This document shows, piece after piece, positions 1-63,019 of a DNA stretch of 63,019 bases. The notes beneath the pieces were generated by a model. It saw nothing but the letters and a program-made list of their open reading frames with translations. It did not search any database and had not been told where the DNA came from. A program made the position numbers and the translations under genes. Numbering within the stretch: the first letter of the stretch is position 1; every line of letters starts with the position of its first letter. Source of the stretch: a virus; IMG/VR virus record IMGVR_UViG_3300037089_000131; one strand, 5' to 3'.

Positions 1-59
1 CGTTCCGCCAGTATGGGGCTTCCCAGCGCCGGTTCCTGAGCTACATTAACTTCTGCCTT

Positions 60-521
60 ATGAACAAGTTCAGGACTGTCGGGAGCAAGTTCTCCCGCAA
101 TCCCCTGAGCCGGGCGGACAATATATCATTGTCCGAGACCAACGATAACGGTAACGACAACCATGGAAACCACAACAACTCCACCGAGGAGTTTGTCTAC
201 CAGCACTCCAATGCCTTGTCAAAGGCGAGCCAGAAGGGGTTCAAGACGCAGGATGACCAGATGTTCACCGGGGAGTTCCTTGAGTTCGTCAAGAAAAGGT
301 CACCTGAGGTAGCCCCACTTCTTGCCGCTGTCTGGGAGGCAGGGGGGAGCTTTGCCGACACTCGGAGATTCTGGTGTGTTACCTGCAAGAGGCTTACAAA
401 CTTGCTGGAGATTAAATCAGGTATACACATCGGGCACTCTTTGGGTATTGAACAGAGACAGTTCAATCGCTTCCGAGGCAGGCTCAAGGAGCTGGCCGGT
501 AAGTTCGTAAGGGAGGTATAG
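60..521 (+). CDS. hypothetical protein
   Basis: 153-aa ORF with N-rich N-terminus; no recognisable motif. Confidence 0.4.
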   Translation: MNKFRTVGSKFSRNPLSRADNISLSETNDNGNDNHGNHNNSTEEFVYQHSNALSKASQKGFKTQDDQMFTGEFLEFVKKRSPEVAPLLAAVWEAGGSFADTRRFWCVTCKRLTNLLEIKSGIHIGHSLGIEQRQFNRFRGRLKELAGKFVREV

Positions 522-523
522 CC

Positions 524-829
524 ATGAACGCTAAATTACCTAAGCTTGAGAACTGGAGTTTTGTAGACAGTGCCTACACCGCACCAGAGCACCGTAAGCT
601 GCACTTGCAGGGGGAAGTGCATGGGGACAAGCGGTTCAAGGACGGGAACTTTGTCAGGACAAGTCATGTCTTGGAGTTCCTGCCTGATGTTGCCCCCCTG
701 ACGGCACTGACACGACATACCCGATACCGACTGGGGAAGATTGACCCCGAGTTCTCCCAATGGATGACGACGGAAGGGCTTGTCCTCGAAGGGTACAAGA
801 AGCCCTTTGATGTATACAGTATCACATAG
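524..829 (+). CDS. hypothetical protein
   Basis: 101-aa ORF 3 nt after the previous stop with an RBS-like GGGAGG upstream. Confidence 0.4.
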   Translation: MNAKLPKLENWSFVDSAYTAPEHRKLHLQGEVHGDKRFKDGNFVRTSHVLEFLPDVAPLTALTRHTRYRLGKIDPEFSQWMTTEGLVLEGYKKPFDVYSIT

Positions 830-908
830 GGTTGAAACCCCGTCAAGCCCAAGGACTTTCCTAAAGAAATGTACTATCCCTACCAAAGTAGGGGGGTAGT
901 ACACCGTA

Positions 909-3362
909 ATGCCCACATCGCTGACAGCAGAGTTCCTCGTAATCGCCCGTCCCACCGACGATAAGATTGCGTTGCTAGCAAAGCAGTTCAAGCTCACCCC
1001 TGAGCAGATAGAACTGTGCATACAGCTTGACCCCTCCCCCAACCAGACTGACTTCGTGACTTGGATTGCCCGCCAGCTTTCCAAGGGTAACCTTCGCCTT
1101 CCCGAGGACGGTCCCGGCACCAGGGATACCCTCACCGCCTTCCAGACCCAGCGCCGACGCCCTGCCTTCGGTGGGAGCAAGGACATCAACGCCTATGCCA
1201 CCCCAGGCGACCTTGCCGAGGCTGTCCAGCAGAACGCTATGGTGGTCGTGCGCAACAAGGATGCGGAGAAGTTCAGGAACATACCAGGGGCAAGAATGGT
1301 GGTCCAGAAGGGCGACCTCACCGTGTTCCAAGCGACGACCGCCGAGGCGTGTGCCCTACTTTCCGACTCAACTCAGTGGTGTACCAGGCATAGTGGGACG
1401 GCAGCAGGCTACATCGGGCAGGGTCCAAGCTACATAGGGTTCTACCACGGAGGACCCTATGCCCAGCTCCATCCTCCTTCTAACCAGTTCATGGACAAGC
1501 GGGACAATCCTCTCGTCAAGGTATATCGGGCCAAGCGGGAAAGCGGTGGGGGGTGGGGTCGTAGCCGCTGGCGGCAGGGAGAGGTGCTTGGTACGGTCAT
1601 AAACGGTCCTGTCGCCCAGACGATGGTTGAACTCCTGAGGCCAAAGTTTCCGGATGTTGAGAAGTGGTACCAGAAGCAGAAGATTTCCGACCCCAAGGAA
1701 CTGGCCAAGCGTCTAAACGAGCCTAACAATGTCTTGGACTTAGCTGTCCTTAACGGTGTCCCCCTTTCCCCGGAACAGGAAGCCAGATTGTTCAAGAATG
1801 GAGACCCAGAAGACTATGACGAATGGGAAGAGCTATGGAACTATGCCGACAAGTTCCATCCCACGGGAAGGTGGGAGCTGCTTGAGAACATCATAAAGAA
1901 GAACCTCAGGAAGAACCTGAGTCAGGCTATTCGTTATGCCAAGGAACGGATAAAGGGACGGTGGCCAGAAATGGAGCCGTTCATTATCCGCAATGCGGCC
2001 ATAAACGACCAGCACGCCGGGATAGCCTTGGACTATGCCGTCAATGCCATCAAGGGACGTTGGCCGGAGCTTGAGGAAAAGTTCAAGACCACCAAGAGCA
2101 CCGACACGATGCCCAATCTTGCCTTCAAGTATGCCGTGGAGGTGTTGAAGCAGCCTTGGAGGGACGCCGAGCCGCAGGCAAGGTTCCAATATGGGATGGT
2201 AAAGCCCGAGCTTCTGATGTGCCTCAACACCCCTGAGACGGCAATTGAATACGCCGAGCACTTCAACCTCAAGCCCTGGCCGGAGTTTGCCCAAATCCTG
2301 CTTACAAAGAAGCAGCTTGACTGGTATGTACGGTACCTTGCCAAGCTGGGCAACAAGGCAAGGGACCACCGCCTTGAGCAGCGTCTCCTGTCCCCTGTCC
2401 CGGAGGTCGAGAAGATGGTGGTCAAGATGGAGGACTACGAGCGAAGGCGGTGGAGGTACGAACACAACAACGAGGACCCCCCGTTATTCAAGATGGAGGA
2501 ACAGACCCTTAACAAGGACGGACTGGCAAATCAGTATAACGAAGAGGTTCTCGGAGAACAGCGCTGGCCGGAATTCGAACAGAAGCTCATTCGTGAGGCC
2601 AGCGACAAGGAGAGTAAGGTAATCCCCACGAGTTTCATGATGATGGAAGATAGCGGATATTATGGTGCTAGTCAAAAAGACCGTCTTCCTGACCCGTTTG
2701 CAACCTATATCAGTAATGCCGTAAAGGGAAGATGGCCAGAGTTTGAGCAGGTTCTCCTCCAGCGTTACCAAGACTACCCCGATGCCTGGAAGAGCAACCA
2801 AGCGCTGGTTTCTGGATACCTCAATCTTGTCGGACCCCTCGTAAAGGGCAAAGAGCCAGAGGAAGAAGTACGCTATAATAGGAATTGGACTCCTATGAAC
2901 GAAAAACCCACGCCTCCTACTGGTGTCTGGGCGGAGGGCGAGGCAATCCTCAGGCAACGCAGCCCCATATATGAGGCTGCACTTACCACCGAGGCAAACG
3001 AGGCCCTCGGCATGCCAGAGATTCCCTACAAGCTACCCAAGCGAGACGAGCCTGCGTATGTCAAGGAAGAACGGCAAGATGCCCTCTGGGAAGCAGGCTA
3101 TCATATAGGAAAGTATATTGAGTTCCTCCGTAGCATCGGAAACGACTGGCCAGAAGGGGTAGCCGTCCTGAACAGGGTAGAGGATATACGGGATGCCAGG
3201 CACAAGGAAATAAGAGATGTCGGAGGGCATTCAGTCGTTCATAGCAATCGGCTAAAGCCGCCCAAGGGGGAGCAGGGCATGCCCGCCAGCCACTATGGCA
3301 GCCTTCTTGACCGACTGGAGTCCCACGCCCTGCTCCACCGCAGGAGAATTCAACCCCTGTAA
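909..3362 (+). CDS. large hypothetical protein with internal KGRWPE repeats
   Basis: 817-aa ORF; a ~35-aa repeat carrying KGRWPE(M/L/F)E occurs at least 4 times (IKGRWPEMEP, IKGRWPELEE, GEQRWPEFEQ, VKGRWPEFEQ). Confidence 0.6.
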   Translation: MPTSLTAEFLVIARPTDDKIALLAKQFKLTPEQIELCIQLDPSPNQTDFVTWIARQLSKGNLRLPEDGPGTRDTLTAFQTQRRRPAFGGSKDINAYATPGDLAEAVQQNAMVVVRNKDAEKFRNIPGARMVVQKGDLTVFQATTAEACALLSDSTQWCTRHSGTAAGYIGQGPSYIGFYHGGPYAQLHPPSNQFMDKRDNPLVKVYRAKRESGGGWGRSRWRQGEVLGTVINGPVAQTMVELLRPKFPDVEKWYQKQKISDPKELAKRLNEPNNVLDLAVLNGVPLSPEQEARLFKNGDPEDYDEWEELWNYADKFHPTGRWELLENIIKKNLRKNLSQAIRYAKERIKGRWPEMEPFIIRNAAINDQHAGIALDYAVNAIKGRWPELEEKFKTTKSTDTMPNLAFKYAVEVLKQPWRDAEPQARFQYGMVKPELLMCLNTPETAIEYAEHFNLKPWPEFAQILLTKKQLDWYVRYLAKLGNKARDHRLEQRLLSPVPEVEKMVVKMEDYERRRWRYEHNNEDPPLFKMEEQTLNKDGLANQYNEEVLGEQRWPEFEQKLIREASDKESKVIPTSFMMMEDSGYYGASQKDRLPDPFATYISNAVKGRWPEFEQVLLQRYQDYPDAWKSNQALVSGYLNLVGPLVKGKEPEEEVRYNRNWTPMNEKPTPPTGVWAEGEAILRQRSPIYEAALTTEANEALGMPEIPYKLPKRDEPAYVKEERQDALWEAGYHIGKYIEFLRSIGNDWPEGVAVLNRVEDIRDARHKEIRDVGGHSVVHSNRLKPPKGEQGMPASHYGSLLDRLESHALLHRRRIQPL

Positions 3363-3415
3363 GAATCCCTGGAAATCCCTGTTTCTCCGAGGTATAATAT
3401 GAGTGAGGAGAAACC

Positions 3416-3862
3416 ATGGAAACCATCCCCTACTCAACTACCTTGGAAGACCTTAAGCTCCCCCCCGCCAAGGAGCCGATGCGACTCGTATTCTCAGGCG
3501 ACTTTGACTACGAGGGGTACAGCAAGAGCTACCGCTCCTTCTGCCATCTGGATGTCTATTCGGACGGCAAGGACAAGCGGGTATTCATCGCCACCGAGCT
3601 TTCCCGAAACACTGGCACCAGCGTCACCAACGCCATCGAGATGGTGGCGGAGGCCGTCGAGAAGCATTTTGGGCTTCCCCACGTCTTCGGTCCAGATTCC
3701 CCCAAGACCAACATCCTTGTCGAGCACTATGACCAAGACGACCACTATTCCATAGTAGAATTCGAGAAGGAAGGCGGCTCCCTGCGGTATTATGTGTCAC
3801 CCGGATGGTGGGGGGTGGACAAGTCCGAGGTCGAGCGCCTGACTGGAGGACCCATTGCCTGA
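3416..3862 (+). CDS. hypothetical protein
   Basis: 148-aa ORF preceded by GAGGAG RBS. Confidence 0.5.
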   Translation: METIPYSTTLEDLKLPPAKEPMRLVFSGDFDYEGYSKSYRSFCHLDVYSDGKDKRVFIATELSRNTGTSVTNAIEMVAEAVEKHFGLPHVFGPDSPKTNILVEHYDQDDHYSIVEFEKEGGSLRYYVSPGWWGVDKSEVERLTGGPIA

Positions 3863-4385
3863 ATTAACTCCCTTAACCATAGCTATCTGGGATGACCCTA
3901 TTCTGTCCACTGTGTGCGACCTGGTGGGAGCCGACGAGTTTGGAGAGGGGCTGGAGACGCTCGGAAAGCAGATGCTCCTCACCATGGGCGGCGGTGGAAT
4001 CGGGCTTGCGGCCAGTCAGGTAGGGCTGGCAAAAAGACTATTCGTGATGAGACGGACGACAGCAGACCATAAGGGTGAGACAATCATTGCCGTCAACCCT
4101 GTCATAGAGGCATTCGGGGAGTTCAAGGCCCACGAGGAGGGATGCCTGTCCTTCCCCAATATCTATGGCATAGTCAGCCGCCAGCAGGAGTGTGACCTGA
4201 CCTATCAAGACCCCTTGGACGGAGGCGAATGGACAGTGCGGCTGAACGGATATGACTCCTTCTGTGCGCAGCATGAGATTGACCACTGCAACGGGATAAT
4301 GTTCTTCGACAAGCGGCGGATGCCAAAATCGCTTGGAAGGAAGGTATTAAAGGAATGGGAGAAGTCCCGAAGGGGGAAACAATGA
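3855..4385 (+). CDS. def: peptide deformylase
   Basis: All three PDF motifs present: GIGLAASQVG (GxGxAAxQ), EGCLSFP (EGCLS) and HEIDHCNG (HExxH). Confidence 0.8.
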   Translation: MPELTPLTIAIWDDPILSTVCDLVGADEFGEGLETLGKQMLLTMGGGGIGLAASQVGLAKRLFVMRRTTADHKGETIIAVNPVIEAFGEFKAHEEGCLSFPNIYGIVSRQQECDLTYQDPLDGGEWTVRLNGYDSFCAQHEIDHCNGIMFFDKRRMPKSLGRKVLKEWEKSRRGKQ

Positions 4386-4528
4386 CTTGGGATGAGTTCA
4401 AGACCGCGAAGGAAGAGTACCAAAAGGCAATCAAAGAGGTGGAGCCTGGCATCCGTGTTGTGAGGCTGGCGTTCTGGGCACGGGAGTGGGCTGAGAGGCT
4501 CTTTGCAGAGATTGATACTACGAAGTAG
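4382..4528 (+). CDS. small hypothetical protein (48 aa)
   Basis: ATGA overlap with def stop; below the 60-aa cutoff of the ORF track. Confidence 0.25.
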   Translation: MTWDEFKTAKEEYQKAIKEVEPGIRVVRLAFWAREWAERLFAEIDTTK

Positions 4529-4975
4529 CAAGTTGCCCGTCCCCTGTCGGCTTATAGGACCTGGTCGCCCAGGGGTCCGAATTCAACGGCAGGAGACAAA
4601 AGGCGGCTCTTTTTGGAAAGCTGCGAGCCTCATAAACTCCAGTGTCCGTTCGACTCGGATGGGGTCGCCTTTATGGGTAATCCAAGGAGGATTCGATGTT
4701 TAATGTCATAAAATCGGGAAGATACACAGCCAAAGAAACGGAAATATTTTGATGGGTCATTCTTGATTTAGACTCTAACATCGGACCACCTTATATGATA
4801 GTGGCGTCCAGAACCCTGTTACAAGGCGGTAGGCTTGTTGAATGGGCGGACGACGTACATTGTGTAAAAAGTGGGTCTGACTCCAATACTGATTAACATG
4901 GGTCTAAAGTTTGTCGGCGGGTAGCCTGACCAAAACACTACCCTGACCAATAATTTGACTTTTCATAGCTTTGGT

Positions 4976-5551
4976 ATGAAAAGTCAAATGGTAGGTGGGG
5001 TAAAAGTAAGACTTCCGCATATCTGCAAAAAGTGTGGACAGGCTCTAGCCGAAGATGGCAGTAACTTTCATACACGATGGAGCAGTGGGAAGAGATATTA
5101 CCGGTTCTTATGCCGCCCCTGCTTTAATAAACACGATAAGCAATCTAAACCTCGGTGTGGAAGGACCGAGGGAGGCTATGCACGAAGAAACCAGACCATA
5201 AATAGCCGAAGACACGCTAATGATGAAAGACCAATCATTAAGGACTGTAGGGCATCGGATAGACGGCATGGCCTTTCCTGCGACATTGACAGAGACTACG
5301 TGGAACTTTTGATTTCAACCGGCTGCCAGTATTGCGGGGCGACCCGAGAGGACTTGCATATTGGGCTAGACCGGATGGACAATGCACAAGGTCATCTGAA
5401 AAAGAACGTGGCTCCATGTTGCACAAGGTGTAATTTAGTCCGTGGAGGAATGCCCTACAAGGCATGGCTTATCGTCGCTGAGGCGATGCGAAAGGCTAGG
5501 GAATTAGGGTTATTTGGTGAGTGGGTCCCCGGAAACAAAAGTAGGCTGTAA
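4976..5551 (+). CDS. HNH homing endonuclease
   Basis: C-terminal HNH motif CQYCG...HIGLDRMDNAQGH...CCTRCNLVRG with two Zn-binding CxxC pairs. The track ORF starts at TTG 4955; the first ATG is 4976 and lies inside a perfect palindrome. The gene sits in an AT-rich island. Confidence 0.7.
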   Translation: MKSQMVGGVKVRLPHICKKCGQALAEDGSNFHTRWSSGKRYYRFLCRPCFNKHDKQSKPRCGRTEGGYARRNQTINSRRHANDERPIIKDCRASDRRHGLSCDIDRDYVELLISTGCQYCGATREDLHIGLDRMDNAQGHLKKNVAPCCTRCNLVRGGMPYKAWLIVAEAMRKARELGLFGEWVPGNKSRL

Positions 5552-5560
5552 TCAAGTTAT

Positions 5561-5727
5561 CGGTAAGTAGCTCAGTGGAAAAACTTTGAATCGAAGATGC
5601 TGGCCAGCGTTATAGATTCAGAGACACTTTTGGAATTAGGACAAGTGGCCATAGTTCTAGTTTTGAAAGGAGAGCACCTTCATTACATGGAGGAGGTCGG
5701 GCGGTTCGATTCCCCCCTTACTGACCA
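5561..5727 (+). tRNA. tRNA-Val(TAC)-like gene interrupted by a ~95-nt insertion in the D-loop (possible pseudogene or unusual intron)
   Basis: Acceptor CGGTAAG/CTTACTG; TAGCTCAGTGG D-arm start; after the insertion come AGAGC, anticodon stem CCTTC/GGAGG with loop ATTACAT, a GGTTCGATTCC T-arm, discriminator A and encoded CCA followed by the AGTTT trailer seen on the other tRNAs. Confidence 0.35.
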
Positions 5728-5746
5728 AGTTTCAAAGGAAACAAAT

Positions 5747-5965
5747 ATGGTAAGGCTCTACAGGAACGGCAAACGGCTGGAACGCTGGAGAACTCGGGAA
5801 GGGTATGTCTACGTCCTGCTTGAAAATGGAAAGGTCCTCTTTGGCGGAGGACGAAAAGGCATGTATAGTCATCGCTATCAAGTCAGCGAGTTCGGATGCC
5901 ATGCCAACCTTGAGCAGGTAAGGGTTGAATTGAAAAAAAAGGGCTGCGTAAAGGAACGAGGATGA
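5747..5965 (+). CDS. small HNH_3/NUMOD4-like homing endonuclease-like protein
   Basis: MVRLYRNGKRLERWRTREGYVYVLLENGKVLFGG...HRYQVSEFG matches the G..L....GY.YV.L..NGK....HR pattern of HNH_3 proteins; AAGGAAA RBS; lies immediately after the tRNA-like element. Confidence 0.5.
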   Translation: MVRLYRNGKRLERWRTREGYVYVLLENGKVLFGGGRKGMYSHRYQVSEFGCHANLEQVRVELKKKGCVKERG

Positions 5966-6384
5966 TACCTTTCGGCAAGATTTTCCAAATCCGCTGGAAG
6001 GAAGCCATGGGTCGCCCTGAGTGCCCCTACCTTTACCGCTGGATGGTCATCATCTTCGGGTTCTCCATCCGCCTGCACCACTGGCTTCGGTCGGACGACG
6101 ACCGTCACTTCCACGACCACGCCTCTGACTTCATCTCTATCGTGCTCAAGGGGAAATACCAGAATGTGACGCCCAATGGAACGATTGAGGTTAAGGCCGG
6201 GACGGTATGGAAGTCAAATGCACTTAAACGGCACTACTTGCTTGTACCCAAGGAGGGTGCCTGGACGATATTACTTTGCGGCCGCCCCTACCATAAGTGG
6301 GGATTCTATGTCAACGACCACAAATGGCGTCCGCTTCGTTACTTCTCCAAGTTCGGAATCATTCAAGACGAGAACTATCAGTGA
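5962..6384 (+). CDS. hypothetical protein
   Basis: 140-aa ORF with His/Asp-rich segment HHWLRSDDDRHFHDH. Confidence 0.45.
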   Translation: MIPFGKIFQIRWKEAMGRPECPYLYRWMVIIFGFSIRLHHWLRSDDDRHFHDHASDFISIVLKGKYQNVTPNGTIEVKAGTVWKSNALKRHYLLVPKEGAWTILLCGRPYHKWGFYVNDHKWRPLRYFSKFGIIQDENYQ

Positions 6385-6390
6385 GGTCCT

Positions 6391-6708
6391 ATGCCAAAAA
6401 AAATCAGGATGCTGTCCCCTGTGGTATGCACGCACTGCGGGGCAATCTACGACTTGAGCGCCGTGGTGCCTATCTGCCGCTATGCCGACTGCACGACCTT
6501 CAAGACTCCCTGCTGCAACTGCTTTGCCGACGATAGGAAGTGGAAGAGCCTGCCGGACATCCGTCCTGTACTGAAAACATACCAGTGCGTAATATCCGAT
6601 GGCACTGTATTCCGCAGTATGGACAACCAAGGACGCATCAGGAGCATAAAGCTTATAGACCCCGACCCTGACGGCTCGAAGTATTCCTCCTCGGACGACC
6701 CTGAGTGA
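6391..6708 (+). CDS. hypothetical Cys-rich (Zn-binding) protein
   Basis: CTHCG...CRYADC...CCNC cysteine clusters. Confidence 0.4.
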   Translation: MPKKIRMLSPVVCTHCGAIYDLSAVVPICRYADCTTFKTPCCNCFADDRKWKSLPDIRPVLKTYQCVISDGTVFRSMDNQGRIRSIKLIDPDPDGSKYSSSDDPE

Positions 6709-6733
6709 TGTATAATATAGATGGGAGACTACC

Positions 6734-6952
6734 ATGAAGCTTGTTCCTTATGTCATAGGAGAATGCCTTCTTTGCAAGAAGTTTGTCACAGGACATCTCC
6801 TGCGGGGCAGGCAGCCAGAACCCCGCTTCTACACCAAGGGGGTTATCGTGGTCAGCCCCAGAGGCTCCCGCCATCTCGTCCAGTATCCGATTGACGCCAT
6901 GCATCGAGGTGTACAGGTAAGACCACGGGGCGTCAACTGTCGGAAAAGGTAA
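6734..6952 (+). CDS. hypothetical protein
   Basis: 72-aa ORF. Confidence 0.3.
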   Translation: MKLVPYVIGECLLCKKFVTGHLLRGRQPEPRFYTKGVIVVSPRGSRHLVQYPIDAMHRGVQVRPRGVNCRKR

Positions 6953-6960
6953 AGGACACT

Positions 6961-8058
6961 ATGCAAGATTCAAAGGAAAAGGCATCGTTCACGGAGCAGT
7001 ACTTCGATTACAGCGGCGGCAGGGAGAACGCCCCCTTGCTCACCGTCATGGTCGGTCCTGCGGGCTCGGGCAAGAGCACCATCGCCAAGAGTGTGGTGAA
7101 TTGGGCTGCGGGCAAGACCGTGCGGCTGAACCGTGATACCCTTCGGGCTATGCTGTTTGCCGACTCCCCATGGAACCATGCGAAGGAAGATGTGGTTCGC
7201 AAGTACGAGGAAGAGGGCATTCGCTCGTTCCTTGGCATGGGTCTGAACGTCATCGTGGACGACACCAATTGCGTGCCCAGGACCCGCCAGAAGCTTGAGG
7301 AGATTGCCCGTGGGGCAAGGGTCAAGTTCTGCCTGACGGTCATGAACATCGACAAGGAAGAGTGTTTGCGGCGGAACGCCCTACGCACCGGCAAGGAGGT
7401 CGTCCCCGAGGAAGCCATCGACCAGCACTTCAAGCGGCTCCGGGAGAAGACCGTGCGGCCGTTCGGCTACGGGATGGAGGAATCCAACCGGGCACTGGAG
7501 GACTGGAGCGAGCTTAACGCCACCATCGCCGGGGGCAGGGACTTCCACGAGCGCCTTCCGGGCGCACCGTGGGTATTCTGCGACGTGGACGGCACGCTGG
7601 CGGAGAACGAGGGCGAGAGGAACCAGTTCGACGAGACCAAGGTGCTTCTGGACTCCTGCCGGGAGCCGGTGGCGGCATGGCTCCGGGGGCTGTACTCGAC
7701 CCATAACATCTGCATCCTCTCCGGTCGGCACGATACCTGCTGCAAGGACTCATGCGACTGGTTCGAGATGTACAAGATTCCCTTTGACATGTTCCTGATG
7801 CGGGGAGCGACGAACTTCGAGCACGACTACATCGTCAAGCGCAAGATTATGGAGACGGTCCTCCGGGTAATCCCCAAGGAGCGCATCGCCTTCATGGTTG
7901 ACGACCGCCCGCAGGTCTGCCGGATGTGGAAGAACGAGCTTGGACTCAAGGTCTACCCGGTCGGGGGAACCACCGACCATGGGGCGACCTGCACCTTCGT
8001 CCCCGAGAAGAAGGGCTGGAAGCACTGCCCGCAATGCGGGGCGCTGGAGGACTTCTGA
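6961..8058 (+). CDS. pnk: polynucleotide 5'-kinase/3'-phosphatase (T4 Pnkp-like)
   Basis: N-terminal P-loop GPAGSGKST followed by a C-terminal HAD-type DxDGT motif (FCDVDGTLAE); same domain order as T4 PseT. Confidence 0.8.
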   Translation: MQDSKEKASFTEQYFDYSGGRENAPLLTVMVGPAGSGKSTIAKSVVNWAAGKTVRLNRDTLRAMLFADSPWNHAKEDVVRKYEEEGIRSFLGMGLNVIVDDTNCVPRTRQKLEEIARGARVKFCLTVMNIDKEECLRRNALRTGKEVVPEEAIDQHFKRLREKTVRPFGYGMEESNRALEDWSELNATIAGGRDFHERLPGAPWVFCDVDGTLAENEGERNQFDETKVLLDSCREPVAAWLRGLYSTHNICILSGRHDTCCKDSCDWFEMYKIPFDMFLMRGATNFEHDYIVKRKIMETVLRVIPKERIAFMVDDRPQVCRMWKNELGLKVYPVGGTTDHGATCTFVPEKKGWKHCPQCGALEDF

Positions 8059-8243
8059 TGGAAGACCTCAACGAGGAGTTTGACCGCCTGTGGGACGAGA
8101 CGGAGGGGCACCCAAGGCAGGACTGCCAGTGCCCCCTCTGCATCCGGTTCCGTGAGATAGACGCTATGCCACCGGTTCCTTGGACTAAGGAACAGCGGCT
8201 CATCGCAGAGTTCAAATGCGATTCACGTTTGGAGGACCTTTGA
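8058..8243 (+). CDS. hypothetical protein
   Basis: TGATG overlap with pnk stop; 61 aa with CQCPLC. Confidence 0.4.
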   Translation: MEDLNEEFDRLWDETEGHPRQDCQCPLCIRFREIDAMPPVPWTKEQRLIAEFKCDSRLEDL

Positions 8244-8572
8244 TGGGCGATTGCTACCTGTGCGACAAGCACTACCCCGGAACCGACCCCACCACCACGG
8301 TGGTGGTGAACACCATGGACCGGATGGACGGAAGAATCAAGCTCCTCAAGATGTCCAAGGGGCTTTACGATAAGTTTATCGCCTTCACCAAGGTCGAGGC
8401 TGCCAAGGAGGCCAAGAAACCAAGCTGGCTCGCCCGATGGTTCAACCGGCTTATCGGTCGCCACCAGCCGGACGCCAACTTATTCTTGGTTAGCGGCGGG
8501 CAGTTCTACCAGCAATGCCGGTACTGCGACAGGGCAATCCAGAAGGAAGGAAACCACTGGAGGGTCATGTGA
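8243..8572 (+). CDS. hypothetical protein
   Basis: GGAGG RBS; ATG overlaps the previous stop; Cys pairs CYLC...CRYC. Confidence 0.45.
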   Translation: MGDCYLCDKHYPGTDPTTTVVVNTMDRMDGRIKLLKMSKGLYDKFIAFTKVEAAKEAKKPSWLARWFNRLIGRHQPDANLFLVSGGQFYQQCRYCDRAIQKEGNHWRVM

Positions 8573-8913
8573 CGACCAAGCCCACCACCCTGTTCTGCGA
8601 CAAGCTAAAGAACCACAAGGGTGAGAACTGGTTCGCCCACTTCTACCCAAGCCGCATGCAGGTCAGGATGTGCCGCCTACCGGAGGAGATGAGCCGCCCG
8701 ATGCTGGAGGTGGAGGTTTCGGAGAGGACGGAGGCACCCGGATGCTACTGGGCATGGTGGGACGAGGAACATCAAAGGTTTGACTTCGTCTACCCCCACA
8801 AGGGGCTTGTAGAGATGTGCTTCCCCTATGGAACGAAGGTAGAGGAGGGGCAGGGACGGGGCAAACTACTCCCCGTGAATGTCAAGGTTATGAGGGAGAC
8901 GGAGCCACGGTGA
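8569..8913 (+). CDS. hypothetical protein
   Basis: Probable GTG start overlapping the previous stop (ATGTGA); the in-frame track ORF 8515 begins inside the upstream gene. Confidence 0.4.
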   Translation: MTTKPTTLFCDKLKNHKGENWFAHFYPSRMQVRMCRLPEEMSRPMLEVEVSERTEAPGCYWAWWDEEHQRFDFVYPHKGLVEMCFPYGTKVEEGQGRGKLLPVNVKVMRETEPR

Positions 8914-9137
8914 TGGACTTTTCCGACGACGCCAAGTTCTTCACCTACAGCTTCGAGGACGAGACCTCGCAGTTCGACCCAAAGGGACGGTGGGTACCCG
9001 GCGCTGAGTTCTACGAAAGGACGATGTACTGCCGTGTTCCTCTGGAGTTAAAGGACGACGAGGACCTGATTGGCGAGTTCATCGACCAGCACTGGGACGA
9101 AGAGGGGTTCTGGCGGGACGAACCCGAGAAAGGGTAA
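8913..9137 (+). CDS. hypothetical acidic protein
   Basis: TGATG junction; 74 aa. Confidence 0.4.
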   Translation: MDFSDDAKFFTYSFEDETSQFDPKGRWVPGAEFYERTMYCRVPLELKDDEDLIGEFIDQHWDEEGFWRDEPEKG

Positions 9138-9141
9138 TCCG

Positions 9142-9399
9142 ATGAAGCCAAAGTTTAACATCCTGCACCGGGACTATCTCAAGCAGGCGATACCGACCTT
9201 CATGAACCAGTGCGAGGGCGGTTCCTGCGGTTGCACGGGCAAGGATATCAAGCCTCCAGACTCCTTCGAGCTTGGGGCGCTGGCGGTAATGCAGGGGCTA
9301 GACGACATCCATTACGCACCCTATCACCACCTGACCAAGGTGGACGTGCTCAGGGCAATTCAGAAGCGGTGCCAATTCCTCATCGACCTGGAGAAATAA
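9142..9399 (+). CDS. hypothetical protein
   Basis: Internal ATG (MKPKFNILH) after the previous stop with an AGGG RBS; CEGGSCGC motif. Confidence 0.4.
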   Translation: MKPKFNILHRDYLKQAIPTFMNQCEGGSCGCTGKDIKPPDSFELGALAVMQGLDDIHYAPYHHLTKVDVLRAIQKRCQFLIDLEK

Positions 9400-10667
9400 T
9401 GAAGCTGGAAAACCTGCTGAACATCGACAACCTTAACCGTCTGGTGACGGAGAGGTACATCGCCGTGCGCAAGCACCCGAGTCTGCCCCTGCGCATCTAC
9501 AACTACACCAGCGAGTGCATGTTCAAGAACATGTGGCCATATGAGGTCTGCGTCTGCCGGGGTCTCATCGTGGACGACAAGGACAACATCGTCAGCCGCC
9601 CCATCCCGAAGTTCTTCAACCTCGGGCAGTCAGGACCCTACATATTCCGCAACGCCCAAGGAAACTTGGAGGTTCGGGACGAGGTGTTTAGCGACCGCTT
9701 TCTCGTTGAGACATCGGAGTTCCTGCATGCCCCGCTCTCCATCACCCGCAAGCTGGACGGATGGGCGGGGATATCGTGGAACTACGAGGACAAGTGGGGG
9801 GTCGCCAGCCGTGGCTCCTTTGACTCGCCGGGGGCGCTCTATGCCACGGAGAAGTTCCAGAAGTTCGTCAAGTACACGGCAGTGGAGTTCATCCCCAAGG
9901 ACACTACCCTCTTCTTCGAGATAATCTCCAAGGAGACAAGGGTCGTCGTCCCCTATGACTTCGAGGGGTTGGTGCTCATCGCCGCCATCGACAACGACAC
10001 CGGGGAGGAGATGCGGCGGTCAGGCGTCGAGGCTCTCTACAAGGAAATCAACCAGTATGCCAAGGAACGCCCGTGGTGCCGGTTGGTGGAAGACTTCCCT
10101 ATGCGCTCGCTCGCCAAGTGCATGACGGACGACAGCATGACCGAGGAAGGGTATGTCGTCGCCATCCACCGGAATGGGCTTCCCCCTGTCCGGTCAAAGA
10201 TAAAGCTTGCCGAGTATTGCAGGCTGCATCGCATCCTGTGCGGCGTGACCCCGCAGAAGATTTGGCTGGAGCTTGCCGACCCGATGTCGTCTTGGGTCAA
10301 CCATGGCAGCAAGAAGGACTGGAAGACCGGCGAAATCAAGCATGACATGCAAATCCCGAGGGAGTTCGCCGACTGGGTGCTCGACTGGCACAAGCGCATA
10401 ACCGAGAGCTTCCACCAGAATCTTGTGGACGCCCTGCGTGTCGAGAAGGCGTTCGCCGACATGCGAACCGACGAGATGGCATGGAAGGAAATACAGGACA
10501 ACTGGGAGTATCTCAGGACAGCCGGTGGCTACTCCAAGGAAATCGTTAAGGTCGCCTCCAAGCTACATGGCGGCAAGGTGACGGAGGCATATGCCGACCT
10601 TTGGAACCTGGTGCGGCCGTTCGGCAGGGAGGAAGCTGCATTCTATTCGGAAGGGCAGGGTGAATGA
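9399..10667 (+). CDS. rnlA: RNA ligase (T4 RnlA/Rnl1-like)
   Basis: N-terminus YNYTSECMFKNMWPYEVCVCRGLIVDDKDNIVSRPIPKFFNL parallels T4 Rnl1 ([23 protein letters not shown]...ASRPMEKFFNL); nucleotidyltransferase motif I KLDG; TAATG overlap with the upstream stop. Confidence 0.8.
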   Translation: MKLENLLNIDNLNRLVTERYIAVRKHPSLPLRIYNYTSECMFKNMWPYEVCVCRGLIVDDKDNIVSRPIPKFFNLGQSGPYIFRNAQGNLEVRDEVFSDRFLVETSEFLHAPLSITRKLDGWAGISWNYEDKWGVASRGSFDSPGALYATEKFQKFVKYTAVEFIPKDTTLFFEIISKETRVVVPYDFEGLVLIAAIDNDTGEEMRRSGVEALYKEINQYAKERPWCRLVEDFPMRSLAKCMTDDSMTEEGYVVAIHRNGLPPVRSKIKLAEYCRLHRILCGVTPQKIWLELADPMSSWVNHGSKKDWKTGEIKHDMQIPREFADWVLDWHKRITESFHQNLVDALRVEKAFADMRTDEMAWKEIQDNWEYLRTAGGYSKEIVKVASKLHGGKVTEAYADLWNLVRPFGREEAAFYSEGQGE

Positions 10668-11110
10668 TGACCGACTACATGGACATGTTCGTGCTGATGA
10701 TGCTGGCCCATTTCACGGGGGACTATATCTTACAGAGCCAGTGGATGGCCACGGAGAAGTCCCACAAGGGCTGGCGGGGGCATAAAGCCTGCACCATCCA
10801 TGTCCTTGCCTACACCCTTGCCTTCGTGCTGGTCGCCGGGATATATAACCCATGGGCACTGCTGGCCATAGCCCTGCCCCACTGGCTCATCGACCGCTGG
10901 AGCCTCGCCAGTTACCTCCTGAGCTTCAAGAACGGGTACACCCTGCATGATGTCTGGCAGAAGGCACCCCTGTGCGCAGCGCCCGACCCGGACAAGCTGG
11001 CGTCGAACGTCTGGAAGGTCGCCTTCGCCGCCCCGGTGTACATCGTGAACGACAACACCATCCACTGGCTGTGCCTATTGCTCACGGCACGGTATTTCTA
11101 TGGGGGGTGA
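10664..11110 (+). CDS. integral membrane protein
   Basis: ATGA overlap; 3-4 hydrophobic helices. Confidence 0.5.
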   Translation: MMTDYMDMFVLMMLAHFTGDYILQSQWMATEKSHKGWRGHKACTIHVLAYTLAFVLVAGIYNPWALLAIALPHWLIDRWSLASYLLSFKNGYTLHDVWQKAPLCAAPDPDKLASNVWKVAFAAPVYIVNDNTIHWLCLLLTARYFYGG

Positions 11111-11116
11111 GGGTAG

Positions 11117-11314
11117 ATGCCTATGACACAGGACAAGATAGCGGCAGCACTGTCGGAGGGGGCACTCTCCATGAATCAACTGGTGAAGAGGGTCGCTACC
11201 GCTTCTCTGAGTGCTCAGGAGGTGCGCTCCAGCGTCCTTCCCATGATTAACTCGGGACGTTTGGTTCTTATGCACGACCTCAAACTAAAGCTCAGCAAGA
11301 CGTGGTCAGAGTAG
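11117..11314 (+). CDS. small hypothetical protein
   Basis: 65-aa ORF. Confidence 0.3.
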   Translation: MPMTQDKIAAALSEGALSMNQLVKRVATASLSAQEVRSSVLPMINSGRLVLMHDLKLKLSKTWSE

Positions 11315-11335
11315 TTAGAATTCAAGGAGGATTTC

Positions 11336-12517
11336 ATGTCGCATTTTTCCGTGCTGGTCATTGGTCCTGATGCCGAGAGGCAGCTTGCCCCCTACCATGA
11401 GTTCGAGTGTACCGGGAGGGACGACGAGTTCGTCAAGAGTGTCGATATCACGGAGGAGGCAAGGGAGCAGTATGCCTCCGACATGACCACCTACTACCAA
11501 GACCCCGAAGGAAATCTGCACTCGATGTTCATCGGGGGAGACTGGGACCCGCAGTTCTTCCGTGACCCCACCCCCGAGGAGATGGAAAAGCACAAGATGG
11601 GGGAGGTTGACCTAAGCAGCAGCGGGGCGGCAGACGGAATCGAGTGGTACAAGAAGGACTGGGGGGACGGGCGGGGCTACCGGGCAAAGGTAAAGTCCCT
11701 GCCGGAAGGCTGGAAGGAGGTCAAGGCCAATACCAACCTCATGGAAACCTTTGCCGAATGGGTCGAGGGCTACTACGGAACCACGGTCGTGCCGTTCGGG
11801 CAGGCTCCCGACCTGCACAAGACCCACAAGTACGGCTACATCCTCGTGGACGAGGCGGGGAATGTCATCAGGATTATCGACCGCACCAACCCCAACGCAC
11901 ACTGGGACTGGTTTCAGGTCGGCGGCAGGTGGAACGGCTTCTTCAAGCTCAAGCCGCAGACGAAGCACATGACAGCATTGGGAAGACCGGGTCTACAGAC
12001 CATGAACCACGACTACAAGCCCCCCGAGCGTGGACGGGCCGATGTGTGCCGCAAGGGGGATATCGACATCGACGGCATGCGGAACGAGGTCGGGGAAAGG
12101 GCTGCCGGGGAGTACGACAAGTACACAGCCATGACTGGCGGATGCTCATTGTTCATCACATGGAAAGAGACGCAGGAAAAAAACACGGTGGACGGAAAAG
12201 TGGACTGGGAGAAGGCCCGCACGGAATACAACGACCAGCCTGTCGTGAAGGCGCTCCGTGCCGACCGTGATGCCATGTGGTGGGACCTCGAAGACTTCCA
12301 GTGCAGCCGTGAGGAGTACATCGAGCATGCCCGTGCAGGGGCTTTGAGGACGTTTGCAGTCGTGAAGGACAGCCTGTGGTTTGAGCGTGGGCGCATGGGC
12401 TGGTGGGGATGCGTACACGACGAGAAGGATGACAACGAGTGGACCAAGCAGTTCTCGGAACTCATCGACTCATTGCCGGACGACACCCTGCTCACCGTGG
12501 CGGACTGCCACATCTAG
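11336..12517 (+). CDS. hypothetical protein
   Basis: 393-aa ORF with AAGGAGG RBS; no motif recognised. Confidence 0.5.
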   Translation: MSHFSVLVIGPDAERQLAPYHEFECTGRDDEFVKSVDITEEAREQYASDMTTYYQDPEGNLHSMFIGGDWDPQFFRDPTPEEMEKHKMGEVDLSSSGAADGIEWYKKDWGDGRGYRAKVKSLPEGWKEVKANTNLMETFAEWVEGYYGTTVVPFGQAPDLHKTHKYGYILVDEAGNVIRIIDRTNPNAHWDWFQVGGRWNGFFKLKPQTKHMTALGRPGLQTMNHDYKPPERGRADVCRKGDIDIDGMRNEVGERAAGEYDKYTAMTGGCSLFITWKETQEKNTVDGKVDWEKARTEYNDQPVVKALRADRDAMWWDLEDFQCSREEYIEHARAGALRTFAVVKDSLWFERGRMGWWGCVHDEKDDNEWTKQFSELIDSLPDDTLLTVADCHI

Positions 12518-12672
12518 GAGACTGCCATGTGCGCACTTTGACCGCAGGCAGCCGCAACGGTCGTTGCGGCCAGCGCCATGGGGATGACATGGTGGAGATA
12601 CTGGAGATATCGAACCCTTCAGTATCTCAGGAAGTTACTGAGCGGGAACATCTCGCTCTTTGAGAGGCAAAA

Positions 12673-13287
12673 ATGACCCCAGAGTTACCGGTCGGGAACA
12701 ATAGCCGGTTCCTGTCCCACTTCATATTCGCTGATGTCAAGGAGGAGTCCCAAGATGTCTCCGACAGACTCGCCAAGATTCTGCGGAAGAGGTTCCCCAA
12801 CGACTCCTTCATGCAGATAGCCTGCCCGGAGTCCCTGGACAACTATGTCTTCGAGCCGAACACCCCCGGAGATTACCTCAACCTCAACCCATCCGCCTGC
12901 GCCAAGACCTTGTTCATCGGCATCGGAACGGGTGGTCTGGCCTCCTACAGCATTCAGCAAGACCCACGGTACCGTGGCGTCTCCGTGTTCGCCATCTCGC
13001 CGCCTCCGGGCATAAGCACCGTGGCGGGCGGTGGACCTCGGGTGGTCATCTACGGGTCCAAGTACGGCGTGTACGGGATTCCCTCATTCCTGTTCAGCGA
13101 GCGGGTCAAGCGGGGAGAGACCCCCAGCCAGCTATATGCCCTTCCCTCCCTCATCCACGGTCCCAGGCTGGCGCTCTACTGCATCGCCTATCTGGTCGGA
13201 AACTACATGAAGAAAGAGGACCTGTCCCAAGATATATTCACCGTTACAGGGGACAACCAAATCCATGCAGCGGAGGGCTTGGAATGA
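12673..13287 (+). CDS. hypothetical protein
   Basis: 204-aa ORF. Confidence 0.5.
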   Translation: MTPELPVGNNSRFLSHFIFADVKEESQDVSDRLAKILRKRFPNDSFMQIACPESLDNYVFEPNTPGDYLNLNPSACAKTLFIGIGTGGLASYSIQQDPRYRGVSVFAISPPPGISTVAGGGPRVVIYGSKYGVYGIPSFLFSERVKRGETPSQLYALPSLIHGPRLALYCIAYLVGNYMKKEDLSQDIFTVTGDNQIHAAEGLE

Positions 13288-13406
13288 TTCACAGCTTGCT
13301 TTCCTTCATCACGAGGCGTCCGATGGACGCCTTCTCTGCCGGGATGTTCCTCATCATGTTCGTATGCTTCGCCTGCTACTGCCTGTACCACCCCGACCAC
13401 CCATAA
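13284..13406 (+). CDS. small hydrophobic peptide (40 aa)
   Basis: ATGA overlap with the upstream stop; single predicted TM segment; below the ORF-track cutoff. Confidence 0.25.
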   Translation: MIHSLLSFITRRPMDAFSAGMFLIMFVCFACYCLYHPDHP

Positions 13407-13457
13407 ATCCTGCGATTACAGTATCCTTCAATAGATAGATAGATATCGAGGAGGACT

Positions 13458-13730
13458 ATGGCTCCCAAGATGTTCCTAAGGGTCAACGGCATCAATATAT
13501 CCAAGGCATGGGTTCGCAACCGTCTTGAGGACGGCTCGCCGTTCGGCAGGCCAGAGGTCGTCATCGACGTGCCGGGAACGGAGGTTCTCCCTGCCCTCGG
13601 CGAGATAACCATCCGAGAAAATGACATTACCGGACTTCCCGGTTTCAAGGTAGAGGTAAAAGAAGGAAAGAGCAAGGATTGGAGGACGGTTACCCCCAAG
13701 GAGCTTGCTGACCTCCTGACGAAAGAATAA
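13458..13730 (+). CDS. hypothetical protein
   Basis: GAGGAGG RBS; 90 aa. Confidence 0.45.
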   Translation: MAPKMFLRVNGINISKAWVRNRLEDGSPFGRPEVVIDVPGTEVLPALGEITIRENDITGLPGFKVEVKEGKSKDWRTVTPKELADLLTKE

Positions 13731-13731
13731 C

Positions 13732-13989
13732 ATGGCAAAAAAGAGGGTCAATCCCGACATCGACGAGCTTCTCTTCCACGACGAGCTACCGGGCGAGGAG
13801 TACTCGGAGGAGTACGACTTCTTCGAGGAGCAGGAGCCTGACAAGGAGCCTGACGAGAGTGGGGAGGAAGAGGGGGAAGACCTTCTACAGGAGCTTGAAA
13901 TAGGCAAGAACGGCCATATCGTCAAGCGGCATCGCCGGGGTCACAGTGACGAAGAGGAAGACGAGATAGTATTAAACTGGGATGAATAG
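13732..13989 (+). CDS. acidic hypothetical protein
   Basis: 85 aa; long D/E-rich tract. Confidence 0.4.
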   Translation: MAKKRVNPDIDELLFHDELPGEEYSEEYDFFEEQEPDKEPDESGEEEGEDLLQELEIGKNGHIVKRHRRGHSDEEEDEIVLNWDE

Positions 13990-14073
13990 AAAACAACCTA
14001 ATACCAAAATCAGATAATCCACCACCCCTAAATAGAAAATGGACTTCCTATAGTATTATGGGAAGGAAGCTTT

Positions 14074-14775
14074 ATGTTCATCTACCTTATTGTAAACCAC
14101 AATACTGGTAAGTATTATATCGGTCAACACAAGGGAACAAACCTGAGAAAGTACCTTCAGGATAAGCTATCTCAGGCTAAACATGGACAAGGGGGAAGTT
14201 CCCGCCTCTATCGTTCCATGCGCAAACATCCTCTCCCATTCATCTGGTCCATCCATGCCCTACGCTCCGATATCCAGACAAGGGAAGAGCTTAACGAGAC
14301 GGAACGTGATTTCATCGGGGTCCTGCGCTCGCAGGACCCCGAGTATGGCTACAACATCTGCCGGGGAGGGGAGGGGTTCACGGGGTCTGTATCCCAAGAG
14401 ACTCGTCTGCGGTGTTCTGCATCCCAGCTAAAACGCTTCAAAAACAACCCCCTATCTTCTGAGGCTGTTAAAAGATTAAGGGAGTTAGCCGCCAGCAAGA
14501 GGGGAATGAAGAGAGCGGCTCATATCGGAGAGCGTATCTCTAAAAAGCTAACCGGTCGTGTATTTTCTCCAGAGACCTTAAAAAAAATGAAAGAGGGGCA
14601 GAAGAGGCGGTTCCAGCAACAGCCGGTTTCTGACGAAACAAGGTGTAGAATGTCAGTATCAGCATCTTTGAGGGTTAAAACCACAGGATTCACGGATGAC
14701 CACAGAAAACATATCAGCGAGGGACAAAGCCAAAGATGGGCAGCAGCTAGAGCAGCTATGCCCGCTGATAACTGA
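14074..14775 (+). CDS. GIY-YIG homing endonuclease with NUMOD3 repeats
   Basis: IYLIVNHNTGKYYIGQH (GIY-YIG), YNICRGGEG, then four or more S/T-x-E-T-R/K...R NUMOD3-like repeats; AT-rich upstream island. Confidence 0.8.
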   Translation: MFIYLIVNHNTGKYYIGQHKGTNLRKYLQDKLSQAKHGQGGSSRLYRSMRKHPLPFIWSIHALRSDIQTREELNETERDFIGVLRSQDPEYGYNICRGGEGFTGSVSQETRLRCSASQLKRFKNNPLSSEAVKRLRELAASKRGMKRAAHIGERISKKLTGRVFSPETLKKMKEGQKRRFQQQPVSDETRCRMSVSASLRVKTTGFTDDHRKHISEGQSQRWAAARAAMPADN

Positions 14776-16753
14776 CTATACAAACGAGTTGGGAATCAGT
14801 CAGGATGTGCTCTACAGGCTTTACCTGCTCAGGAAGTGGGATAGCCATATAGATGAAGGTACAGGAGATGTTCATAATCCCATACCGTTCAAGTGGCCAT
14901 CCTTGCTTAGAACTAGAATCTTTGACCTCAATACTGAGCAAGAAGGAGACCCCTTAACCCTCCGTGAATACCAAAAGGTACAAATTCATCATTTCGTGCG
15001 CATGAACAGGTTCATGTGCGGGGACGCCGTCGGCCTCAGGAAGACCTCCGACGCCATCGCCGCCGTGTGCTGGCTGAAGGACCGCATCCCGGACCTGAAG
15101 GTGCTCATCGTCACCACCAAGTCTACCCTGTGGCAATGGCACGACGAGATACGCCGGTTCAGCCTCCTGCGCCCCTTCGTCATGGTGGACAAGTACCGTG
15201 GCCTCAAGTCCTATACCGCACGCCATCAACAACTTAGGGACTTCCTTTCTGGTCACAAGAAGGATGTCCTCATCGGCAAGTACAGTTCCATGATTGGGAA
15301 GCGGAAGCCCACCGGGGAATTCGACGACAACGGCAAGCCCAAGATAGAGGCGGTGTCCTCGGAGATACGGGAGTTCACCAAGATAATCAAGCAGCACGGG
15401 GAGCGCACCATCCTCATCTTCGACGAGGCGCACCGCTTCAAGACGCCGGGGAGCCAGACCCGTGCCCTCGTCATCTACATGTCTAAGGCTTCCCGGTGGG
15501 CTTGGGGTCTTACCGGCACCGTCATGAAGAACTCGGCGGACGAGTTCTACGCTGCCATGTCTGCCCTCGGCATCCGCCCGTTCGGGTCCATGTGGGACTT
15601 CGGGGAGCAGTTCTGCATCTTCCACAAGGAGTATGTCGGCAGGGGCATGCACAAGCGGGTGCTCGACGGCTACAAGAACATGGAGGAGTTCAAGAAGGGG
15701 CTGCGTCCCTTCTACCTCGGGCGCTCGCAGGCACAGGTGAAGGAGCCTCTGCCGACGCTCCAGACCATCTACCATCCGGTTGACCTGGACGACAGGCAGA
15801 CCAAGCTGCTGCTGGACGAGATACCCAACGGTACCTTCGTCCTCCCCCCGGCGCTGAAGAAGATTGCCGGGGAGGTATACGAGTTCGAGCGGGACCCCAG
15901 CAACGCCATGACGATGATGTCCGTCCAGCAGCTTGTGGCCAACCACTGGGGGCTTCTCGACCGGGAGGACAAGAAGAGCTTCTACTCCCCTACCCTGTCC
16001 CCCAAGGAAGAAGCTCTCCTCGACCTCTTGGACGGCGACCTGAAGGGTGAGAAGGTTATTGTTTTCAGCAAGTTCCTAAGACATATCGACAGGCTGGAGC
16101 AGATTACCAAGGACGGCAAGTTCACCAGCCGCAACATCCTGCGCATCACCGGGAAGGAGAACGAGAAGCAGAGGAACGTCGCCAAGCGGCTGTTCCAGGA
16201 ATCGCCTGACCATGACCTCATCTTCATCAATGCGGCCGGTATCGAGGGACTAAACCTCCAGCAGGCTGCCCATATGGTCTGCCTTGACCTACCGTGGTCG
16301 TGGGGCGACCTGATTCAATTAGTGGGCAGGATGGTGCGGTCGGCCTCTCCGCACACGTCCTGCACCCTCCACATCCTCGTGGCGAAGGGTACGGTGGACG
16401 AGTACACCGTCGATGTCCTCATCGGGAAGAAGGGGGTGTTCGAGGCCATCCTCGGGGAGAGCAGCAGCGCCGGGCTTCTGGGCGGCAGCCAAGACCTGGA
16501 CTTGGACAGCGGGATGGAATGCGACTCGGACGACAAGTTCAAGCTCGAACTGCTCCTTCATGCCCACCGCCGTTCGGCATCCATGAAGAAGTTCCTTGAG
16601 GGTGACCGCATCAACATGGCCATAGGCGACGAGGACTACACGATGATATTCGAGAAAAGGGGCAAGAAATCCAGTAATATCAAGTCAAGGAACCAGGTGC
16701 CAGACCAAGCCATGGCGGAGGAGCCAGAGGAATGCGACTTTCAATTATCATAG
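14696..16753 (+). CDS. Snf2/Rad54-family ATPase (helicase-like)
   Basis: LREYQKVQIHHF, LIVTTKSTLWQW, DEAH box IFDEAHRFK, LTGTVMKNSADEF, C-terminal helicase motifs FINAAGIEGLNLQQA and LVGRMVRS. The ATG at 14696 overlaps the GIY-YIG gene by 80 nt, so the true start is uncertain. Confidence 0.75.
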   Translation: MTTENISARDKAKDGQQLEQLCPLITDYTNELGISQDVLYRLYLLRKWDSHIDEGTGDVHNPIPFKWPSLLRTRIFDLNTEQEGDPLTLREYQKVQIHHFVRMNRFMCGDAVGLRKTSDAIAAVCWLKDRIPDLKVLIVTTKSTLWQWHDEIRRFSLLRPFVMVDKYRGLKSYTARHQQLRDFLSGHKKDVLIGKYSSMIGKRKPTGEFDDNGKPKIEAVSSEIREFTKIIKQHGERTILIFDEAHRFKTPGSQTRALVIYMSKASRWAWGLTGTVMKNSADEFYAAMSALGIRPFGSMWDFGEQFCIFHKEYVGRGMHKRVLDGYKNMEEFKKGLRPFYLGRSQAQVKEPLPTLQTIYHPVDLDDRQTKLLLDEIPNGTFVLPPALKKIAGEVYEFERDPSNAMTMMSVQQLVANHWGLLDREDKKSFYSPTLSPKEEALLDLLDGDLKGEKVIVFSKFLRHIDRLEQITKDGKFTSRNILRITGKENEKQRNVAKRLFQESPDHDLIFINAAGIEGLNLQQAAHMVCLDLPWSWGDLIQLVGRMVRSASPHTSCTLHILVAKGTVDEYTVDVLIGKKGVFEAILGESSSAGLLGGSQDLDLDSGMECDSDDKFKLELLLHAHRRSASMKKFLEGDRINMAIGDEDYTMIFEKRGKKSSNIKSRNQVPDQAMAEEPEECDFQLS

Positions 16754-16782
16754 CGAACTGCTGGACCCTCTTCAAGAATCTT

Positions 16783-17046
16783 ATGACCATGGAGATAACC
16801 ATCACCACCAGGCGGGAGATTCTCCTCCGGGAGATTGACGGCAGGCTGGTGACCTTGGACGAATGGAGAGGGTACAACGAGTGCGCCCGGCTGGGCTGTG
16901 GCCACTACCTATGCGAGCATGCCTTCACCACGGAGGCTCCTCCCGAGGGTGCTGGCGAGAAGGCAGCCCCGCCGATAATTACCGACGCCGGGTGCGGCAA
17001 CGCCGGATGCGACTGCCTCGAATTCTTGGACAAGGACAAGCTATGA
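16783..17046 (+). CDS. hypothetical Cys-rich protein
   Basis: CGHYLCEH...CGNAGCDC. Confidence 0.35.
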   Translation: MTMEITITTRREILLREIDGRLVTLDEWRGYNECARLGCGHYLCEHAFTTEAPPEGAGEKAAPPIITDAGCGNAGCDCLEFLDKDKL

Positions 17047-17267
17047 GCGAAACGAGACTCAACTTGGTGTGCCAGTGCGGATGGAGGAGCGGGGTAGCAG
17101 TAGACCTGTGGAACCCCGCAGAAGCGGTACAGAAGTGCCCCTACTGCCCGCAGTGCCAGCGCCCCACAACTTCGTTCAACGTCCGGCTGGAGAAGTGGGT
17201 ATCCATTGCCACTTGGTATAAACCCTGGACTTGGGGTATTGGATACTGGGAAGAGAAGAGGGGGTAA
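17043..17267 (+). CDS. Zn-ribbon protein
   Basis: CQCG...CPYCPQC; ATGA overlap. Confidence 0.35.
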   Translation: MSETRLNLVCQCGWRSGVAVDLWNPAEAVQKCPYCPQCQRPTTSFNVRLEKWVSIATWYKPWTWGIGYWEEKRG

Positions 17268-17270
17268 GGG

Positions 17271-17612
17271 ATGAGCGACTTTGTTGTCCAGACAGTGACC
17301 ATCAGCCTTGAGGTATCCGACAAGGAGTACGGGAACGGCACCAGCCGGTTCATCAATCTAAAAGGCAGGTATCAGGAAGGTGGGATACCCTTGGAGGAGA
17401 TTGCCGAGGTTATGGACGACAGCCTCGACATGTTCCTTGCGGCGTGGAAGTCCCTGCTGGCCGCCAAGTTCTCCCAAGGCATCATCGCCGGGGCAGCACT
17501 GAAGGAAAAGATAGACAATGCCATAACTCAGACGGCGAAAGTCAAGGCATACCTCAGGAGGAAAGAAGATGGAACCGGACCCAATCCCGCAGAACAACCG
17601 AGCAATCAATAA
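17271..17612 (+). CDS. hypothetical protein
   Basis: 113 aa. Confidence 0.45.
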   Translation: MSDFVVQTVTISLEVSDKEYGNGTSRFINLKGRYQEGGIPLEEIAEVMDDSLDMFLAAWKSLLAAKFSQGIIAGAALKEKIDNAITQTAKVKAYLRRKEDGTGPNPAEQPSNQ

Positions 17613-18078
17613 GGCAGGGATGAGCATCCTGCAAGACTGGGTGGCGAAGCTCCCTCTCCGCTACCAAGGGACCTTGCTCACGTGCATCCGGGGATGCGAC
17701 GACGAGCCTAAGACTTGGATAAACGGCGGTGTCGCCTACAGCCCCGGCAGGCGCATCACCGCCTACCTCCGTTTGAACATCATGAACCCCGCCGACCTGC
17801 GGGAGGTAGACGAGGAGGAGGGGGCATTCTTCATGAGCAGCCCGCCCGACCCGTGGAAGCCTTCGGCGTTCGGGCACCTTCCCCTCCACTGGTACACCCA
17901 CGTGATGCACTCACTGGAAATCCTTGGCCATCACCACCCGTCCTGGGAAGTAAGGACAGACTGCATGCGGATGTATCTCAAGATGGTCAGCAATCTTCAC
18001 CTCAACCCGGAGACGCAGGAGCAGATGTACGAGCGCCTCACCGAGGACCGGATGCTGAAAGGGACGGTGCTCACGTGA
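17569..18078 (+). CDS. hypothetical protein
   Basis: 169 aa. Confidence 0.45.
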   Translation: MEPDPIPQNNRAINKAGMSILQDWVAKLPLRYQGTLLTCIRGCDDEPKTWINGGVAYSPGRRITAYLRLNIMNPADLREVDEEEGAFFMSSPPDPWKPSAFGHLPLHWYTHVMHSLEILGHHHPSWEVRTDCMRMYLKMVSNLHLNPETQEQMYERLTEDRMLKGTVLT

Positions 18079-18893
18079 TTGACAACTTCCTAATCGACTC
18101 CCTCCGGGCAGAGCACTTGCTGCAAGGCTCGCATGTTCTGGGCTACGTGGGGACGCTCACGCAGGAGCTTACCTACAACTCGGACGGCAAGGCAATATCC
18201 TATGAGGACCTCTACTCCAGCCTTGCTGCCGAGGTCGATGGGCTGCCTACCCTCCATCTGGACCTTGCCGTGGCTCCCGGAACGGAGTCCCAGTACAGCA
18301 TCCAGCTTACCATGTCGATGGAGAAGGTCGTGGACGACTGCGACCGGGTATCCCACAAGGTGAGCAAGTTCGAGTCCAAGACCCGTGAGGCAGGCGGAAA
18401 GCTCAGGCGGCTCCACGGGGAGTTCGGGGCATGGTTTGCCGTGGCGGCCGGGAAGCGGCTGGCGGAAGCGCAGATAAAGCTGTCCGCCGTTCAGGTCAAG
18501 CAGCTTGCCGACTCCGAGTTCTCCCGGCTCACCGGCAGCCTCGACATCACGATGGAGAGCCTGCTTAGCTCCGTCAAGCTCCTCAGGACGGAAATAAAGG
18601 AGCACAAGAAGACCCAGATGGACAAGTACGCCATGGGCAAAGACCAGGTCAATGCCTCGTGGACCAGCCACATGCCTACCTTCAACGGCAACGGGGACAT
18701 CACCACCGAGACGCCGGGCAGGCTCTTGGAGGCTAAGTCCCTGCTGGAAGAGCCGGAAGAGGACATAGACTTCCCGCTCTTGGAGGCACCGTCTCCCCCC
18801 TTTGAAATCAAGGGGACATTCCAGAAGACCGGCACGCCCCGCCCGGTAACCCTAGTGGCAGGCGACCTTGGAGAGTTGGATGGTCAGGATTGA
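18075..18893 (+). CDS. hypothetical protein (coiled-coil-rich)
   Basis: Likely GTG start overlapping the upstream stop (GTGA); the in-frame 17715 ORF lies on top of 17569..18078. Confidence 0.45.
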   Translation: MIDNFLIDSLRAEHLLQGSHVLGYVGTLTQELTYNSDGKAISYEDLYSSLAAEVDGLPTLHLDLAVAPGTESQYSIQLTMSMEKVVDDCDRVSHKVSKFESKTREAGGKLRRLHGEFGAWFAVAAGKRLAEAQIKLSAVQVKQLADSEFSRLTGSLDITMESLLSSVKLLRTEIKEHKKTQMDKYAMGKDQVNASWTSHMPTFNGNGDITTETPGRLLEAKSLLEEPEEDIDFPLLEAPSPPFEIKGTFQKTGTPRPVTLVAGDLGELDGQD

Positions 18894-19344
18894 GGTAGAC
18901 CCTAAGTTCCGTGGACCCACCCTTACCGACATCGAACCCACCCTCCATGAAAGAGCCAAGGACAAGCCTATCAAGGTAGGCTGGCGGGGGACGAGGGAGG
19001 AGATAAGGCTCCTTGAGTCCCATGCTGACCGGAGCTTCATCGTGTGTGTTCCCAGCCTCCATGAGATGGGGACGGCGGCGTTCCGGCTAGGGGCGCTCAT
19101 CCAGATGGGGGTCAATATTCTCACTACGGGAAGGGACTCCCTGTTTGTCAAGAAGTCCTACAACTGGAAGGAATTCTCGGGCGAGATGGGTCCATCGGTT
19201 ACAAAGAGCATCGTGGTCAGGATGGCGGCCGACGCCGTCCGTCAGGGGATGAGACCAAGGCTAGCTGCCGTCGCCACCGATGTACTGCACGGCAGGGTCA
19301 GCCCGACCGATGCCGATGTCCTCATACGGGCATGGAAGGGATGA
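18868..19344 (+). CDS. hypothetical protein
   Basis: 158 aa. Confidence 0.45.
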   Translation: MESWMVRIEVDPKFRGPTLTDIEPTLHERAKDKPIKVGWRGTREEIRLLESHADRSFIVCVPSLHEMGTAAFRLGALIQMGVNILTTGRDSLFVKKSYNWKEFSGEMGPSVTKSIVVRMAADAVRQGMRPRLAAVATDVLHGRVSPTDADVLIRAWKG

Positions 19345-19354
19345 TGGAGGGACA

Positions 19355-19786
19355 ATGACAAGCAATAACATAGAACGTACCGGTCAGAGGGACATGGAGG
19401 CGTCAAGGAAAATGCGCCTGCCCAATGAAGGGTCCCCCGGCTGCACGGGGTTGAGGTCCTTCGACGTGGACCCCTTCATCATATGCGATGAATGTGCCCT
19501 ACCGGTGGCACTTGTGGAGTGGACAAGAAAAATGGACGGGTACAAGCCTACCCGCTATACCCGGACAATGGCCGAAAAGATGGGGTGCCCTTACTACTTG
19601 GCAAGGCATAACGGTGCAGAGGGGGGCAAGACCCTGATAGAGGACCTCTTCACCGGGGCGGTATTCACGCTCCGAGGCGACGAGGAGTTCAAAACGTGGG
19701 GGGAGAATCTATATCGTGAGCACAAGGCGAGATGCATACCGCATATTCCAGTCCCCTCCGAGGCATTCTACAGGGCCGAGGAATGA
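19355..19786 (+). CDS. hypothetical protein
   Basis: GGAGGGA RBS before MTSNNIE. Confidence 0.45.
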   Translation: MTSNNIERTGQRDMEASRKMRLPNEGSPGCTGLRSFDVDPFIICDECALPVALVEWTRKMDGYKPTRYTRTMAEKMGCPYYLARHNGAEGGKTLIEDLFTGAVFTLRGDEEFKTWGENLYREHKARCIPHIPVPSEAFYRAEE

Positions 19787-20625
19787 TTGACGACCGCAAC
19801 AAGACGGACCTGACCAAGCTCGCCACCTCTGCGGCCGTCCGCTGGCTGGACGAGAAGGGATTCAAGCCCATCGAGACAGAGGTCGCCGTCGCCCCCGCTT
19901 GGGTGGCCGACATAGCCGGGTCCATCCTCCCCACCAACACGGAACTGGTCAACCTCAAGCTCCTCAAGCACCGTCCCAACTGGCGTCTGGGGAGGGAGAA
20001 GTGGCTGGAGTGGCAAGCCCTCGCCGACCAAGCCTGCAAGCTCCTGACCGTCATCGTGGAGGTCAAGACCACCAAGTCCGACTTCTCCGGGGACAGCAAG
20101 TGGAGCCTCCCGGCACCGGCCAACCTTGCCTACCTCGCCGTCCCCAACAGCCTTGCCGTGGAGTGCCCCGAGGGCTGGGGGATGCTGACCTATGACGCCG
20201 GGCGCAACGAAGCCCGCTGTCACAAGCCCGCCCCCCTGCACGAGGTATCGGTGGAGTCCCAGCTTAACCTGGTCTTGCAGGTTTCTATCCGGCGTGACCA
20301 TGATACCCGCTACAAGCGCTTCCGGGAGTTCCGGCAGATGGTCCGGGAGCGCAACAACGCCGACAAGTCCCTGACCCGTACCCTCGACGCCATGCGGGCG
20401 ATGCTGGCCATCGTGGAGGGTAAGCACGAGTCCGTGGAGGAGTCCCTTGACCGGAACAGGGTCAGGAAGGTCCCGGAGTGGATGATAGAGGAACTCCGAG
20501 AGCTTTGGGGAAGGAAAAGCAAATCCCCGGTGTATACTATAGGTGGGGACGATTCCCCCAAGGAGCCTGAATGCGAATCCTGCTTTCCTGCGAGTTCTCC
20601 GGTGTCGTCCGGGACGCCTTCCTAA
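19783..20625 (+). CDS. putative PD-(D/E)xK nuclease (MmcB-like)
   Basis: D(ADIAG)...VIVEVKTTKSDF resembles the D...E.K core; GAGGAATG RBS; ATGA junction. Confidence 0.4.
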   Translation: MIDDRNKTDLTKLATSAAVRWLDEKGFKPIETEVAVAPAWVADIAGSILPTNTELVNLKLLKHRPNWRLGREKWLEWQALADQACKLLTVIVEVKTTKSDFSGDSKWSLPAPANLAYLAVPNSLAVECPEGWGMLTYDAGRNEARCHKPAPLHEVSVESQLNLVLQVSIRRDHDTRYKRFREFRQMVRERNNADKSLTRTLDAMRAMLAIVEGKHESVEESLDRNRVRKVPEWMIEELRELWGRKSKSPVYTIGGDDSPKEPECESCFPASSPVSSGTPS

Positions 20626-21152
20626 AGCGTGGGCACGACGCCGTGTCCTGCGACATCATCCCCGGAGAGGGCGACGGACCCCATATCCAAGACGATGTCC
20701 TGAAGCACCTGAATGACGGGTGGGATATGATGATTGCCTTCCCACCCTGCACCCACCTGGCGGTAAGCGGTGCCCACCGGTTCGCCGAGAAGCGTGCGGA
20801 CGGACGCCAGCAAGAGGGCATCGACTTCTTCATGGCCTTGGCCAATGCCCCCATCCCCAAGATTGCCATCGAGAACCCCGTGGGCATCATGAGCACCAAG
20901 TGGCGCAAGCCCGACCAGATTATCCAGCCCTTCCAGTTCGGCGACCCCGAGTCCAAGAAGACCTGCATCTGGCTCAAGGGACTTCCCAAGCTCGTCCCCA
21001 CCGACATCCTCCCCCTCCCCGAATGCGGCTACTGGCGCAACCAGACTCCCTCTGGTCAGAACAAGCTGGGTCCCAGCCCCGAGAGGGCGAAGAACCGGGC
21101 ACGCACCTACCAAGGAATCGCCGACGCCATGGCCACTCAATGGGGCATCTAA
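20571..21152 (+). CDS. minimal DNA (cytosine-5)-methyltransferase-like protein
   Basis: Motif I-like LSCEFSGVVRD, motif IV PPCTHLAVSG (PCQxFSxAG) and motif VI ENPVG (ENV); only 193 aa with no TRD or motifs IX-X; AAGGAG RBS. Confidence 0.5.
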   Translation: MRILLSCEFSGVVRDAFLKRGHDAVSCDIIPGEGDGPHIQDDVLKHLNDGWDMMIAFPPCTHLAVSGAHRFAEKRADGRQQEGIDFFMALANAPIPKIAIENPVGIMSTKWRKPDQIIQPFQFGDPESKKTCIWLKGLPKLVPTDILPLPECGYWRNQTPSGQNKLGPSPERAKNRARTYQGIADAMATQWGI

Positions 21153-21189
21153 ACGCTCGCCTCCGTGGTATTAGACCACGGAGGGAACC

Positions 21190-21543
21190 ATGGCTGATTT
21201 CGATAGCGGTCGTACCTGCGCAGCGATAAAAGCACAAGAGACTGAACCTCAATCAGGTGAGTCATTCACCCCGATAAGCGCCTTTGCCGGGCAGCAGGTC
21301 GTCCGTAAGCCGAGGGAGCGGGTCAACGCCGACCAAGAGGTGTGGATAAAGCAACAGGTTCTAACGGCTATCCGTACCGCCCGTGCGGTTGAAAGGGCTT
21401 GCCGGGTGAGGGCGGACCAGCCAATCCTCGACTGTGCCATCGACGGCATCGCCAACGGGGCGGCGATAGAGATAATCCACACCTTGGACATGGAGCCGGA
21501 ATACACCAATCTCAGGAAGTACCTCCCCGGCGTCTTGGAGTAA
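21190..21543 (+). CDS. hypothetical protein
   Basis: 117 aa. Confidence 0.4.
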   Translation: MADFDSGRTCAAIKAQETEPQSGESFTPISAFAGQQVVRKPRERVNADQEVWIKQQVLTAIRTARAVERACRVRADQPILDCAIDGIANGAAIEIIHTLDMEPEYTNLRKYLPGVLE

Positions 21544-21545
21544 TA

Positions 21546-21782
21546 ATGGCGAACCTGCAAGAGGTGTTCGACAAGAACACATCGGACAGCCGATATGCCT
21601 GCTCCGAGTGCGACTTCGAGCTTGACCCCGGTGCTGACATCAGGAAGGTACGAGACCATCTCGTCGAGACAGGGCATAACGGGATGCTCGTCTACACCGC
21701 AGTCGGAACCGTGGAGTACATCTCGATAGGCTTCGTCCTAAGGGACGGCAAGGTCGAGAAGGAGCAACAGGAGGAAGTCTAG
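21546..21782 (+). CDS. hypothetical protein
   Basis: 78 aa; CSECDFE. Confidence 0.4.
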   Translation: MANLQEVFDKNTSDSRYACSECDFELDPGADIRKVRDHLVETGHNGMLVYTAVGTVEYISIGFVLRDGKVEKEQQEEV

Positions 21783-21784
21783 CC

Positions 21785-22270
21785 ATGTCCGAAGCAACAC
21801 TCAAGAGCACCAACGACCAGAGCAACCTGGAATTCCACAAGGGGATGGTCGCCCGGATGGAGACGGCGTTCCATTCCTACGGCGACTACACGAGGAACTG
21901 CGTCGGGACGTATTCCAACGCATTCCGCACCGATGTCAAGAACGCCATCGACCCCATCATCGAGAAGTACAAGAGGTCAGGAAACGGCAATGGTACCACC
22001 GCCAACACCAATTCCGTGGTATCATCCTTGGAGCGCCTCCTGCTGTACCTGGTGGGCGGGCAAACCCGAGGTGGGGAAGTGCCGAGGGGCAACACAGAAT
22101 ACCTGATGGACTCCGCCAACTTCCTGATGATGGAGTTCAACCGGCCGCAGGTCCCCAAGGCCAAGTTCAAGGCTTCGGGCTGGGAGGAGTCCCCCGGCGT
22201 GGCAGGAACCCCGGAAGGAGAGGCGCAGGTGGCTGCCTTCCAGACCTACGGGAACAAGCAGGGAGACTGA
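21785..22270 (+). CDS. hypothetical protein
   Basis: 161 aa. Confidence 0.45.
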   Translation: MSEATLKSTNDQSNLEFHKGMVARMETAFHSYGDYTRNCVGTYSNAFRTDVKNAIDPIIEKYKRSGNGNGTTANTNSVVSSLERLLLYLVGGQTRGGEVPRGNTEYLMDSANFLMMEFNRPQVPKAKFKASGWEESPGVAGTPEGEAQVAAFQTYGNKQGD

Positions 22271-22301
22271 AAATTTCCCGATTTAACCAGTAATAACCAC
22301 T

Positions 22302-23318
22302 ATGCTCAAAGTGCCCATGCCGCTGCTCCAGACGCCTAACAACCGGATGAACTTCGTCTGGAGCACGGACTGGCACCTGAGCGCCCTTCCCCCCGGTCGG
22401 AGGGCTGACGACTACCAGGCGGCCATACTTGCCAAGCTGGAGTTCATCCGCAGCATCACCGAACGGGTGCAGGGAGTCGCCCTGTGCGGAGGGGACGTTT
22501 TCCATATCAAGAGCAACAAGCACCCGGCGAACAGCCTGTCGCTGCTCGTCTACACGCTTAGGGCTATGCGGCTCTTCAACACCGGCATGGTGTATGGCTC
22601 CGTGGGCAACCACGACCTTGCCACGGGCGAGCGGATGGACTCCCTGCCCAGCCAGCCCCTCGGCGTCATGATTGCAGCCGGTGCCTACCACGACCTTACC
22701 GCCGAACCGGCGATGTTCTCGGACGGATATGGCCTCAAGGTGGAGGTGGAGTCGTTCCCCTATGACCGGGCGGAGGGCACGCTGGCAAGGATTCTTGCCT
22801 CCCGCCGCCACCCGGACGCCAAGTACCATGTGGGCATCGTCCATGCCTATGGGGGACCGGGACCCGGCTCTACTTACTTCGGGGAGAAGAGCATCGGATA
22901 CGACGAGGTCGCCGGGAGTGATTTTGACTTCCTGCTCTGGGGTCACGACCACAGCCGGGAGGAGACGGTAAAGGTTGGGAACGTGACCCATATCCGCCTC
23001 GGCAGCCTGTCACGGGCAGCCTTGGATACCGACCAGACTGAGCGTCCAGTCGCCATCGCTGTGCTGTCCTTCCCCGAGGAGGGGGAAGTCAAGGTCAAGG
23101 AGATTCCCGTCCCTGTAAAACCACTGGAGCAGGCATTTGTGGTGGCCGACCAAGTGGTGAGGAAGGTCGAGAAGTCCGAGGAGATGAAGCAGTTCTTCGC
23201 CAAGATGGACGAGGCGGTCGAGGGGGTGGAGACATCCGACCCCGCCGAGGCTCTCAGGATGCTGTGCCCGGACGACCCGCCCCTTTTGGCGCTGGCCAAG
23301 GACCTGTGTGGGTTATGA
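22302..23318 (+). CDS. SbcD/Mre11-like metallophosphoesterase nuclease
   Basis: Calcineurin-like motifs DWHL, GGDVFH, GNHD and GHDH. Confidence 0.7.
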   Translation: MLKVPMPLLQTPNNRMNFVWSTDWHLSALPPGRRADDYQAAILAKLEFIRSITERVQGVALCGGDVFHIKSNKHPANSLSLLVYTLRAMRLFNTGMVYGSVGNHDLATGERMDSLPSQPLGVMIAAGAYHDLTAEPAMFSDGYGLKVEVESFPYDRAEGTLARILASRRHPDAKYHVGIVHAYGGPGPGSTYFGEKSIGYDEVAGSDFDFLLWGHDHSREETVKVGNVTHIRLGSLSRAALDTDQTERPVAIAVLSFPEEGEVKVKEIPVPVKPLEQAFVVADQVVRKVEKSEEMKQFFAKMDEAVEGVETSDPAEALRMLCPDDPPLLALAKDLCGL

Positions 23319-23575
23319 CGGAAAAGCAAATCAAAGCTCGGTTCGAGGGGTTCTGGGACAGCACCAACAACGAGCCTTGGATAAAGGGCAGGCTCAAGGA
23401 CGGGTCCTTCACCACGGAGAACCTTCCTGCCGAGATAAAGAAGTTCTGCGGCGAGTCCTTCCGGTGCGGGATAAGGCACTGCGAGGGCACCCATGTGCTT
23501 ACCCTATTGTGGCGATGGGTCAAGGAGAGGTGGGACGAGCACAGGTACATACGCTCCTGCCGGGAGAGGTTATAA
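23315..23575 (+). CDS. hypothetical protein
   Basis: ATGA overlap; 86 aa. Confidence 0.35.
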   Translation: MTEKQIKARFEGFWDSTNNEPWIKGRLKDGSFTTENLPAEIKKFCGESFRCGIRHCEGTHVLTLLWRWVKERWDEHRYIRSCRERL

Positions 23576-24021
23576 TGAGCGATGCGCTTACTGACATTGT
23601 GAGGGACGAGCGCCGGGGAGGAATGGTCTCGCTCTACTACGAGAGCCTCGTGGAGTGGCTTAAGGACAAGACCGAGGATAAGGCCACCAAGGTAAGGCAG
23701 GCGGCAAAGGACGCCGATAGCCTATCGGGCGGGTACTTCACCGGAAGGACATCCATATCCGAGCATCTTGACGACCGCATGAGGCGGCTTGTCGCCGACG
23801 ACGAACCTGTATGGATTGACACCATCGCCGACCTGCAACCGTTCTGCGCCGGACCGCTCATCGAGCTTTCCCCGTTCAAGGGGATGACGCTCATCCTATA
23901 CAAGCAGAGCTATGCTGCCAGCGTATATCCGGGGGGCAGGGAATGCCGGACGTTCCGGTGGGAATGGAACGACACCGGGGACCGTCTGGGCGACAATGGC
24001 CAATGGAAGGCTGACGATTAG
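23575..24021 (+). CDS. hypothetical protein
   Basis: TAATG overlap; 148 aa. Confidence 0.4.
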   Translation: MSDALTDIVRDERRGGMVSLYYESLVEWLKDKTEDKATKVRQAAKDADSLSGGYFTGRTSISEHLDDRMRRLVADDEPVWIDTIADLQPFCAGPLIELSPFKGMTLILYKQSYAASVYPGGRECRTFRWEWNDTGDRLGDNGQWKADD

Positions 24022-24029
24022 GGGGACTC

Positions 24030-24197
24030 ATGAGCAACATCGAGAACAACCCGCAGGGATTTCTCAGCACCAACAGCAAATGTCCCAAATGCGGAAGTAC
24101 CGACCTGTACATGAAGTGGTACGACCATGGGGCGCACGAGGGGGATATCCACTGTTCCAAGTGCGGTGCCTACGTGCGCACATTCGACGCAGGGTAA
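24030..24197 (+). CDS. Zn-ribbon protein (55 aa)
   Basis: CPKCG...CSKCG; GGGGGA RBS; below the ORF-track cutoff. Confidence 0.3.
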   Translation: MSNIENNPQGFLSTNSKCPKCGSTDLYMKWYDHGAHEGDIHCSKCGAYVRTFDAG

Positions 24198-24207
24198 AGG
24201 AGATTTC

Positions 24208-24696
24208 ATGATATCAGTATACCTATCGGGAGGGATAAAGGGGCTGACCGACGAGCAGGCGTTCGGGTGGAGGCATAAGGTGTGCAGTCACTACGGCTGC
24301 ACTGATGAGGGACGCCCCCTGACTCGTGCGGATGGACTCCCGTTTATCCTCGGACCAGGGTCTATGACAGGTAAGGTGAAGCTCACCATCCCCACGAGGA
24401 TTGAGTACCGCTGGAACATGGATATCAAGGCTGCCGCCGAGTGGATAATCAGGCGGGACAAGATGGCCATAGCCAAGTGCGACATCGTCCTCGTCAATGC
24501 CCCGGTTCCAAGCTGGGGAACGGCGATGGAAATCATGTGCGCCCACGAGCTTGAGAAGCGGATTGTCGTGGTGTGTGAGGATAAAAACCCAAGCCCATGG
24601 CTGGTAGCCCACGCAGATATCCTAATCCCGTCCTTCGAGGATGCCTACCGGGAGATAGACAACATCGTCCGGGAGATGGAAGAACTAAACCTATGA
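24208..24696 (+). CDS. nucleoside 2-deoxyribosyltransferase/Rcl(DNPH1)-like protein
   Basis: YLSGGIKG...W...DIVLVNAP..SWGTAMEIMCAHELEKRIVVV pattern of the deoxyribosyltransferase fold. Confidence 0.5.
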   Translation: MISVYLSGGIKGLTDEQAFGWRHKVCSHYGCTDEGRPLTRADGLPFILGPGSMTGKVKLTIPTRIEYRWNMDIKAAAEWIIRRDKMAIAKCDIVLVNAPVPSWGTAMEIMCAHELEKRIVVVCEDKNPSPWLVAHADILIPSFEDAYREIDNIVREMEELNL

Positions 24697-24980
24697 ATAT
24701 AGTGCGGGATATCGAAATAGCACTGGTTTCCCTGATGCTGCTGGTCTGCATGGTATCCTACCAGTACAGCCAGCATGCCTTGGACGAGATAGCGGTGGCG
24801 GAGCACGCCGAGCTTGTCTACCTGCGGGCTTGGAGAAAAGTGAACAGCGACAATGTAAAGGTAGAAAAGCAACAGGACCAGTGCTTGCAGGATGCTTTCA
24901 AGATGCTCAAGCCGTTCTTGGCAATACCCATGGAGCCGTCCCCGGAACCCAAGAAGGAAGGCAGGGGGCTGATAACATAA
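24693..24980 (+). CDS. small membrane protein
   Basis: ATGA overlap; hydrophobic N-terminus. Confidence 0.4.
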   Translation: MNIVRDIEIALVSLMLLVCMVSYQYSQHALDEIAVAEHAELVYLRAWRKVNSDNVKVEKQQDQCLQDAFKMLKPFLAIPMEPSPEPKKEGRGLIT

Positions 24981-25642
24981 TGGAAATCCTAAAGAACTAC
25001 CCCAATCTCTGGTTCACCGCCGACTGGCACCACGGGCACGAGTTCCTCATCAGGTACAAGAAGCGCCCCTTCGCCACGCTGGAGGAGATGACCGAGACGA
25101 TGGTCGAGCGCCACAACGCCGTGGTGCAGCCGGGGGACCTCGTCTATAACCTCGGGGATGGTTATCTCAAGCTTAACCTATCCACGGCTCTGGCCATCCA
25201 GAAGCGGTACAAGGGGAACCATTACTTCATCCACGGCAACCACGACAACATCGCCAAGAACATGGCGAAGAAGGGGGCGTTCGTCTGGTTCCGCTCCTAC
25301 GAGGAGATAAAGGTCGGCCAGCCGTGGTTTGACGACAAGCAGAAGAAGATGATAACCCTCTGCCACTATGCCATGCGCACGTGGAGGAACATGGGCTACG
25401 GAAGCTGGCAGCTTTATGGGCACAGCCACTCCATGCTCCCGGAGATACCCTTCAACCTAGCCTTCGACATCGGCGTGGATGTCCCGGAGTGGAACTTCTC
25501 CCCGGTGTCCATCGAGCAGGTCATCCAGAAGATGAACGCCAAGATGCCCGCCTTCCTCGAATGGAAGGAGAGGGTCAGGGGACAGCCTTGGGAAAGCTCA
25601 GGATTCTCAGTATCAGAGGAAGAGGGGGACAGCCAAGAATGA
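24980..25642 (+). CDS. metallophosphoesterase (Ser/Thr-phosphatase-like)
   Basis: DWHHGH, GDLVYNLGDG, HGNHD, CHYAMRTWRN. Confidence 0.65.
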   Translation: MEILKNYPNLWFTADWHHGHEFLIRYKKRPFATLEEMTETMVERHNAVVQPGDLVYNLGDGYLKLNLSTALAIQKRYKGNHYFIHGNHDNIAKNMAKKGAFVWFRSYEEIKVGQPWFDDKQKKMITLCHYAMRTWRNMGYGSWQLYGHSHSMLPEIPFNLAFDIGVDVPEWNFSPVSIEQVIQKMNAKMPAFLEWKERVRGQPWESSGFSVSEEEGDSQE

Positions 25643-26238
25643 GAGTAGGGGATATCAATCTACCGGAAGACCAGTGCGGGGAATTCGTGTGCTCGTTTAT
25701 AGCACGGGAAGGCTCGTGGTTCCCATGTGCCCTTGCCAAGCATCATGACGGACCCCACCATTCCGGGGGCAACTGCTTCACGCACGGCAAGTATGCTACG
25801 AGGCTCCCCGGCGTGCCTCCTGCCTGCCCCCAGTGCGATGAGAGTATCAAGGCCATGTCCCTTGCCTCTATTCCAGCCAGCCTTAAGGCGGAGCCGGTAA
25901 GCTATGACCCCACCCTCGTGCAGCGCAGACCGACCGCCCCGGAGGGAGAGCAGGACGTGGGCAGGTTCGTGGTCAGCCATCTTACCTCCCTGCATATGCC
26001 GAAGGTGGCCACCGACCACGAGAAGCGCATCGAGATGGGGGAGAAGAAGTACGGGCAGCGGCTCAGGACCAACAACGGTCGGGACTGGGTATTGGACTGC
26101 TATCAAGAAGCCCTGGACGGCATCTCCTACAGCGCACAGGGCGTCCTTGAGGGCGACGACGGGGAGATACTCCACGACTTCGCCATACTGGCAAGGAAGA
26201 TAAGGGACAAGCTCACAACGAGCAGGAGGATACCATGA
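25639..26238 (+). CDS. hypothetical protein
   Basis: ATGA overlap; Cys/His-rich N-terminus. Confidence 0.4.
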   Translation: MRVGDINLPEDQCGEFVCSFIAREGSWFPCALAKHHDGPHHSGGNCFTHGKYATRLPGVPPACPQCDESIKAMSLASIPASLKAEPVSYDPTLVQRRPTAPEGEQDVGRFVVSHLTSLHMPKVATDHEKRIEMGEKKYGQRLRTNNGRDWVLDCYQEALDGISYSAQGVLEGDDGEILHDFAILARKIRDKLTTSRRIP

Positions 26239-26564
26239 AGGCGAAGGTCAAGCGTGTAAAGGTCATGTCCGGCGATAGGCCGAACCGGAAGCTCCGCAGG
26301 CGGGGGGCCGTCAGGTTCGACGAGCTTACCACTGTCCTCAAGCAGGCGGACTCCCCCTTGGACGTGGCGCTCCCCGGAACCACCGACCGTGAGCCGGTTA
26401 AGATGGATGTCATCGGCAGCTATCCCAAGCGCCCGGTCAGGAAGGTCAAGGTGGACAAGGTCGGGGAAGCCATCTGCAAGGAACTCGACAACCATCTTTC
26501 CAAGGACGAGCAGTTCAACGAGTATGTCGCCAGCGGGAATACTTGCATCCTCGCCAGCGACTAG
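26235..26564 (+). CDS. hypothetical basic protein
   Basis: ATGA overlap. Confidence 0.4.
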   Translation: MKAKVKRVKVMSGDRPNRKLRRRGAVRFDELTTVLKQADSPLDVALPGTTDREPVKMDVIGSYPKRPVRKVKVDKVGEAICKELDNHLSKDEQFNEYVASGNTCILASD

Positions 26565-26581
26565 AAGAAGGGAAGTGCAGC

Positions 26582-26785
26582 ATGGCGGTAAATTGCCTCA
26601 GGTGCCAGAAGGAACTGAACGAGTATGTCCACACGAGGGTGCAGAAGCTCCGCACCGTGGGCGGTCTGGTGGAGTCGCCCTACGCCCTCGTGGAGTGCCC
26701 CGAATGCGGGCATACGGAGGTCCTTTCCCTCAGGAGCAAGCACCTGGTGGGGATGAAGCGCCTCACCCGGACATCGGAGGATTAG
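26582..26785 (+). CDS. Zn-ribbon protein
   Basis: CLRCQ...CPECG. Confidence 0.35.
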   Translation: MAVNCLRCQKELNEYVHTRVQKLRTVGGLVESPYALVECPECGHTEVLSLRSKHLVGMKRLTRTSED

Positions 26786-26788
26786 AAC

Positions 26789-27130
26789 ATGTCCTACTAC
26801 AAGGGGCAACTGGTGCTCCACAACTATGCGTTCCCCATCCATGAGAAGAGCGACCACGAGCAGGAGGACTTCCGCAGGGAAATCAACCGGCTGAACGCCC
26901 GTGAGTCCCTGGAGAACCTCGTGGACTACAACGAGAACACCACCTTCGTCCGGCAGTTCGGCCTCGACACATGGCAGAAGCGGCTCATGTACTTCCTCAA
27001 GCCCATCGCCCGGCACTTCGAGGTCGATGATGAGGAACTCCTGCAACGGTACATCCGCCACACCCTCCCCTCCCATATGATGGAGGCGGGAATCAACCCT
27101 GTGCCCTTCCTGGAGGCCATGAGCAAATAG
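26789..27130 (+). CDS. hypothetical protein
   Basis: 113 aa. Confidence 0.45.
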   Translation: MSYYKGQLVLHNYAFPIHEKSDHEQEDFRREINRLNARESLENLVDYNENTTFVRQFGLDTWQKRLMYFLKPIARHFEVDDEELLQRYIRHTLPSHMMEAGINPVPFLEAMSK

Positions 27131-27131
27131 C

Positions 27132-28130
27132 ATGCATGACCAAGACCAAGACCGTCTCTACCAGCGGGTCGCCAACAACTTTGCGGCCACCATATCCAGT
27201 CTGTTCGACTCGGAAGATACCCTGAAGGCAAAGTTCTCCGAGTTGTTCCCCGGACTGGAGTTCAGCCGGACCGACCACTGGGGCGGCATCATCTACAAGG
27301 TGTTCCGTGACTGCTGGATGGACATGGGTCCAGAGGTCAAGGGGGAGCCTACCGGCTACGACCGCAACGTCGTGCTCACGAAGCTCCACGGGCACCGGCT
27401 GCTGGACTACAACCTCTTCACGCAGGTCATGCTCAACCTCCAGTCCTATACCGGGATGGCATACCAGGCGCAGGACGCCGAGGAGGACATCAGGAAGCTG
27501 GAGGAGGAGTGGAAGGGGAAGGAGAAGAGTCCGTTCTCCGCTGGCGCAAGGATGGTCAAGCTATCCCATACGACTACGGACGAGGACATCAAATTCAACC
27601 ATGACCTCAGCACCCTGAAGTCGCTCAAGATTATAGCCTCCTTCACCCCACAGCTATCCTTCCGGGTAAGCCCCAAGGGCAGCACGCCCACCCTCGTGGA
27701 CGCCAACAACGTAAGCAACCTCGGGGTAGGCTCGGACAAATACCTGCGGGTCATGCCCAGCCTCAAGGCTTGGTATATCCACTGGCAGCCGGGAGCCTCA
27801 CCGACGATGGTTAAGCCCGTGGGCGCTACCGGGGTGACGGGGAAGCCGGAGAAGCCAGAGGATATAGTCTTCCACGAAACGGATTTTCTTTACTTCTTCC
27901 ACTCCAAGTCCGGGGGAGAGATTCTAAATCAAGTCCTCTTCTCACGCCGGATTGCCTTCGAGGTGTTCCCAGAGTACGACCACACCACCCAGACTTGCAT
28001 CATCCTCCCGAGGATGAGTTCCGTGCTGGTGGTGGCGGACGAGGAGGGCGTGGGGGTCAAGGCGGCGTTCTACCGGCTGAAGAGCAAGTTCCCCATCCTG
28101 GAACTGGCGGAAGGAACGAGACAAGCCTGA
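27132..28130 (+). CDS. hypothetical protein
   Basis: 332 aa. Confidence 0.5.
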   Translation: MHDQDQDRLYQRVANNFAATISSLFDSEDTLKAKFSELFPGLEFSRTDHWGGIIYKVFRDCWMDMGPEVKGEPTGYDRNVVLTKLHGHRLLDYNLFTQVMLNLQSYTGMAYQAQDAEEDIRKLEEEWKGKEKSPFSAGARMVKLSHTTTDEDIKFNHDLSTLKSLKIIASFTPQLSFRVSPKGSTPTLVDANNVSNLGVGSDKYLRVMPSLKAWYIHWQPGASPTMVKPVGATGVTGKPEKPEDIVFHETDFLYFFHSKSGGEILNQVLFSRRIAFEVFPEYDHTTQTCIILPRMSSVLVVADEEGVGVKAAFYRLKSKFPILELAEGTRQA

Positions 28131-28384
28131 TGGGGGACGACAGGTTCATAGGCTCGCCCCCGGCGTACCCGGAGCCACGGATGTTCCGGCTGGGAAACCC
28201 CGACACCGGGGAGTTCTGGCTCATAGCCGCCCATGATGTACAGGAGGCTGCCTGCATCGCCAACTCATGCGGATGGAGCGCCACCAAGATTAGGGAGTTC
28301 GCCTACTTCTACGGCAGGAAATACCTCAACGATTGCCGGATAGAGGACGAGGGCGACGAATACCCGGAGAGGGCACCATTCTAA
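28130..28384 (+). CDS. hypothetical protein
   Basis: TGATG junction. Confidence 0.4.
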   Translation: MGDDRFIGSPPAYPEPRMFRLGNPDTGEFWLIAAHDVQEAACIANSCGWSATKIREFAYFYGRKYLNDCRIEDEGDEYPERAPF

Positions 28385-28590
28385 TGGCCGAAGCACCATC
28401 AGGCTGGACAAGGGTAAGGAACGCCATCCTCAAGGGGATGAAGGCAGCACAGGCAGAAGTGAAGGAGGGCGTGTGCGGCTACAGCGAGCCTTGGCATATC
28501 GAACACGCCCTGCTTGAAGCCGGACTGCTTACCCCGGAGGCGGAAGAGGTCATCGGCTTCATCGGCGTGCCTCCTGACCCCAAGGTCTAG
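28384..28590 (+). CDS. hypothetical protein
   Basis: TAATG junction. Confidence 0.4.
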   Translation: MAEAPSGWTRVRNAILKGMKAAQAEVKEGVCGYSEPWHIEHALLEAGLLTPEAEEVIGFIGVPPDPKV

Positions 28591-29402
28591 CTCCACACTG
28601 GTCCGAGGTGGCACATGTGGCAGTCGGACACATAGGGTCCGTTGCCGCTCGGGTCAATCCCGTTCAGGTAGCCATAGGGCATGAAGCAGTTCCCGTTGTT
28701 CCCCCAAGAACCCCAGCTATTGCGGATGCACAGAGCGCCGGGAGGCAAGCCGGGGAAGGCGAATTTGTCGTTGTACCCCCAGACACACCCCGCATGGCCA
28801 CCGAGAAGCTGCTCGGTCTTGGTCGGCATCGTCATGATGCCGTTTGCGGCCACTGATGCGGTCTCAAAGGATTCATAAACGAGGAACCCAAGCTCGAACA
28901 CGAAACCTGAGTTGAGGGCGTTCTTCATGTCCAGAAGGGTGTTAAGGGCGTACACCTTCCCGACCTTGTAATGGGCGGCGTCCACGAAGGATTTGGCCGA
29001 GGGGTGGGTGGCGAACGGGGTCGAGTATGGCTCGTCGGCATCGGGGGCGATTCCCCACATCTGCATGGAGACCATGGCGGTGGCCACGGTAGACCCGGCG
29101 TCCTGCGGCACGTCGCCATTGAGCAGGCGCTCGCAATAGTACTGGAACTGGGCGCTCAGGGGCACCGGCTTCTTGACGTACTTGATGCTGAGGAACTCCC
29201 TTGTGTTCTTTGCCCCGAAGGCGGTACAGGAGCCTTCCTGAGCCTGGTCGTAGAGGGGAGGCATCCATTGCAGGAGGCTCACGGAGGCGGGCAGGGGGGT
29301 GCTCATGTCATGATGCAGCGAGTAGGAAGGGTGAACCTTCCTTACCCTGGAATGGGCAAAGCTGTACTTGCGGCCGGTCACCGGGGAGATAGGAACACTC
29401 AT
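28587..29402 (-). CDS. papain-like (C1 family) cysteine peptidase
   Basis: Catalytic QEGSCTAFG (Q...C), LGGHAGCVWGY (His) and IRNSWGSWGNNG...PYGY (N-S-W-G); AAGGAGGA RBS; one of only two minus-strand genes. Confidence 0.7.
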   Translation of the reverse strand: MSVPISPVTGRKYSFAHSRVRKVHPSYSLHHDMSTPLPASVSLLQWMPPLYDQAQEGSCTAFGAKNTREFLSIKYVKKPVPLSAQFQYYCERLLNGDVPQDAGSTVATAMVSMQMWGIAPDADEPYSTPFATHPSAKSFVDAAHYKVGKVYALNTLLDMKNALNSGFVFELGFLVYESFETASVAANGIMTMPTKTEQLLGGHAGCVWGYNDKFAFPGLPPGALCIRNSWGSWGNNGNCFMPYGYLNGIDPSGNGPYVSDCHMCHLGPVWS

Positions 29403-29520
29403 GTATCCTCCTTGGGATGGGGGTTAGTTTCCCTCATATAGGAGGGCGGTAGTCTGGCCAGAAAAGTTTTTCCCAAATCCGCCGATATCCGGTGTATTAT
29501 ATAGCTGACAGGCTAGTGAA

Positions 29521-36528: not shown

Positions 36529-36869
36529 TGTCTATCCCCAAGAGACTGGCCACGCTCGGCATGTCCATGATGCTGATGGTCATGATGGTAACCGCCAACG
36601 CCCAGCAAAGCCCGGAGAAGAAGTTCCCGGAGGACGCCAAGAAGACCGTCCCCGTGAAGAAGGCTGACCCCGCCAAGAAGCCGTCAGCACCCAAGCCAGC
36701 ACCAGCACCCAAGCCCGCCCCTCCGCCCCCCGTAGAGGTGAAGAAGGGCATCCCGGTCATCGTGCTGCCGGACGTGTCGGCCGATTCCTCCAGCATAGCG
36801 AAGCAGCATCCCGAGAAGCCCTTCCCGGAAGACCCCAAGACCAACAAGGATGCCGGGGGTAAGCACTAA
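36528..36869 (+). CDS. secreted Pro/Lys/Ala-rich low-complexity protein
   Basis: Signal peptide LATLGMSMMLMVMMVTANA followed by PKPAPAPKPAPPPP; ATAATG junction. Confidence 0.45.
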   Translation: MSIPKRLATLGMSMMLMVMMVTANAQQSPEKKFPEDAKKTVPVKKADPAKKPSAPKPAPAPKPAPPPPVEVKKGIPVIVLPDVSADSSSIAKQHPEKPFPEDPKTNKDAGGKH

Positions 36870-37354
36870 TGCCCCAGCCATCGTTCAGGGAGAGGATGAA
36901 GGGGTGGCTGGAGATTGTCCAAATCACCCTCACCATCATAGCCTTCCTGTCGGCGGGCTGGTGGTTCTACCGGCAGGGTCAAAACCGCCCCCGGCTCAAG
37001 GTGGAGCACCATATCTCCCACCATCGGCTCTCCAAGGACAAGCAGCTTCTCGTCGTGGATGTCACGCTGTCCAACGTCGGCAATGTGCCCCTCGACCTGA
37101 AGTGCGGCAAGATAAGGGTCTATGAGCTTATCCCTGATAAGAGGGTCATCGTCAACGGCGAGGACACCTGCAACGAGGAGGAGCGGATGCTGGAGCCGGG
37201 AGAGGACGACCATGTATCCGAGGAGTTCGACAGCTTGGACGGGGACGCCTCCACCGTGAGGGTCTATTCCTACTTCGAGAACCCGACCGCCAAGGGCGTC
37301 GGCTGGGACCTCGTGACCATCTACGACTTGGAGAGCGCCCGGAGGGACAAGTAG
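36869..37354 (+). CDS. membrane-anchored hypothetical protein
   Basis: N-terminal TM helix LEIVQITLTIIAFLSAGWWFY. Confidence 0.45.
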   Translation: MPQPSFRERMKGWLEIVQITLTIIAFLSAGWWFYRQGQNRPRLKVEHHISHHRLSKDKQLLVVDVTLSNVGNVPLDLKCGKIRVYELIPDKRVIVNGEDTCNEEERMLEPGEDDHVSEEFDSLDGDASTVRVYSYFENPTAKGVGWDLVTIYDLESARRDK

Positions 37355-37810
37355 ATGCTCTTCCGACTCACCGCAGCATTCCTAACCACGCCCATGGCGG
37401 AGGACTGGAAGGCTCGCCTGCGGGAGGCGCAGGGGGACGTGTTCGAGCGCCTGCCCGAGGCACGGAAACTCAGGGAGAAGCTCCTCTCCATAGGCGGTGA
37501 GGAAGTCAATGTCAGGGGAGTGCCGCCCTATGAGCTTGCACGCCTGGTCAAGCGGGGAGAGATGTGGCCGGGGAAGGGGAGCAAGTTCGTCAGGATGGAG
37601 CCTATCCGGTGCCACCAGAACAGCCTAGCCCTCTGGGAAGCCGGGAAGGGTGACATCGCCAACGGGTTTGCCCTGTCCCCTGACGGGCTATGGCGGGAGC
37701 ACTCATGGGTAGTCAGCGGGGATAGGGTCATAGAAACCACTGTGCGGAGGGTGGCATACTACGGTGCTAGGCTCTCCAAGGCCGAAATCATAGAGGAGTA
37801 CGAATACTAG
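37355..37810 (+). CDS. hypothetical protein
   Basis: 151 aa. Confidence 0.45.
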   Translation: MLFRLTAAFLTTPMAEDWKARLREAQGDVFERLPEARKLREKLLSIGGEEVNVRGVPPYELARLVKRGEMWPGKGSKFVRMEPIRCHQNSLALWEAGKGDIANGFALSPDGLWREHSWVVSGDRVIETTVRRVAYYGARLSKAEIIEEYEY

Positions 37811-38221
37811 ATGGTCTTCCAGTTCAAGGCTGCATTCCTCAAGTCCGCCGCCGTTATCTGGTCTAATGGCTGGATAACTCCCAAAGGTAGGTGGAAGGCT
37901 CTTGAGGATGGCGAGACGCACGCTATCGCCCTCCCAGAGCGATTACGGGTACTCTGGAACGAATGGGCGGGAGGAGACAACCAAGCAATCAAGGAAGGCT
38001 GGATTCGGGTCATTATGGAAGAGCCAGAGTGGAGCAGCAATAAGACCGGAAAGCGGATGGCCGATTTCAACTTTCAGACCTACGACACCAACACCCGGCA
38101 GCGGTTGCGCCGGGCTATCCTCAATCTGGACCCGGAGATTGAGATGGTGGGGCTGGATTGCGTGGAAGTGCCGGGATTCGAGACGCTGACCATTGAGGAT
38201 GCCTTGAAGAGGGTAGGGTAA
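37811..38221 (+). CDS. hypothetical protein
   Basis: 136 aa. Confidence 0.45.
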   Translation: MVFQFKAAFLKSAAVIWSNGWITPKGRWKALEDGETHAIALPERLRVLWNEWAGGDNQAIKEGWIRVIMEEPEWSSNKTGKRMADFNFQTYDTNTRQRLRRAILNLDPEIEMVGLDCVEVPGFETLTIEDALKRVG

Positions 38222-38360
38222 CAGCCCCTAAAACCAAATTCCACGACTACCAGTATTAGGGTAGGGGGCAGAAATCATGCGCCCAGCCGGTCGCCAGACT
38301 GGCCAACCAACCGACTTTAAGCTCGTGCAAGTCCCTAGTCGGTGGACTTAGAGGTGAACA

Positions 38361-39308
38361 GTGGTGTATAACCATCAATTTGTAGCATCCGTAAAAGTCA
38401 ATGGCAGCATCCTTCGTGAGAGCGCAGGTGCGGTCGCAATCCCCTTCGGCTCCGAGTACAGCCTCTACCTTAAGAACATGGCGTCCGTGCGTGCCATGGT
38501 CAAGGTGGAGATTGACAGCACCGACGTGACCGAGGGCACTTGGCTCGTCATCAACCCCAACAGCAACATGGACCTTGAGAGGTTCATCAAGAACGGCAAC
38601 TGGAACAGCGGCAACCGGTTCAAGTTCATCAAGCGAACCGGCAAGATAGAGGAGCACCGGGGCGTCAAGGCGGAGGACGGGCTGGTACGCATCGAGTACA
38701 AGTTCGAGAAGCAGCCCGACCCCGAGGTCCACACCCATCACTACGACCATTACCACTACAACTACGACCCCTACTACTGGCCATACCGCTATCCCTACTG
38801 GGGCACGACCTACACCCTCAACAGCAGCGTGAATAACAGTGGCGGGACGAGCGTCCTCCGCAGCAAGGGCGTCACCCGTGGGCTTAACCTGCGCCCGAGC
38901 GGCGGGATGAGCGGTCAGGCGTTCAGCCTGTCCAAGTCCGCCGACACCCTCGGGGAAACCAGCACCCACACGAGCGGGGCGCTCGGAGGCTCCGAGGTAA
39001 GCTGCTTCAACATGTCGTCCTCGGACAGCGTCAGCGCTGCCGGGTGCGAGTTCCGGGAGGCATCGCTTGACCCCGGAATCACCGTGGAGGGGAGCCGCAG
39101 CGACCAGCGGTTCACCGATGTCGGCTGGTTCCCGACCGAGGAGCAGTCCCACGTCATCGTCCTCAAGCTCGTCGGGGCGAAGGGCGGGAAGCAGGTCCTC
39201 CGGGCAGTCACGGTGAAGACCAAGACGAAGTGCCAGACCTGCGGTACCTCCAACAAGAGCGGGGTGAAGTTCTGCAAGGAGTGCGGGACCTCGCTTGAGA
39301 TAATCTAA
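38361..39308 (+). CDS. hypothetical protein with C-terminal Zn ribbon
   Basis: 315 aa; C-terminus CQTCGTSNKSGVKFCKECGTS. Confidence 0.5.
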   Translation: MVYNHQFVASVKVNGSILRESAGAVAIPFGSEYSLYLKNMASVRAMVKVEIDSTDVTEGTWLVINPNSNMDLERFIKNGNWNSGNRFKFIKRTGKIEEHRGVKAEDGLVRIEYKFEKQPDPEVHTHHYDHYHYNYDPYYWPYRYPYWGTTYTLNSSVNNSGGTSVLRSKGVTRGLNLRPSGGMSGQAFSLSKSADTLGETSTHTSGALGGSEVSCFNMSSSDSVSAAGCEFREASLDPGITVEGSRSDQRFTDVGWFPTEEQSHVIVLKLVGAKGGKQVLRAVTVKTKTKCQTCGTSNKSGVKFCKECGTSLEII

Positions 39309-39469
39309 CCAGCTTGGAGGGCTTGCGCTAGCGGCAGATGGTAAGCTGCTAAGCTAGAAACCGGTGACGCTCGATTCTGCTGGACACAGGTCCTCCGAGG
39401 TAACCCATATGCGGGATTATATCGCCATCCGGGCTTGATATAGTCCCGCATATCAGCAGGAGAACCATC

Positions 39470-39679
39470 ATGTACTTCTCACCCTTTCCCTATCCGTTCC
39501 CGTCGCCACGACCGCCCCGGCGATGCCCGTGGTGTCCCCCTCGACCCCCACGCTTGCCGCTGGCGGAGTGCAGCCTGCACAAGCCCCTGTGGATGGTCAT
39601 CCCTCCGGGCGGCGTCCACATCTCGTGCCCCGTGCATCCGAATGGCCATCACATCTTCGGTTCACAAGTGACATGGTAA
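39470..39679 (+). CDS. small Pro/Cys-rich hypothetical protein
   Basis: AGGAGA RBS 6 nt upstream; preceded by an 18-bp inverted repeat. Confidence 0.3.
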   Translation: MYFSPFPYPFPSPRPPRRCPWCPPRPPRLPLAECSLHKPLWMVIPPGGVHISCPVHPNGHHIFGSQVTW

Positions 39680-39695
39680 TCTAGTATTATCCCCC

Positions 39696-40157
39696 ATGGA
39701 CAAGTGGGACACCATCTATGACTCCCGCCAGCGCTTCTGTGTGGGGTACCTCTTCAGCCCCGACCTTACGAAGGTGGTGCTCATCCGAAAGAACCGCCCG
39801 GACTGGCAGGCAACCAAGCTCAACGGCGTGGGCGGCAAGCTACAAGACGGGGAGACCCCCCTCCGGGGCATGCAGCGTGAGTTCCTTGAGGAGACGGGGC
39901 TGGAGCACTGGGAATGGAAGCCCCTCGCCCGCCTGGAGTTCGAGAAGGCGGTGGTGTGGTTCTTCTGGGGGACAAGCTGCCTCTATGACCTCGTGGAGAC
40001 CAAGACCGACGAGCCGGTAGAGGTCTACAAGGTAGGATTGCTGGGGGCGCTTAACCTCGTCCCCAACTCCTGCTGGCTCATCCCCATGGCCATATCCTTC
40101 ACGAAGGGCGAGCGGGCGAACTGCTTCGTCGTCCATGAGGTCTACGATGCCGTATAA
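39696..40157 (+). CDS. NUDIX hydrolase
   Basis: Nudix box GGKLQDGETPLRGMQREFLEETGL (Gx5Ex7REUxEExGU). Confidence 0.75.
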   Translation: MDKWDTIYDSRQRFCVGYLFSPDLTKVVLIRKNRPDWQATKLNGVGGKLQDGETPLRGMQREFLEETGLEHWEWKPLARLEFEKAVVWFFWGTSCLYDLVETKTDEPVEVYKVGLLGALNLVPNSCWLIPMAISFTKGERANCFVVHEVYDAV

Positions 40158-40746
40158 GGAACGGACGGTGCTCCCCGAAGGAGACAGGCTCAGGGACTCC
40201 CCGGTCATGCTCGACAGTGAGGTGACCCGATACAACTTGGAGAGGTTCCTAATCAGCACCCAGGAAAAGCTCTCCAAGGGCGTATTGGACGAGGAGCTTG
40301 GCAAGGTCCCCCAGCTTCGGAGCAGCATGCGGATAAGCGTCGATTGGGACTATATCCTCAGGGGCATGATTCCCCGCCTTACCGGGTGGATTCTCCGGGA
40401 CGAGCACAAGCACAATGTCACCAAGACCATGAGCATCACCGTCCCCACCACCTGGTGGGAGATGCTGAAGCGTGACCACTTCCCGGAATGGTGGAAGAGG
40501 CGCTGGCCTGTTGTCGAGCACGCCCTGACCAAGGACTATGTCTTCGAGGAGGAGGTACGGGTCTGCCCGCACGCCAACGTGGCATGGCGGGAGCCGGACC
40601 ATATCGAGTTCCTCACGTTCCAGAGCAATCCCCCCCGTGAGCAGCCGGGAGTCTTGTGTCCCACCTGCGGAAAGGGACGGGACACGGACGGAGACGGGAA
40701 CTGTGCTTATTGCGGCCCCAAGTACCAGCAATTGAAAGAGGATTAA
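40135..40746 (+). CDS. hypothetical protein with C-terminal Zn ribbon
   Basis: CPTCGKGRD...CAYCGPK. Confidence 0.45.
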   Translation: MRSTMPYKERTVLPEGDRLRDSPVMLDSEVTRYNLERFLISTQEKLSKGVLDEELGKVPQLRSSMRISVDWDYILRGMIPRLTGWILRDEHKHNVTKTMSITVPTTWWEMLKRDHFPEWWKRRWPVVEHALTKDYVFEEEVRVCPHANVAWREPDHIEFLTFQSNPPREQPGVLCPTCGKGRDTDGDGNCAYCGPKYQQLKED

Positions 40747-40802
40747 GTCGCCGTTCGACGACACAGCAAGAAGGAGTCGCCGTTCGGCGACATGGAGGCA
40801 CC

Positions 40803-41084
40803 ATGAGCAAAGTCTTGGTATCATTCGAGCAGGATTATGGACGTATGGGCACGGTGGACGGATTGTTCGTAACCACGCAGGAGAAGATTGACGCTGCCAT
40901 CGGCAAGGAGGTCTACTTCGGCGAGATACTGGGGAAGCACAGCGAAATCTTCGGTCCTCTTAAGAAGGAGGACTTCACCGTGAAGTCCGATGACCAAAAA
41001 TTCATCGCTCAACTGCTCCAGATAATCGGAGCGGAGACTGTCTCCGGGTACAACCCGTTTGACTACCTTGAGGAGGGGTCGTGA
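40803..41084 (+). CDS. hypothetical protein
   Basis: Internal ATG with GGAGG RBS; 93 aa. Confidence 0.4.
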   Translation: MSKVLVSFEQDYGRMGTVDGLFVTTQEKIDAAIGKEVYFGEILGKHSEIFGPLKKEDFTVKSDDQKFIAQLLQIIGAETVSGYNPFDYLEEGS

Positions 41085-41554
41085 AGATAAAAGAGCTTGC
41101 AGAGCGCATCAAGAAGGTCAATCCCGAGGCGGAGTTCGAGGTCATCGTCCTAAACTACCCCCAGAAATTCTCATTGAGCTTCGGTGGCGGCGATGGCGGG
41201 ACAGTGGAGAACTGCGACTCTTGGGGTCCCATAGTGGACGAGGTGGAGCACTATTCAACCGGACCCAACGACCCATTCCCGGAGGGCGTGACCAAGGGAG
41301 CCGGAAGCGAGGCATCAGGCAACGAGGCAGCAGAAGCCCCCGCCGAGGACAAATTGCAGGCGGAGCCGGACTTCTTCCGGGACCTGATTGGCAAGACCTT
41401 AGACCAGGCCAAGGAAATCCTGGATGAGAACGGATTCACGGACTACGAGTTCGAGCCGGAAACATTCAGCCTTGAGGTTCGCTTCCTGACCCGAGGCGAG
41501 TGGCCGTCGCCGTGGATATCCCATATCGTAAGAATCGAATGCCGAAGGAGGTAA
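41081..41554 (+). CDS. hypothetical acidic protein
   Basis: GTGA overlap. Confidence 0.45.
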   Translation: MKIKELAERIKKVNPEAEFEVIVLNYPQKFSLSFGGGDGGTVENCDSWGPIVDEVEHYSTGPNDPFPEGVTKGAGSEASGNEAAEAPAEDKLQAEPDFFRDLIGKTLDQAKEILDENGFTDYEFEPETFSLEVRFLTRGEWPSPWISHIVRIECRRR

Positions 41555-41555
41555 G

Positions 41556-42380
41556 ATGGAGTTCGTAAAACCGCAGGTCTACCACGTGGCGTCCACCCGC
41601 TGCCACAGCGATGCCATCATGGCATACCTAAAGGACATCGGTGCCGAGGAGTGGAGGACGGACCCCACCTCCGACGCCGAGTTGCTGCTGGAGGTCGCCG
41701 GGCGGGCGTGCTACCGGTCCTTCAAGGAAGGGCTTAACGCCAATGTGACCAAGGTCAGGGAGGGCAACGCCCTCTACCTCGGGAACATCCTGAACTCCAA
41801 GCACGGCAGCGTCCTTGAGCACGCCTACGACACCTACATCTTCCACAACATCAGCCGGGTGTTCACCCACGAGCTTGTCCGCCACCGGGCGGGCTGCGCC
41901 TACTCGCAGGAGAGCCTGCGCTTCGTGCGCCTCGACGAGCTACGGACATGGTACCCGACCATCCTCACCGACCTCCCGAACGGGGCATGGCCGGATGATA
42001 TGTCGAGGAACGACGCCCACCTGTGGCTCCAGAACAAGTGGCTGGAGGTCATCACCTACCTGGAGGGCGTGCAGAAGGAGACAGCGGCATTCTTCAACCT
42101 TGACCGCCTGCCCTTCGACCTGAAGAAGAAGCTGACCAGCGTCATGCGGCGGTGGGCACCGCTAGGATTGGCCACCACCATCATGATGACGGGCAACCAC
42201 CGGGTCTGGAGGCACCTCATCACCATGCGCACCAGCCGCCATGCCGAGGAGGAAATCCGCTTGGTGTTCAACCAAGTGTACAAGGAGCAGAAGACCTGCT
42301 ACCCGAGCCTCTATCAGGATGCCAAGGAAACCTTGGTGGACGGAATGCTGGAAATAACATTCGAGAACGAGAAGGTGTGA
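41556..42380 (+). CDS. thyX: FAD-dependent thymidylate synthase ThyX
   Basis: ThyX signature FTHELVRHRAGCAYSQES (RHRx7-8S) plus MTGNHRVWRHLITMR. Confidence 0.85.
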   Translation: MEFVKPQVYHVASTRCHSDAIMAYLKDIGAEEWRTDPTSDAELLLEVAGRACYRSFKEGLNANVTKVREGNALYLGNILNSKHGSVLEHAYDTYIFHNISRVFTHELVRHRAGCAYSQESLRFVRLDELRTWYPTILTDLPNGAWPDDMSRNDAHLWLQNKWLEVITYLEGVQKETAAFFNLDRLPFDLKKKLTSVMRRWAPLGLATTIMMTGNHRVWRHLITMRTSRHAEEEIRLVFNQVYKEQKTCYPSLYQDAKETLVDGMLEITFENEKV

Positions 42381-42381
42381 T

Positions 42382-42645
42382 ATGCAGATAGGGGCAGCAG
42401 AAAGAGTACTGGGGTTGTTCATCCCCCAAGTGGGTCCTAAAGCCTTGGTGCATCGCTGGGGGGACATTGAACGAGTCATTGACCGAGAGAGGGTGCTTGC
42501 CCGGCTGGACGAACGCAAAAAGGCAGCCTTCCACACGCCTGATAAGGGATGCACCTGCTTCCATTGTAGGCGCTATTACAAGCTGGCAAGAAGGCTGAGA
42601 AAGCAAGTGTTTGGTGGTATTCCACTTGAGCGAAAAGTGGTCTAA
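42382..42645 (+). CDS. hypothetical protein
   Basis: 87 aa; CTCFHC. Confidence 0.35.
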   Translation: MQIGAAERVLGLFIPQVGPKALVHRWGDIERVIDRERVLARLDERKKAAFHTPDKGCTCFHCRRYYKLARRLRKQVFGGIPLERKVV

Positions 42646-42693
42646 AGGCCCAAGTACATTTGACTATACAACCTTTATAGAGGGAGTATAGGG

Positions 42694-43347
42694 ATGGATT
42701 ACCAAAAAATTTACTATCAGCTTATAGACAAAGCTAAAAACAACCTTCTTCAGCCTGATGGATATTATGAATTTCACCACATACTCCCTCAATCCTTGGG
42801 TGGTGACTCCAAAAAAGACAACTTGGTCCAATTAACTGGCAAGCAACATTTCGTGGCACATCGTCTTCTAGCTAAGTTTACCGAAGGCAGAAACCGATGT
42901 AAGATGCTTCTAGCTTTGCATAGGTTCCTGCACAGTAAGAACTGTGAATTTCGTATAAATTCCAGAGAATATGAGTACATACGGCAGCAAGCCGCCATCG
43001 CTATAAGCATCCTGAACACAGGTAGGCAGTTTTCCGACAAGGCAAGAGAGAACATGTCCGCAGCACAACGAGAAAGATACTTGTCTGTTCCTACCCATTG
43101 GAGGGGAAGACATCATAGTAACAAGACTAAGAAAAAGATGCAGAAAGTTCAGGGCGGAGTACATAATCCCCAGTTTGGAAAGCCACGGACAGAGGATGAA
43201 AAACGGAGAATATCCGTAGCACTGAGAGGAAGAAAACTGTCTCCTGAACAGGTATTAGAAAGGTATGCTCGGCGTCATAGCACTGAAACAAAGCAGAAGA
43301 TTGGTCAAAGTATAAAGGAGTGGCATGTTAAGCGAAAAATGGGATAG
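42694..43347 (+). CDS. HNH homing endonuclease with NUMOD-like repeats
   Basis: YEFHHILPQSLGGDSKKDNLVQLTGKQHFVAHR core followed by C-terminal basic repeats. Confidence 0.75.
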   Translation: MDYQKIYYQLIDKAKNNLLQPDGYYEFHHILPQSLGGDSKKDNLVQLTGKQHFVAHRLLAKFTEGRNRCKMLLALHRFLHSKNCEFRINSREYEYIRQQAAIAISILNTGRQFSDKARENMSAAQRERYLSVPTHWRGRHHSNKTKKKMQKVQGGVHNPQFGKPRTEDEKRRISVALRGRKLSPEQVLERYARRHSTETKQKIGQSIKEWHVKRKMG

Positions 43348-43804
43348 GCGTTTCCTGGAACTTGCAGCGCATATAGCATCGTGGTCACGTGACCCAAGCA
43401 CTAAAACAGGGGCGGTAATCGTCCGCCCGAACAAGTCGGTCGTCGGCGTGGGCTTCAACGGCTTTCCGGTGGGGGCCAAGGATGACCCGGCGCTATACGC
43501 CGACCGGACGTACAAGTACGACCATGTGGTCCACTGCGAGATAAACGCCCTGCTCTTCGCCAACGAGGCGGTGAACGGGTGCTGCCTCTACACTTGGCCA
43601 TTTGCCTCGTGCATCCGCTGCGCCGTGCAGATGGTGCAGGCGGGCATCGCATTCTTCGTGTTCCCGCACCCGAGCGCCGACGCCCTGACCCGCTGGGCAG
43701 CCTCCTTCGACGCCACGAAGGGCTTCCTTGACGAATGCCATGTGCCTTGGCTGGAAATCGGCAACGCCGAGGACTACCGGATGATTCCTGCCAAGTTAGG
43801 ATAA
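43325..43804 (+). CDS. dCMP (deoxycytidylate) deaminase
   Basis: Zn-binding HCEINAL (H-x-E) and ASCIRCA (C-x-x-C). Confidence 0.8.
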   Translation: MLSEKWDRRFLELAAHIASWSRDPSTKTGAVIVRPNKSVVGVGFNGFPVGAKDDPALYADRTYKYDHVVHCEINALLFANEAVNGCCLYTWPFASCIRCAVQMVQAGIAFFVFPHPSADALTRWAASFDATKGFLDECHVPWLEIGNAEDYRMIPAKLG

Positions 43805-43806
43805 GC

Positions 43807-44379
43807 ATGATAGCCAACGAAACCATATCCGACAGACCGTTTGAAGAGCGGCTTGACCATGGGAAGACCACGGAGCATGAAATCACTGTCAAGCTCAGAG
43901 ATAAGGGCCGTAGCGTCACAAAGGCTACTCCCGAGCAAGACAGGACTGAGGGAATCGACGCCTTCGTGAACAGTAAACCCACACAGTACAAGGGTCGGGA
44001 GAGCAGGTCAGGAAACCACATACCATTGGAGGTATGCAAGCACTTCCATGGCAGGTTCTACCTAGACTTGGAGTGGGGTCGGGACTATACCAGCAGGGCC
44101 GAACTCTACCTATGCCTCACTGGTCACAGGCTATGGGAGATGAAGAAGTACGACATGATGAACCTCGTCAACCCGTTGCTAGAAATCTACATGAAGAGAT
44201 GCTCCGAGGATGAACGTCCTGAAGAGGAACGCTTCCCCGAGACCTTTGAAGACCCGATGGTAAGGGGCGTGCAGCTACAGTGGACCAACGACCTAAAAGA
44301 CGGGCATCGCAAGCTCCTAGCCTACTTAGACCCAAAGAGGGTAGGAGCAGAACTCATCTGGACGGACCAGGAGACATAA
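43807..44379 (+). CDS. hypothetical protein
   Basis: 190 aa. Confidence 0.45.
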   Translation: MIANETISDRPFEERLDHGKTTEHEITVKLRDKGRSVTKATPEQDRTEGIDAFVNSKPTQYKGRESRSGNHIPLEVCKHFHGRFYLDLEWGRDYTSRAELYLCLTGHRLWEMKKYDMMNLVNPLLEIYMKRCSEDERPEEERFPETFEDPMVRGVQLQWTNDLKDGHRKLLAYLDPKRVGAELIWTDQET

Positions 44380-44624
44380 TGACCAGAGCAAGGGTTAGCC
44401 TCAGCGAGGCCACCATCACGAAGATATCCAACGGGGAGGTCGTCACCATCCGGGTGGGCGAGCTTGTCGAGATTGAGGTCACCAAGAAGGCTACCCCCGG
44501 AGCCTCGGAGATACACCCCAACCCCAAGACGGGCAAGGACTTGATTGACAGCATCTTCGGTGACAGGGGAGAAGCATTCAAGGACCTATTCGACGGAATC
44601 TTCGGGGAGAAAAAGCCCAAGTAA
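44379..44624 (+). CDS. hypothetical protein
   Basis: TAATG junction; 81 aa. Confidence 0.4.
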   Translation: MTRARVSLSEATITKISNGEVVTIRVGELVEIEVTKKATPGASEIHPNPKTGKDLIDSIFGDRGEAFKDLFDGIFGEKKPK

Positions 44625-44656
44625 AGGTATTCCCATCCCCTTTATAGGGGGAAGCC

Positions 44657-45316
44657 ATGGATTACTACGAGGTTGACGAGAAGCGGATGCTCATCCTGAT
44701 GGACGGGCTGAACATGATTGAGCGGCTCAACGCCGAGAAGGCGGCGGAGCTTAACCTCTACCTCTATGGCGTGGTAAACGACCCCAGTATCCTCGGTGCG
44801 GCCAAGGATACCATCATGGAGAACCTTCAGGAGTTCTGGAACGAGGACGGGGAGACTACCCTGCGGGAAGAGTACTTGGCCCTCACCGAGATAGGGGTAT
44901 CCATCCAGCTTTCCTCCGACACCATCTACACCCTGTTCACTCATCACGGCATGGAGGTCAAGGGGATTGAGTTCGCCTATGTCTCCATCGACGAAAAAGG
45001 AGAGGGCGTCAGGGACGAGCACTTTCTCGATGACTATCTCGGGCGCAGGCGGGTGACGTTCGGTCTCCTCAGCCACCCGGTCCTTGCCGAGGAAAGCTAC
45101 CACCTCAAGGGTTATATGGCCAAGTACAAGAGTGGCCAGCCATTGGCGGTGAACAAGAAGATTGAGCGAGAAGGACCAGCCACCCTGCCCGCCGCCGAGG
45201 CACCGGCCGAACCGCCGCAGGCAGCGCCCCAGCCTCCCCCGACCGGGATGCCCCGTGAGGGCAGCGTGCGGGAAATCAGAGACGTTGTGGAGAGCTTCCT
45301 TGACCGTAGACGCTAA
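44657..45316 (+). CDS. hypothetical protein
   Basis: 219 aa. Confidence 0.5.
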   Translation: MDYYEVDEKRMLILMDGLNMIERLNAEKAAELNLYLYGVVNDPSILGAAKDTIMENLQEFWNEDGETTLREEYLALTEIGVSIQLSSDTIYTLFTHHGMEVKGIEFAYVSIDEKGEGVRDEHFLDDYLGRRRVTFGLLSHPVLAEESYHLKGYMAKYKSGQPLAVNKKIEREGPATLPAAEAPAEPPQAAPQPPPTGMPREGSVREIRDVVESFLDRRR

Positions 45317-45371
45317 GATTCCCGATACCGCAATCGGCGTGGCTTCCGCCCTGCCTGGGCATATCAAGGTG

Positions 45372-45620
45372 ATGCTCCGCTACCTCACCAAGGAGCCTAA
45401 GCACCTGAGGAGCACGCTCTTGTTGCAGACCGGGGTGGAGGCACCGTTCATAGAAGAGGCTTGCGTTCTCATCCCCCACATGAAGGTGTTCCCCATGATT
45501 GAGTGCTTTCTTCCCGCATTCGAGACCCTGAAGGACCAGGAAATCATCCAGAAGGACGCTGAGCTACAGAGCTTCAAGATTCTCGACCGTGACTATCTGA
45601 CCCTATCCTACGTCCTGTAA
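45372..45620 (+). CDS. hypothetical protein
   Basis: First ATG downstream of the previous stop in the 45162 frame; start uncertain. Confidence 0.3.
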   Translation: MLRYLTKEPKHLRSTLLLQTGVEAPFIEEACVLIPHMKVFPMIECFLPAFETLKDQEIIQKDAELQSFKILDRDYLTLSYVL

Positions 45621-45661
45621 AATTTTCCATAAAAATCGGTATTTCACCACTTGGAGGTTCC

Positions 45662-45904
45662 ATGGACTACGAGGGGAAGACCAAGTGTGGGCACGGGAAG
45701 CCGAGCGCTAGCTGTTCCGGGTACAGGCACATAACCTGCCCGGAGTGCGGTAGGCTTGTCTGCGCAGGCTGTGACAGCATGGACCCGGAATCTCCCGTGC
45801 CCGAGACTATCCCGTACCATGCATGCCCGGCATGCCAAGGAACAGGTCGTATCCCCGTCACCAAGGAGGAACCCGATGCCTCTAAAGAAGAACTCTGTGC
45901 TTGA
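45662..45904 (+). CDS. Cys-rich Zn-binding protein
   Basis: CGHG..C..CPECG..CAGC...CPACQGTG. Confidence 0.4.
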   Translation: MDYEGKTKCGHGKPSASCSGYRHITCPECGRLVCAGCDSMDPESPVPETIPYHACPACQGTGRIPVTKEEPDASKEELCA

Positions 45905-46115
45905 TTGCTCCCGCCTCTCCTATCTGGATATGGCCAATGTTGTCCGGGCTGTGCGGAAAGAGGTCAAGAGGCGGAACTCCCTTTTTGTGAATGCCTACGT
46001 TGAAAGTCTCGACGCCGCCGTAGCAGACTTGGAAGAAATCAGTGCGGGAGAGATTGCCAACTTCACCAGCGAATCTGGACCACGAGAAAAAGCCCCGGCT
46101 AAGAGAAAGAGGTAG
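45876..46115 (+). CDS. hypothetical protein
   Basis: Strong AAGGAGGA RBS before the internal ATG of the 45756 track ORF. Confidence 0.4.
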   Translation: MPLKKNSVLDCSRLSYLDMANVVRAVRKEVKRRNSLFVNAYVESLDAAVADLEEISAGEIANFTSESGPREKAPAKRKR

Positions 46116-46117
46116 CC

Positions 46118-46378
46118 ATGGATGCCACGATTGCCCTCATCGGGGGGTTTGTAGTATTCTTCCTCGGTCTGTTCTCCATGATGTGCATCACCACATGGAT
46201 AGAACGCCGGGATGACGAGCAAAACCGCCAGCATACGCTGGAGATGGCCAAACTCGGTCTGGTCTGGGACGACGACAACGAAAGGTGGGTGCCAATTGGG
46301 ACGGGAAAAGAACGCACTGACATCGAGGATGAAGAACAACTACGAACTGAGGTGCCGCAGGTTCCTCCCGAGGCGTAG
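46118..46378 (+). CDS. small membrane protein
   Basis: Hydrophobic N-terminus LIGGFVVFFLGLFSMMCITTW. Confidence 0.4.
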   Translation: MDATIALIGGFVVFFLGLFSMMCITTWIERRDDEQNRQHTLEMAKLGLVWDDDNERWVPIGTGKERTDIEDEEQLRTEVPQVPPEA

Positions 46379-47084
46379 CTATGTCATCGTCCGGGTGGAC
46401 GGCAGGAGCTTCCACACGTGGACCCGTGGGCTTGAGAAGCCCTACGACAAGCACCTGCTGGACGCCATGGATGCTACCGCCTTGGAGCTTTGCGGGCAGG
46501 TGGCGGGCTGCAAGCTGGGATATGTCCAGTCGGACGAGATAAGCCTCGTGCTGACGGACTTCGACACCATCGAGACCGAGGCGTGGTTCGACAACTGCCA
46601 GAACAAGCTGGAGTCCATCACGGCGAGCATCGCCACGATGGCCTTCAACCTGCACATCGTGAGCACCAGGGATGCCCGGACGGACGCCTGCCTGAACGAC
46701 CCCGGCTCGGTCCCGGAGCTATACCGGCGATGCCCGGATGCCACCTTCGACTCTCGTGCCTTCGTCATCCCCGACTATGTGGAGGTGGAGAACTACCTCA
46801 TCGACCGGCAGAAGGACGCCATGCGCAACTCCGTGACGATGCTGGCCAGCAAGTATGCCAGCCACAAGAAGCTTAACGGGGTGACTCTTACCGACCGTTT
46901 GGCGCTCATCAAGGCGGCAGGGGACAACTGGGATAAGCACTCTGTCCGGTTCAAGCAGGGAGGGGTAGTGTACAATACCGGTGGGGAGTGGGTCGTCAGC
47001 GAAGAACCCAAGCCCTTCACCAAGAACCGTGAGTGGCTCAGGCTGGTAATCCCCCGGCACTGGGAGGAAGAACCTGCGGCATAG
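46329..47084 (+). CDS. Thg1-like protein (tRNA-His guanylyltransferase family 3'-5' nucleotidyltransferase)
   Basis: SYVIVRVDGRSFHTWTRGLEKPYD...GYVQSDEISLVL aligns with yeast Thg1 [26 protein letters not shown]...YGQSDEYSFVF; size (~250 aa) fits TLPs. Confidence 0.65.
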   Translation: MKNNYELRCRRFLPRRSYVIVRVDGRSFHTWTRGLEKPYDKHLLDAMDATALELCGQVAGCKLGYVQSDEISLVLTDFDTIETEAWFDNCQNKLESITASIATMAFNLHIVSTRDARTDACLNDPGSVPELYRRCPDATFDSRAFVIPDYVEVENYLIDRQKDAMRNSVTMLASKYASHKKLNGVTLTDRLALIKAAGDNWDKHSVRFKQGGVVYNTGGEWVVSEEPKPFTKNREWLRLVIPRHWEEEPAA

Positions 47085-47089
47085 TATCT

Positions 47090-47614
47090 ATGGGTATGGA
47101 ACAAACACCTAGCCAAGACACTGGATTCAAGCGTACCTCCGGCCAGAGCACCGACTACGGCACGGGGGCGACAAGGGACATGCGGTCGATGAAGGGGGCA
47201 CCGGTAGAGATGCCGTATGACGCCCTCTACCTCGTCAGCCGCATCTACGAGGACGGCAACCGGGGCAGGGGATGGCGAAACTGGGAGAACGGAATGCCCA
47301 TCGCCGACCTGCTCGACAGCGCCCAGCGGCATATCAACCAGCACATCGTCGGGGACCGCAATGAGCGCCATCTGCCGCAGGCGGTATGGAACCTTCTCAA
47401 TGCCATCCAGACCTCCATCTGGGTGATGCTTAAGACCCGGCCAGCCGCCCTCAACAACCTTCCGGACCACCGCCACGTATGGCTGCCCGGCGACCCCAAC
47501 CCCTGCCCTCTTTCTCAGCAGGACATCGACTCGCTAAAGTTCTACGGGGTTCTCCCCAAGGACTACGAGTGGAAGCCCGAGGCTACCGGCTACAACCGAC
47601 GACCGGAGAAATGA
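47090..47614 (+). CDS. hypothetical protein
   Basis: Internal ATG after the Thg1-like stop. Confidence 0.4.
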   Translation: MGMEQTPSQDTGFKRTSGQSTDYGTGATRDMRSMKGAPVEMPYDALYLVSRIYEDGNRGRGWRNWENGMPIADLLDSAQRHINQHIVGDRNERHLPQAVWNLLNAIQTSIWVMLKTRPAALNNLPDHRHVWLPGDPNPCPLSQQDIDSLKFYGVLPKDYEWKPEATGYNRRPEK

Positions 47615-47733
47615 AACGTCTACCGGGACCTTAAGTATGAGTATGGGAATCACATTCAAGGACGGGCGGGAAGGCTGCACGCTGACCCGCAGGGATGGAC
47701 GGGAGGGCTTTATGACATAGGGAGGATAAACCT

Positions 47734-48096
47734 ATGTCTCGCTCGTACCGCAAGCCCTACGCTTCTTTCTGTGGCGGAAATGGTTCTGCCAAGAAGGACA
47801 AGACGCTCGCCCATCGTGGTGTCCGCCGTGCCCATAACCGCATCATCCAGATGATGCTCCGTGACCCCGAACTCAACATCCCCCTGCCCCACTTCCGTGA
47901 ATGCTCCTGCAATAATGTCTATGGCTGGAACCGTGACGGAAAACAGCACCTACAGGTTCCGACCGCCCGTGAGTGGAGCCAGTATATGCTGGCGGTGCAG
48001 GGTCTCCACCGCTACAGCTACGAACTGCGTGAACCCTACCTAAGCCGTAACCTCGAATGGCCACCCAAGTGGTACATCGAGCTTATGCGCAAGTAA
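47734..48096 (+). CDS. hypothetical basic protein
   Basis: 120 aa. Confidence 0.45.
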   Translation: MSRSYRKPYASFCGGNGSAKKDKTLAHRGVRRAHNRIIQMMLRDPELNIPLPHFRECSCNNVYGWNRDGKQHLQVPTAREWSQYMLAVQGLHRYSYELREPYLSRNLEWPPKWYIELMRK

Positions 48097-48157
48097 TGGC
48101 CATATAAAATTTCATGATTTTCCTGTGAAATCCGGTAATATATCCTCGGAGGGAATC

Positions 48158-48451
48158 ATGGATATGCTGCGCAAGGACCAGCTTGAGCACGGTGCCTACT
48201 ACCGGGGCATGTGCCGGAACGCCGAGGTGGCCCGGTGGAACGCCGAGGTCGGCAACGGCATCTTCATCCACTGGCGGACGAAGTTCTGGGAGACCTACCC
48301 GGAGACCATCGCCTACTGGGAGGAACCCCACGAGTTCGATGAGTTCCGCCCCTTCGAGAAGATTGAGAAGCCGGAAAAGGAAATCCCCTTGACCAAGGAG
48401 GAGTTCGATGCCGCAGGAGGATTCGCCTGGAACACTTGGGACTGGAAGTGA
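48158..48451 (+). CDS. hypothetical protein
   Basis: GGAGGGA RBS before MDMLRK. Confidence 0.4.
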   Translation: MDMLRKDQLEHGAYYRGMCRNAEVARWNAEVGNGIFIHWRTKFWETYPETIAYWEEPHEFDEFRPFEKIEKPEKEIPLTKEEFDAAGGFAWNTWDWK

Positions 48452-48680
48452 ACCCGTAAAGAATGACCCGAACGAGATACGGGAACTCATCCACATGCTT
48501 TTCGGCAACTGGATTCCCTTCCCCGACAAGTCGTACTGCGAGCGTATGGGCTGGGAAGTCAATCCAGACGGAACCGTGAACGCACCAGGCGGGCGCTTCC
48601 CGACCCGTGAGCTTTGCGAGGTAAGGGAGCTTGAGAAGCTCTACGAGGTGTCCGACCTGGAGCACCTCTACACCCTTTGA
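48408..48680 (+). CDS. hypothetical protein
   Basis: GAGGAG RBS; overlaps the upstream gene by 44 nt. Confidence 0.35.
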   Translation: MPQEDSPGTLGTGSEPVKNDPNEIRELIHMLFGNWIPFPDKSYCERMGWEVNPDGTVNAPGGRFPTRELCEVRELEKLYEVSDLEHLYTL

Positions 48681-48692
48681 GGAGGATAAAAC

Positions 48693-48998
48693 ATGACGTT
48701 TTTTAGCATCGTCACAGAGGTTTGCAAGGTTTCCTTCGGCATTCTCATCGCCGTCATCTGCCTCAAGGCTGCCTGCAACATGCTCTTGGAACTGAAGAGG
48801 GTGTTCTTCCCCATACCCTTTGACCCCACTAAGCCAGCCACATACCGCACCAAGCCGAATTATGTCAGGGCTTTCCAGAACACGACCGGGAACTGGATTG
48901 TGACGGAGTCAAAGGAGGACGGACAGGACCACCACTTCACGGTCTTGAAGGATGTCTTCCCCACGATTTACGAGATTGCCGAAGAGGATGACGAATAA
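48693..48998 (+). CDS. membrane protein
   Basis: N-terminal TM helix. Confidence 0.4.
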   Translation: MTFFSIVTEVCKVSFGILIAVICLKAACNMLLELKRVFFPIPFDPTKPATYRTKPNYVRAFQNTTGNWIVTESKEDGQDHHFTVLKDVFPTIYEIAEEDDE

Positions 48999-49033
48999 TC
49001 CCCGGAACAACCCCCTCCCGGTGTATACTGAAG

Positions 49034-49789
49034 GTGGAGGATACAAAGCTTATGCACATCAACCTTGACTTTCTCGCCGGATTCCTTAGCTACGGGCTGC
49101 TCGAACTGCTCTTGACCATCGTCATCGTCCGCTACTTCCCGTCAAAGGTTTCCAGCCTGTACGGCATCGGTGCGGCCATCCAGCGTACTTTCTCGAAAAA
49201 GCCTGTCTATAGCGACACCACGGAGGAAGAAGAGACTTACAATGATGGTCGGTGCGGCGATTGCGCATGTTACGAAGACCATACGCAGGACGACAGCGAT
49301 TGCAGGGTTCCTATCCCCGAGGGGACAGAGGTCATCGTCAACTCCGACGAAGATAGCTACGGCGTCAGAGTCCTCCCCATAGACCACAGCATCAAGTGGG
49401 TCAATGGTATACGGTACTATTTCATGCTCTTGGAGAGAACCATCAGCCTGTCCCCCGACGATGTCGCCCTCATTCCCGAAAACGGGCTTATCCCCGAGGG
49501 AACGGCAGTCAACTTCATCCTACCCGAATGCGGGCATCACGTGCATGGGGTAACCTTCAAGGCCATTGTGAGGGAAGGCACCTTGGACTATGTCATCGAG
49601 TACCCCGATGACGACGATATCCAGCAGGTCGAGGTTTCTGCGGACGACGTGTGGAAGAGGGAGCCGGAAAAGCCTACACTCAAGGATATAGAGGCCGACA
49701 TCGCCAAGAACGGCTATGACGAGCCTCCGGTATTCGGCAGCAAGGAAGAGGCAGAAGCTTGGGCTAAGACCCCTAGTGCTAAGGATTAG
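49034..49789 (+). CDS. hypothetical acidic protein
   Basis: 251 aa with N-terminal TM helix. Confidence 0.5.
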   Translation: MEDTKLMHINLDFLAGFLSYGLLELLLTIVIVRYFPSKVSSLYGIGAAIQRTFSKKPVYSDTTEEEETYNDGRCGDCACYEDHTQDDSDCRVPIPEGTEVIVNSDEDSYGVRVLPIDHSIKWVNGIRYYFMLLERTISLSPDDVALIPENGLIPEGTAVNFILPECGHHVHGVTFKAIVREGTLDYVIEYPDDDDIQQVEVSADDVWKREPEKPTLKDIEADIAKNGYDEPPVFGSKEEAEAWAKTPSAKD

Positions 49790-49828
49790 CAGGGTAGTCA
49801 ACATCATCTTATAACCCGGAGGAACCAA

Positions 49829-50092
49829 ATGCAGAGCGAACCGCCCGTATTGCCCGTGTCAGGACAGGACTATCCCCGTGAGGAACCCAAGAAGGAAAAA
49901 AAGAAGGAGGCAGGCACCCTCGGGGAATTACTGACCTTCATCACCAAGGACTTGGGGACAACCAGCCCCATGCCAGACCGTGTGACCAAGAAGGGCAAGA
50001 TGATATTCTACCACGAGCCGGGCAAGCGCCGGGCGAAGCACCAGACCCAACGTCACTCACGGCAGGTCAATGCCAGAAAGGCAAAGGGGTAG
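49829..50092 (+). CDS. hypothetical basic protein
   Basis: 87 aa. Confidence 0.35.
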   Translation: MQSEPPVLPVSGQDYPREEPKKEKKKEAGTLGELLTFITKDLGTTSPMPDRVTKKGKMIFYHEPGKRRAKHQTQRHSRQVNARKAKG

Positions 50093-50236
50093 CCATGAGA
50101 AGCAAGGCAGCATTGCGAGCAGTGTTGGTCAGGGTCGCAAACTATCTCGTGCGGCAGCAGGAGCATGCCGCCGCCAAGGACCTGATGGATTACATCATCA
50201 AATACTTTCCCGTATTCAGCTAAAAAGGAGCGAGCC

Positions 50237-51265
50237 ATGCGATATCCTATTGACCCGAAAGACCCGGACGACTTGAAGGAGGTCGAGGAGCTAGGGGCGA
50301 AGCCATGGATGCTCCGTGCCCTGACCCTCAATCCCTCCTACATTGGATGGGGACCCTTCGAGGACTACATGTGCCAGAAGGAAGGAGGGGACTACGGTTG
50401 GGCGCAGCACCACTTCATCGGGACGTGGGCGGAGTTCAAGTGGACCCCGGACGACCTCAACGTCGTCGCCAACTTCTACTTCCACATCACCCGTGAGAGC
50501 GAGTACTGCAAGACCTGCGGCGGCACCGGGGCGCACCCGGACGCACAGTGGGTCACGGAAAGCTGGTACCGCAACGACAGCCCCTTCACCACGCCGGACT
50601 GGCGGGAGATACAGGCTAAGTCGGTCATGGAGCGCATCTGCGGCCCCCGTGGCGTCGAGCCGGTAATCCCCCGTGGTCAGGGTCCCAAGAGCGACCTCTA
50701 CCTCGCCATGGTCGCCAAGTACGGCGAGCCGTTCACCGAGCACTGCATGGACACCATCGGCAACGGCGGCGAATGGTCAACCAACCTGACGCAGGACGAG
50801 GTCGATGCCCTGTGGGACAACAAGCGCCTCGGCATGGAGTTCAAGGATAAGCCGACCGCCGAGCAGGTCAACCTGTGGGCGAGGAGCAACCGGGGCATCG
50901 GTCACGACGCCATCAACCGCTCCATCTGCTGCGAGGCACGCCTCAAGCGCCTCGGCATCCCGCACCTGTGCGAAACCTGCAAGGGGAGCGGGGCTGTCTA
51001 CACCGTCCCGGAGCCTCGTCTCGAACTGGTCATCTGGATGCTCCATCCCCGGAAGGGCTGCGGGCGAGCCGTGGTCGTGAAGGACATCAAGGAAGAGGAA
51101 GTCAAGCTGGCGGTCAAGTACCTCAAGAAGGCATATGCCAGCTTCACGCACGACATCTGGAAGCGCATCCTCAAGTATCCCCGGATGCCGAAGCCTCCCC
51201 GGAAGCCGGGAAGGAAGCCCAACAAGGTCACCAAGAAGAAGGTCAAGAAAGGCAAGAAACGGTAG
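50237..51265 (+). CDS. hypothetical protein with Lys-rich tail
   Basis: 342 aa; CKTCGG...CETCKGSG; C-terminal KKKVKKGKKR. Confidence 0.5.
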   Translation: MRYPIDPKDPDDLKEVEELGAKPWMLRALTLNPSYIGWGPFEDYMCQKEGGDYGWAQHHFIGTWAEFKWTPDDLNVVANFYFHITRESEYCKTCGGTGAHPDAQWVTESWYRNDSPFTTPDWREIQAKSVMERICGPRGVEPVIPRGQGPKSDLYLAMVAKYGEPFTEHCMDTIGNGGEWSTNLTQDEVDALWDNKRLGMEFKDKPTAEQVNLWARSNRGIGHDAINRSICCEARLKRLGIPHLCETCKGSGAVYTVPEPRLELVIWMLHPRKGCGRAVVVKDIKEEEVKLAVKYLKKAYASFTHDIWKRILKYPRMPKPPRKPGRKPNKVTKKKVKKGKKR

Positions 51266-51268
51266 ACC

Positions 51269-51958
51269 ATGGCAAACGACATCAACAAGCGCATCGCCCT
51301 GTTCGACAAGAAGGTAGAGGAGCTTCGGGACAAGATGTTCCCCACGGACGGGAACAGCGATGCCCCGGTGGCGGTCCTCGTCTTCGACAGCCGGGTGTAT
51401 GAGCACCACCACTACGTCCCGGTGCCAAGGCTGGAGATATTCGACGAGCACTACAGCCACCTGCACTTCCACCCGGACAGGCAGGCGGAGATGGACTCCG
51501 ACCACCTGCGGTTCCTGATGCTCAACGTGGACATGGCAAACCATGCCCTCCAGCAATGGTGGAAGCAGTATAACCACGAGGACTACGAGCAGCGCCGGGC
51601 ACGCCTCCCCTACGACGAGAGGGTCAAGGATGCGTGCGAGCATTGCCGCAAGGGGGAGCCGTTCCGCCACTGGAGCCGCACCTATACCGAGTGGCACTCC
51701 TTGGAGCTTCTGGAGAAGTACCCCGACTACCCGACCTCCGCCCACGAGAGCGGTGCCCGGTGCGATGCCTTCAAGATACGGCAGCACCAGTACGAGCTTG
51801 AGCATGGCATAGTGAAGGAGGAGGAGCCTGACACCTACTGCCCCGAGTGCCGGGCGAGGTTGCGGCCACACGACTCCTTCAAGAAGTCAGGGGACAAGGG
51901 GACATGCCCCAACCCGACCTGCGACAAGTTCGTGCCGCAGCCGGAAAGGAAGAGCTAA
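51269..51958 (+). CDS. hypothetical protein with C-terminal Zn finger
   Basis: CPECRARLRPHD...CPNPTCDK. Confidence 0.5.
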   Translation: MANDINKRIALFDKKVEELRDKMFPTDGNSDAPVAVLVFDSRVYEHHHYVPVPRLEIFDEHYSHLHFHPDRQAEMDSDHLRFLMLNVDMANHALQQWWKQYNHEDYEQRRARLPYDERVKDACEHCRKGEPFRHWSRTYTEWHSLELLEKYPDYPTSAHESGARCDAFKIRQHQYELEHGIVKEEEPDTYCPECRARLRPHDSFKKSGDKGTCPNPTCDKFVPQPERKS

Positions 51959-51960
51959 CC

Positions 51961-52131
51961 ATGGCCGACATCACAGTGGCTCGATGCCCGGTATGCAAGA
52001 CGCTCTACGACACGCCGCAGAAGACCTGGACCTGTGGCAACTGCGGGAAGCAAGGATTCTCCTGCTGCGTCCCCGGTCCCCACGAGCTTTGCAACGAATG
52101 CCATGAGAAATACGAGCGGAGGGAAATCTGA
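51961..52131 (+). CDS. Zn-ribbon protein
   Basis: CPVCK...CGNCG...CNECH. Confidence 0.35.
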   Translation: MADITVARCPVCKTLYDTPQKTWTCGNCGKQGFSCCVPGPHELCNECHEKYERREI

Positions 52132-52436
52132 TGGGACTCATCCTCGACACCAACGACCCCATCCTCGGTCTGGAGGAACGCCGGGAATCCTTCATGGTCA
52201 TGGACCTCAAGCGCCAGTACCCGAGCGAGCACGGCGGGGAGTACTGGCGTAAGGGCGTGCTCAACCTCAAGTCCGAGCATATCTTCTCCTATGGGGACGG
52301 GGAGATTGAAATCTCCAAGGAATTCCTACGGAAAATGCTATCGTTCTTCGATGACCCGCAGAACCGAAAGCGGCTTGAAGAGGGCTATAAACATGCTGGT
52401 CTTCGACCTGTGGAAACGGCTGGAGTTCCTGTCTAG
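52131..52436 (+). CDS. hypothetical protein
   Basis: 101 aa. Confidence 0.4.
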   Translation: MGLILDTNDPILGLEERRESFMVMDLKRQYPSEHGGEYWRKGVLNLKSEHIFSYGDGEIEISKEFLRKMLSFFDDPQNRKRLEEGYKHAGLRPVETAGVPV

Positions 52437-52446
52437 GCAGAAGATG

Positions 52447-52647
52447 CTCCTGCAAGAGATGGCGGAATCCAACCGCAAAGAGTCGATGGAGGTTCTCGCC
52501 CTCCTGCAAGAGCAAGGGGTATCCGGGCTGACGACCGCACACGACCATGATTGCCATGAGAGGCACCATCACACCGAACCCGGATGCTGCAAGAAGACCT
52601 GCTGGTGCCAGAGGGATATAGAAGGTCGGACAATGGTGGGAAAGTAG
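52447..52647 (+). CDS. hypothetical His/Cys-rich protein
   Basis: Start uncertain (the 52291 frame overlaps upstream); HDHDCHERHHH...CCKKTCWC. Confidence 0.3.
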   Translation, partial: LLQEMAESNRKESMEVLALLQEQGVSGLTTAHDHDCHERHHHTEPGCCKKTCWCQRDIEGRTMVGK

Positions 52648-52686
52648 CCCGACTACCGTATTATTCCATGTGGAGGAAACACTGAA

Positions 52687-53334
52687 ATGAAAAAACTGAA
52701 CTTGGTATCGCTGCTAGTTCTCGTGGCCATGCTATTCCTTTCCGTGGCTGCGTTCTCCGACACCCTCACCCTCACGGGAGTCGGTCCGGGAAACACCTTC
52801 TCCGGTCCGGGGGAGACAGCCTACACCTATCCTTACGAGTTCACCATCAACGGTACTCCCGGCACGGCGCTTCTGTGCGACGACTGGGCGGACAACATCT
52901 ATGTCGGAGAAAGCTGGAAGGCGACCCTCCAGACAGGCGCACAGGCAGCCTCCTTCAATTACCTCGGCGTGGCGAACCCCACCGCCGACTACAATGAAGC
53001 GGCTTGGCTATTCACCCAACTTAACGGCTCCAACGACGCCTCGGTAAACGCCGCCATATGGGCACTGTTTGACCCTTCGGTCGTTCCCTATCTCGGCAAC
53101 GCCCCCGGCGCTCAGACCTTGTACAACAACGCCGCCAATTACGCTGGCGTCTACAATCCCAATGTGGGATTCTACACGCCCATCGTCGGAACGCAGACAG
53201 AAGGCGGGCGACCACAGGAGTTCCTCGTCAAGACCCCGGAGTCCCCCATGAGCCTTATGCTCGCAGCGGATTTCCTCGGTCTCCTGACCCTGTTCGGGAT
53301 TAGCCGGAAGCTCGGCTGGAAGATGAACTTCTAG
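52687..53334 (+). CDS. secreted protein with PEP-CTERM-like C-terminal anchor
   Basis: Signal peptide LVSLLVLVAMLFLSVAAFS; C-terminus PESP-MSLMLAADFLGLLTLFGI-SRKLGWK. Confidence 0.5.
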   Translation: MKKLNLVSLLVLVAMLFLSVAAFSDTLTLTGVGPGNTFSGPGETAYTYPYEFTINGTPGTALLCDDWADNIYVGESWKATLQTGAQAASFNYLGVANPTADYNEAAWLFTQLNGSNDASVNAAIWALFDPSVVPYLGNAPGAQTLYNNAANYAGVYNPNVGFYTPIVGTQTEGGRPQEFLVKTPESPMSLMLAADFLGLLTLFGISRKLGWKMNF

Positions 53335-53353
53335 CATCGCAGCGGAGGAAGCC

Positions 53354-53872
53354 ATGGCAACAATGGTCATCAGCAGCCCCGGAATATGCCCGAGCAACTC
53401 TGGCAAAGATGTGTTCCCCAACCTCGCCCGGAACACGAAGGGCCTGTCAGTAGACCGGCTCAAGGCTACCCACGAGGAAGTGGACTCAGCCGTCCGCAGG
53501 GAGCTTGAGGCGGCCGGACTCCCGTATGCCAAGCTGGGTGAGGCGAACGAGGGCGCAATCGACATGGGAGACTCCTTCCGGGAGGGGGAGGTCCCCACCA
53601 GCATCAAGGGGTTCTGGCACCACTGGAAATTCGAGAGAGCTTGGTATTACTATAGGGCGGAGGGGGCGGGGATACCGCCCGACGCCGCCGAGCAGTTCCA
53701 TAACGTGTGGGGGCAGCAGGTAAGGGTCAGCGGCCACTGCATGTGCCCGTCCCCGCTGGAATGGTGCGAGGGGTTTGCCGTCAGCAGCTACCACATCGAC
53801 ACGCAGGAAGGCCTGACTGCCTTCGTCCGGCTGCTGGATAGCATTTACAAGCCGAGCAAGACTCGGCACTGA
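53354..53872 (+). CDS. hypothetical protein
   Basis: 172 aa. Confidence 0.45.
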   Translation: MATMVISSPGICPSNSGKDVFPNLARNTKGLSVDRLKATHEEVDSAVRRELEAAGLPYAKLGEANEGAIDMGDSFREGEVPTSIKGFWHHWKFERAWYYYRAEGAGIPPDAAEQFHNVWGQQVRVSGHCMCPSPLEWCEGFAVSSYHIDTQEGLTAFVRLLDSIYKPSKTRH

Positions 53873-54008
53873 TTTGGCGAGAGCCAACAAGCTTGATAGC
53901 GTGCAGCCTGCCTGTGCCGTGGTTTACGCAAGGGCTTGATGCAGAGTCGCCGGGGCTGGAGCTAGTGGTGGGCGGCACGAATCGAAACTCCAGACACGCT
54001 GTCAAGGA

Positions 54009-54245
54009 ATGAGGATACTCATGAAGCTGTTCGAGGTAGTCACAGAAAGCAGCTACACCTACACCGGGGCATACGGGAGCGGGAGCTACGGGCAGAACGT
54101 GACTGACTACACCCTGAGAACCTATCTGCTGCTCGCCAATGACGAGGAGCATGCCCGTGCGCAGGTCAAGAAGAAGGACAAAGCTTCCATCAAGAAGATT
54201 ACCAGCGGAGTCATAGAGGTAAAAGTCGAGCCTGACAGGGGGTAA
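54009..54245 (+). CDS. hypothetical protein
   Basis: 78 aa. Confidence 0.35.
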   Translation: MRILMKLFEVVTESSYTYTGAYGSGSYGQNVTDYTLRTYLLLANDEEHARAQVKKKDKASIKKITSGVIEVKVEPDRG

Positions 54246-54247
54246 CC

Positions 54248-54613
54248 ATGCATCCCGAGCCGACGCTCTGCGTCATCGACAAAATGCTCTTCGAGATTCT
54301 CGTACCCGCCACGGAAGGACACTACAAGAACGAGATACCCGTGAGATACCATCAGGGATGGGACGAGAAAGTTCGTGCCATCACGGGCGGCCTCACCATC
54401 ATGAAGCCCGCCAAGGGCGAATGGGTCGTCGGCGAGGAGGTCGGCGTCGTGTTCCGGGAGCCGATGATTCCCGTTAGAGTGTGGGCCACCCCCCAGCAGA
54501 TTGACAAGATAGCCAGACTCACCATGGAGTATTATGACCAGAAGGCGGTCATGTACTACTGCATTTCCACCGCCGTCTGTATCCTCAAGAGGGAGACTGA
54601 GAATGGCAAATAA
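54248..54613 (+). CDS. hypothetical protein
   Basis: 121 aa. Confidence 0.4.
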   Translation: MHPEPTLCVIDKMLFEILVPATEGHYKNEIPVRYHQGWDEKVRAITGGLTIMKPAKGEWVVGEEVGVVFREPMIPVRVWATPQQIDKIARLTMEYYDQKAVMYYCISTAVCILKRETENGK

Positions 54614-54986
54614 GCCAAAGACACAAAAGCAGGTTGACGCCGAGGTCAAGGCACTCAAGGAGATGATGCCCAACGTCCAGCGCTTCAGCATGTTCGGCGA
54701 GGACAACTGGGCGAAGATGGACATGGTCATCCGGGTCCTCGAAGAGAAGATGGACATGGATGATGTCCAGGCATGGCTGGACGACGAGGAGGCGGACGAC
54801 AGAATCACTGACGACCAGAGGTCGGAGTTCGACTCCCTTGCCTATGACACCGTTCAATGGCGGGATGGGTCTCAGGTAGACTACTCACCGGCAGCCGGGT
54901 GGGAGAGCCTCGTGCAGAAGAAGGAAGAAGAGCCGAAATGCCAGACGAAAAAGGGAACGAGACAGAAGGCCAAAGGAAAGCGCTGA
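54603..54986 (+). CDS. hypothetical acidic protein
   Basis: ATG overlaps the upstream stop. Confidence 0.4.
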   Translation: MANKPKTQKQVDAEVKALKEMMPNVQRFSMFGEDNWAKMDMVIRVLEEKMDMDDVQAWLDDEEADDRITDDQRSEFDSLAYDTVQWRDGSQVDYSPAAGWESLVQKKEEEPKCQTKKGTRQKAKGKR

Positions 54987-55522
54987 CCCCCGAGCAGGTG
55001 AATGCCCTGCCGCAGGATGTCAGGGATTACATCCATGGTCTGGAGACCAACTGCGACCCTGCGGGCATGGTGCAGGACAACGCCTGCCTACAGGACGAGG
55101 TCACGGCGCTTTCCAACTGGGTATCCGACCTGCAATCGGGGATGTACATCAACTGCGTCTATTGCGGGCATCGCTATGGACCCAGCCCCGGAACTCCCGT
55201 CTGCATGGCCGACATCCTCAAGGAGCACATCGCCAAGTGCCCCAAGCACCCCCTCAGTATCATGGTGAACCGGTCTGCCTACCTGGTGAAGCTCATTCAT
55301 CGGATGCAGCGGGACATCAAGCATCTATACTTGACAGAGGATAGCACGACTTGGAAAGAAATCATCCAGCTTGACGCCCCGTGGAAGGATGATGTGAACC
55401 GTGCCAGCGGGCAAGCACCCTGCGACGTATGCAGGCGTCCCTTGAACGACCACTACATGCCCGTTCCCGAAGCCTGCCCCTCGGTGGTAGAGGACTGCAA
55501 CGGAAGATGGTGGAAGCTGTGA
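54938..55522 (+). CDS. hypothetical Cys-rich protein
   Basis: Internal ATG; several CxxC pairs. Confidence 0.45.
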   Translation: MPDEKGNETEGQRKALTPEQVNALPQDVRDYIHGLETNCDPAGMVQDNACLQDEVTALSNWVSDLQSGMYINCVYCGHRYGPSPGTPVCMADILKEHIAKCPKHPLSIMVNRSAYLVKLIHRMQRDIKHLYLTEDSTTWKEIIQLDAPWKDDVNRASGQAPCDVCRRPLNDHYMPVPEACPSVVEDCNGRWWKL

Positions 55523-55731
55523 TAAGCGACTACGAACTGGGACGGTGGGACGGATATCTTGCCTGCATCTTTGACCTGATGACTGTGCTTTGCGAGAAGG
55601 ATGCCAAAATCCTAAAGGAACTGGAAGAAGCACATCGAAACGGTCCTGTCGCCCAATTGATAGAACAAGCCCAGAAGGAAGCAAAGGAAGCCTATCATGC
55701 GAGTAAGAGTCGAGCCGCACACACAGATTGA
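55507..55731 (+). CDS. hypothetical protein
   Basis: 74 aa. Confidence 0.35.
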   Translation: MVEAVISDYELGRWDGYLACIFDLMTVLCEKDAKILKELEEAHRNGPVAQLIEQAQKEAKEAYHASKSRAAHTD

Positions 55732-55875
55732 CAAGAGCTTCGTCATCGAGCTTGGCAAGTACGGCGAGCTTCAGCTTGCGGTCAACTACGACGACGTTGA
55801 CCACGCCACCGTGGACAAGATGGTGGACAAGCTGGTATCTCTTATAAAGACACACTGGACCGAGGAGGAATAAGC

Positions 55876-56334
55876 ATGGGAACAAGAGCGGACTTCTATG
55901 TCGGCAAGGGACCCGAGGCCGAATGGCTAGGGAGCATCGCATGGGACGGTTATCCCAGCGGTGTTGCCGACAATGTATTCACCCCCAAGATAGAGAAGAC
56001 CTACCGCAAGCGGGTAGAGGCGTTCCTCCAGACTCGGGATGACACGACCCTCCCGGCAGACGGCTGGCCATGGCCGTGGGAGGACTCCTGCACCACCGAC
56101 TACGCCTACACCTTCCACAATGGCAAGGTCTATGTATCGTGCTTCGGCGCACGCTACCTCCCCTTCAAGACCTTCGAGCGGGTCAATGCCAGCGAGACTC
56201 AATGCGAGAAGTGGATGGAGAAGGACCGCAAGGAAACCTTCCCCAACATGAAGGAGCGGCAGAAGACCACCTTCGGGAGGCGCTCCGGGCTGATAGTCTG
56301 TGGTTCGCAGGGACCGATAGACAACCTGGAATAG
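55876..56334 (+). CDS. hypothetical protein
   Basis: 152 aa. Confidence 0.45.
   Translation: MGTRADFYVGKGPEAEWLGSIAWDGYPSGVADNVFTPKIEKTYRKRVEAFLQTRDDTTLPADGWPWPWEDSCTTDYAYTFHNGKVYVSCFGARYLPFKTFERVNASETQCEKWMEKDRKETFPNMKERQKTTFGRRSGLIVCGSQGPIDNLE

Positions 56335-63019: not shown

Follow-up and report, generated by a model that had tools for sequence, protein, structure and literature searches.

A bifunctional polynucleotide kinase/phosphatase and a divergent Rnl1-family RNA ligase form a candidate RNA-repair pair in a large peat-soil phage

In bacteriophage T4, a polynucleotide kinase/phosphatase (Pnkp, encoded by pseT) and the RNA ligase Rnl1 (rnlA/gp63) comprise a tRNA-Lys restriction-repair pathway directed against the PrrC anticodon nuclease. 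Whether a comparable pair is encoded by, and could mend tRNA for, a large uncultured phage from peat soil was considered here using a 63,019-nt piece of that phage (the window, referring to the whole stretch of DNA analysed), for which a T4-type pair pointing to a host anticodon nuclease had originally been predicted. The genome of the source phage probably exceeds 300 kb. The GenBank phage collection offered no nucleotide matches, and protein identity to all phages in that collection was below 35%. Sequence comparisons, together with a structural model of the ligase, established the identities of both enzymes, with catalytic residues that appear intact, a predicted Rnl1-type fold and strong linkage of the two genes.

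The first gene (6961-8058, + strand) encodes a 365-residue protein recognized as a bifunctional Pnkp by Pfam, PHROG and PDB matches. Indeed, the expected fusion of a P-loop kinase to a DxDGT phosphatase was borne out by the presence of Pfam domains AAA_33, corresponding to the 5'-OH kinase (residues 27-163; 7039-7449; 1.9e-22), and HAD_PNKP, corresponding to the HAD-type 3'-phosphatase (residues 205-334; 7573-7962; 4e-25; 89.1 bits, cut-off 27.6). Because the latter domain is intact, the possibility that this ORF instead encodes a dNMP kinase without a phosphatase was refuted. The protein also matched PHROG 505 ('polynucleotide kinase'; 4.7e-65) and, in the PDB, Pnkp1 (4xrp; 3e-30, residues 23-334) and T4 Pnkp (1ltq; 1.5e-13). 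Direct translation of the DNA places the P-loop GPAGSGKS (G32-S39) at 7054-7077 and the phosphatase motif DVDGT at 7582-7596. In an alignment of this protein with T4 Pnkp and huge-phage relatives (alignment A2), K38, S39, D59, R62 and R142 of the kinase correspond to T4 K15, S16, D35, R38 and R126, while D208, D210, T212, R220, S254, R256, D289, K293, D314 and D315 of the phosphatase correspond to T4 D165, D167, T169, R176, S211, R213, D254, K258, D277 and D278. The predicted kinase thus carries the GxxGxGKS motif, the catalytic Asp and both Arg residues of T4-type PNK-HAD proteins, and the predicted phosphatase carries DxDxT and the T4-equivalent Asp/Arg set. As in T4 Pnkp, the kinase occupies the N-terminal part of the protein and the DxDxT HAD phosphatase the C-terminal part. 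Identity to the T4 protein is, however, only 31%, and unlike the latter, the protein considered here includes a conserved N-terminal extension of ~23 residues and a Cys-rich C-terminal tail of ~30 residues (H-x3-C-x12-CPxCG).

The second gene (9399-10667, + strand) encodes a 422-residue Rnl1-family ATP-dependent RNA ligase, assigned on the basis of Pfam PF09511, PHROG 562, alignments and AlphaFold2/Foldseek. The listed ORF (9210-10667) opens with GTG; the true start is the ATG at 9399, as indicated both by the family alignment and by gene calls made independently on five other metagenome contigs. The protein matched Pfam RNA_lig_T4_1 (PF09511) at 8.1e-12 (45.9 bits; gathering threshold 28.3) and PHROG 562 at 6.9e-44, such that all of the anticipated profile families, namely PNK, HAD and RNA_lig_T4_1, were recovered. 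PF09511 was present in all listed ligase homologues but two, P0035 and P0043 (720 aa). The KxDG motif noted originally is found as KLDG (9750-9761), with the predicted adenylylation lysine, K118, being encoded at 9750-9752. The proposed alignment of the N-terminal region with T4 RnlA was likewise seen and dispelled the concern that the adenylyltransferase lysine might be missing: K118, D120, G121, E174, E250 and G251 correspond to T4 K99, D101, G102, E159, E227 and G228, and K267, K269, R54, K71 and F73 correspond to T4 K240, K242, R54, K75 and F77. In alignments A1 and A3, R54, K71, K118, D120, G121, E174, E250, G251, K267 and K269 are invariant, as they are across a set of 88 sequences; the F73 position is occupied by H or W in three relatives (A1). 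Motifs I (KxDG), III, IV (EG) and V (KxK), as well as equivalents of the Rnl1-specific residues R54, K75 and F77, are all present, whereas T4 K119 is replaced by Arg.

As in T4 Rnl1, a nucleotidyltransferase domain (approximately residues 1-290) is followed by a helical C-terminal domain (approximately residues 320-405). Unlike the T4 protein, the ligase contains clade-specific inserts before motif I (approximately residues 85-112) and in the interdomain linker (approximately residues 293-320). The AlphaFold2 model (pLDDT 90), in which four C-terminal helices span residues 321-404, has an Rnl1-type fold that includes the all-helical C-terminal domain. When the model was compared by Foldseek, T4 Rnl1 (2c5u) was the best match over the full length (E 2.8e-17, 432 aligned columns), followed by the ligase domains of the fungal tRNA ligase Trl1. 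The global TM-score was only ~0.5, probably due to domain orientation. The NCBIfam equivalog TIGR02308 was not reached (27.8 bits versus a cut-off of 242.25). Judging from its sequence, the ligase is a distant member of the Rnl1 family rather than an equivalog of T4 RnlA and, given this score and an identity of 22% to the T4 protein, T4-like tRNA specificity is not to be assumed.

The two genes lie on the same strand, with the predicted distance of 1.3 kb measuring 1,340 bp, similar to the ~1.4 kb that separates pseT from rnlA in T4. No terminator-like site was found between them. The gap is occupied by five small, closely packed and co-directional ORFs (+ strand), seen in gene calls on the same sequence from other assemblies, that encode products of 61 (8058-8243), 109 (8243-8572), 114 (8569-8913), 74 (8913-9137) and 85 residues (9142-9399). 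None of the five matched Pfam, PHROG or NCBIfam. The same ORFs are missing from relatives L008 and L010, with only the last being partly kept in L007, and are variable cargo lying outside the conserved module. By contrast, the order peptide deformylase, Pnkp, variable insert and Rnl1, with a SNF2 helicase gene farther downstream, is maintained in relatives with ligase identities of 49-66% and on contigs of up to 432 kb. A Pnkp homologue was found less than 10 kb from the ligase homologue at 34 of 80 IMG/VR viral loci, all eight of the closest viral relatives among them. In bacterial genomes, 19 of 21 loci included a Pnkp match beside the ligase homologue, mostly ~300 bp downstream. The pairing of Pnkp and ligase is, as such, not a matter of chance.

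How this pair relates to known systems was considered next. All known catalytic residues of the T4 pair that were checked are shared, yet neither an Stp-like activator nor a PrrC-bearing host is known for the phage considered here. The closest solved relative of the Pnkp is Pnkp1 of Capnocytophaga gingivalis (4xrp), a component of the Pnkp1-Rnl-Hen1 RNA repair complex, which shares the kinase plus HAD layout and is colinear over residues 23-334. When the ligase was compared by sequence with solved structures, no ligase other than T4 Rnl1 was matched, indicating that the ligase of the Pnkp1-Rnl-Hen1 complex is not a detectable relative, and a Hen1 methyltransferase was absent from those window proteins that were scanned. 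The best matches of both proteins in the phage collection belong to an Actinomycetota/actinophage group (Streptomyces, Arthrobacter, Mycobacterium and Gordonia phages), in which the two families are also paired in Rnl1-Pnkp operons. There, however, the order is reversed, with Pnkp downstream of and directly adjacent to the ligase, and identity is just 27-38%. Species-representative bacterial genomes contained no close relatives. Finally, the repertoire of many tRNAs, an ATP-grasp Rnl1, a PNK-HAD fusion, RlaP and sporadic Thg1 described for jumbo phages is also that seen here, and was interpreted as countering tRNA-cleaving defences (Iyer, Anantharaman, Krishnan, Burroughs and Aravind, 2021; PMC7824862). 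The 'multi-layered' repertoire proposed for the window is hence not new. Large phages are already well known to carry the kinase/phosphatase plus RNA ligase kit, and the pair described here is a divergent addition to it. RtcB, Rnl2, a CCA-adding enzyme and a 2H phosphoesterase were not seen in the 63-kb piece.

Together, these observations make it probable that the two proteins form a working RNA heal-and-seal pair that mends tRNA cut by a ribonuclease of the host or of a competitor. In such a pathway, a metal-independent ribonuclease would cut tRNA, typically in the anticodon loop, to yield a 2',3'-cyclic phosphate end and a 5'-OH end. The phosphatase domain of Pnkp, using D208 of DVDGT as nucleophile, would remove the cyclic or 3'-phosphate to leave a 3'-OH, while the kinase domain, with K38 of the P-loop and D59 as general base, would phosphorylate the 5'-OH at the expense of a nucleoside triphosphate (in T4, ATP). 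The ligase would then undergo self-adenylylation on K118, pass AMP to the 5'-phosphate and join the ends, such that the tRNA would be restored. The RlaP and Thg1-like nucleotidyltransferases encoded elsewhere on the contig could refill nucleotides missing from 3' or 5' termini, while tRNAs beyond repair could be replaced from tRNA genes of the phage itself. Metal-dependent tRNases (such as Toprim or HNH effectors), on the other hand, would leave ends that do not call for Pnkp. We infer that tRNA is the substrate of the pair from T4 and from gene neighbourhoods, with the T4/PrrC analogy and the comparative-genomic literature pointing to a host nuclease as the raison d'être of the module. Ten large window ORFs, eight of which are without functional assignment, were inspected for nuclease-like defence proteins and yielded none.

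The tRNA-related genes bear on this reading in two ways. ARAGORN detected 20 tRNA genes in the window, all on the + strand, with one array containing Tyr (two), Leu (six) and Ser (three) tRNAs (31163-33123) and a second opening with His, Trp, His, Arg (three) and Asn tRNAs (61546-62485). The three tRNA-Lys genes originally described were found downstream of the latter, two with a CUU anticodon (62577-62652 and 62658-62733) being called by ARAGORN and the third, with a UUU anticodon (62492-62570, + strand), coming up only when Rfam was scanned at high sensitivity, with 36 bits against a gathering score of 29. A relative from the same phage clade contains 19 tRNA genes within 12 kb. The tRNA set of the clade is, therefore, broad and not focused on lysine, and such a repertoire, which includes rare-codon tRNAs, is as compatible with general autonomy in translation as with evasion of defences. 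Evasion of tRNA-targeting defences by phage tRNAs was proposed from comparative observations (PMC10264068), and experimental demonstrations are reported in two further studies (PMC11464382 and PMC11555353). The anticipated Thg1-like 3'-5' nucleotidyltransferase was located at 46212-47084 (+ strand; Pfam Thg1 2.7e-27; RVDGRSFH and QSDE motifs), with an internal Met near 46329 being the likely start. Given that one of the two phage tRNA-His (61743-61817) presents T rather than an encoded G at position -1, together with a C73 discriminator, a plain maturation role is available to this enzyme. The further nucleotidyltransferase that had been noted belongs to the RlaP family (PF10127) of Pol-beta nucleotidyltransferases (56672-57637, + strand; Pfam RlaP 1.6e-10; 41.5 bits, cut-off 23) and contains a GS...DLD motif; in vitro, RlaP adds 1-2 nucleotides onto damaged RNA 3' ends (PMC12776372). 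As such, the original prediction of a T4-type pair stood with respect to the enzymes, their active sites and the context genes, while the specific link to tRNA-Lys was weakened by the broad tRNA sets and by the maturation role open to Thg1.

These same features raise the possibility of housekeeping RNA-end metabolism rather than counter-defence, with Pnkp phosphorylating 5'-OH ends generated by phage or host endoribonucleases and so steering mRNA decay, and with the pair maintaining the phage tRNA pool against incidental damage. T4 PNK has been reported to act after RegB cleavage in mRNA decay, the very large tRNA sets of the clade require maturation and upkeep, and the Thg1-like enzyme could plausibly mature the tRNA-His described above. 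Rnl1-Pnkp operons are, moreover, found in bacterial chromosomes, such as those of Streptomyces, where anti-phage counter-defence is not obvious, although these copies may sit in prophages or repair toxin damage. The window did not, however, yield an identifiable RegB-like protein or any other phage endoribonuclease, and the tight and recurrent linkage of kinase/phosphatase and ligase favours rejoining over degradation. We thus regard this explanation as unlikely.

A role for Pnkp in healing DNA breaks with 3'-phosphate and 5'-OH ends, arising in replication, repair or nuclease attack and with the ligase being functionally unrelated, is considerably less probable still. T4 Pnkp is active on DNA ends in vitro, the neighbouring genes include those of replication and nucleotide metabolism (SNF2 helicase, ThyX and NUDIX), and 1,888 records in the phage collection matched the Pnkp query, as compared to 350 for the ligase query. 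Still, physical linkage to an RNA ligase is conserved in phages and bacteria alike, and that ligase falls within the Rnl1 clade and not with DNA ligases.

It is highly improbable that the module is a decaying relic with no current function in this phage. In close relative L007 (a 339-kb contig), the Pnkp phosphatase domain is deleted while the ligase is retained, meaning either that the full pair is dispensable in that lineage or that the L007 copy is decaying, and the space between the two genes has taken up variable cargo. In the window, by contrast, both genes are genuine and full length, present a coding-type base composition (GC3 0.76-0.84), share 49-84% amino acid identity with relatives and look catalytically intact. 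That the ligase acts mainly as a tail-fibre attachment factor, like T4 gp63, with its RNA ligase chemistry being incidental, is hardly credible, since the name 'RNA ligase and tail fiber protein attachment catalyst' in PHROG 562 and several GenBank records is inherited from T4, the adenylyltransferase residues are strictly conserved in 88 homologues, and the gene lies beside Pnkp, as do its bacterial homologues, and away from structural genes.

The most unusual side feature of the window is the tRNA-Lys(UUU) at 62492-62570, with its non-canonical T-loop (CACCCAA). Six IMG/VR contigs keep this tRNA, which is near-identical among relatives in which ligase identity is only 57-59%; AAA accounts for 7% of lysine codons in the phage. 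It is conceivable, if doubtful, that this tRNA serves as a nuclease-resistant substitute or decoy that, together with Pnkp and Rnl1, contributes to a lysine-tRNA-centred counter-defence peculiar to the clade of huge phages from peat. Were this so, it would stand in for the tRNA that bacterial anticodon nucleases attack most frequently.

The ORF at positions 6961–8058 (plus strand) encodes a 365-residue polynucleotide kinase/phosphatase (Pnkp). In this protein, a P-loop kinase domain (residues 27–163; Pfam AAA_33, 1.9e-22) precedes a C-terminal phosphatase domain (residues 205–334; Pfam HAD_PNKP, 4e-25), and PHROG 505, annotated as "polynucleotide kinase," covers the sequence nearly end to end (4.7e-65). 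The nearest solved structure, colinear over residues 23–334, is 4xrp (3e-30), i.e., Pnkp1 from a bacterial RNA-repair complex, with T4 Pnkp (1ltq; 1.5e-13) also being among the closest solved proteins. As 4xrp is the best PDB match, a system of the Pnkp1-Rnl-Hen1 type was considered and rejected, given that the ligase described below is of the Rnl1 type and that no methyltransferase was found.

Alignment of the protein with the Pnkp encoded in the T4 record and with its counterparts from three huge-phage relatives revealed 31% identity to the T4 enzyme and conservation of the active sites of both domains. In the kinase domain, K38/S39, D59, R62 and R142 correspond to T4 K15/S16, D35, R38 and R126. 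In the phosphatase domain, D208/D210/T212, R220, S254/R256, D289, K293 and D314/D315 correspond to T4 D165/D167/T169, R176, S211/R213, D254, K258 and D277/D278. The T4 positions are those reported as essential in mutational work from the Shuman laboratory; the correspondence between the two proteins was itself computed. The motifs GPAGSGKS (7054–7077) and DVDGT (7582–7596) were also read directly in the DNA. As the HAD_PNKP domain is present with its residues intact, the protein is not a dNMP kinase lacking a phosphatase domain. Two clade-specific features were noted, namely, a conserved N-terminal extension of about 23 residues and a Cys-rich C-terminal tail of about 30 residues containing H-x3-C-x12-CPxCG.

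The second gene encodes an RNA ligase. Although first listed from a GTG at 9210, the gene was assigned to 9399–10667 (plus strand), starting at the ATG at 9399 and yielding a product of 422 residues, on the basis of gene calls on other assemblies and the family alignment. This ATG shares one base with the stop codon of the preceding ORF. The product matched Pfam RNA_lig_T4_1 (45.9 bits; cut-off 28.3) and PHROG 562 (6.9e-44), and T4 Rnl1 was the sole solved structure matched by the sequence, weakly so (about 1e-3). Alignment with 11 homologues and T4 Rnl1 placed K118/D120/G121 of motif I on T4 K99/D101/G102, with the KLDG sequence being read directly in the DNA at 9750–9761. The same alignment placed R54/K71/F73 on T4 R54/K75/F77, E174 on E159, E250/G251 on E227/G228 and K267/K269 on K240/K242. 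With the exception of F73, the catalytic columns were invariant across an alignment of 88 sequences. The adenylyltransferase lysine expected of a T4-type ligase is, therefore, present.

The AlphaFold2 model of the ligase generated from the 88-sequence alignment (mean pLDDT 90, pTM 0.84) returned three T4 Rnl1 entries as its top PDB matches (E 2.8e-17), with about 430 aligned columns that included the helical C-terminal domain; these were followed by ligase domains of the fungal tRNA ligase Trl1. A clade-specific insert of about 22 residues ahead of motif I was predicted with high confidence to form a beta-hairpin and helix, and a second such insert, in the interdomain linker, was modeled with low confidence. 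Both enzymes are distant from their T4 counterparts. The ligase is only 22% identical to T4 Rnl1 (31% for Pnkp) and scored 27.8 bits against the NCBIfam equivalog model for T4 RnlA, below the cut-off of 242. A tail-fibre role like that of T4 gp63 is not favoured for this ligase.

Pnkp and the ligase are separated by five small, co-directional and tightly packed plus-strand ORFs of 61, 109, 114, 74 and 85 residues, and no terminator-like site was detected on the plus strand between the two genes. The possibility that these ORFs are hidden parts of the module was rejected, since they showed no family matches and are not conserved in relatives; as such, they were treated as cargo. The insert varies, comprising two unrelated ORFs in one relative and a GIY-YIG endonuclease together with a DUF6915 protein in another.

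The window is a metagenome contig of 63,019 bp. Its genes are also present on five to six other assemblies, the names of these records indicating a peat or wetland origin, and the samples containing the contig are of the Stordalen and SPRUCE type. In a Megablast search, none of 50,697 phage records matched the region, and the best protein matches among GenBank phages shared less than 35% identity, these being from Arthrobacter and Streptomyces phages for the ligase and from Mycobacterium and Gordonia phages for Pnkp. An IMG/VR scan with a single protein also returned no match, and homologues there were obtained by profile scan. Ligase homologues sharing 45–70% identity were identified by protein search on contigs of up to 126–435 kb belonging to huge phages. 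In three relatives, peptide deformylase, Pnkp, a variable insert and Rnl1 follow one another as in the window, with a SNF2 helicase gene lying further downstream. In the window, the peptide deformylase gene lies at 3855–4385 (plus strand), as assigned from Pfam matches precomputed for identical contigs. Upstream of it, an 817-residue ORF (909–3362, plus strand) matched nothing in Pfam, PHROGs or PADLOC; its position is kept in relatives, where it encodes 824 and 775 residues.

Among 80 IMG/VR loci with a ligase homologue, 34 also encode a Pnkp homologue no more than 10 kb away, and the eight closest loci all belong to these 34. A scan of species-representative bacterial genomes with a 13-sequence ligase alignment returned only distant matches (no more than 38% identity) in Actinomycetota and Chloroflexota loci, with no close relative; accordingly, no host could be inferred. 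Of 21 such loci, mostly from Streptomyces or elsewhere in the Actinomycetota, 19 encode a Pnkp homologue (kinase and HAD phosphatase) in the 5-kb flanks of the ligase, in most cases about 300 bp downstream of it. In the T4 record, pseT and rnlA are about 1.4 kb apart. The linkage is thus an old, recurrent gene neighbourhood and, of the computational evidence, argues most strongly that the two enzymes act together. In L007, a close relative on a 339-kb contig, the locus at 9419–10001 carries a deletion through which the kinase domain, at its end, is joined to the midpoint of the small ORF preceding the ligase; a 152-residue, kinase-only protein without the phosphatase domain is left, along with an intact ligase. 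Decay of the pair in the window is not favoured.

The original prediction also suggested that three tRNA-Lys genes, a Thg1-like enzyme and a further nucleotidyltransferase add layers of counter-defence. All of these genes were confirmed by ARAGORN, Rfam and Pfam. ARAGORN and Rfam detected 20 tRNA genes in two arrays, and a sensitive Rfam scan revealed the third tRNA-Lys, with anticodon UUU, at 62492–62570 (36 bits). The Thg1-like protein (46212–47084; Pfam 2.7e-27) has visible catalytic motifs, and the nucleotidyltransferase (56672–57637; 1.6e-10) is of the RlaP family, whose members extend damaged RNA 3′ ends by one or two nucleotides and are required for over-damaged tRNA to regain function (PMC12776372, preprint).

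The lysine-centred part of the prediction had, however, to be tempered. The tRNAs span a broad range of amino acids (Tyr, Leu x6, Ser x3, His x2, Trp, Arg x3, Asn and Lys) and include some for rare codons; in one relative, a 12-kb stretch encodes 19 tRNAs, with Phe, Met, Pro and Gln among them. Moreover, AAG accounts for 93% of the phage lysine codons, matching the two tRNA-Lys(CUU) genes, such that codon supply explains these as well as does defence evasion. Position -1 is T instead of G in the tRNA-His at 61743–61817, which also has a C73 discriminator; G-1 is encoded in the other tRNA-His (61546–61620) and in the single tRNA-His at the corresponding position of a relative (L094, 4509–4582). 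As such, the Thg1-like enzyme may simply supply the missing G-1, in what would be maturation of a phage tRNA and not repair.

The tRNA-Lys(UUU), encoded on the plus strand, is missed by both ARAGORN and the default Rfam scan. Its T-loop reads CACCCAA instead of the usual TTCRANY; the other tRNAs read in the two arrays all have normal T-loops. The gene occurs in six IMG/VR contigs compared for their tRNA arrays (L092–L094 and L097–L099) with identical anticodon and T arms, among them relatives of 317 kb and 140 kb with ligases sharing just 57–59% identity with that of the window. Changes in the acceptor stem are pairing-tolerant (5:68 is C·A in the window and U·G in relatives; 7:66 is G-C or G·U), and the Asn-Lys-Lys-Lys block retains 88% DNA identity. 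Only 7% of the lysine codons in the phage are AAA. A putative role as a nuclease-evading or decoy RNA was considered, and is improbable.

The analysis established what each enzyme is, that both have intact active sites, the fold of the ligase and the linkage of the two genes, and the T4 pathway is the best-supported reading, ahead of housekeeping RNA-end metabolism and DNA-end healing, neither of which is favoured. The T4 paradigm, together with comparative genomics, suggests tRNA as the substrate and a host nuclease as the selective agent. The Rnl1-type ligase would join the break via a K118-AMP intermediate, with damage that cannot be directly resealed possibly being covered by RlaP, the Thg1-like enzyme and phage tRNAs. 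A PADLOC scan for a phage-borne anticodon nuclease, covering ten large window ORFs, eight of them lacking a functional assignment, detected no nuclease-like defence protein and returned only generic SNF2 helicase similarity.

Jumbo phages are known to carry tRNA provisioning, Rnl1, Rnl2 and RtcB ligases, a PNK-HAD phosphatase fusion, CCA-adding enzymes and, sporadically, Thg1, with RlaP nucleotidyltransferases that "closely mirror" the ligases, a set interpreted as counteracting host assaults on the translation machinery (Iyer et al., 2021; PMC7824862). Experimental support for phage tRNAs evading tRNA-targeting defences is described in two reports (PMC11555353, PMC11464382), and the same has been argued from comparative observations (PMC10264068). 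The present finding is, therefore, a known kind of system correctly identified in a new, very divergent phage lineage; specialists are not expected to be surprised and, with the concept and gene set already published, no new question is opened. The T4 heal-and-seal tRNA repair module now reaches deeply divergent, very large peat-soil phages, and conservation of the Pnkp-Rnl1 linkage between these and Streptomyces chromosomes supports the idea that phages far outside the enterobacteria commonly face tRNA cleavage. With their divergence, the enzymes could also serve as RNA-end-modifying and ligating reagents.

Several other features of the window were noted. The first tRNA array (31163–33123, plus strand) contains only class II, long-variable-arm tRNAs (Tyr x2, Leu x6 and Ser x3), is interrupted by an HNH-endonuclease-like ORF (32118–32600) and includes a below-threshold tRNA-like element (32847–32928; 34 bits, tRNA-Sec model). 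Between its two tRNA-Tyr genes, a 154-nt spacer (31251–31404, plus strand) adopts a closed multibranched predicted fold of clearly higher stability than its shuffled versions (z -3.3; 0 of 200 shuffles); it matched no Rfam family and nothing in L092–L099, which represent the other tRNA array of the relatives. In the second array, a 289-nt spacer (61818–62106) has a T-arm-like hairpin and then CCA at its end. Its interpretation as a split, intron-bearing or tmRNA-like RNA requiring a ligase was rejected, since its fold only weakly beats shuffles (z -2.2) and it is not conserved in relatives. The window stops inside an apparent tRNA gene (62963–63019, plus strand; anticodon loop CTGTTAC, GTT, Asn), such that the array runs past the contig end.

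Elsewhere, a nucleotide-metabolism cluster (24127–24696, 36049–36528, 39696–40157, 41556–42380 and 47033–47614) encodes two nucleoside 2-deoxyribosyltransferase-like proteins, a NUDIX hydrolase, ThyX and a MazZ-like protein with a dATP/dGTP diphosphohydrolase N-terminal domain, and hints at modified DNA bases. A papain-family cysteine protease is encoded at 28587–29402 (minus strand; Pfam 4.7e-8). Finally, an 823-residue Major Vault Protein homologue is encoded at 33461–35932 on the minus strand, opposite to most of its neighbours (Pfam MVP_shoulder 1.5e-23, Vault_3 7e-11), and matched rat and human MVP structures over residues 454–707 (about 2e-17); the only viral MVPs reported to date are those of a gut-phage preprint from 2023 (10.1101/2023.11.10.566534).

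Follow-up and report, generated by a model that had tools for sequence, protein, structure and literature searches.

A minus-strand gene in a viral sequence of 63,019 nucleotides (IMG/VR record IMGVR_UViG_3300037089_000131; the whole stretch is referred to here as the window) encodes a predicted xylellain-type cysteine endopeptidase of the papain family (C1A), whose active site is complete as judged by homologue alignments and a structural model. By the same evidence, the product is a short C1A enzyme of the xylellain type: it comprises a single C1 domain in the range of ~250–290 residues, and its nearest characterized relative is xylellain. The gene is carried by a jumbo phage as an accessory gene.

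The peptidase gene and its orthologues

The gene, its active-site codons and the surrounding elements are listed in Table 1. Orthologous loci are present on contigs of 126, 219, 238 and 317 kb, where proteins 71–78% identical to the window peptidase are encoded at the same position; the related contigs include ERZ25039540 contig_12974 (219 kb) and IMGVR_UViG_3300041809_000571 (317 kb). Pairwise dN/dS values against three orthologues range from 0.07 to 0.22, revealing strong purifying selection. Together with the same-position orthologues in independent contigs, these values identify the peptidase gene as a real gene. A plus-strand ORF of 156 codons that overlaps it (28971..29441) is unsupported, and we treated it as a GC-rich shadow ORF.

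Table 1 Features of the peptidase locus and its surroundings (positions in the window)
Feature	Position	Strand	Evidence or remark
Convergent 68-aa ORF	28384..28590	plus	Its stop and that of the peptidase overlap (CTAG)
Peptidase CDS, xylellain-type C1A (predicted)	28587..29402	minus	ORF and translation; 271 aa plus stop; stop codon 28587-28589
Asn228-Ser229-Trp230 codons (papain N175-S176-W177)	28713..28721	minus	Papain profile alignment and homologue invariance
His203 codon, catalytic base (papain H159)	28794..28796	minus	Papain profile alignment and homologue invariance
Cys59 codon, catalytic nucleophile (papain C25)	29226..29228	minus	Papain profile alignment and homologue invariance
Gln53 codon, oxyanion-hole Gln (papain Q19)	29244..29246	minus	Papain profile alignment and homologue invariance
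N-terminal extension, codons 1-36	29295..29402	minus	Precedes the papain-like mature domain; candidate short auto-inhibitory pro-segment
AGGAGG ribosome-binding site	29407..29412	minus	4 nt 5' of the peptidase ATG
TATAAT, -10-like hexamer	29496..29501	minus	Conserved upstream in relatives; candidate peptidase promoter
Proximal 17-nt box CGTGTCCCGGAAACGTC	29521..29537	minus	Exact repeat; candidate regulator-binding site
Distal copy of CGTGTCCCGGAAACGTC	29581..29597	minus	Exact repeat, 60 bp upstream of the proximal box
Intrinsic-terminator-like hairpin	29739..29776	plus	12-bp stem, 8 G-C pairs, T-run; putative role
HK97-fold-like neighbor, divergent from the peptidase	29808..30845	plus	PHROG 2522 at 2e-6
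Major Vault Protein (MVP) homologue, 823 aa	33461..35932	minus	One of two minus-strand protein genes

Family membership, active site and fold

The original prediction, made from the letters alone, had read the product as a papain-like C1 peptidase with all catalytic elements in place and had named a Pfam search as the check. In that search PF00112 (Peptidase_C1) aligns to residues 49–240 with E=4.7e-8 and 33.8 bits, above the gathering cutoff of 20.7 bits. The second profile match is PHROG 16701, annotated as 'peptidase', and a scan of the protein against NCBIfam gave no match. Among proteins of solved structure, xylellain of Xylella fastidiosa is the best sequence match (PDB 3ois; E=2e-19, residues 27–248).

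Aligning a profile of 88 homologues to mature papain with hhalign (probability 98.8%) places Gln53, Cys59, His203, Asn228 and Trp230 on papain Q19, C25, H159, N175 and W177. All five residues are invariant in both homologue alignments (n=27 and n=88), and the motifs that contain them, QEGSC59TAFG, LGGH203AGCVWGY and N228-S-W-G, were confirmed. The prediction was to be given up if the catalytic Cys or His proved unconserved; with both invariant in the 88 homologues, the call stands. The AlphaFold2 model, computed from the alignment of 88 sequences, has a pLDDT of 94 and a pTM of 0.92 and displays the two-lobe fold of papain. Its best Foldseek match in the PDB is again 3ois (TM 0.82, rmsd 2.7, 26% identity), followed by cathepsins V, S, K and B with TM values of 0.6–0.7; the Foldseek probability is 1.00 for xylellain and cathepsins alike. 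Profile matches, structure prediction and conservation thus all bear out the completeness of the catalytic elements.

Predicted localization and the N-terminal extension

The peptidase features neither a signal peptide nor a transmembrane segment, and its most hydrophobic 19-residue window reaches a Kyte–Doolittle value of only 1.08, in agreement with the lack of a secretion signal noted originally. The cysteines that form the disulfides of papain are absent; papain C22, for example, aligns to Glu56. The missing export signal, transmembrane segment and hydrophobic N terminus, taken together with the missing disulfide cysteines, indicate a cytoplasmic enzyme. In its catalytic machinery and two-lobe fold, the window peptidase resembles papain, cathepsins L/S/K/B and baculovirus V-cath. 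These enzymes, however, are made with a signal peptide and a long propeptide of the I29 type and contain three conserved disulfides. The window peptidase lies outside this classical secreted cathepsin/papain subgroup.

The protein had also been described as devoid of a pro-region. This is correct for a long propeptide of the I29 type, which the Pfam search did not detect, but it overlooks a conserved N-terminal extension. In the hhalign alignment, Leu37-Pro38 falls on papain I1-P2, so that 36 residues precede the mature N terminus of papain. The extension contains an S-P-x-G-R-x-Y motif that is conserved in the family, cellular members included, and whose tyrosine (Tyr13) is invariant within the close clade. 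Residues 1–30 have pLDDT values of 76–89, meaning that the extension is modeled as ordered. In the structure of xylellain, part of the N-terminal sequence reportedly blocks the active site. By analogy, it is plausible that the 36-residue segment confers a zymogen-like self-inhibition on the phage enzyme.

The likeness to xylellain extends to the overall layout. Xylellain is likewise a short single-domain protein of ~270–290 residues with the catalytic Q/C/H/N set, and in place of an I29 propeptide it, too, has a short extension at the N terminus. The phage clade differs from it in a distinct C-terminal tail (…DPSGNGPYVSDCHMCHLGPVWS) and in the sequence of the N terminus, and xylellain is a chromosomal gene product of a plant pathogen whereas the window peptidase is encoded by a phage. 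The substrate of xylellain is itself unknown (PMC12090721), and no function can therefore be transferred from it to the phage peptidase.

Genomic setting in a jumbo-phage lineage

The window is phage-like, with 20 tRNA genes in two arrays and nearly all genes on the plus strand; the peptidase and the MVP homologue are the only protein genes on the minus strand in the 63 kb (AT skew). Genes for nucleic-acid transactions include a polynucleotide kinase/phosphatase (PNKP), a T4-type RNA ligase, an SNF2 helicase and metallophosphoesterases. A nucleoside deoxyribosyltransferase, a thymidylate synthase, a dCMP deaminase and a DNA methyltransferase serve as nucleotide and DNA genes, and the window further encodes a tRNA-His guanylyltransferase, a peptide deformylase and several homing endonucleases. 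No gene for lysis and, with the exception of one orphan HK97-fold gene, none for the virion is found in the 63 kb, nor did we see an integrase. In appearance, this is a large phage of the lytic type, rich in tRNAs. A conserved marker protein (11336..12517) matches phages of Proteobacteria only, which suggests a Gram-negative host, probably a proteobacterium. The segment from 26 to 34 kb matched no cultured phage at near-identical DNA level, and there is accordingly no annotated close relative.

The relatives keep the position of the peptidase gene and its orientation against the surrounding genes. What accompanies it varies: a nearby position on the peptidase strand is occupied by MVP in L001, L008 and L009 and by TadE/Tad pilus-type genes in L003-5. 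Because MVP is confined to these closest relatives and gives way to TadE/Tad genes in the others, we rejected a dependence of the peptidase on MVP. A functional link to the divergent HK97-fold gene was rejected as well. That gene, which aligns end to end with NCBIfam NF042927 at 1.6e-5, below the cutoff, is unique to the window and absent from L001, L003-5 and L008-9.

A conserved control region

Divergent transcription from a repeat-bearing control region, part of the original prediction, is borne out. Two exact copies of a 17-nt box lie upstream of the peptidase at a distance of 60 bp from each other; by chance, 0.17 copies would be expected. The proximal box is located 19 nt upstream of the TATAAT hexamer and overlaps the position of a -35 element. 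When the upstream regions are aligned with the window, the TATAAT hexamer and the CCCGGAAACGTC core are seen to be kept, at conserved spacing, in front of the L001, L003 and L008 orthologues. Within the window, the exact core is confined to the peptidase locus, which led us to reject the box as a general promoter motif of the phage; it was not found upstream of the MVP gene either. As read from the DNA, these elements would make up a private peptidase promoter with a good -10 hexamer, in which a regulator-binding box replaces the -35 element. The second box would lie on the same helical face as the first. A search of the intergenic region against Rfam returned nothing, the only matches in the window being tRNAs.

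At its other end, the peptidase gene runs into a convergent ORF on the plus strand. The overlap of the two stop codons, which is also present in L001, leaves no space for a terminator between them. The first strong plus-strand terminator downstream is located beyond the peptidase promoter, and transcription of the plus-strand operon may therefore cross the peptidase gene in antisense. Such transcription would set the timing of the peptidase apart from that of its neighbors. The terminator-like hairpin sits between the peptidase control region and the next plus-strand gene, where it could end plus-strand transcription running antisense over the peptidase gene.

Distribution of the family

C1 peptidases had been called uncommon in phages. 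This is true of cultured phages, in which the family matches 3 of 50,697 records (an uncultured 595-kb phage, Alicyclobacillus phage MMB025 and the Burkholderia jumbo phage FLC9), but not of metagenomic viral contigs, since at least 420 contigs in IMG/VR encode relatives. At least 463 further loci were found in cellular genomes of many phyla. An exhaustive search retrieved 8,237 protein clusters (50% identity) at E≤1e-3, 108 of them at E≤1e-30. The top matches in BFVD are a 'Peptidase_C1 domain containing protein [uncultured Caudovirales phage]' and proteins of the giant viruses Terrestrivirus and Edafosvirus. The clade that includes the window peptidase forms a 50% cluster of its own: its members share 71–78% identity, reach at most ~50% to anything else and 35–43% to cellular genes. 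By sequence, it is a distinct phage lineage within the xylellain-type family.

That phages contain C1A enzymes was already known from a 2023 report that short bacterial peptidases of the xylellain type were acquired horizontally by Myoviridae, Siphoviridae and Mimiviridae (PMC10380794). The viral enzymes described there belong to the same class as the window peptidase; the report catalogues them phylogenomically and does not analyze their function, regulation or genomic context.

Among cultured phages, a parallel in layout is gp163 of FLC9 (BDD79682.1), a single-domain Peptidase_C1 protein of 263 residues (E=1.9e-12). It too is encoded by a proteobacterial jumbo phage (322 kb), as a lone gene facing against ~18 neighbors. 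It differs from the window peptidase in being only ~29% identical, in its annotation as hypothetical, in its unrelated neighbors and in having no MVP nearby. The lone counter-oriented layout is found in the window clade, in FLC9 and in a few others; viral loci are mixed in orientation, and we rejected it as a trait of the whole family.

Gene neighborhoods were clustered over ±5 genes in 80 viral loci and ±4 genes in 80 cellular loci, and 138 immediate neighbors from ~70 viral loci were scanned against PHROG in batch. No family-wide partner gene was found in either set of 80 loci or among the scanned neighbors, and the neighbors across the ~70 viral loci are heterogeneous. Lineage-specific associations do occur, such as that with xylose genes in the Pseudomonas syringae group.

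Proposed role and alternatives

The original prediction had left the role open between a host-directed effector, a maturation protease and a lysis or defence-related gene. Our best reading, to which we give about an even chance, is that of an intracellular accessory protease that acts on proteins of the infected cell and is unlikely to be a capsid-maturation protease or the main endolysin. It is based on the cytoplasmic features of the protein, its predicted separate and regulated transcription, the variable accessory island and the strong purifying selection; the island itself is embedded in a region of nucleic-acid and translation-related genes. After its synthesis in the cytoplasm of the infected cell, the peptidase would start out as a self-inhibited precursor, with the 36-residue N-terminal segment occupying the active-site cleft in the way reported for xylellain. 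Its own regulator-dependent promoter would transcribe it as a separate unit against the surrounding plus-strand operons, so that its timing would be set apart from theirs. Once activated, it would cleave one or more intracellular proteins, most likely of the host, for takeover, counter-defence or recycling of host proteins. PADLOC defence models matched neither the peptidase nor its neighbors, and our literature search brought up no relevant work on phage proteases of the C1 or cysteine type whose role is known.

The main competitor, which we regard as unlikely, places the enzyme in lysis. Released into the periplasm late in infection by a holin, it would act as an endolysin or accessory lysis factor and cut stem peptides of peptidoglycan or envelope proteins such as a lipoprotein tether. 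A parallel is CDS0095 of MMB025, an annotated 'endolysin' that has a homologous C1 domain at its N terminus (32% identical across residues 49–214 of the query). This protein has 753 residues, joins Peptidase_C1 to Big_1, an Rv2525c glycoside-hydrolase-like domain and PG_binding_1, and is encoded past the tail-fibre genes, in a lysis-type position, by a phage of a Gram-positive host. BFVD structural matches named 'Peptidoglycan binding-like' and 'N-acetylmuramidase' (16–17% identity) point the same way. In four viral lineages (L010/11, L020/21, L037 and L062), an M15-like peptidase is encoded three to four genes from the homologue. In view of these three observations, the enzyme could conceivably act on a target in the cell envelope, and many endolysins of Gram-negative phages are also single-domain proteins without a signal peptide. 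However, we detected neither a holin or spanin gene nor any further gene for lysis in the window, and the peptidase itself matches only PF00112 and PHROG 16701, with no peptidoglycan-hydrolase or cell-wall-binding domain. The ten long homologues that we scanned combine tandem C1 domains, TIG, CarboxypepD_reg and one intein, and none has a cell-wall module. Lysis genes are not enriched among the immediate neighbors in ~70 viral loci, and the fused examples, 16–32% identical, come from Gram-positive phages. To our knowledge, C1A enzymes are not a recognized class of peptidoglycan hydrolases. The lysis role raised originally thus keeps an indirect argument, in that a few Gram-positive phages fuse C1 domains to cell-wall modules, and lacks lysis genes nearby.

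A narrower version of the preferred intracellular reading, which strikes us as distinctly less probable than the lysis role, is that of a regulator-gated effector that cleaves one defined host protein, be it a defence, translation or envelope factor, possibly in concert with the MVP homologue. In such a partnership the peptidase might be the cargo or the processor of a vault-like compartment built by the phage. If true, this would reveal a previously unrecognized class of phage protease for takeover or counter-defence.

A function in the virion is improbable. In that role the peptidase would either process proteins of the capsid or of other virion parts, perhaps the product of the neighboring HK97-fold gene, or itself be packaged and ejected. 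The divergent HK97-fold-like neighbor fits this idea, and in six prophage-like loci of Terriglobia the homologue is encoded between terminase-like and portal-like genes. The homologues in L063 and L076 have tail-fibre-like or lectin-like N-terminal extensions. Some members of the family may, on these grounds, be associated with virions. For the window peptidase, capsid maturation is disfavored: the relatives that keep the peptidase lack the HK97-like gene, the rest of the window is non-structural, and the peptidase is encoded outside any portal-protease-scaffold-capsid module. Its papain-type fold is not that of a known prohead-protease family, all of which, as far as we know, are of other types (S78, U9/U35, ClpP-like and assemblin-like). 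The same single-domain protein is also widespread in cellular genomes without phage context. Of the roles first suggested for the gene, a host-directed intracellular protease is thus the best guess, and capsid maturation recedes.

Equally improbable is a host-benefit 'moron', made independently of lytic growth or set free when the cell lyses, which would degrade external proteins, by analogy with the role proposed for xylellain-like peptidases: the counter-orientation, the gene's own candidate promoter, a variable island that in relatives holds other same-strand cargo (MVP or TadE/Tad pilus-type genes) and the proposal that xylellain-like peptidases of plant-vascular pathogens are secreted virulence factors (PMC12090721) speak for it, but the peptidase has no signal peptide, transmembrane segment or disulfide cysteines, and the phage appears large, tRNA-rich and lytic, with no integrase seen in the window.

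Thousands of phage and giant-virus genomes encode short, signal-less proteases of the papain family whose substrates are unknown. For this large viral and bacterial 'orphan' family, the target of the window peptidase, if found, would provide a function. With an intact enzyme, a conserved control region, a jumbo-phage lineage and several sequenced relatives, the locus offers a clean test case. The peptidase is mainly one more well-supported member of a catalogued group, to which our analysis adds the conserved private control region, the counter-orientation conserved in a jumbo-phage lineage and inteins in the active sites of homologues. One of these inteins is inserted at the catalytic Cys (P0198) and another three residues past the catalytic His (P0009), and their location in the active site suggests that phages depend on the enzyme.

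A Major Vault Protein homologue and possibly exchangeable cargo near the peptidase

The xylellain-type C1A peptidase gene shares the minus strand with only one other protein gene in the window. Matches to the Pfam domains MVP_shoulder and Vault_3 identify this second gene, an 823-aa ORF, as a phage-encoded homologue of the Major Vault Protein (MVP). The protein is 84-86% identical to its counterparts in three related viral contigs (L001, L008 and L009); searches against PHROG, NCBIfam and PADLOC gave no match to it. Phage MVPs have been described in one prior report, on gut phages (bioRxiv 10.1101/2023.11.10.566534).

In the related viral loci L003-L005, which carry the P0004 lineage of the peptidase, TadE-like and Tad (TadG-like) pilus-assembly genes take the place of MVP (locus coordinates ~4900-6800), and there too they occupy a counter-oriented slot close to the peptidase. 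The exchange of MVP for TadE/Tad genes in this slot suggests a hot spot of exchangeable cargo genes. An ART-PolyVal (ADP-ribosyltransferase-like) domain is present in a 642-aa protein of the 219-kb relative L001 (locus coordinates 998-2926), a few kb away from the MVP/peptidase island.

Features of the window surrounding the peptidase gene
Feature	Coordinates	Strand	Evidence
Polynucleotide kinase/phosphatase and Rnl1-type RNA ligase (T4-like tRNA-repair set)	6961-8058, 9210-10667	+	
Strong intrinsic-terminator-like hairpin, 12-bp stem and T-run	29739-29776	+	Hairpin sequence
HK97-fold-like ORF, 345 aa	29808-30845	+	NF042927, 1.6e-5 (under cutoff); PHROG 2522, 2e-6
Two tRNA arrays (20 genes in total)	31163-33123, 61546-62733		
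HNH homing-endonuclease gene, within the first tRNA array	32118-32600		
MVP homologue ORF, 823 aa	33461-35932	-	Pfam MVP_shoulder, 1.5e-23; Vault_3, 7e-11

An HK97-fold-like gene and a terminator-like hairpin

The product of the HK97-fold-like gene aligns end to end with NF042927, a model of HK97-fold major capsid proteins, and begins with a Tat-signal-like N-terminus (MERRSFFQAILGGTAAIFGSKLAMA). The gene is not present in the related phages and its surroundings are non-structural; it therefore looks like an orphan whose product resembles a capsid protein or an encapsulin.

The hairpin lies 5' of the next plus-strand gene, within the intergenic region that also includes 29600-29740, and this region gave no match in Rfam. 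The hairpin could stop antisense read-through over the peptidase gene, or it could be where a small RNA has its 3' end.

Inteins at the active site of peptidase homologues

Two peptidase homologues from other genomes, P0198 and P0009, contain inteins at two distinct sites, each at the active site. The equivalent positions in the window are Cys59 (29226-29228) and Cys206 (28785-28787), the inteins themselves being outside it. In P0198, the catalytic cysteine is the +1 extein residue (…QGDLGA/C…HN/CTAF…) and the intein has a weak HNH_3 match; P0009 matches Intein_splicing (PF14890), and its insertion follows GGHAV, three residues past the catalytic histidine. It seems unusual for a papain-family protease to carry an intein.

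Translation and nucleotide-metabolism genes

The tRNA arrays include several Leu, Ser, Tyr, Arg, His and Lys isoacceptors as well as duplicates. One tRNA (31405-31489) scored 47.6 against Rfam tRNA-Sec, for which the gathering score is 47, and was called tRNA-Tyr(GTA) by ARAGORN. PHROG matches in the window comprise tRNA-His guanylyltransferase, peptide deformylase, thymidylate synthase, dCMP deaminase and several homing endonucleases. Together with the tRNA-repair genes, these form a translation and nucleotide-metabolism island of the kind typical in large phages.

Peptidase homologues elsewhere

Two homologues of ~162 aa each, P0012 and P0021, share 64-66% identity with the N-terminal half of the peptidase, beyond which they diverge into a stretch rich in proline and arginine. 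Both are probably copies with a frameshift, either pseudogenes or assembly errors. In Terriglobia/Acidobacteria, homologues with 33-37% identity occur in prophage-like regions at six loci (L091, L104, L122, L137, L146 and L156), where the homologue is followed directly by a portal-like gene and has a terminase-large-subunit-like gene 3-4 genes upstream.

Follow-up and report, generated by a model that had tools for sequence, protein, structure and literature searches.

Our comparisons of sequence and predicted fold confirm that positions 46329-47084 of the 63,019-nt viral DNA analysed here (the window) encode a genuine bacterial-type Thg1-like protein (TLP), that is, a reverse (3'-5') nucleotidyltransferase, in a jumbo-phage-like genome. 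Its role is probably (we would put the probability at about 0.6) the maintenance of tRNA 5' ends during infection, in the form of a templated 5'-end repair that would include the restoration of G-1. We infer this role, together with the activity and substrates it implies, from the presence in the same genome fragment of at least 20 tRNAs, a polynucleotide kinase-phosphatase (Pnkp), an Rnl1-type ligase and an RlaP nucleotidyltransferase (Table 1).

Table 1. Coordinates of the TLP gene and of the tRNA and RNA-repair genes in the window
Feature	Position	Strand	Evidence and remarks
Thg1-like protein (TLP) coding sequence	46296..47084	+	ATG start 46329 = 251 aa; TTG start 46296 = 262 aa; Pfam, PHROG and PDB matches
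T4-type polynucleotide kinase-phosphatase (Pnkp), RNA end-healing	6961..8058	+	phrog_505 E=5e-65; Pfam AAA_33 kinase and HAD_PNKP phosphatase domains
Rnl1-family RNA ligase, RNA end-sealing	9210..10667	+	phrog_562 E=7e-44; Pfam RNA_lig_T4_1 E=8e-12
RlaP-family Pol-beta nucleotidyltransferase, RNA-repair-associated	56672..57637	+	Pfam PF10127 E=1.6e-10
tRNA cluster 1: Tyr x2, Leu x6, Ser x3, each with an encoded CCA; possible clients of the TLP	31163..33123	+	
tRNA cluster 2: His x2, Trp, Arg x3, Asn, Lys x2; continues in the direction of the contig end	61546..62733	+	
tRNA-His(GTG) no. 1	61545..61620 including G-1 (gene 61546-61620)	+	ARAGORN; Rfam 71.2 bits
tRNA-His(GTG) no. 2	61743..61817	+	ARAGORN; Rfam 65.3 bits

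Identity, active site and subtype of the protein

The ATG-to-stop ORF spans exactly 46329-47084 on the plus strand (251 aa), and its translation contains the blocks YVIVRVDGRSFHTW, KPYD and GYVQSDEISLVL that the initial annotation had named as Thg1 signatures. This ORF is nested in a longer one beginning at 46212, within which the true start is probably the TTG at 46296, 33 nt upstream of the ATG, because the in-frame upstream peptide (GREKNALTSR-MK) resembles the N-terminus of homologues (GKAKNSLTSR-MK in P0007) and a Shine-Dalgarno-like run, GAAAGGTGGG, is found at 46280-46289. The proposed identity as a Thg1-like 3'-5' nucleotidyltransferase was borne out by the Pfam profile PF04446 (Thg1; 95.1 bits against a gathering cut-off of 29.2, E=4.2e-27, profile positions 7-130 of 130), by phrog_4717 'tRNA-His guanylyltransferase' (E=1.8e-61) and by the TLP of Bacillus thuringiensis (BtTLP; PDB 4kgk, E=3e-37 over residues 4-237). 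The second profile suggested for this purpose, PF14413 (Thg1C), gave no match even at E<=1 in a Pfam search of the TLP ORF, although BtTLP and the PHROG profile do align with the C-terminal half of the protein; a search of the protein against NCBIfam also gave no match. In a Foldseek search of the PDB with an AlphaFold2 model (pLDDT 87.5, pTM 0.86), the 32 best matches were all Thg1/TLP structures, headed by BtTLP (4kgm_B, E=6.5e-22, TM 0.82/0.89 for the predicted fold).

All catalytic carboxylates, whose alignment had been put forward as a further check, are present: D24, D69 and E70 align with D30, D75 and E76 of BtTLP (D29, D76 and E77 in the human enzyme). The complete set of aligned active-site residues comprises E6, R22, D24, F28/H29, K37, S68, D69, E70, R143 and R160, corresponding to E12, R28, D30, F34/H35, K43, S74, D75, E76, R131 and R147 of BtTLP, whose roles have been described (PMC3701042), and it includes the residues for 5' activation (K37, S68) and for NTP binding (R22, R143, R160, E6). 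Across 34 homologues K37 is the only one of them that varies (K/R), whereas E6, R22, D24, F28, H29, S68, D69, E70, R143 and R160 are invariant, as are D163 and N167, the counterpart of the D150/N154 helix of DdiThg1. Judged from this alignment, the active site is intact and the enzyme is predicted to be catalytically competent.

The motifs that distinguish the subtypes of the family point to a TLP, the subtype to which the template-dependent repair enzymes from bacteria and archaea belong. The KPXD loop reads K37-P38-Y39-D40 (KPYD), and an aromatic residue at X marks TLPs whereas asparagine marks Thg1 (PMC12632743). The HINNLYN motif is absent, with AMRNSVT aligned to CHINNLY of the Candida enzyme, and the same was found in all 34 homologues. 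The eukaryotic Thg1 proteins of yeast, human and Candida (3otb, 3wbz, 5xox) share the fold and the catalytic carboxylates and add G-1 to tRNA-His, but they are much more weakly similar to the window protein (at most 47 bits, against 131 bits for BtTLP), and their non-templated addition of G opposite A73, with recognition of the GUG anticodon, needs HINNLYN and the N of KPND. Since both the HINNLYN motif and the KPND loop are lacking, the name of its database family should not be taken to mean that the protein is a true tRNA-His guanylyltransferase of the eukaryotic kind. The subtype motifs predict an activity that is restricted to Watson-Crick templated addition.

The closest characterised relative of the window TLP is BtTLP. 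The two proteins can be aligned over their full length at about 37% identity and have in common the metal carboxylates, the activation residues, the NTP-binding arginines, a TLP-type KPxD loop and the absence of HINNLYN. They differ in that the window protein has ~18 inserted residues (roughly 110-127) behind the long helix and a short acidic C-terminal tail; it is also phage-encoded, whereas BtTLP is bacterial. BtTLP prefers 5'-truncated tRNAs 5-160-fold, acts on non-His tRNAs, is restricted to Watson-Crick addition and adds a templated G-1 to C73 tRNA-His with a kcat/KM of 5500 M-1 s-1, as efficiently as yeast Thg1 does; the physiological role of bacterial TLPs is still unsettled (PMC3061083). 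By analogy, the window TLP is expected to add templated nucleotides in the 3'-5' direction, to favour tRNAs that are truncated at the 5' end and to be able to place a G-1 opposite C73.

Viral relatives and genomic neighbourhood

The statement of the initial annotation that virus-encoded TLPs are rarely described has to be corrected. Homologues were found by tblastn in 164 GenBank phage records, most of which already carry the annotation tRNA-His guanylyltransferase. A TLP is also encoded in at least 381 IMG/VR viral stretches, and PHROGs contains a family for these proteins. Annotated examples are found in the Bacillus phages Bc431v3 and BCP78, Xanthomonas phage XacN1, Caulobacter phage CcrColossus, the Lak megaphages and Pseudomonas phage 201phi2-1. 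The TLP of Bc431v3 was noted in 2013 (PMC3601020), a jumbo-phage survey of 2021 files phage Thg1 under RNA repair (PMC7824862), and published work has assigned phage TLP genes to tRNA modification or RNA repair. The gene family, its occurrence in phages and the proposed repair role are already on record, and the window gene changes none of these. A literature search returned genome-annotation mentions and comparative surveys only, and no biochemically characterised phage TLP. To our knowledge, no such enzyme has been characterised, and any phage TLP would be a sensible choice for experiments on what a virus gains from reverse polymerisation.

The annotated phage TLPs match the window protein at 30-41% identity over 75-98% of its length (tblastn) and belong mostly to large phages; those that have been examined or described in papers are rich in tRNAs, with 18 in BCP78 (contig L173) and 20 in Bc431v3. 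The window TLP comes from a separate, uncultured jumbo-phage lineage and has at most 41% protein identity to GenBank phages, among which there is no DNA-level match. Relatives at 59-82% protein identity come from metagenomic contigs only, and several jumbo-phage contigs retain them in a syntenic position; the closest (59-61% identity) are encoded in viral contigs of 157-364 kb that share the gene order and contain dozens of tRNAs. Because the nearest cellular homologues are only ~40-50% identical, the sequence comparison indicates that the TLP gene is of an old phage lineage, and recent capture from a host is ruled out.

The immediate neighbours of the TLP gene are genes of nucleotide metabolism, encoding ThyX, a dCMP deaminase, a NUDIX protein and a dGTP diphosphohydrolase-like protein. 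When the ORFs within ±10 kb of 82 viral TLP loci were clustered all-against-all, no conserved operon partner emerged: the two top neighbour 'families' consisted of shadow ORFs antisense to the TLP gene, and the best real family was present in 12 of the 82 loci. The recurrent families, none exceeding that number, comprised GIY-YIG homing endonucleases, NUDIX, dCMP deaminase, HD and NADAR proteins, RNA ligases (7/82) and RlaP (6/82). That genes for RNA ligase, RlaP, NADAR and HD proteins turn up repeatedly close to the TLP genes of other viral contigs is in favour of a repair role. Conserved genetic linkage of the TLP to repair genes of the Pnkp/Rnl1 type was not found in these loci, and in the window itself both genes are located 36-39 kb from the TLP gene. 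The lack of a conserved partner and this distance are observations that speak against a repair role. The RlaP gene of the window has syntenic counterparts in related viral DNA (L006/L007), where RlaP is encoded ~8 kb downstream of the TLP.

The two tRNA-His genes and the possible addition of G-1

The window contains 20 tRNAs, and its relatives continue at the position of cluster 2 with at least 16-26. All 20 pair at positions 1-3, five of them with G1-U72 wobbles, and a mitochondrial-style 5' editing of mismatched acceptor stems is thereby ruled out for this phage. Such well-paired stems leave no built-in need for 5' editing visible, which also speaks against a repair role.

As the initial annotation had claimed, one of the two tRNA-His genes has a templated G-1 and the other does not: direct reading of the sequence gave G at 61545 for no. 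1 and T at 61742 for no. 2, both with C73 and an encoded CCA. The acceptor stems of both genes are fully paired (7/7 bp; GTGGCCG/CGGTCAC in no. 2), and the stem of no. 2 recurs, with T at -1, in a related jumbo-phage contig (L011, 12749-12823). For the conserved non-coding element that follows no. 2, Rfam yielded sub-threshold noise only. tRNA-His no. 1 would need no G-1 addition, provided that RNase P retains G-1 in the bacterial manner, and no. 2 is a candidate substrate for templated addition. Differing in whether G-1 is templated, the two tRNAs offer a natural pair of substrates that an assay could use directly.

It had been proposed that the enzyme either matures the phage tRNA-His or repairs the 5' ends of tRNAs. 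We compared the nucleotides at -1 and 73 of tRNA-His genes on TLP-encoding contigs, in a random IMG/VR sample and in four GenBank phages from groups without a TLP match or not seen among the matches listed; ARAGORN sometimes mis-registers tRNA-His by one base, and the genes were re-parsed with the T-loop as anchor. On TLP-encoding contigs, ten tRNA-His genes had G(-1) and four did not, compared with 15 with and 18 without among the 33 of the random sample, a difference (Fisher p=0.12) in the direction opposite to a compensation for missing G-1. As a specific explanation, compensation for G-1-less tRNA-His is rejected for this lack of enrichment, and of the two proposals 5'-end repair is the better supported. 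A link of the TLP to tRNA-His without G-1 is biochemically plausible, because BtTLP adds a templated G-1 to C73 tRNA-His, but it is not specific.

A phage-run pathway for tRNA-His identity is possible but not likely. In it, the host RNase P would trim no. 2, whose U-1/C73 state is conserved in a sister phage, to +1, and the phage TLP would then supply G-1 by templated addition. If true, it would place a post-transcriptional, 'archaeal/eukaryote-style' G-1 route inside a bacterium, and the many phage tRNA-His genes in which G-1 is not templated would rely either on enzymes of this kind or on some unknown alternative. A further step would be to regard this addition as the job for which the TLP was selected: RNase P would cut pre-tRNA-His no. 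2 at +1, since U-1 cannot pair with C73, and the TLP would supply the G-1 that lets a G-1/C73-dependent host HisRS charge the tRNA. The T(-1)/C73/CCA configuration of no. 2 would suit such a dedicated enzyme, as would the conservation of its stem with T(-1) in the TLP-encoding contig of L001/L011, where it is the sole tRNA-His seen, the non-G(-1) tRNA-His of other TLP contigs (L134, with C at -1 and at a distance of ~2 kb from its TLP gene, as well as Bacillus phage BCP78) and the efficiency of BtTLP on C73 tRNA-His. We nevertheless consider dedication unlikely, as sister phages (L002/L003) retain the TLP although G-1 is templated in the tRNA-His that they carry at this position, and no. 1 itself encodes G-1, so that the phage does not depend on no. 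2. Besides the wrong direction of the difference in G(-1) states, T(-1)/C73 tRNA-His occurs in T4-like slur08, Cronobacter phage CR9 and Mycobacterium phage Tonenili, from groups without a TLP match, and in Gordonia phage Sixama, Gordonia not being seen among the TLP matches listed. Conversely, TLP genes are present in phages of Caulobacter, a host whose tRNA-His is without G-1 (PMC3064791), and the TLP-encoding Caulobacter phage CcrPW carries a tRNA-His with A(-1)/U72/A73.

Probable repair of tRNA 5' ends and other possible roles

In the maintenance of tRNA 5' ends, the reading that we prefer, the TLP would act as a two-metal palm-domain enzyme that activates the 5'-monophosphate of a tRNA with ATP or GTP. 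It would then add nucleotides in the 3'-5' direction, with the 3' strand of the acceptor stem as Watson-Crick template, and could in this way restore 5' nucleotides that phage or host tRNAs have lost; as a special case, a tRNA-His without G-1, such as no. 2, would receive a templated G-1 opposite its C73. We know of no anti-phage nuclease that cuts tRNA 5' ends, and for this reason the source of the damage is hypothetical.

We infer that the TLP cooperates with Pnkp, the Rnl1 ligase and RlaP. In phage T4, Pnkp and Rnl1 counter the anticodon nuclease PrrC, and the window encodes both a Pnkp with kinase and phosphatase domains and an Rnl1-family ligase. T4 differs in that it has no TLP and that its pathway mends breaks in the anticodon loop, not 5'-terminal loss. 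The TLP would extend a T4-type healing-and-sealing kit by a step that restores 5' nucleotides, a coupling read from co-occurrence only.

The enzyme might instead act outside tRNA metabolism, by 5'-adenylylating or 5'-guanylylating phage or host transcripts (a cap-like activation), by extending them, or in a nucleotide-based counter-defence. TLPs do accumulate App- and Gpp-activated 5' ends in vitro (PMC3061083), Thg1 has been discussed among non-canonical capping enzymes (PMC8131947), and a position beside nucleotide-metabolism genes rather than tRNA genes, with no conserved operon partner in the 82 loci, would fit such a function. We regard it as improbable, given that the characterised members of the family all act on tRNA or tRNA-like acceptor stems, that the residues positioning the templated NTP are all conserved and that many tRNAs are present in those TLP-encoding phages that were examined or have been described. 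That the gene is an inactive or decaying passenger of host origin is more improbable still, with nothing specific in its favour: the ORF is intact with every catalytic residue conserved, and the syntenic jumbo-phage relatives and the distance to cellular homologues described above are at odds with it.

Returning to tRNA 5'-end maintenance, the combination of enzymes for end healing (Pnkp), end sealing (Rnl1) and the restoration of nucleotides (RlaP, TLP) with a large tRNA set supports the idea of a near-complete tRNA maintenance system in jumbo phages, which is probably directed against host attacks on tRNAs. Around viral TLP genes in general, tRNA density amounted to 0.96 per 10 kb, compared with 0.58 per 10 kb in the comparison set.

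Family, active site and start of the TLP

The Thg1-family ORF noticed in the initial annotation is real: it runs from ATG to stop within a longer ORF opening at 46212, and its translation contains the signature blocks claimed for it (YVIVRVDGRSFHTW, KPYD and GYVQSDEISLVL). Our profile search gave 95.1 bits and E=4.2e-27 for PF04446 (Thg1), where the gathering threshold is 29.2; Thg1C (PF14413), which had been suggested alongside, was not reported in the Pfam search. Every search that matched the protein pointed to the Thg1 family, including PHROG 4717 ('tRNA-His guanylyltransferase', E=1.8e-61) and the solved Bacillus thuringiensis TLP (BtTLP; 4kgk, E=3e-37, residues 4-237); Candida, yeast and human Thg1 and the Methanosarcina TLP scored far lower, and no NCBIfam model matched. 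An AlphaFold2 model computed with 34 homologues was confident (pLDDT 87.5, pTM 0.86), and its best 32 PDB matches were all Thg1 or TLP structures, headed by BtTLP (4kgm_B, E=6.5e-22, TM 0.82/0.89); matches beyond these were noise (E>0.02). With all testable defining features found, the window TLP belongs to the Thg1/TLP superfamily. BtTLP is its nearest characterised relative by both structure and sequence, from which it differs by an insertion of ~18 residues near positions 110-127.

An HMMER alignment to BtTLP, read with published residue roles (PMC3701042), recovered all three catalytic carboxylates, the metal-binding D30/D75/E76 of BtTLP corresponding to D24/D69/E70. The counterparts of the activation residues K43/S74 are K37/S68, and those of the NTP-binding residues R28, R131, R147 and E12 are R22, R143, R160 and E6, with S27-F28-H29 at the place of the backbone-contact segment H33-F34-H35. 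Among the 34 homologues (48-82% identical), the mapped active-site residues are invariant except K37 (K/R), as are D163 and N167, which lie on a helix facing the incoming nucleotide (PMC12632743). Asparagine at X of the KPXD loop is specific to Thg1, and HINNLYN to eukaryotes (PMC12632743). The window TLP carries KPYD, with an aromatic residue at X, and AMRNSVT at the HINNLYN position; it is thus not of the eukaryotic type, and the features separating repair-type TLPs from eukaryotic Thg1 all indicate the TLP subtype. Its sequence predicts a Watson-Crick-templated 3'-5' nucleotidyltransferase. Since KPYD and the lack of HINNLYN are TLP features, the JGI name already given to this exact protein (P0001), 'tRNA(His) guanylyltransferase', claims more than has been established.

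Translation probably begins at TTG 46296, which would give 262 aa. The in-frame peptide upstream of ATG 46329 (…GREKNALTSR-MKNNYEL) resembles homologue N-termini, namely MGKAKNSLTSR-MKENYEL in the homologue P0007 and …KDALGDRMK… in most others. Ahead of TTG 46296 lies GAAAGGTGGG (46280-46289), whereas GAGG directly abuts ATG 46329. A small ORF in another frame overlaps the probable start by ~80 nt; unless one of the starts lies elsewhere, the genes overlap.

Features of the window discussed in the text
Feature	Position	Strand	Details
T4-type polynucleotide kinase-phosphatase (Pnkp)	6961-8058		phrog_505, E=5e-65; kinase and HAD_PNKP domains
Rnl1-family RNA ligase	9210-10667		phrog_562, E=7e-44; Pfam RNA_lig_T4_1
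tRNA cluster, upstream	31163-33123
tRNA-Tyr	31405-31489
Major-vault-protein-like ORF	33461-35932	-	823 aa; MVP_shoulder E=1.5e-23, Vault_3 E=7e-11
ThyX-like thymidylate synthase	41556-42380
Homing endonuclease	42694-43347		phrog_655, E=6e-45
dCMP deaminase	43325-43804
Small ORF	46118-46378	+	86 aa; hydrophobic N-terminal segment
TLP	46329-47084	+	251 aa (ATG to stop)
RlaP, 'RNA repair pathway' nucleotidyltransferase	56672-57637
tRNA cluster, downstream	61546-62733
tRNA-His no. 1	61546-61620		acceptor GAGACGG/CCGTCTC, C73, encoded CCA, G at -1 (61545)
tRNA-His no. 2	61743-61817		acceptor GTGGCCG/CGGTCAC, C73, encoded CCA, T at -1 (61742)
Non-coding stretch	61818-62106		between tRNA-His no. 2 and tRNA-Arg(ccg)

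Lineage and occurrence of phage TLPs

The window (57% GC, nearly all genes on the plus strand, 20 tRNA genes) has no DNA-level match among GenBank phages. The closest TLP relatives are metagenomic and 59-82% identical; three come from IMG/VR viral contigs (157, 238 and 317 kb) and a fourth from a contig of 364 kb. Window and relatives share the order major-vault-protein-like gene (opposite strand), nucleoside deoxyribosyltransferase-like gene, NUDIX, ThyX, dCMP deaminase, TLP and dGTP-diphosphohydrolase-like gene, with RlaP ~8 kb downstream of the TLP. Moreover, the upstream Tyr/Leu/Ser tRNA block is the same in the relatives, and their downstream block of 16-26 tRNAs starts, as in the window, near His/Arg/Asn/Lys. 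We conclude that the window is part of a larger, jumbo-phage-like genome. Cellular homologues (Armatimonadota, Acidobacteriota, Bacteroidota, Actinomycetota) are only ~40-50% identical to the window TLP, which rules out recent capture from a host; the gene belongs to a lineage established in phages.

The vault-protein homologue, unusual in a phage genome, adjoins the same gene block in the related jumbo-phage contigs L006 and L007. In these two contigs the ThyX-like and dCMP deaminase genes directly abut, and the homing endonuclease gene between them in the window looks like a mobile endonuclease insertion.

Virus-encoded TLPs are more common than the initial annotation supposed. A tblastn search of GenBank phages found homologues in 164 records. 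Of these, 137 are near full length, and most already carry the annotation tRNA-His guanylyltransferase; they comprise 46 from Bacillus phages, 15 from Prevotella Lak megaphages, 13 from Caulobacter and 11 from Mycobacterium phages, with others from phages of Erwinia, Brevundimonas, Vibrio, Aeromonas, Burkholderia and Xanthomonas, Pseudomonas 201phi2-1, Sinorhizobium phiM12 and further phages. A pattern-limited scan found at least 381 TLP-encoding viral stretches in IMG/VR. PHROGs already holds a TLP family (PHROG 4717), whose annotated phage members are closest to the window TLP in biology and differ from it by lineage (at most 41% identity). A 2021 jumbo-phage survey listed Thg1 among RNA-repair enzymes restoring 5' nucleotides (PMC7824862). 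With phage TLPs already annotated, our finding, though correct, is of an ordinary kind. The literature searched yielded no biochemical study of any phage TLP, and the main value of the window protein is as a well-contextualised candidate for a first such test, with tRNA-His no. 1 and no. 2 as a natural substrate pair with and without G-1.

tRNA-His genes and the role of the TLP

Direct sequence reading, ARAGORN and Rfam bore out two tRNA-His(GTG) genes, one with templated G-1 and one without. For no. 2, a register with G61743 as G-1 was excluded, as it leaves only six acceptor pairs and displaces U8. The related L002 and L003 phages carry a single tRNA-His at the position of no. 1, with G-1 and C73 (L009 13527-13600), and the related L001 phage has a tRNA-His-like gene with the acceptor stem of no. 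2 and T at -1 (L011 12749-12823), which ARAGORN misses because of its odd D arm. The 322-kb viral contig L190 (IMGVR_UViG_3300031576_000001) holds 38 tRNA genes within ~10 kb, among them a tRNA-His with the acceptor stem of no. 2 and T at -1, but with T73 and without CCA.

The initial annotation proposed that the TLP could mature the phage tRNA-His. Biochemically this is feasible, as BtTLP adds templated G-1 to C73 tRNA-His with a kcat/KM of 5500 M-1 s-1, the same efficiency as yeast Thg1 shows with its own substrate and 50 times that of BtTLP on A73 (PMC3061083). However, our comparison does not single out tRNA-His without G-1. TLP-encoding contigs carry ten distinct tRNA-His genes with G at -1 (L009/10, L089, L102, two each on L122 and L123, L125, L209 and window no. 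1) and four without (window no. 2, L011, L134 with C at -1, and Bacillus phage BCP78, L173 1047-1118, minus strand, with A(-1), C1:G72, A73 and no CCA). Viral tRNA-His genes were sampled at random by pattern scan and re-parsed in a T-loop-anchored register, since ARAGORN sometimes places tRNA-His one base off; 15 had G(-1) and 18 of 33 lacked it (12 and 11, respectively, among C73 genes). These proportions do not differ significantly from those of the TLP-linked set, and the trend is in the wrong direction (Fisher p=0.12), in a sample that may include TLP contigs.

Furthermore, many phage tRNA-His(GTG) genes have C73 without templated G(-1), usually with T in its place, as in the IMG/VR loci L154-L273 (e.g. 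L167, L198, L217 and L220). T(-1)/C73 also occurs in four GenBank phages (L275-L278: T4-like slur08, Cronobacter CR9, Mycobacterium Tonenili and Gordonia Sixama). The groups of these four had no TLP match or were absent among the listed hosts or records, so that by group counts they are presumably TLP-negative. Caulobacter's own tRNA-His lacks G-1 (PMC3064791). TLP genes are present in Caulobacter phages, and the tRNA-His of one of them, CcrPW (L359 9941-10015, plus strand), combines A(-1) and A73 with a U1/U72 mismatch, similar to a host-like alpha-proteobacterial identity set without G-1. Brevundimonas, Sinorhizobium and Ruegeria, also hosts of TLP-encoding phages, likewise have tRNA-His lacking G-1. 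From the TLP-linked counts, the random sample, the four GenBank phages and Caulobacter, absence of templated G-1 is therefore a common property across phage tRNA-His genes and no TLP signature, and a TLP dedicated to tRNA-His maturation is unlikely.

We favour general maintenance of tRNA 5' ends, to which our analysis assigns a probability of roughly 0.6. By the chemistry of the family (PMC3061083, PMC3701042, PMC4820378), the TLP would activate a tRNA 5'-monophosphate with ATP or GTP, add the complement of the base opposite in the 3' acceptor strand, and repeat the addition until the acceptor stem is fully paired. During infection, phage or host tRNAs short of 5' nucleotides would thereby be restored, and G-1 would also be placed on C73 tRNA-His lacking it, including the RNase P product of no. 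2. The weakest link of this repair reading is that we know of no defence nuclease producing tRNA 5'-end damage. A need for mitochondrial-style 5' editing is ruled out, as all 20 window tRNAs have encoded CCA and paired acceptor stems with no mismatch at positions 1-3.

No conserved partner was found around viral TLP genes in 82 loci after removal of antisense shadow ORFs, the commonest neighbours being GIY-YIG homing endonucleases (12), NUDIX (10), dCMP deaminase and an HD-like family (9 each), followed by HD_4, RNA ligase and NADAR (7 each) and RlaP (6). Within 10 kb of viral TLP genes, tRNA genes number 0.96 per 10 kb compared with 0.58 in other viral loci, and 25/81 TLP loci hold tRNAs compared with 8/66, the comparison set not being a designed control. 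A role outside tRNA seems improbable. The TLP, with its complete active site, has been kept in a jumbo-phage lineage whose genomes encode very many tRNAs as well as further RNA-repair enzymes; that the gene is dead is more improbable still.

Several genes of the two window tRNA clusters lie only 5-8 nt apart, and five have a G1-U72 wobble. The tRNA-Tyr barely reaches the Rfam tRNA-Sec threshold (47.6 vs 47 bits), probably due only to its long variable arm. In the non-coding stretch after tRNA-His no. 2, an Rfam scan gave only sub-threshold noise. Its core (~61850-61895, GGGACCTAAAAAGTAGCCGGGAGTCATGACCCGGTGAAACCC) is conserved at 40/42 positions in the same place on the related jumbo-phage contig L011 (~12995-13060) and holds a stable CCGGG/CCCGG hairpin, and folding of all 289 nt gives -103 kcal/mol (z = -2.2). 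The stretch may represent a small RNA or serve as an element for processing or regulation.
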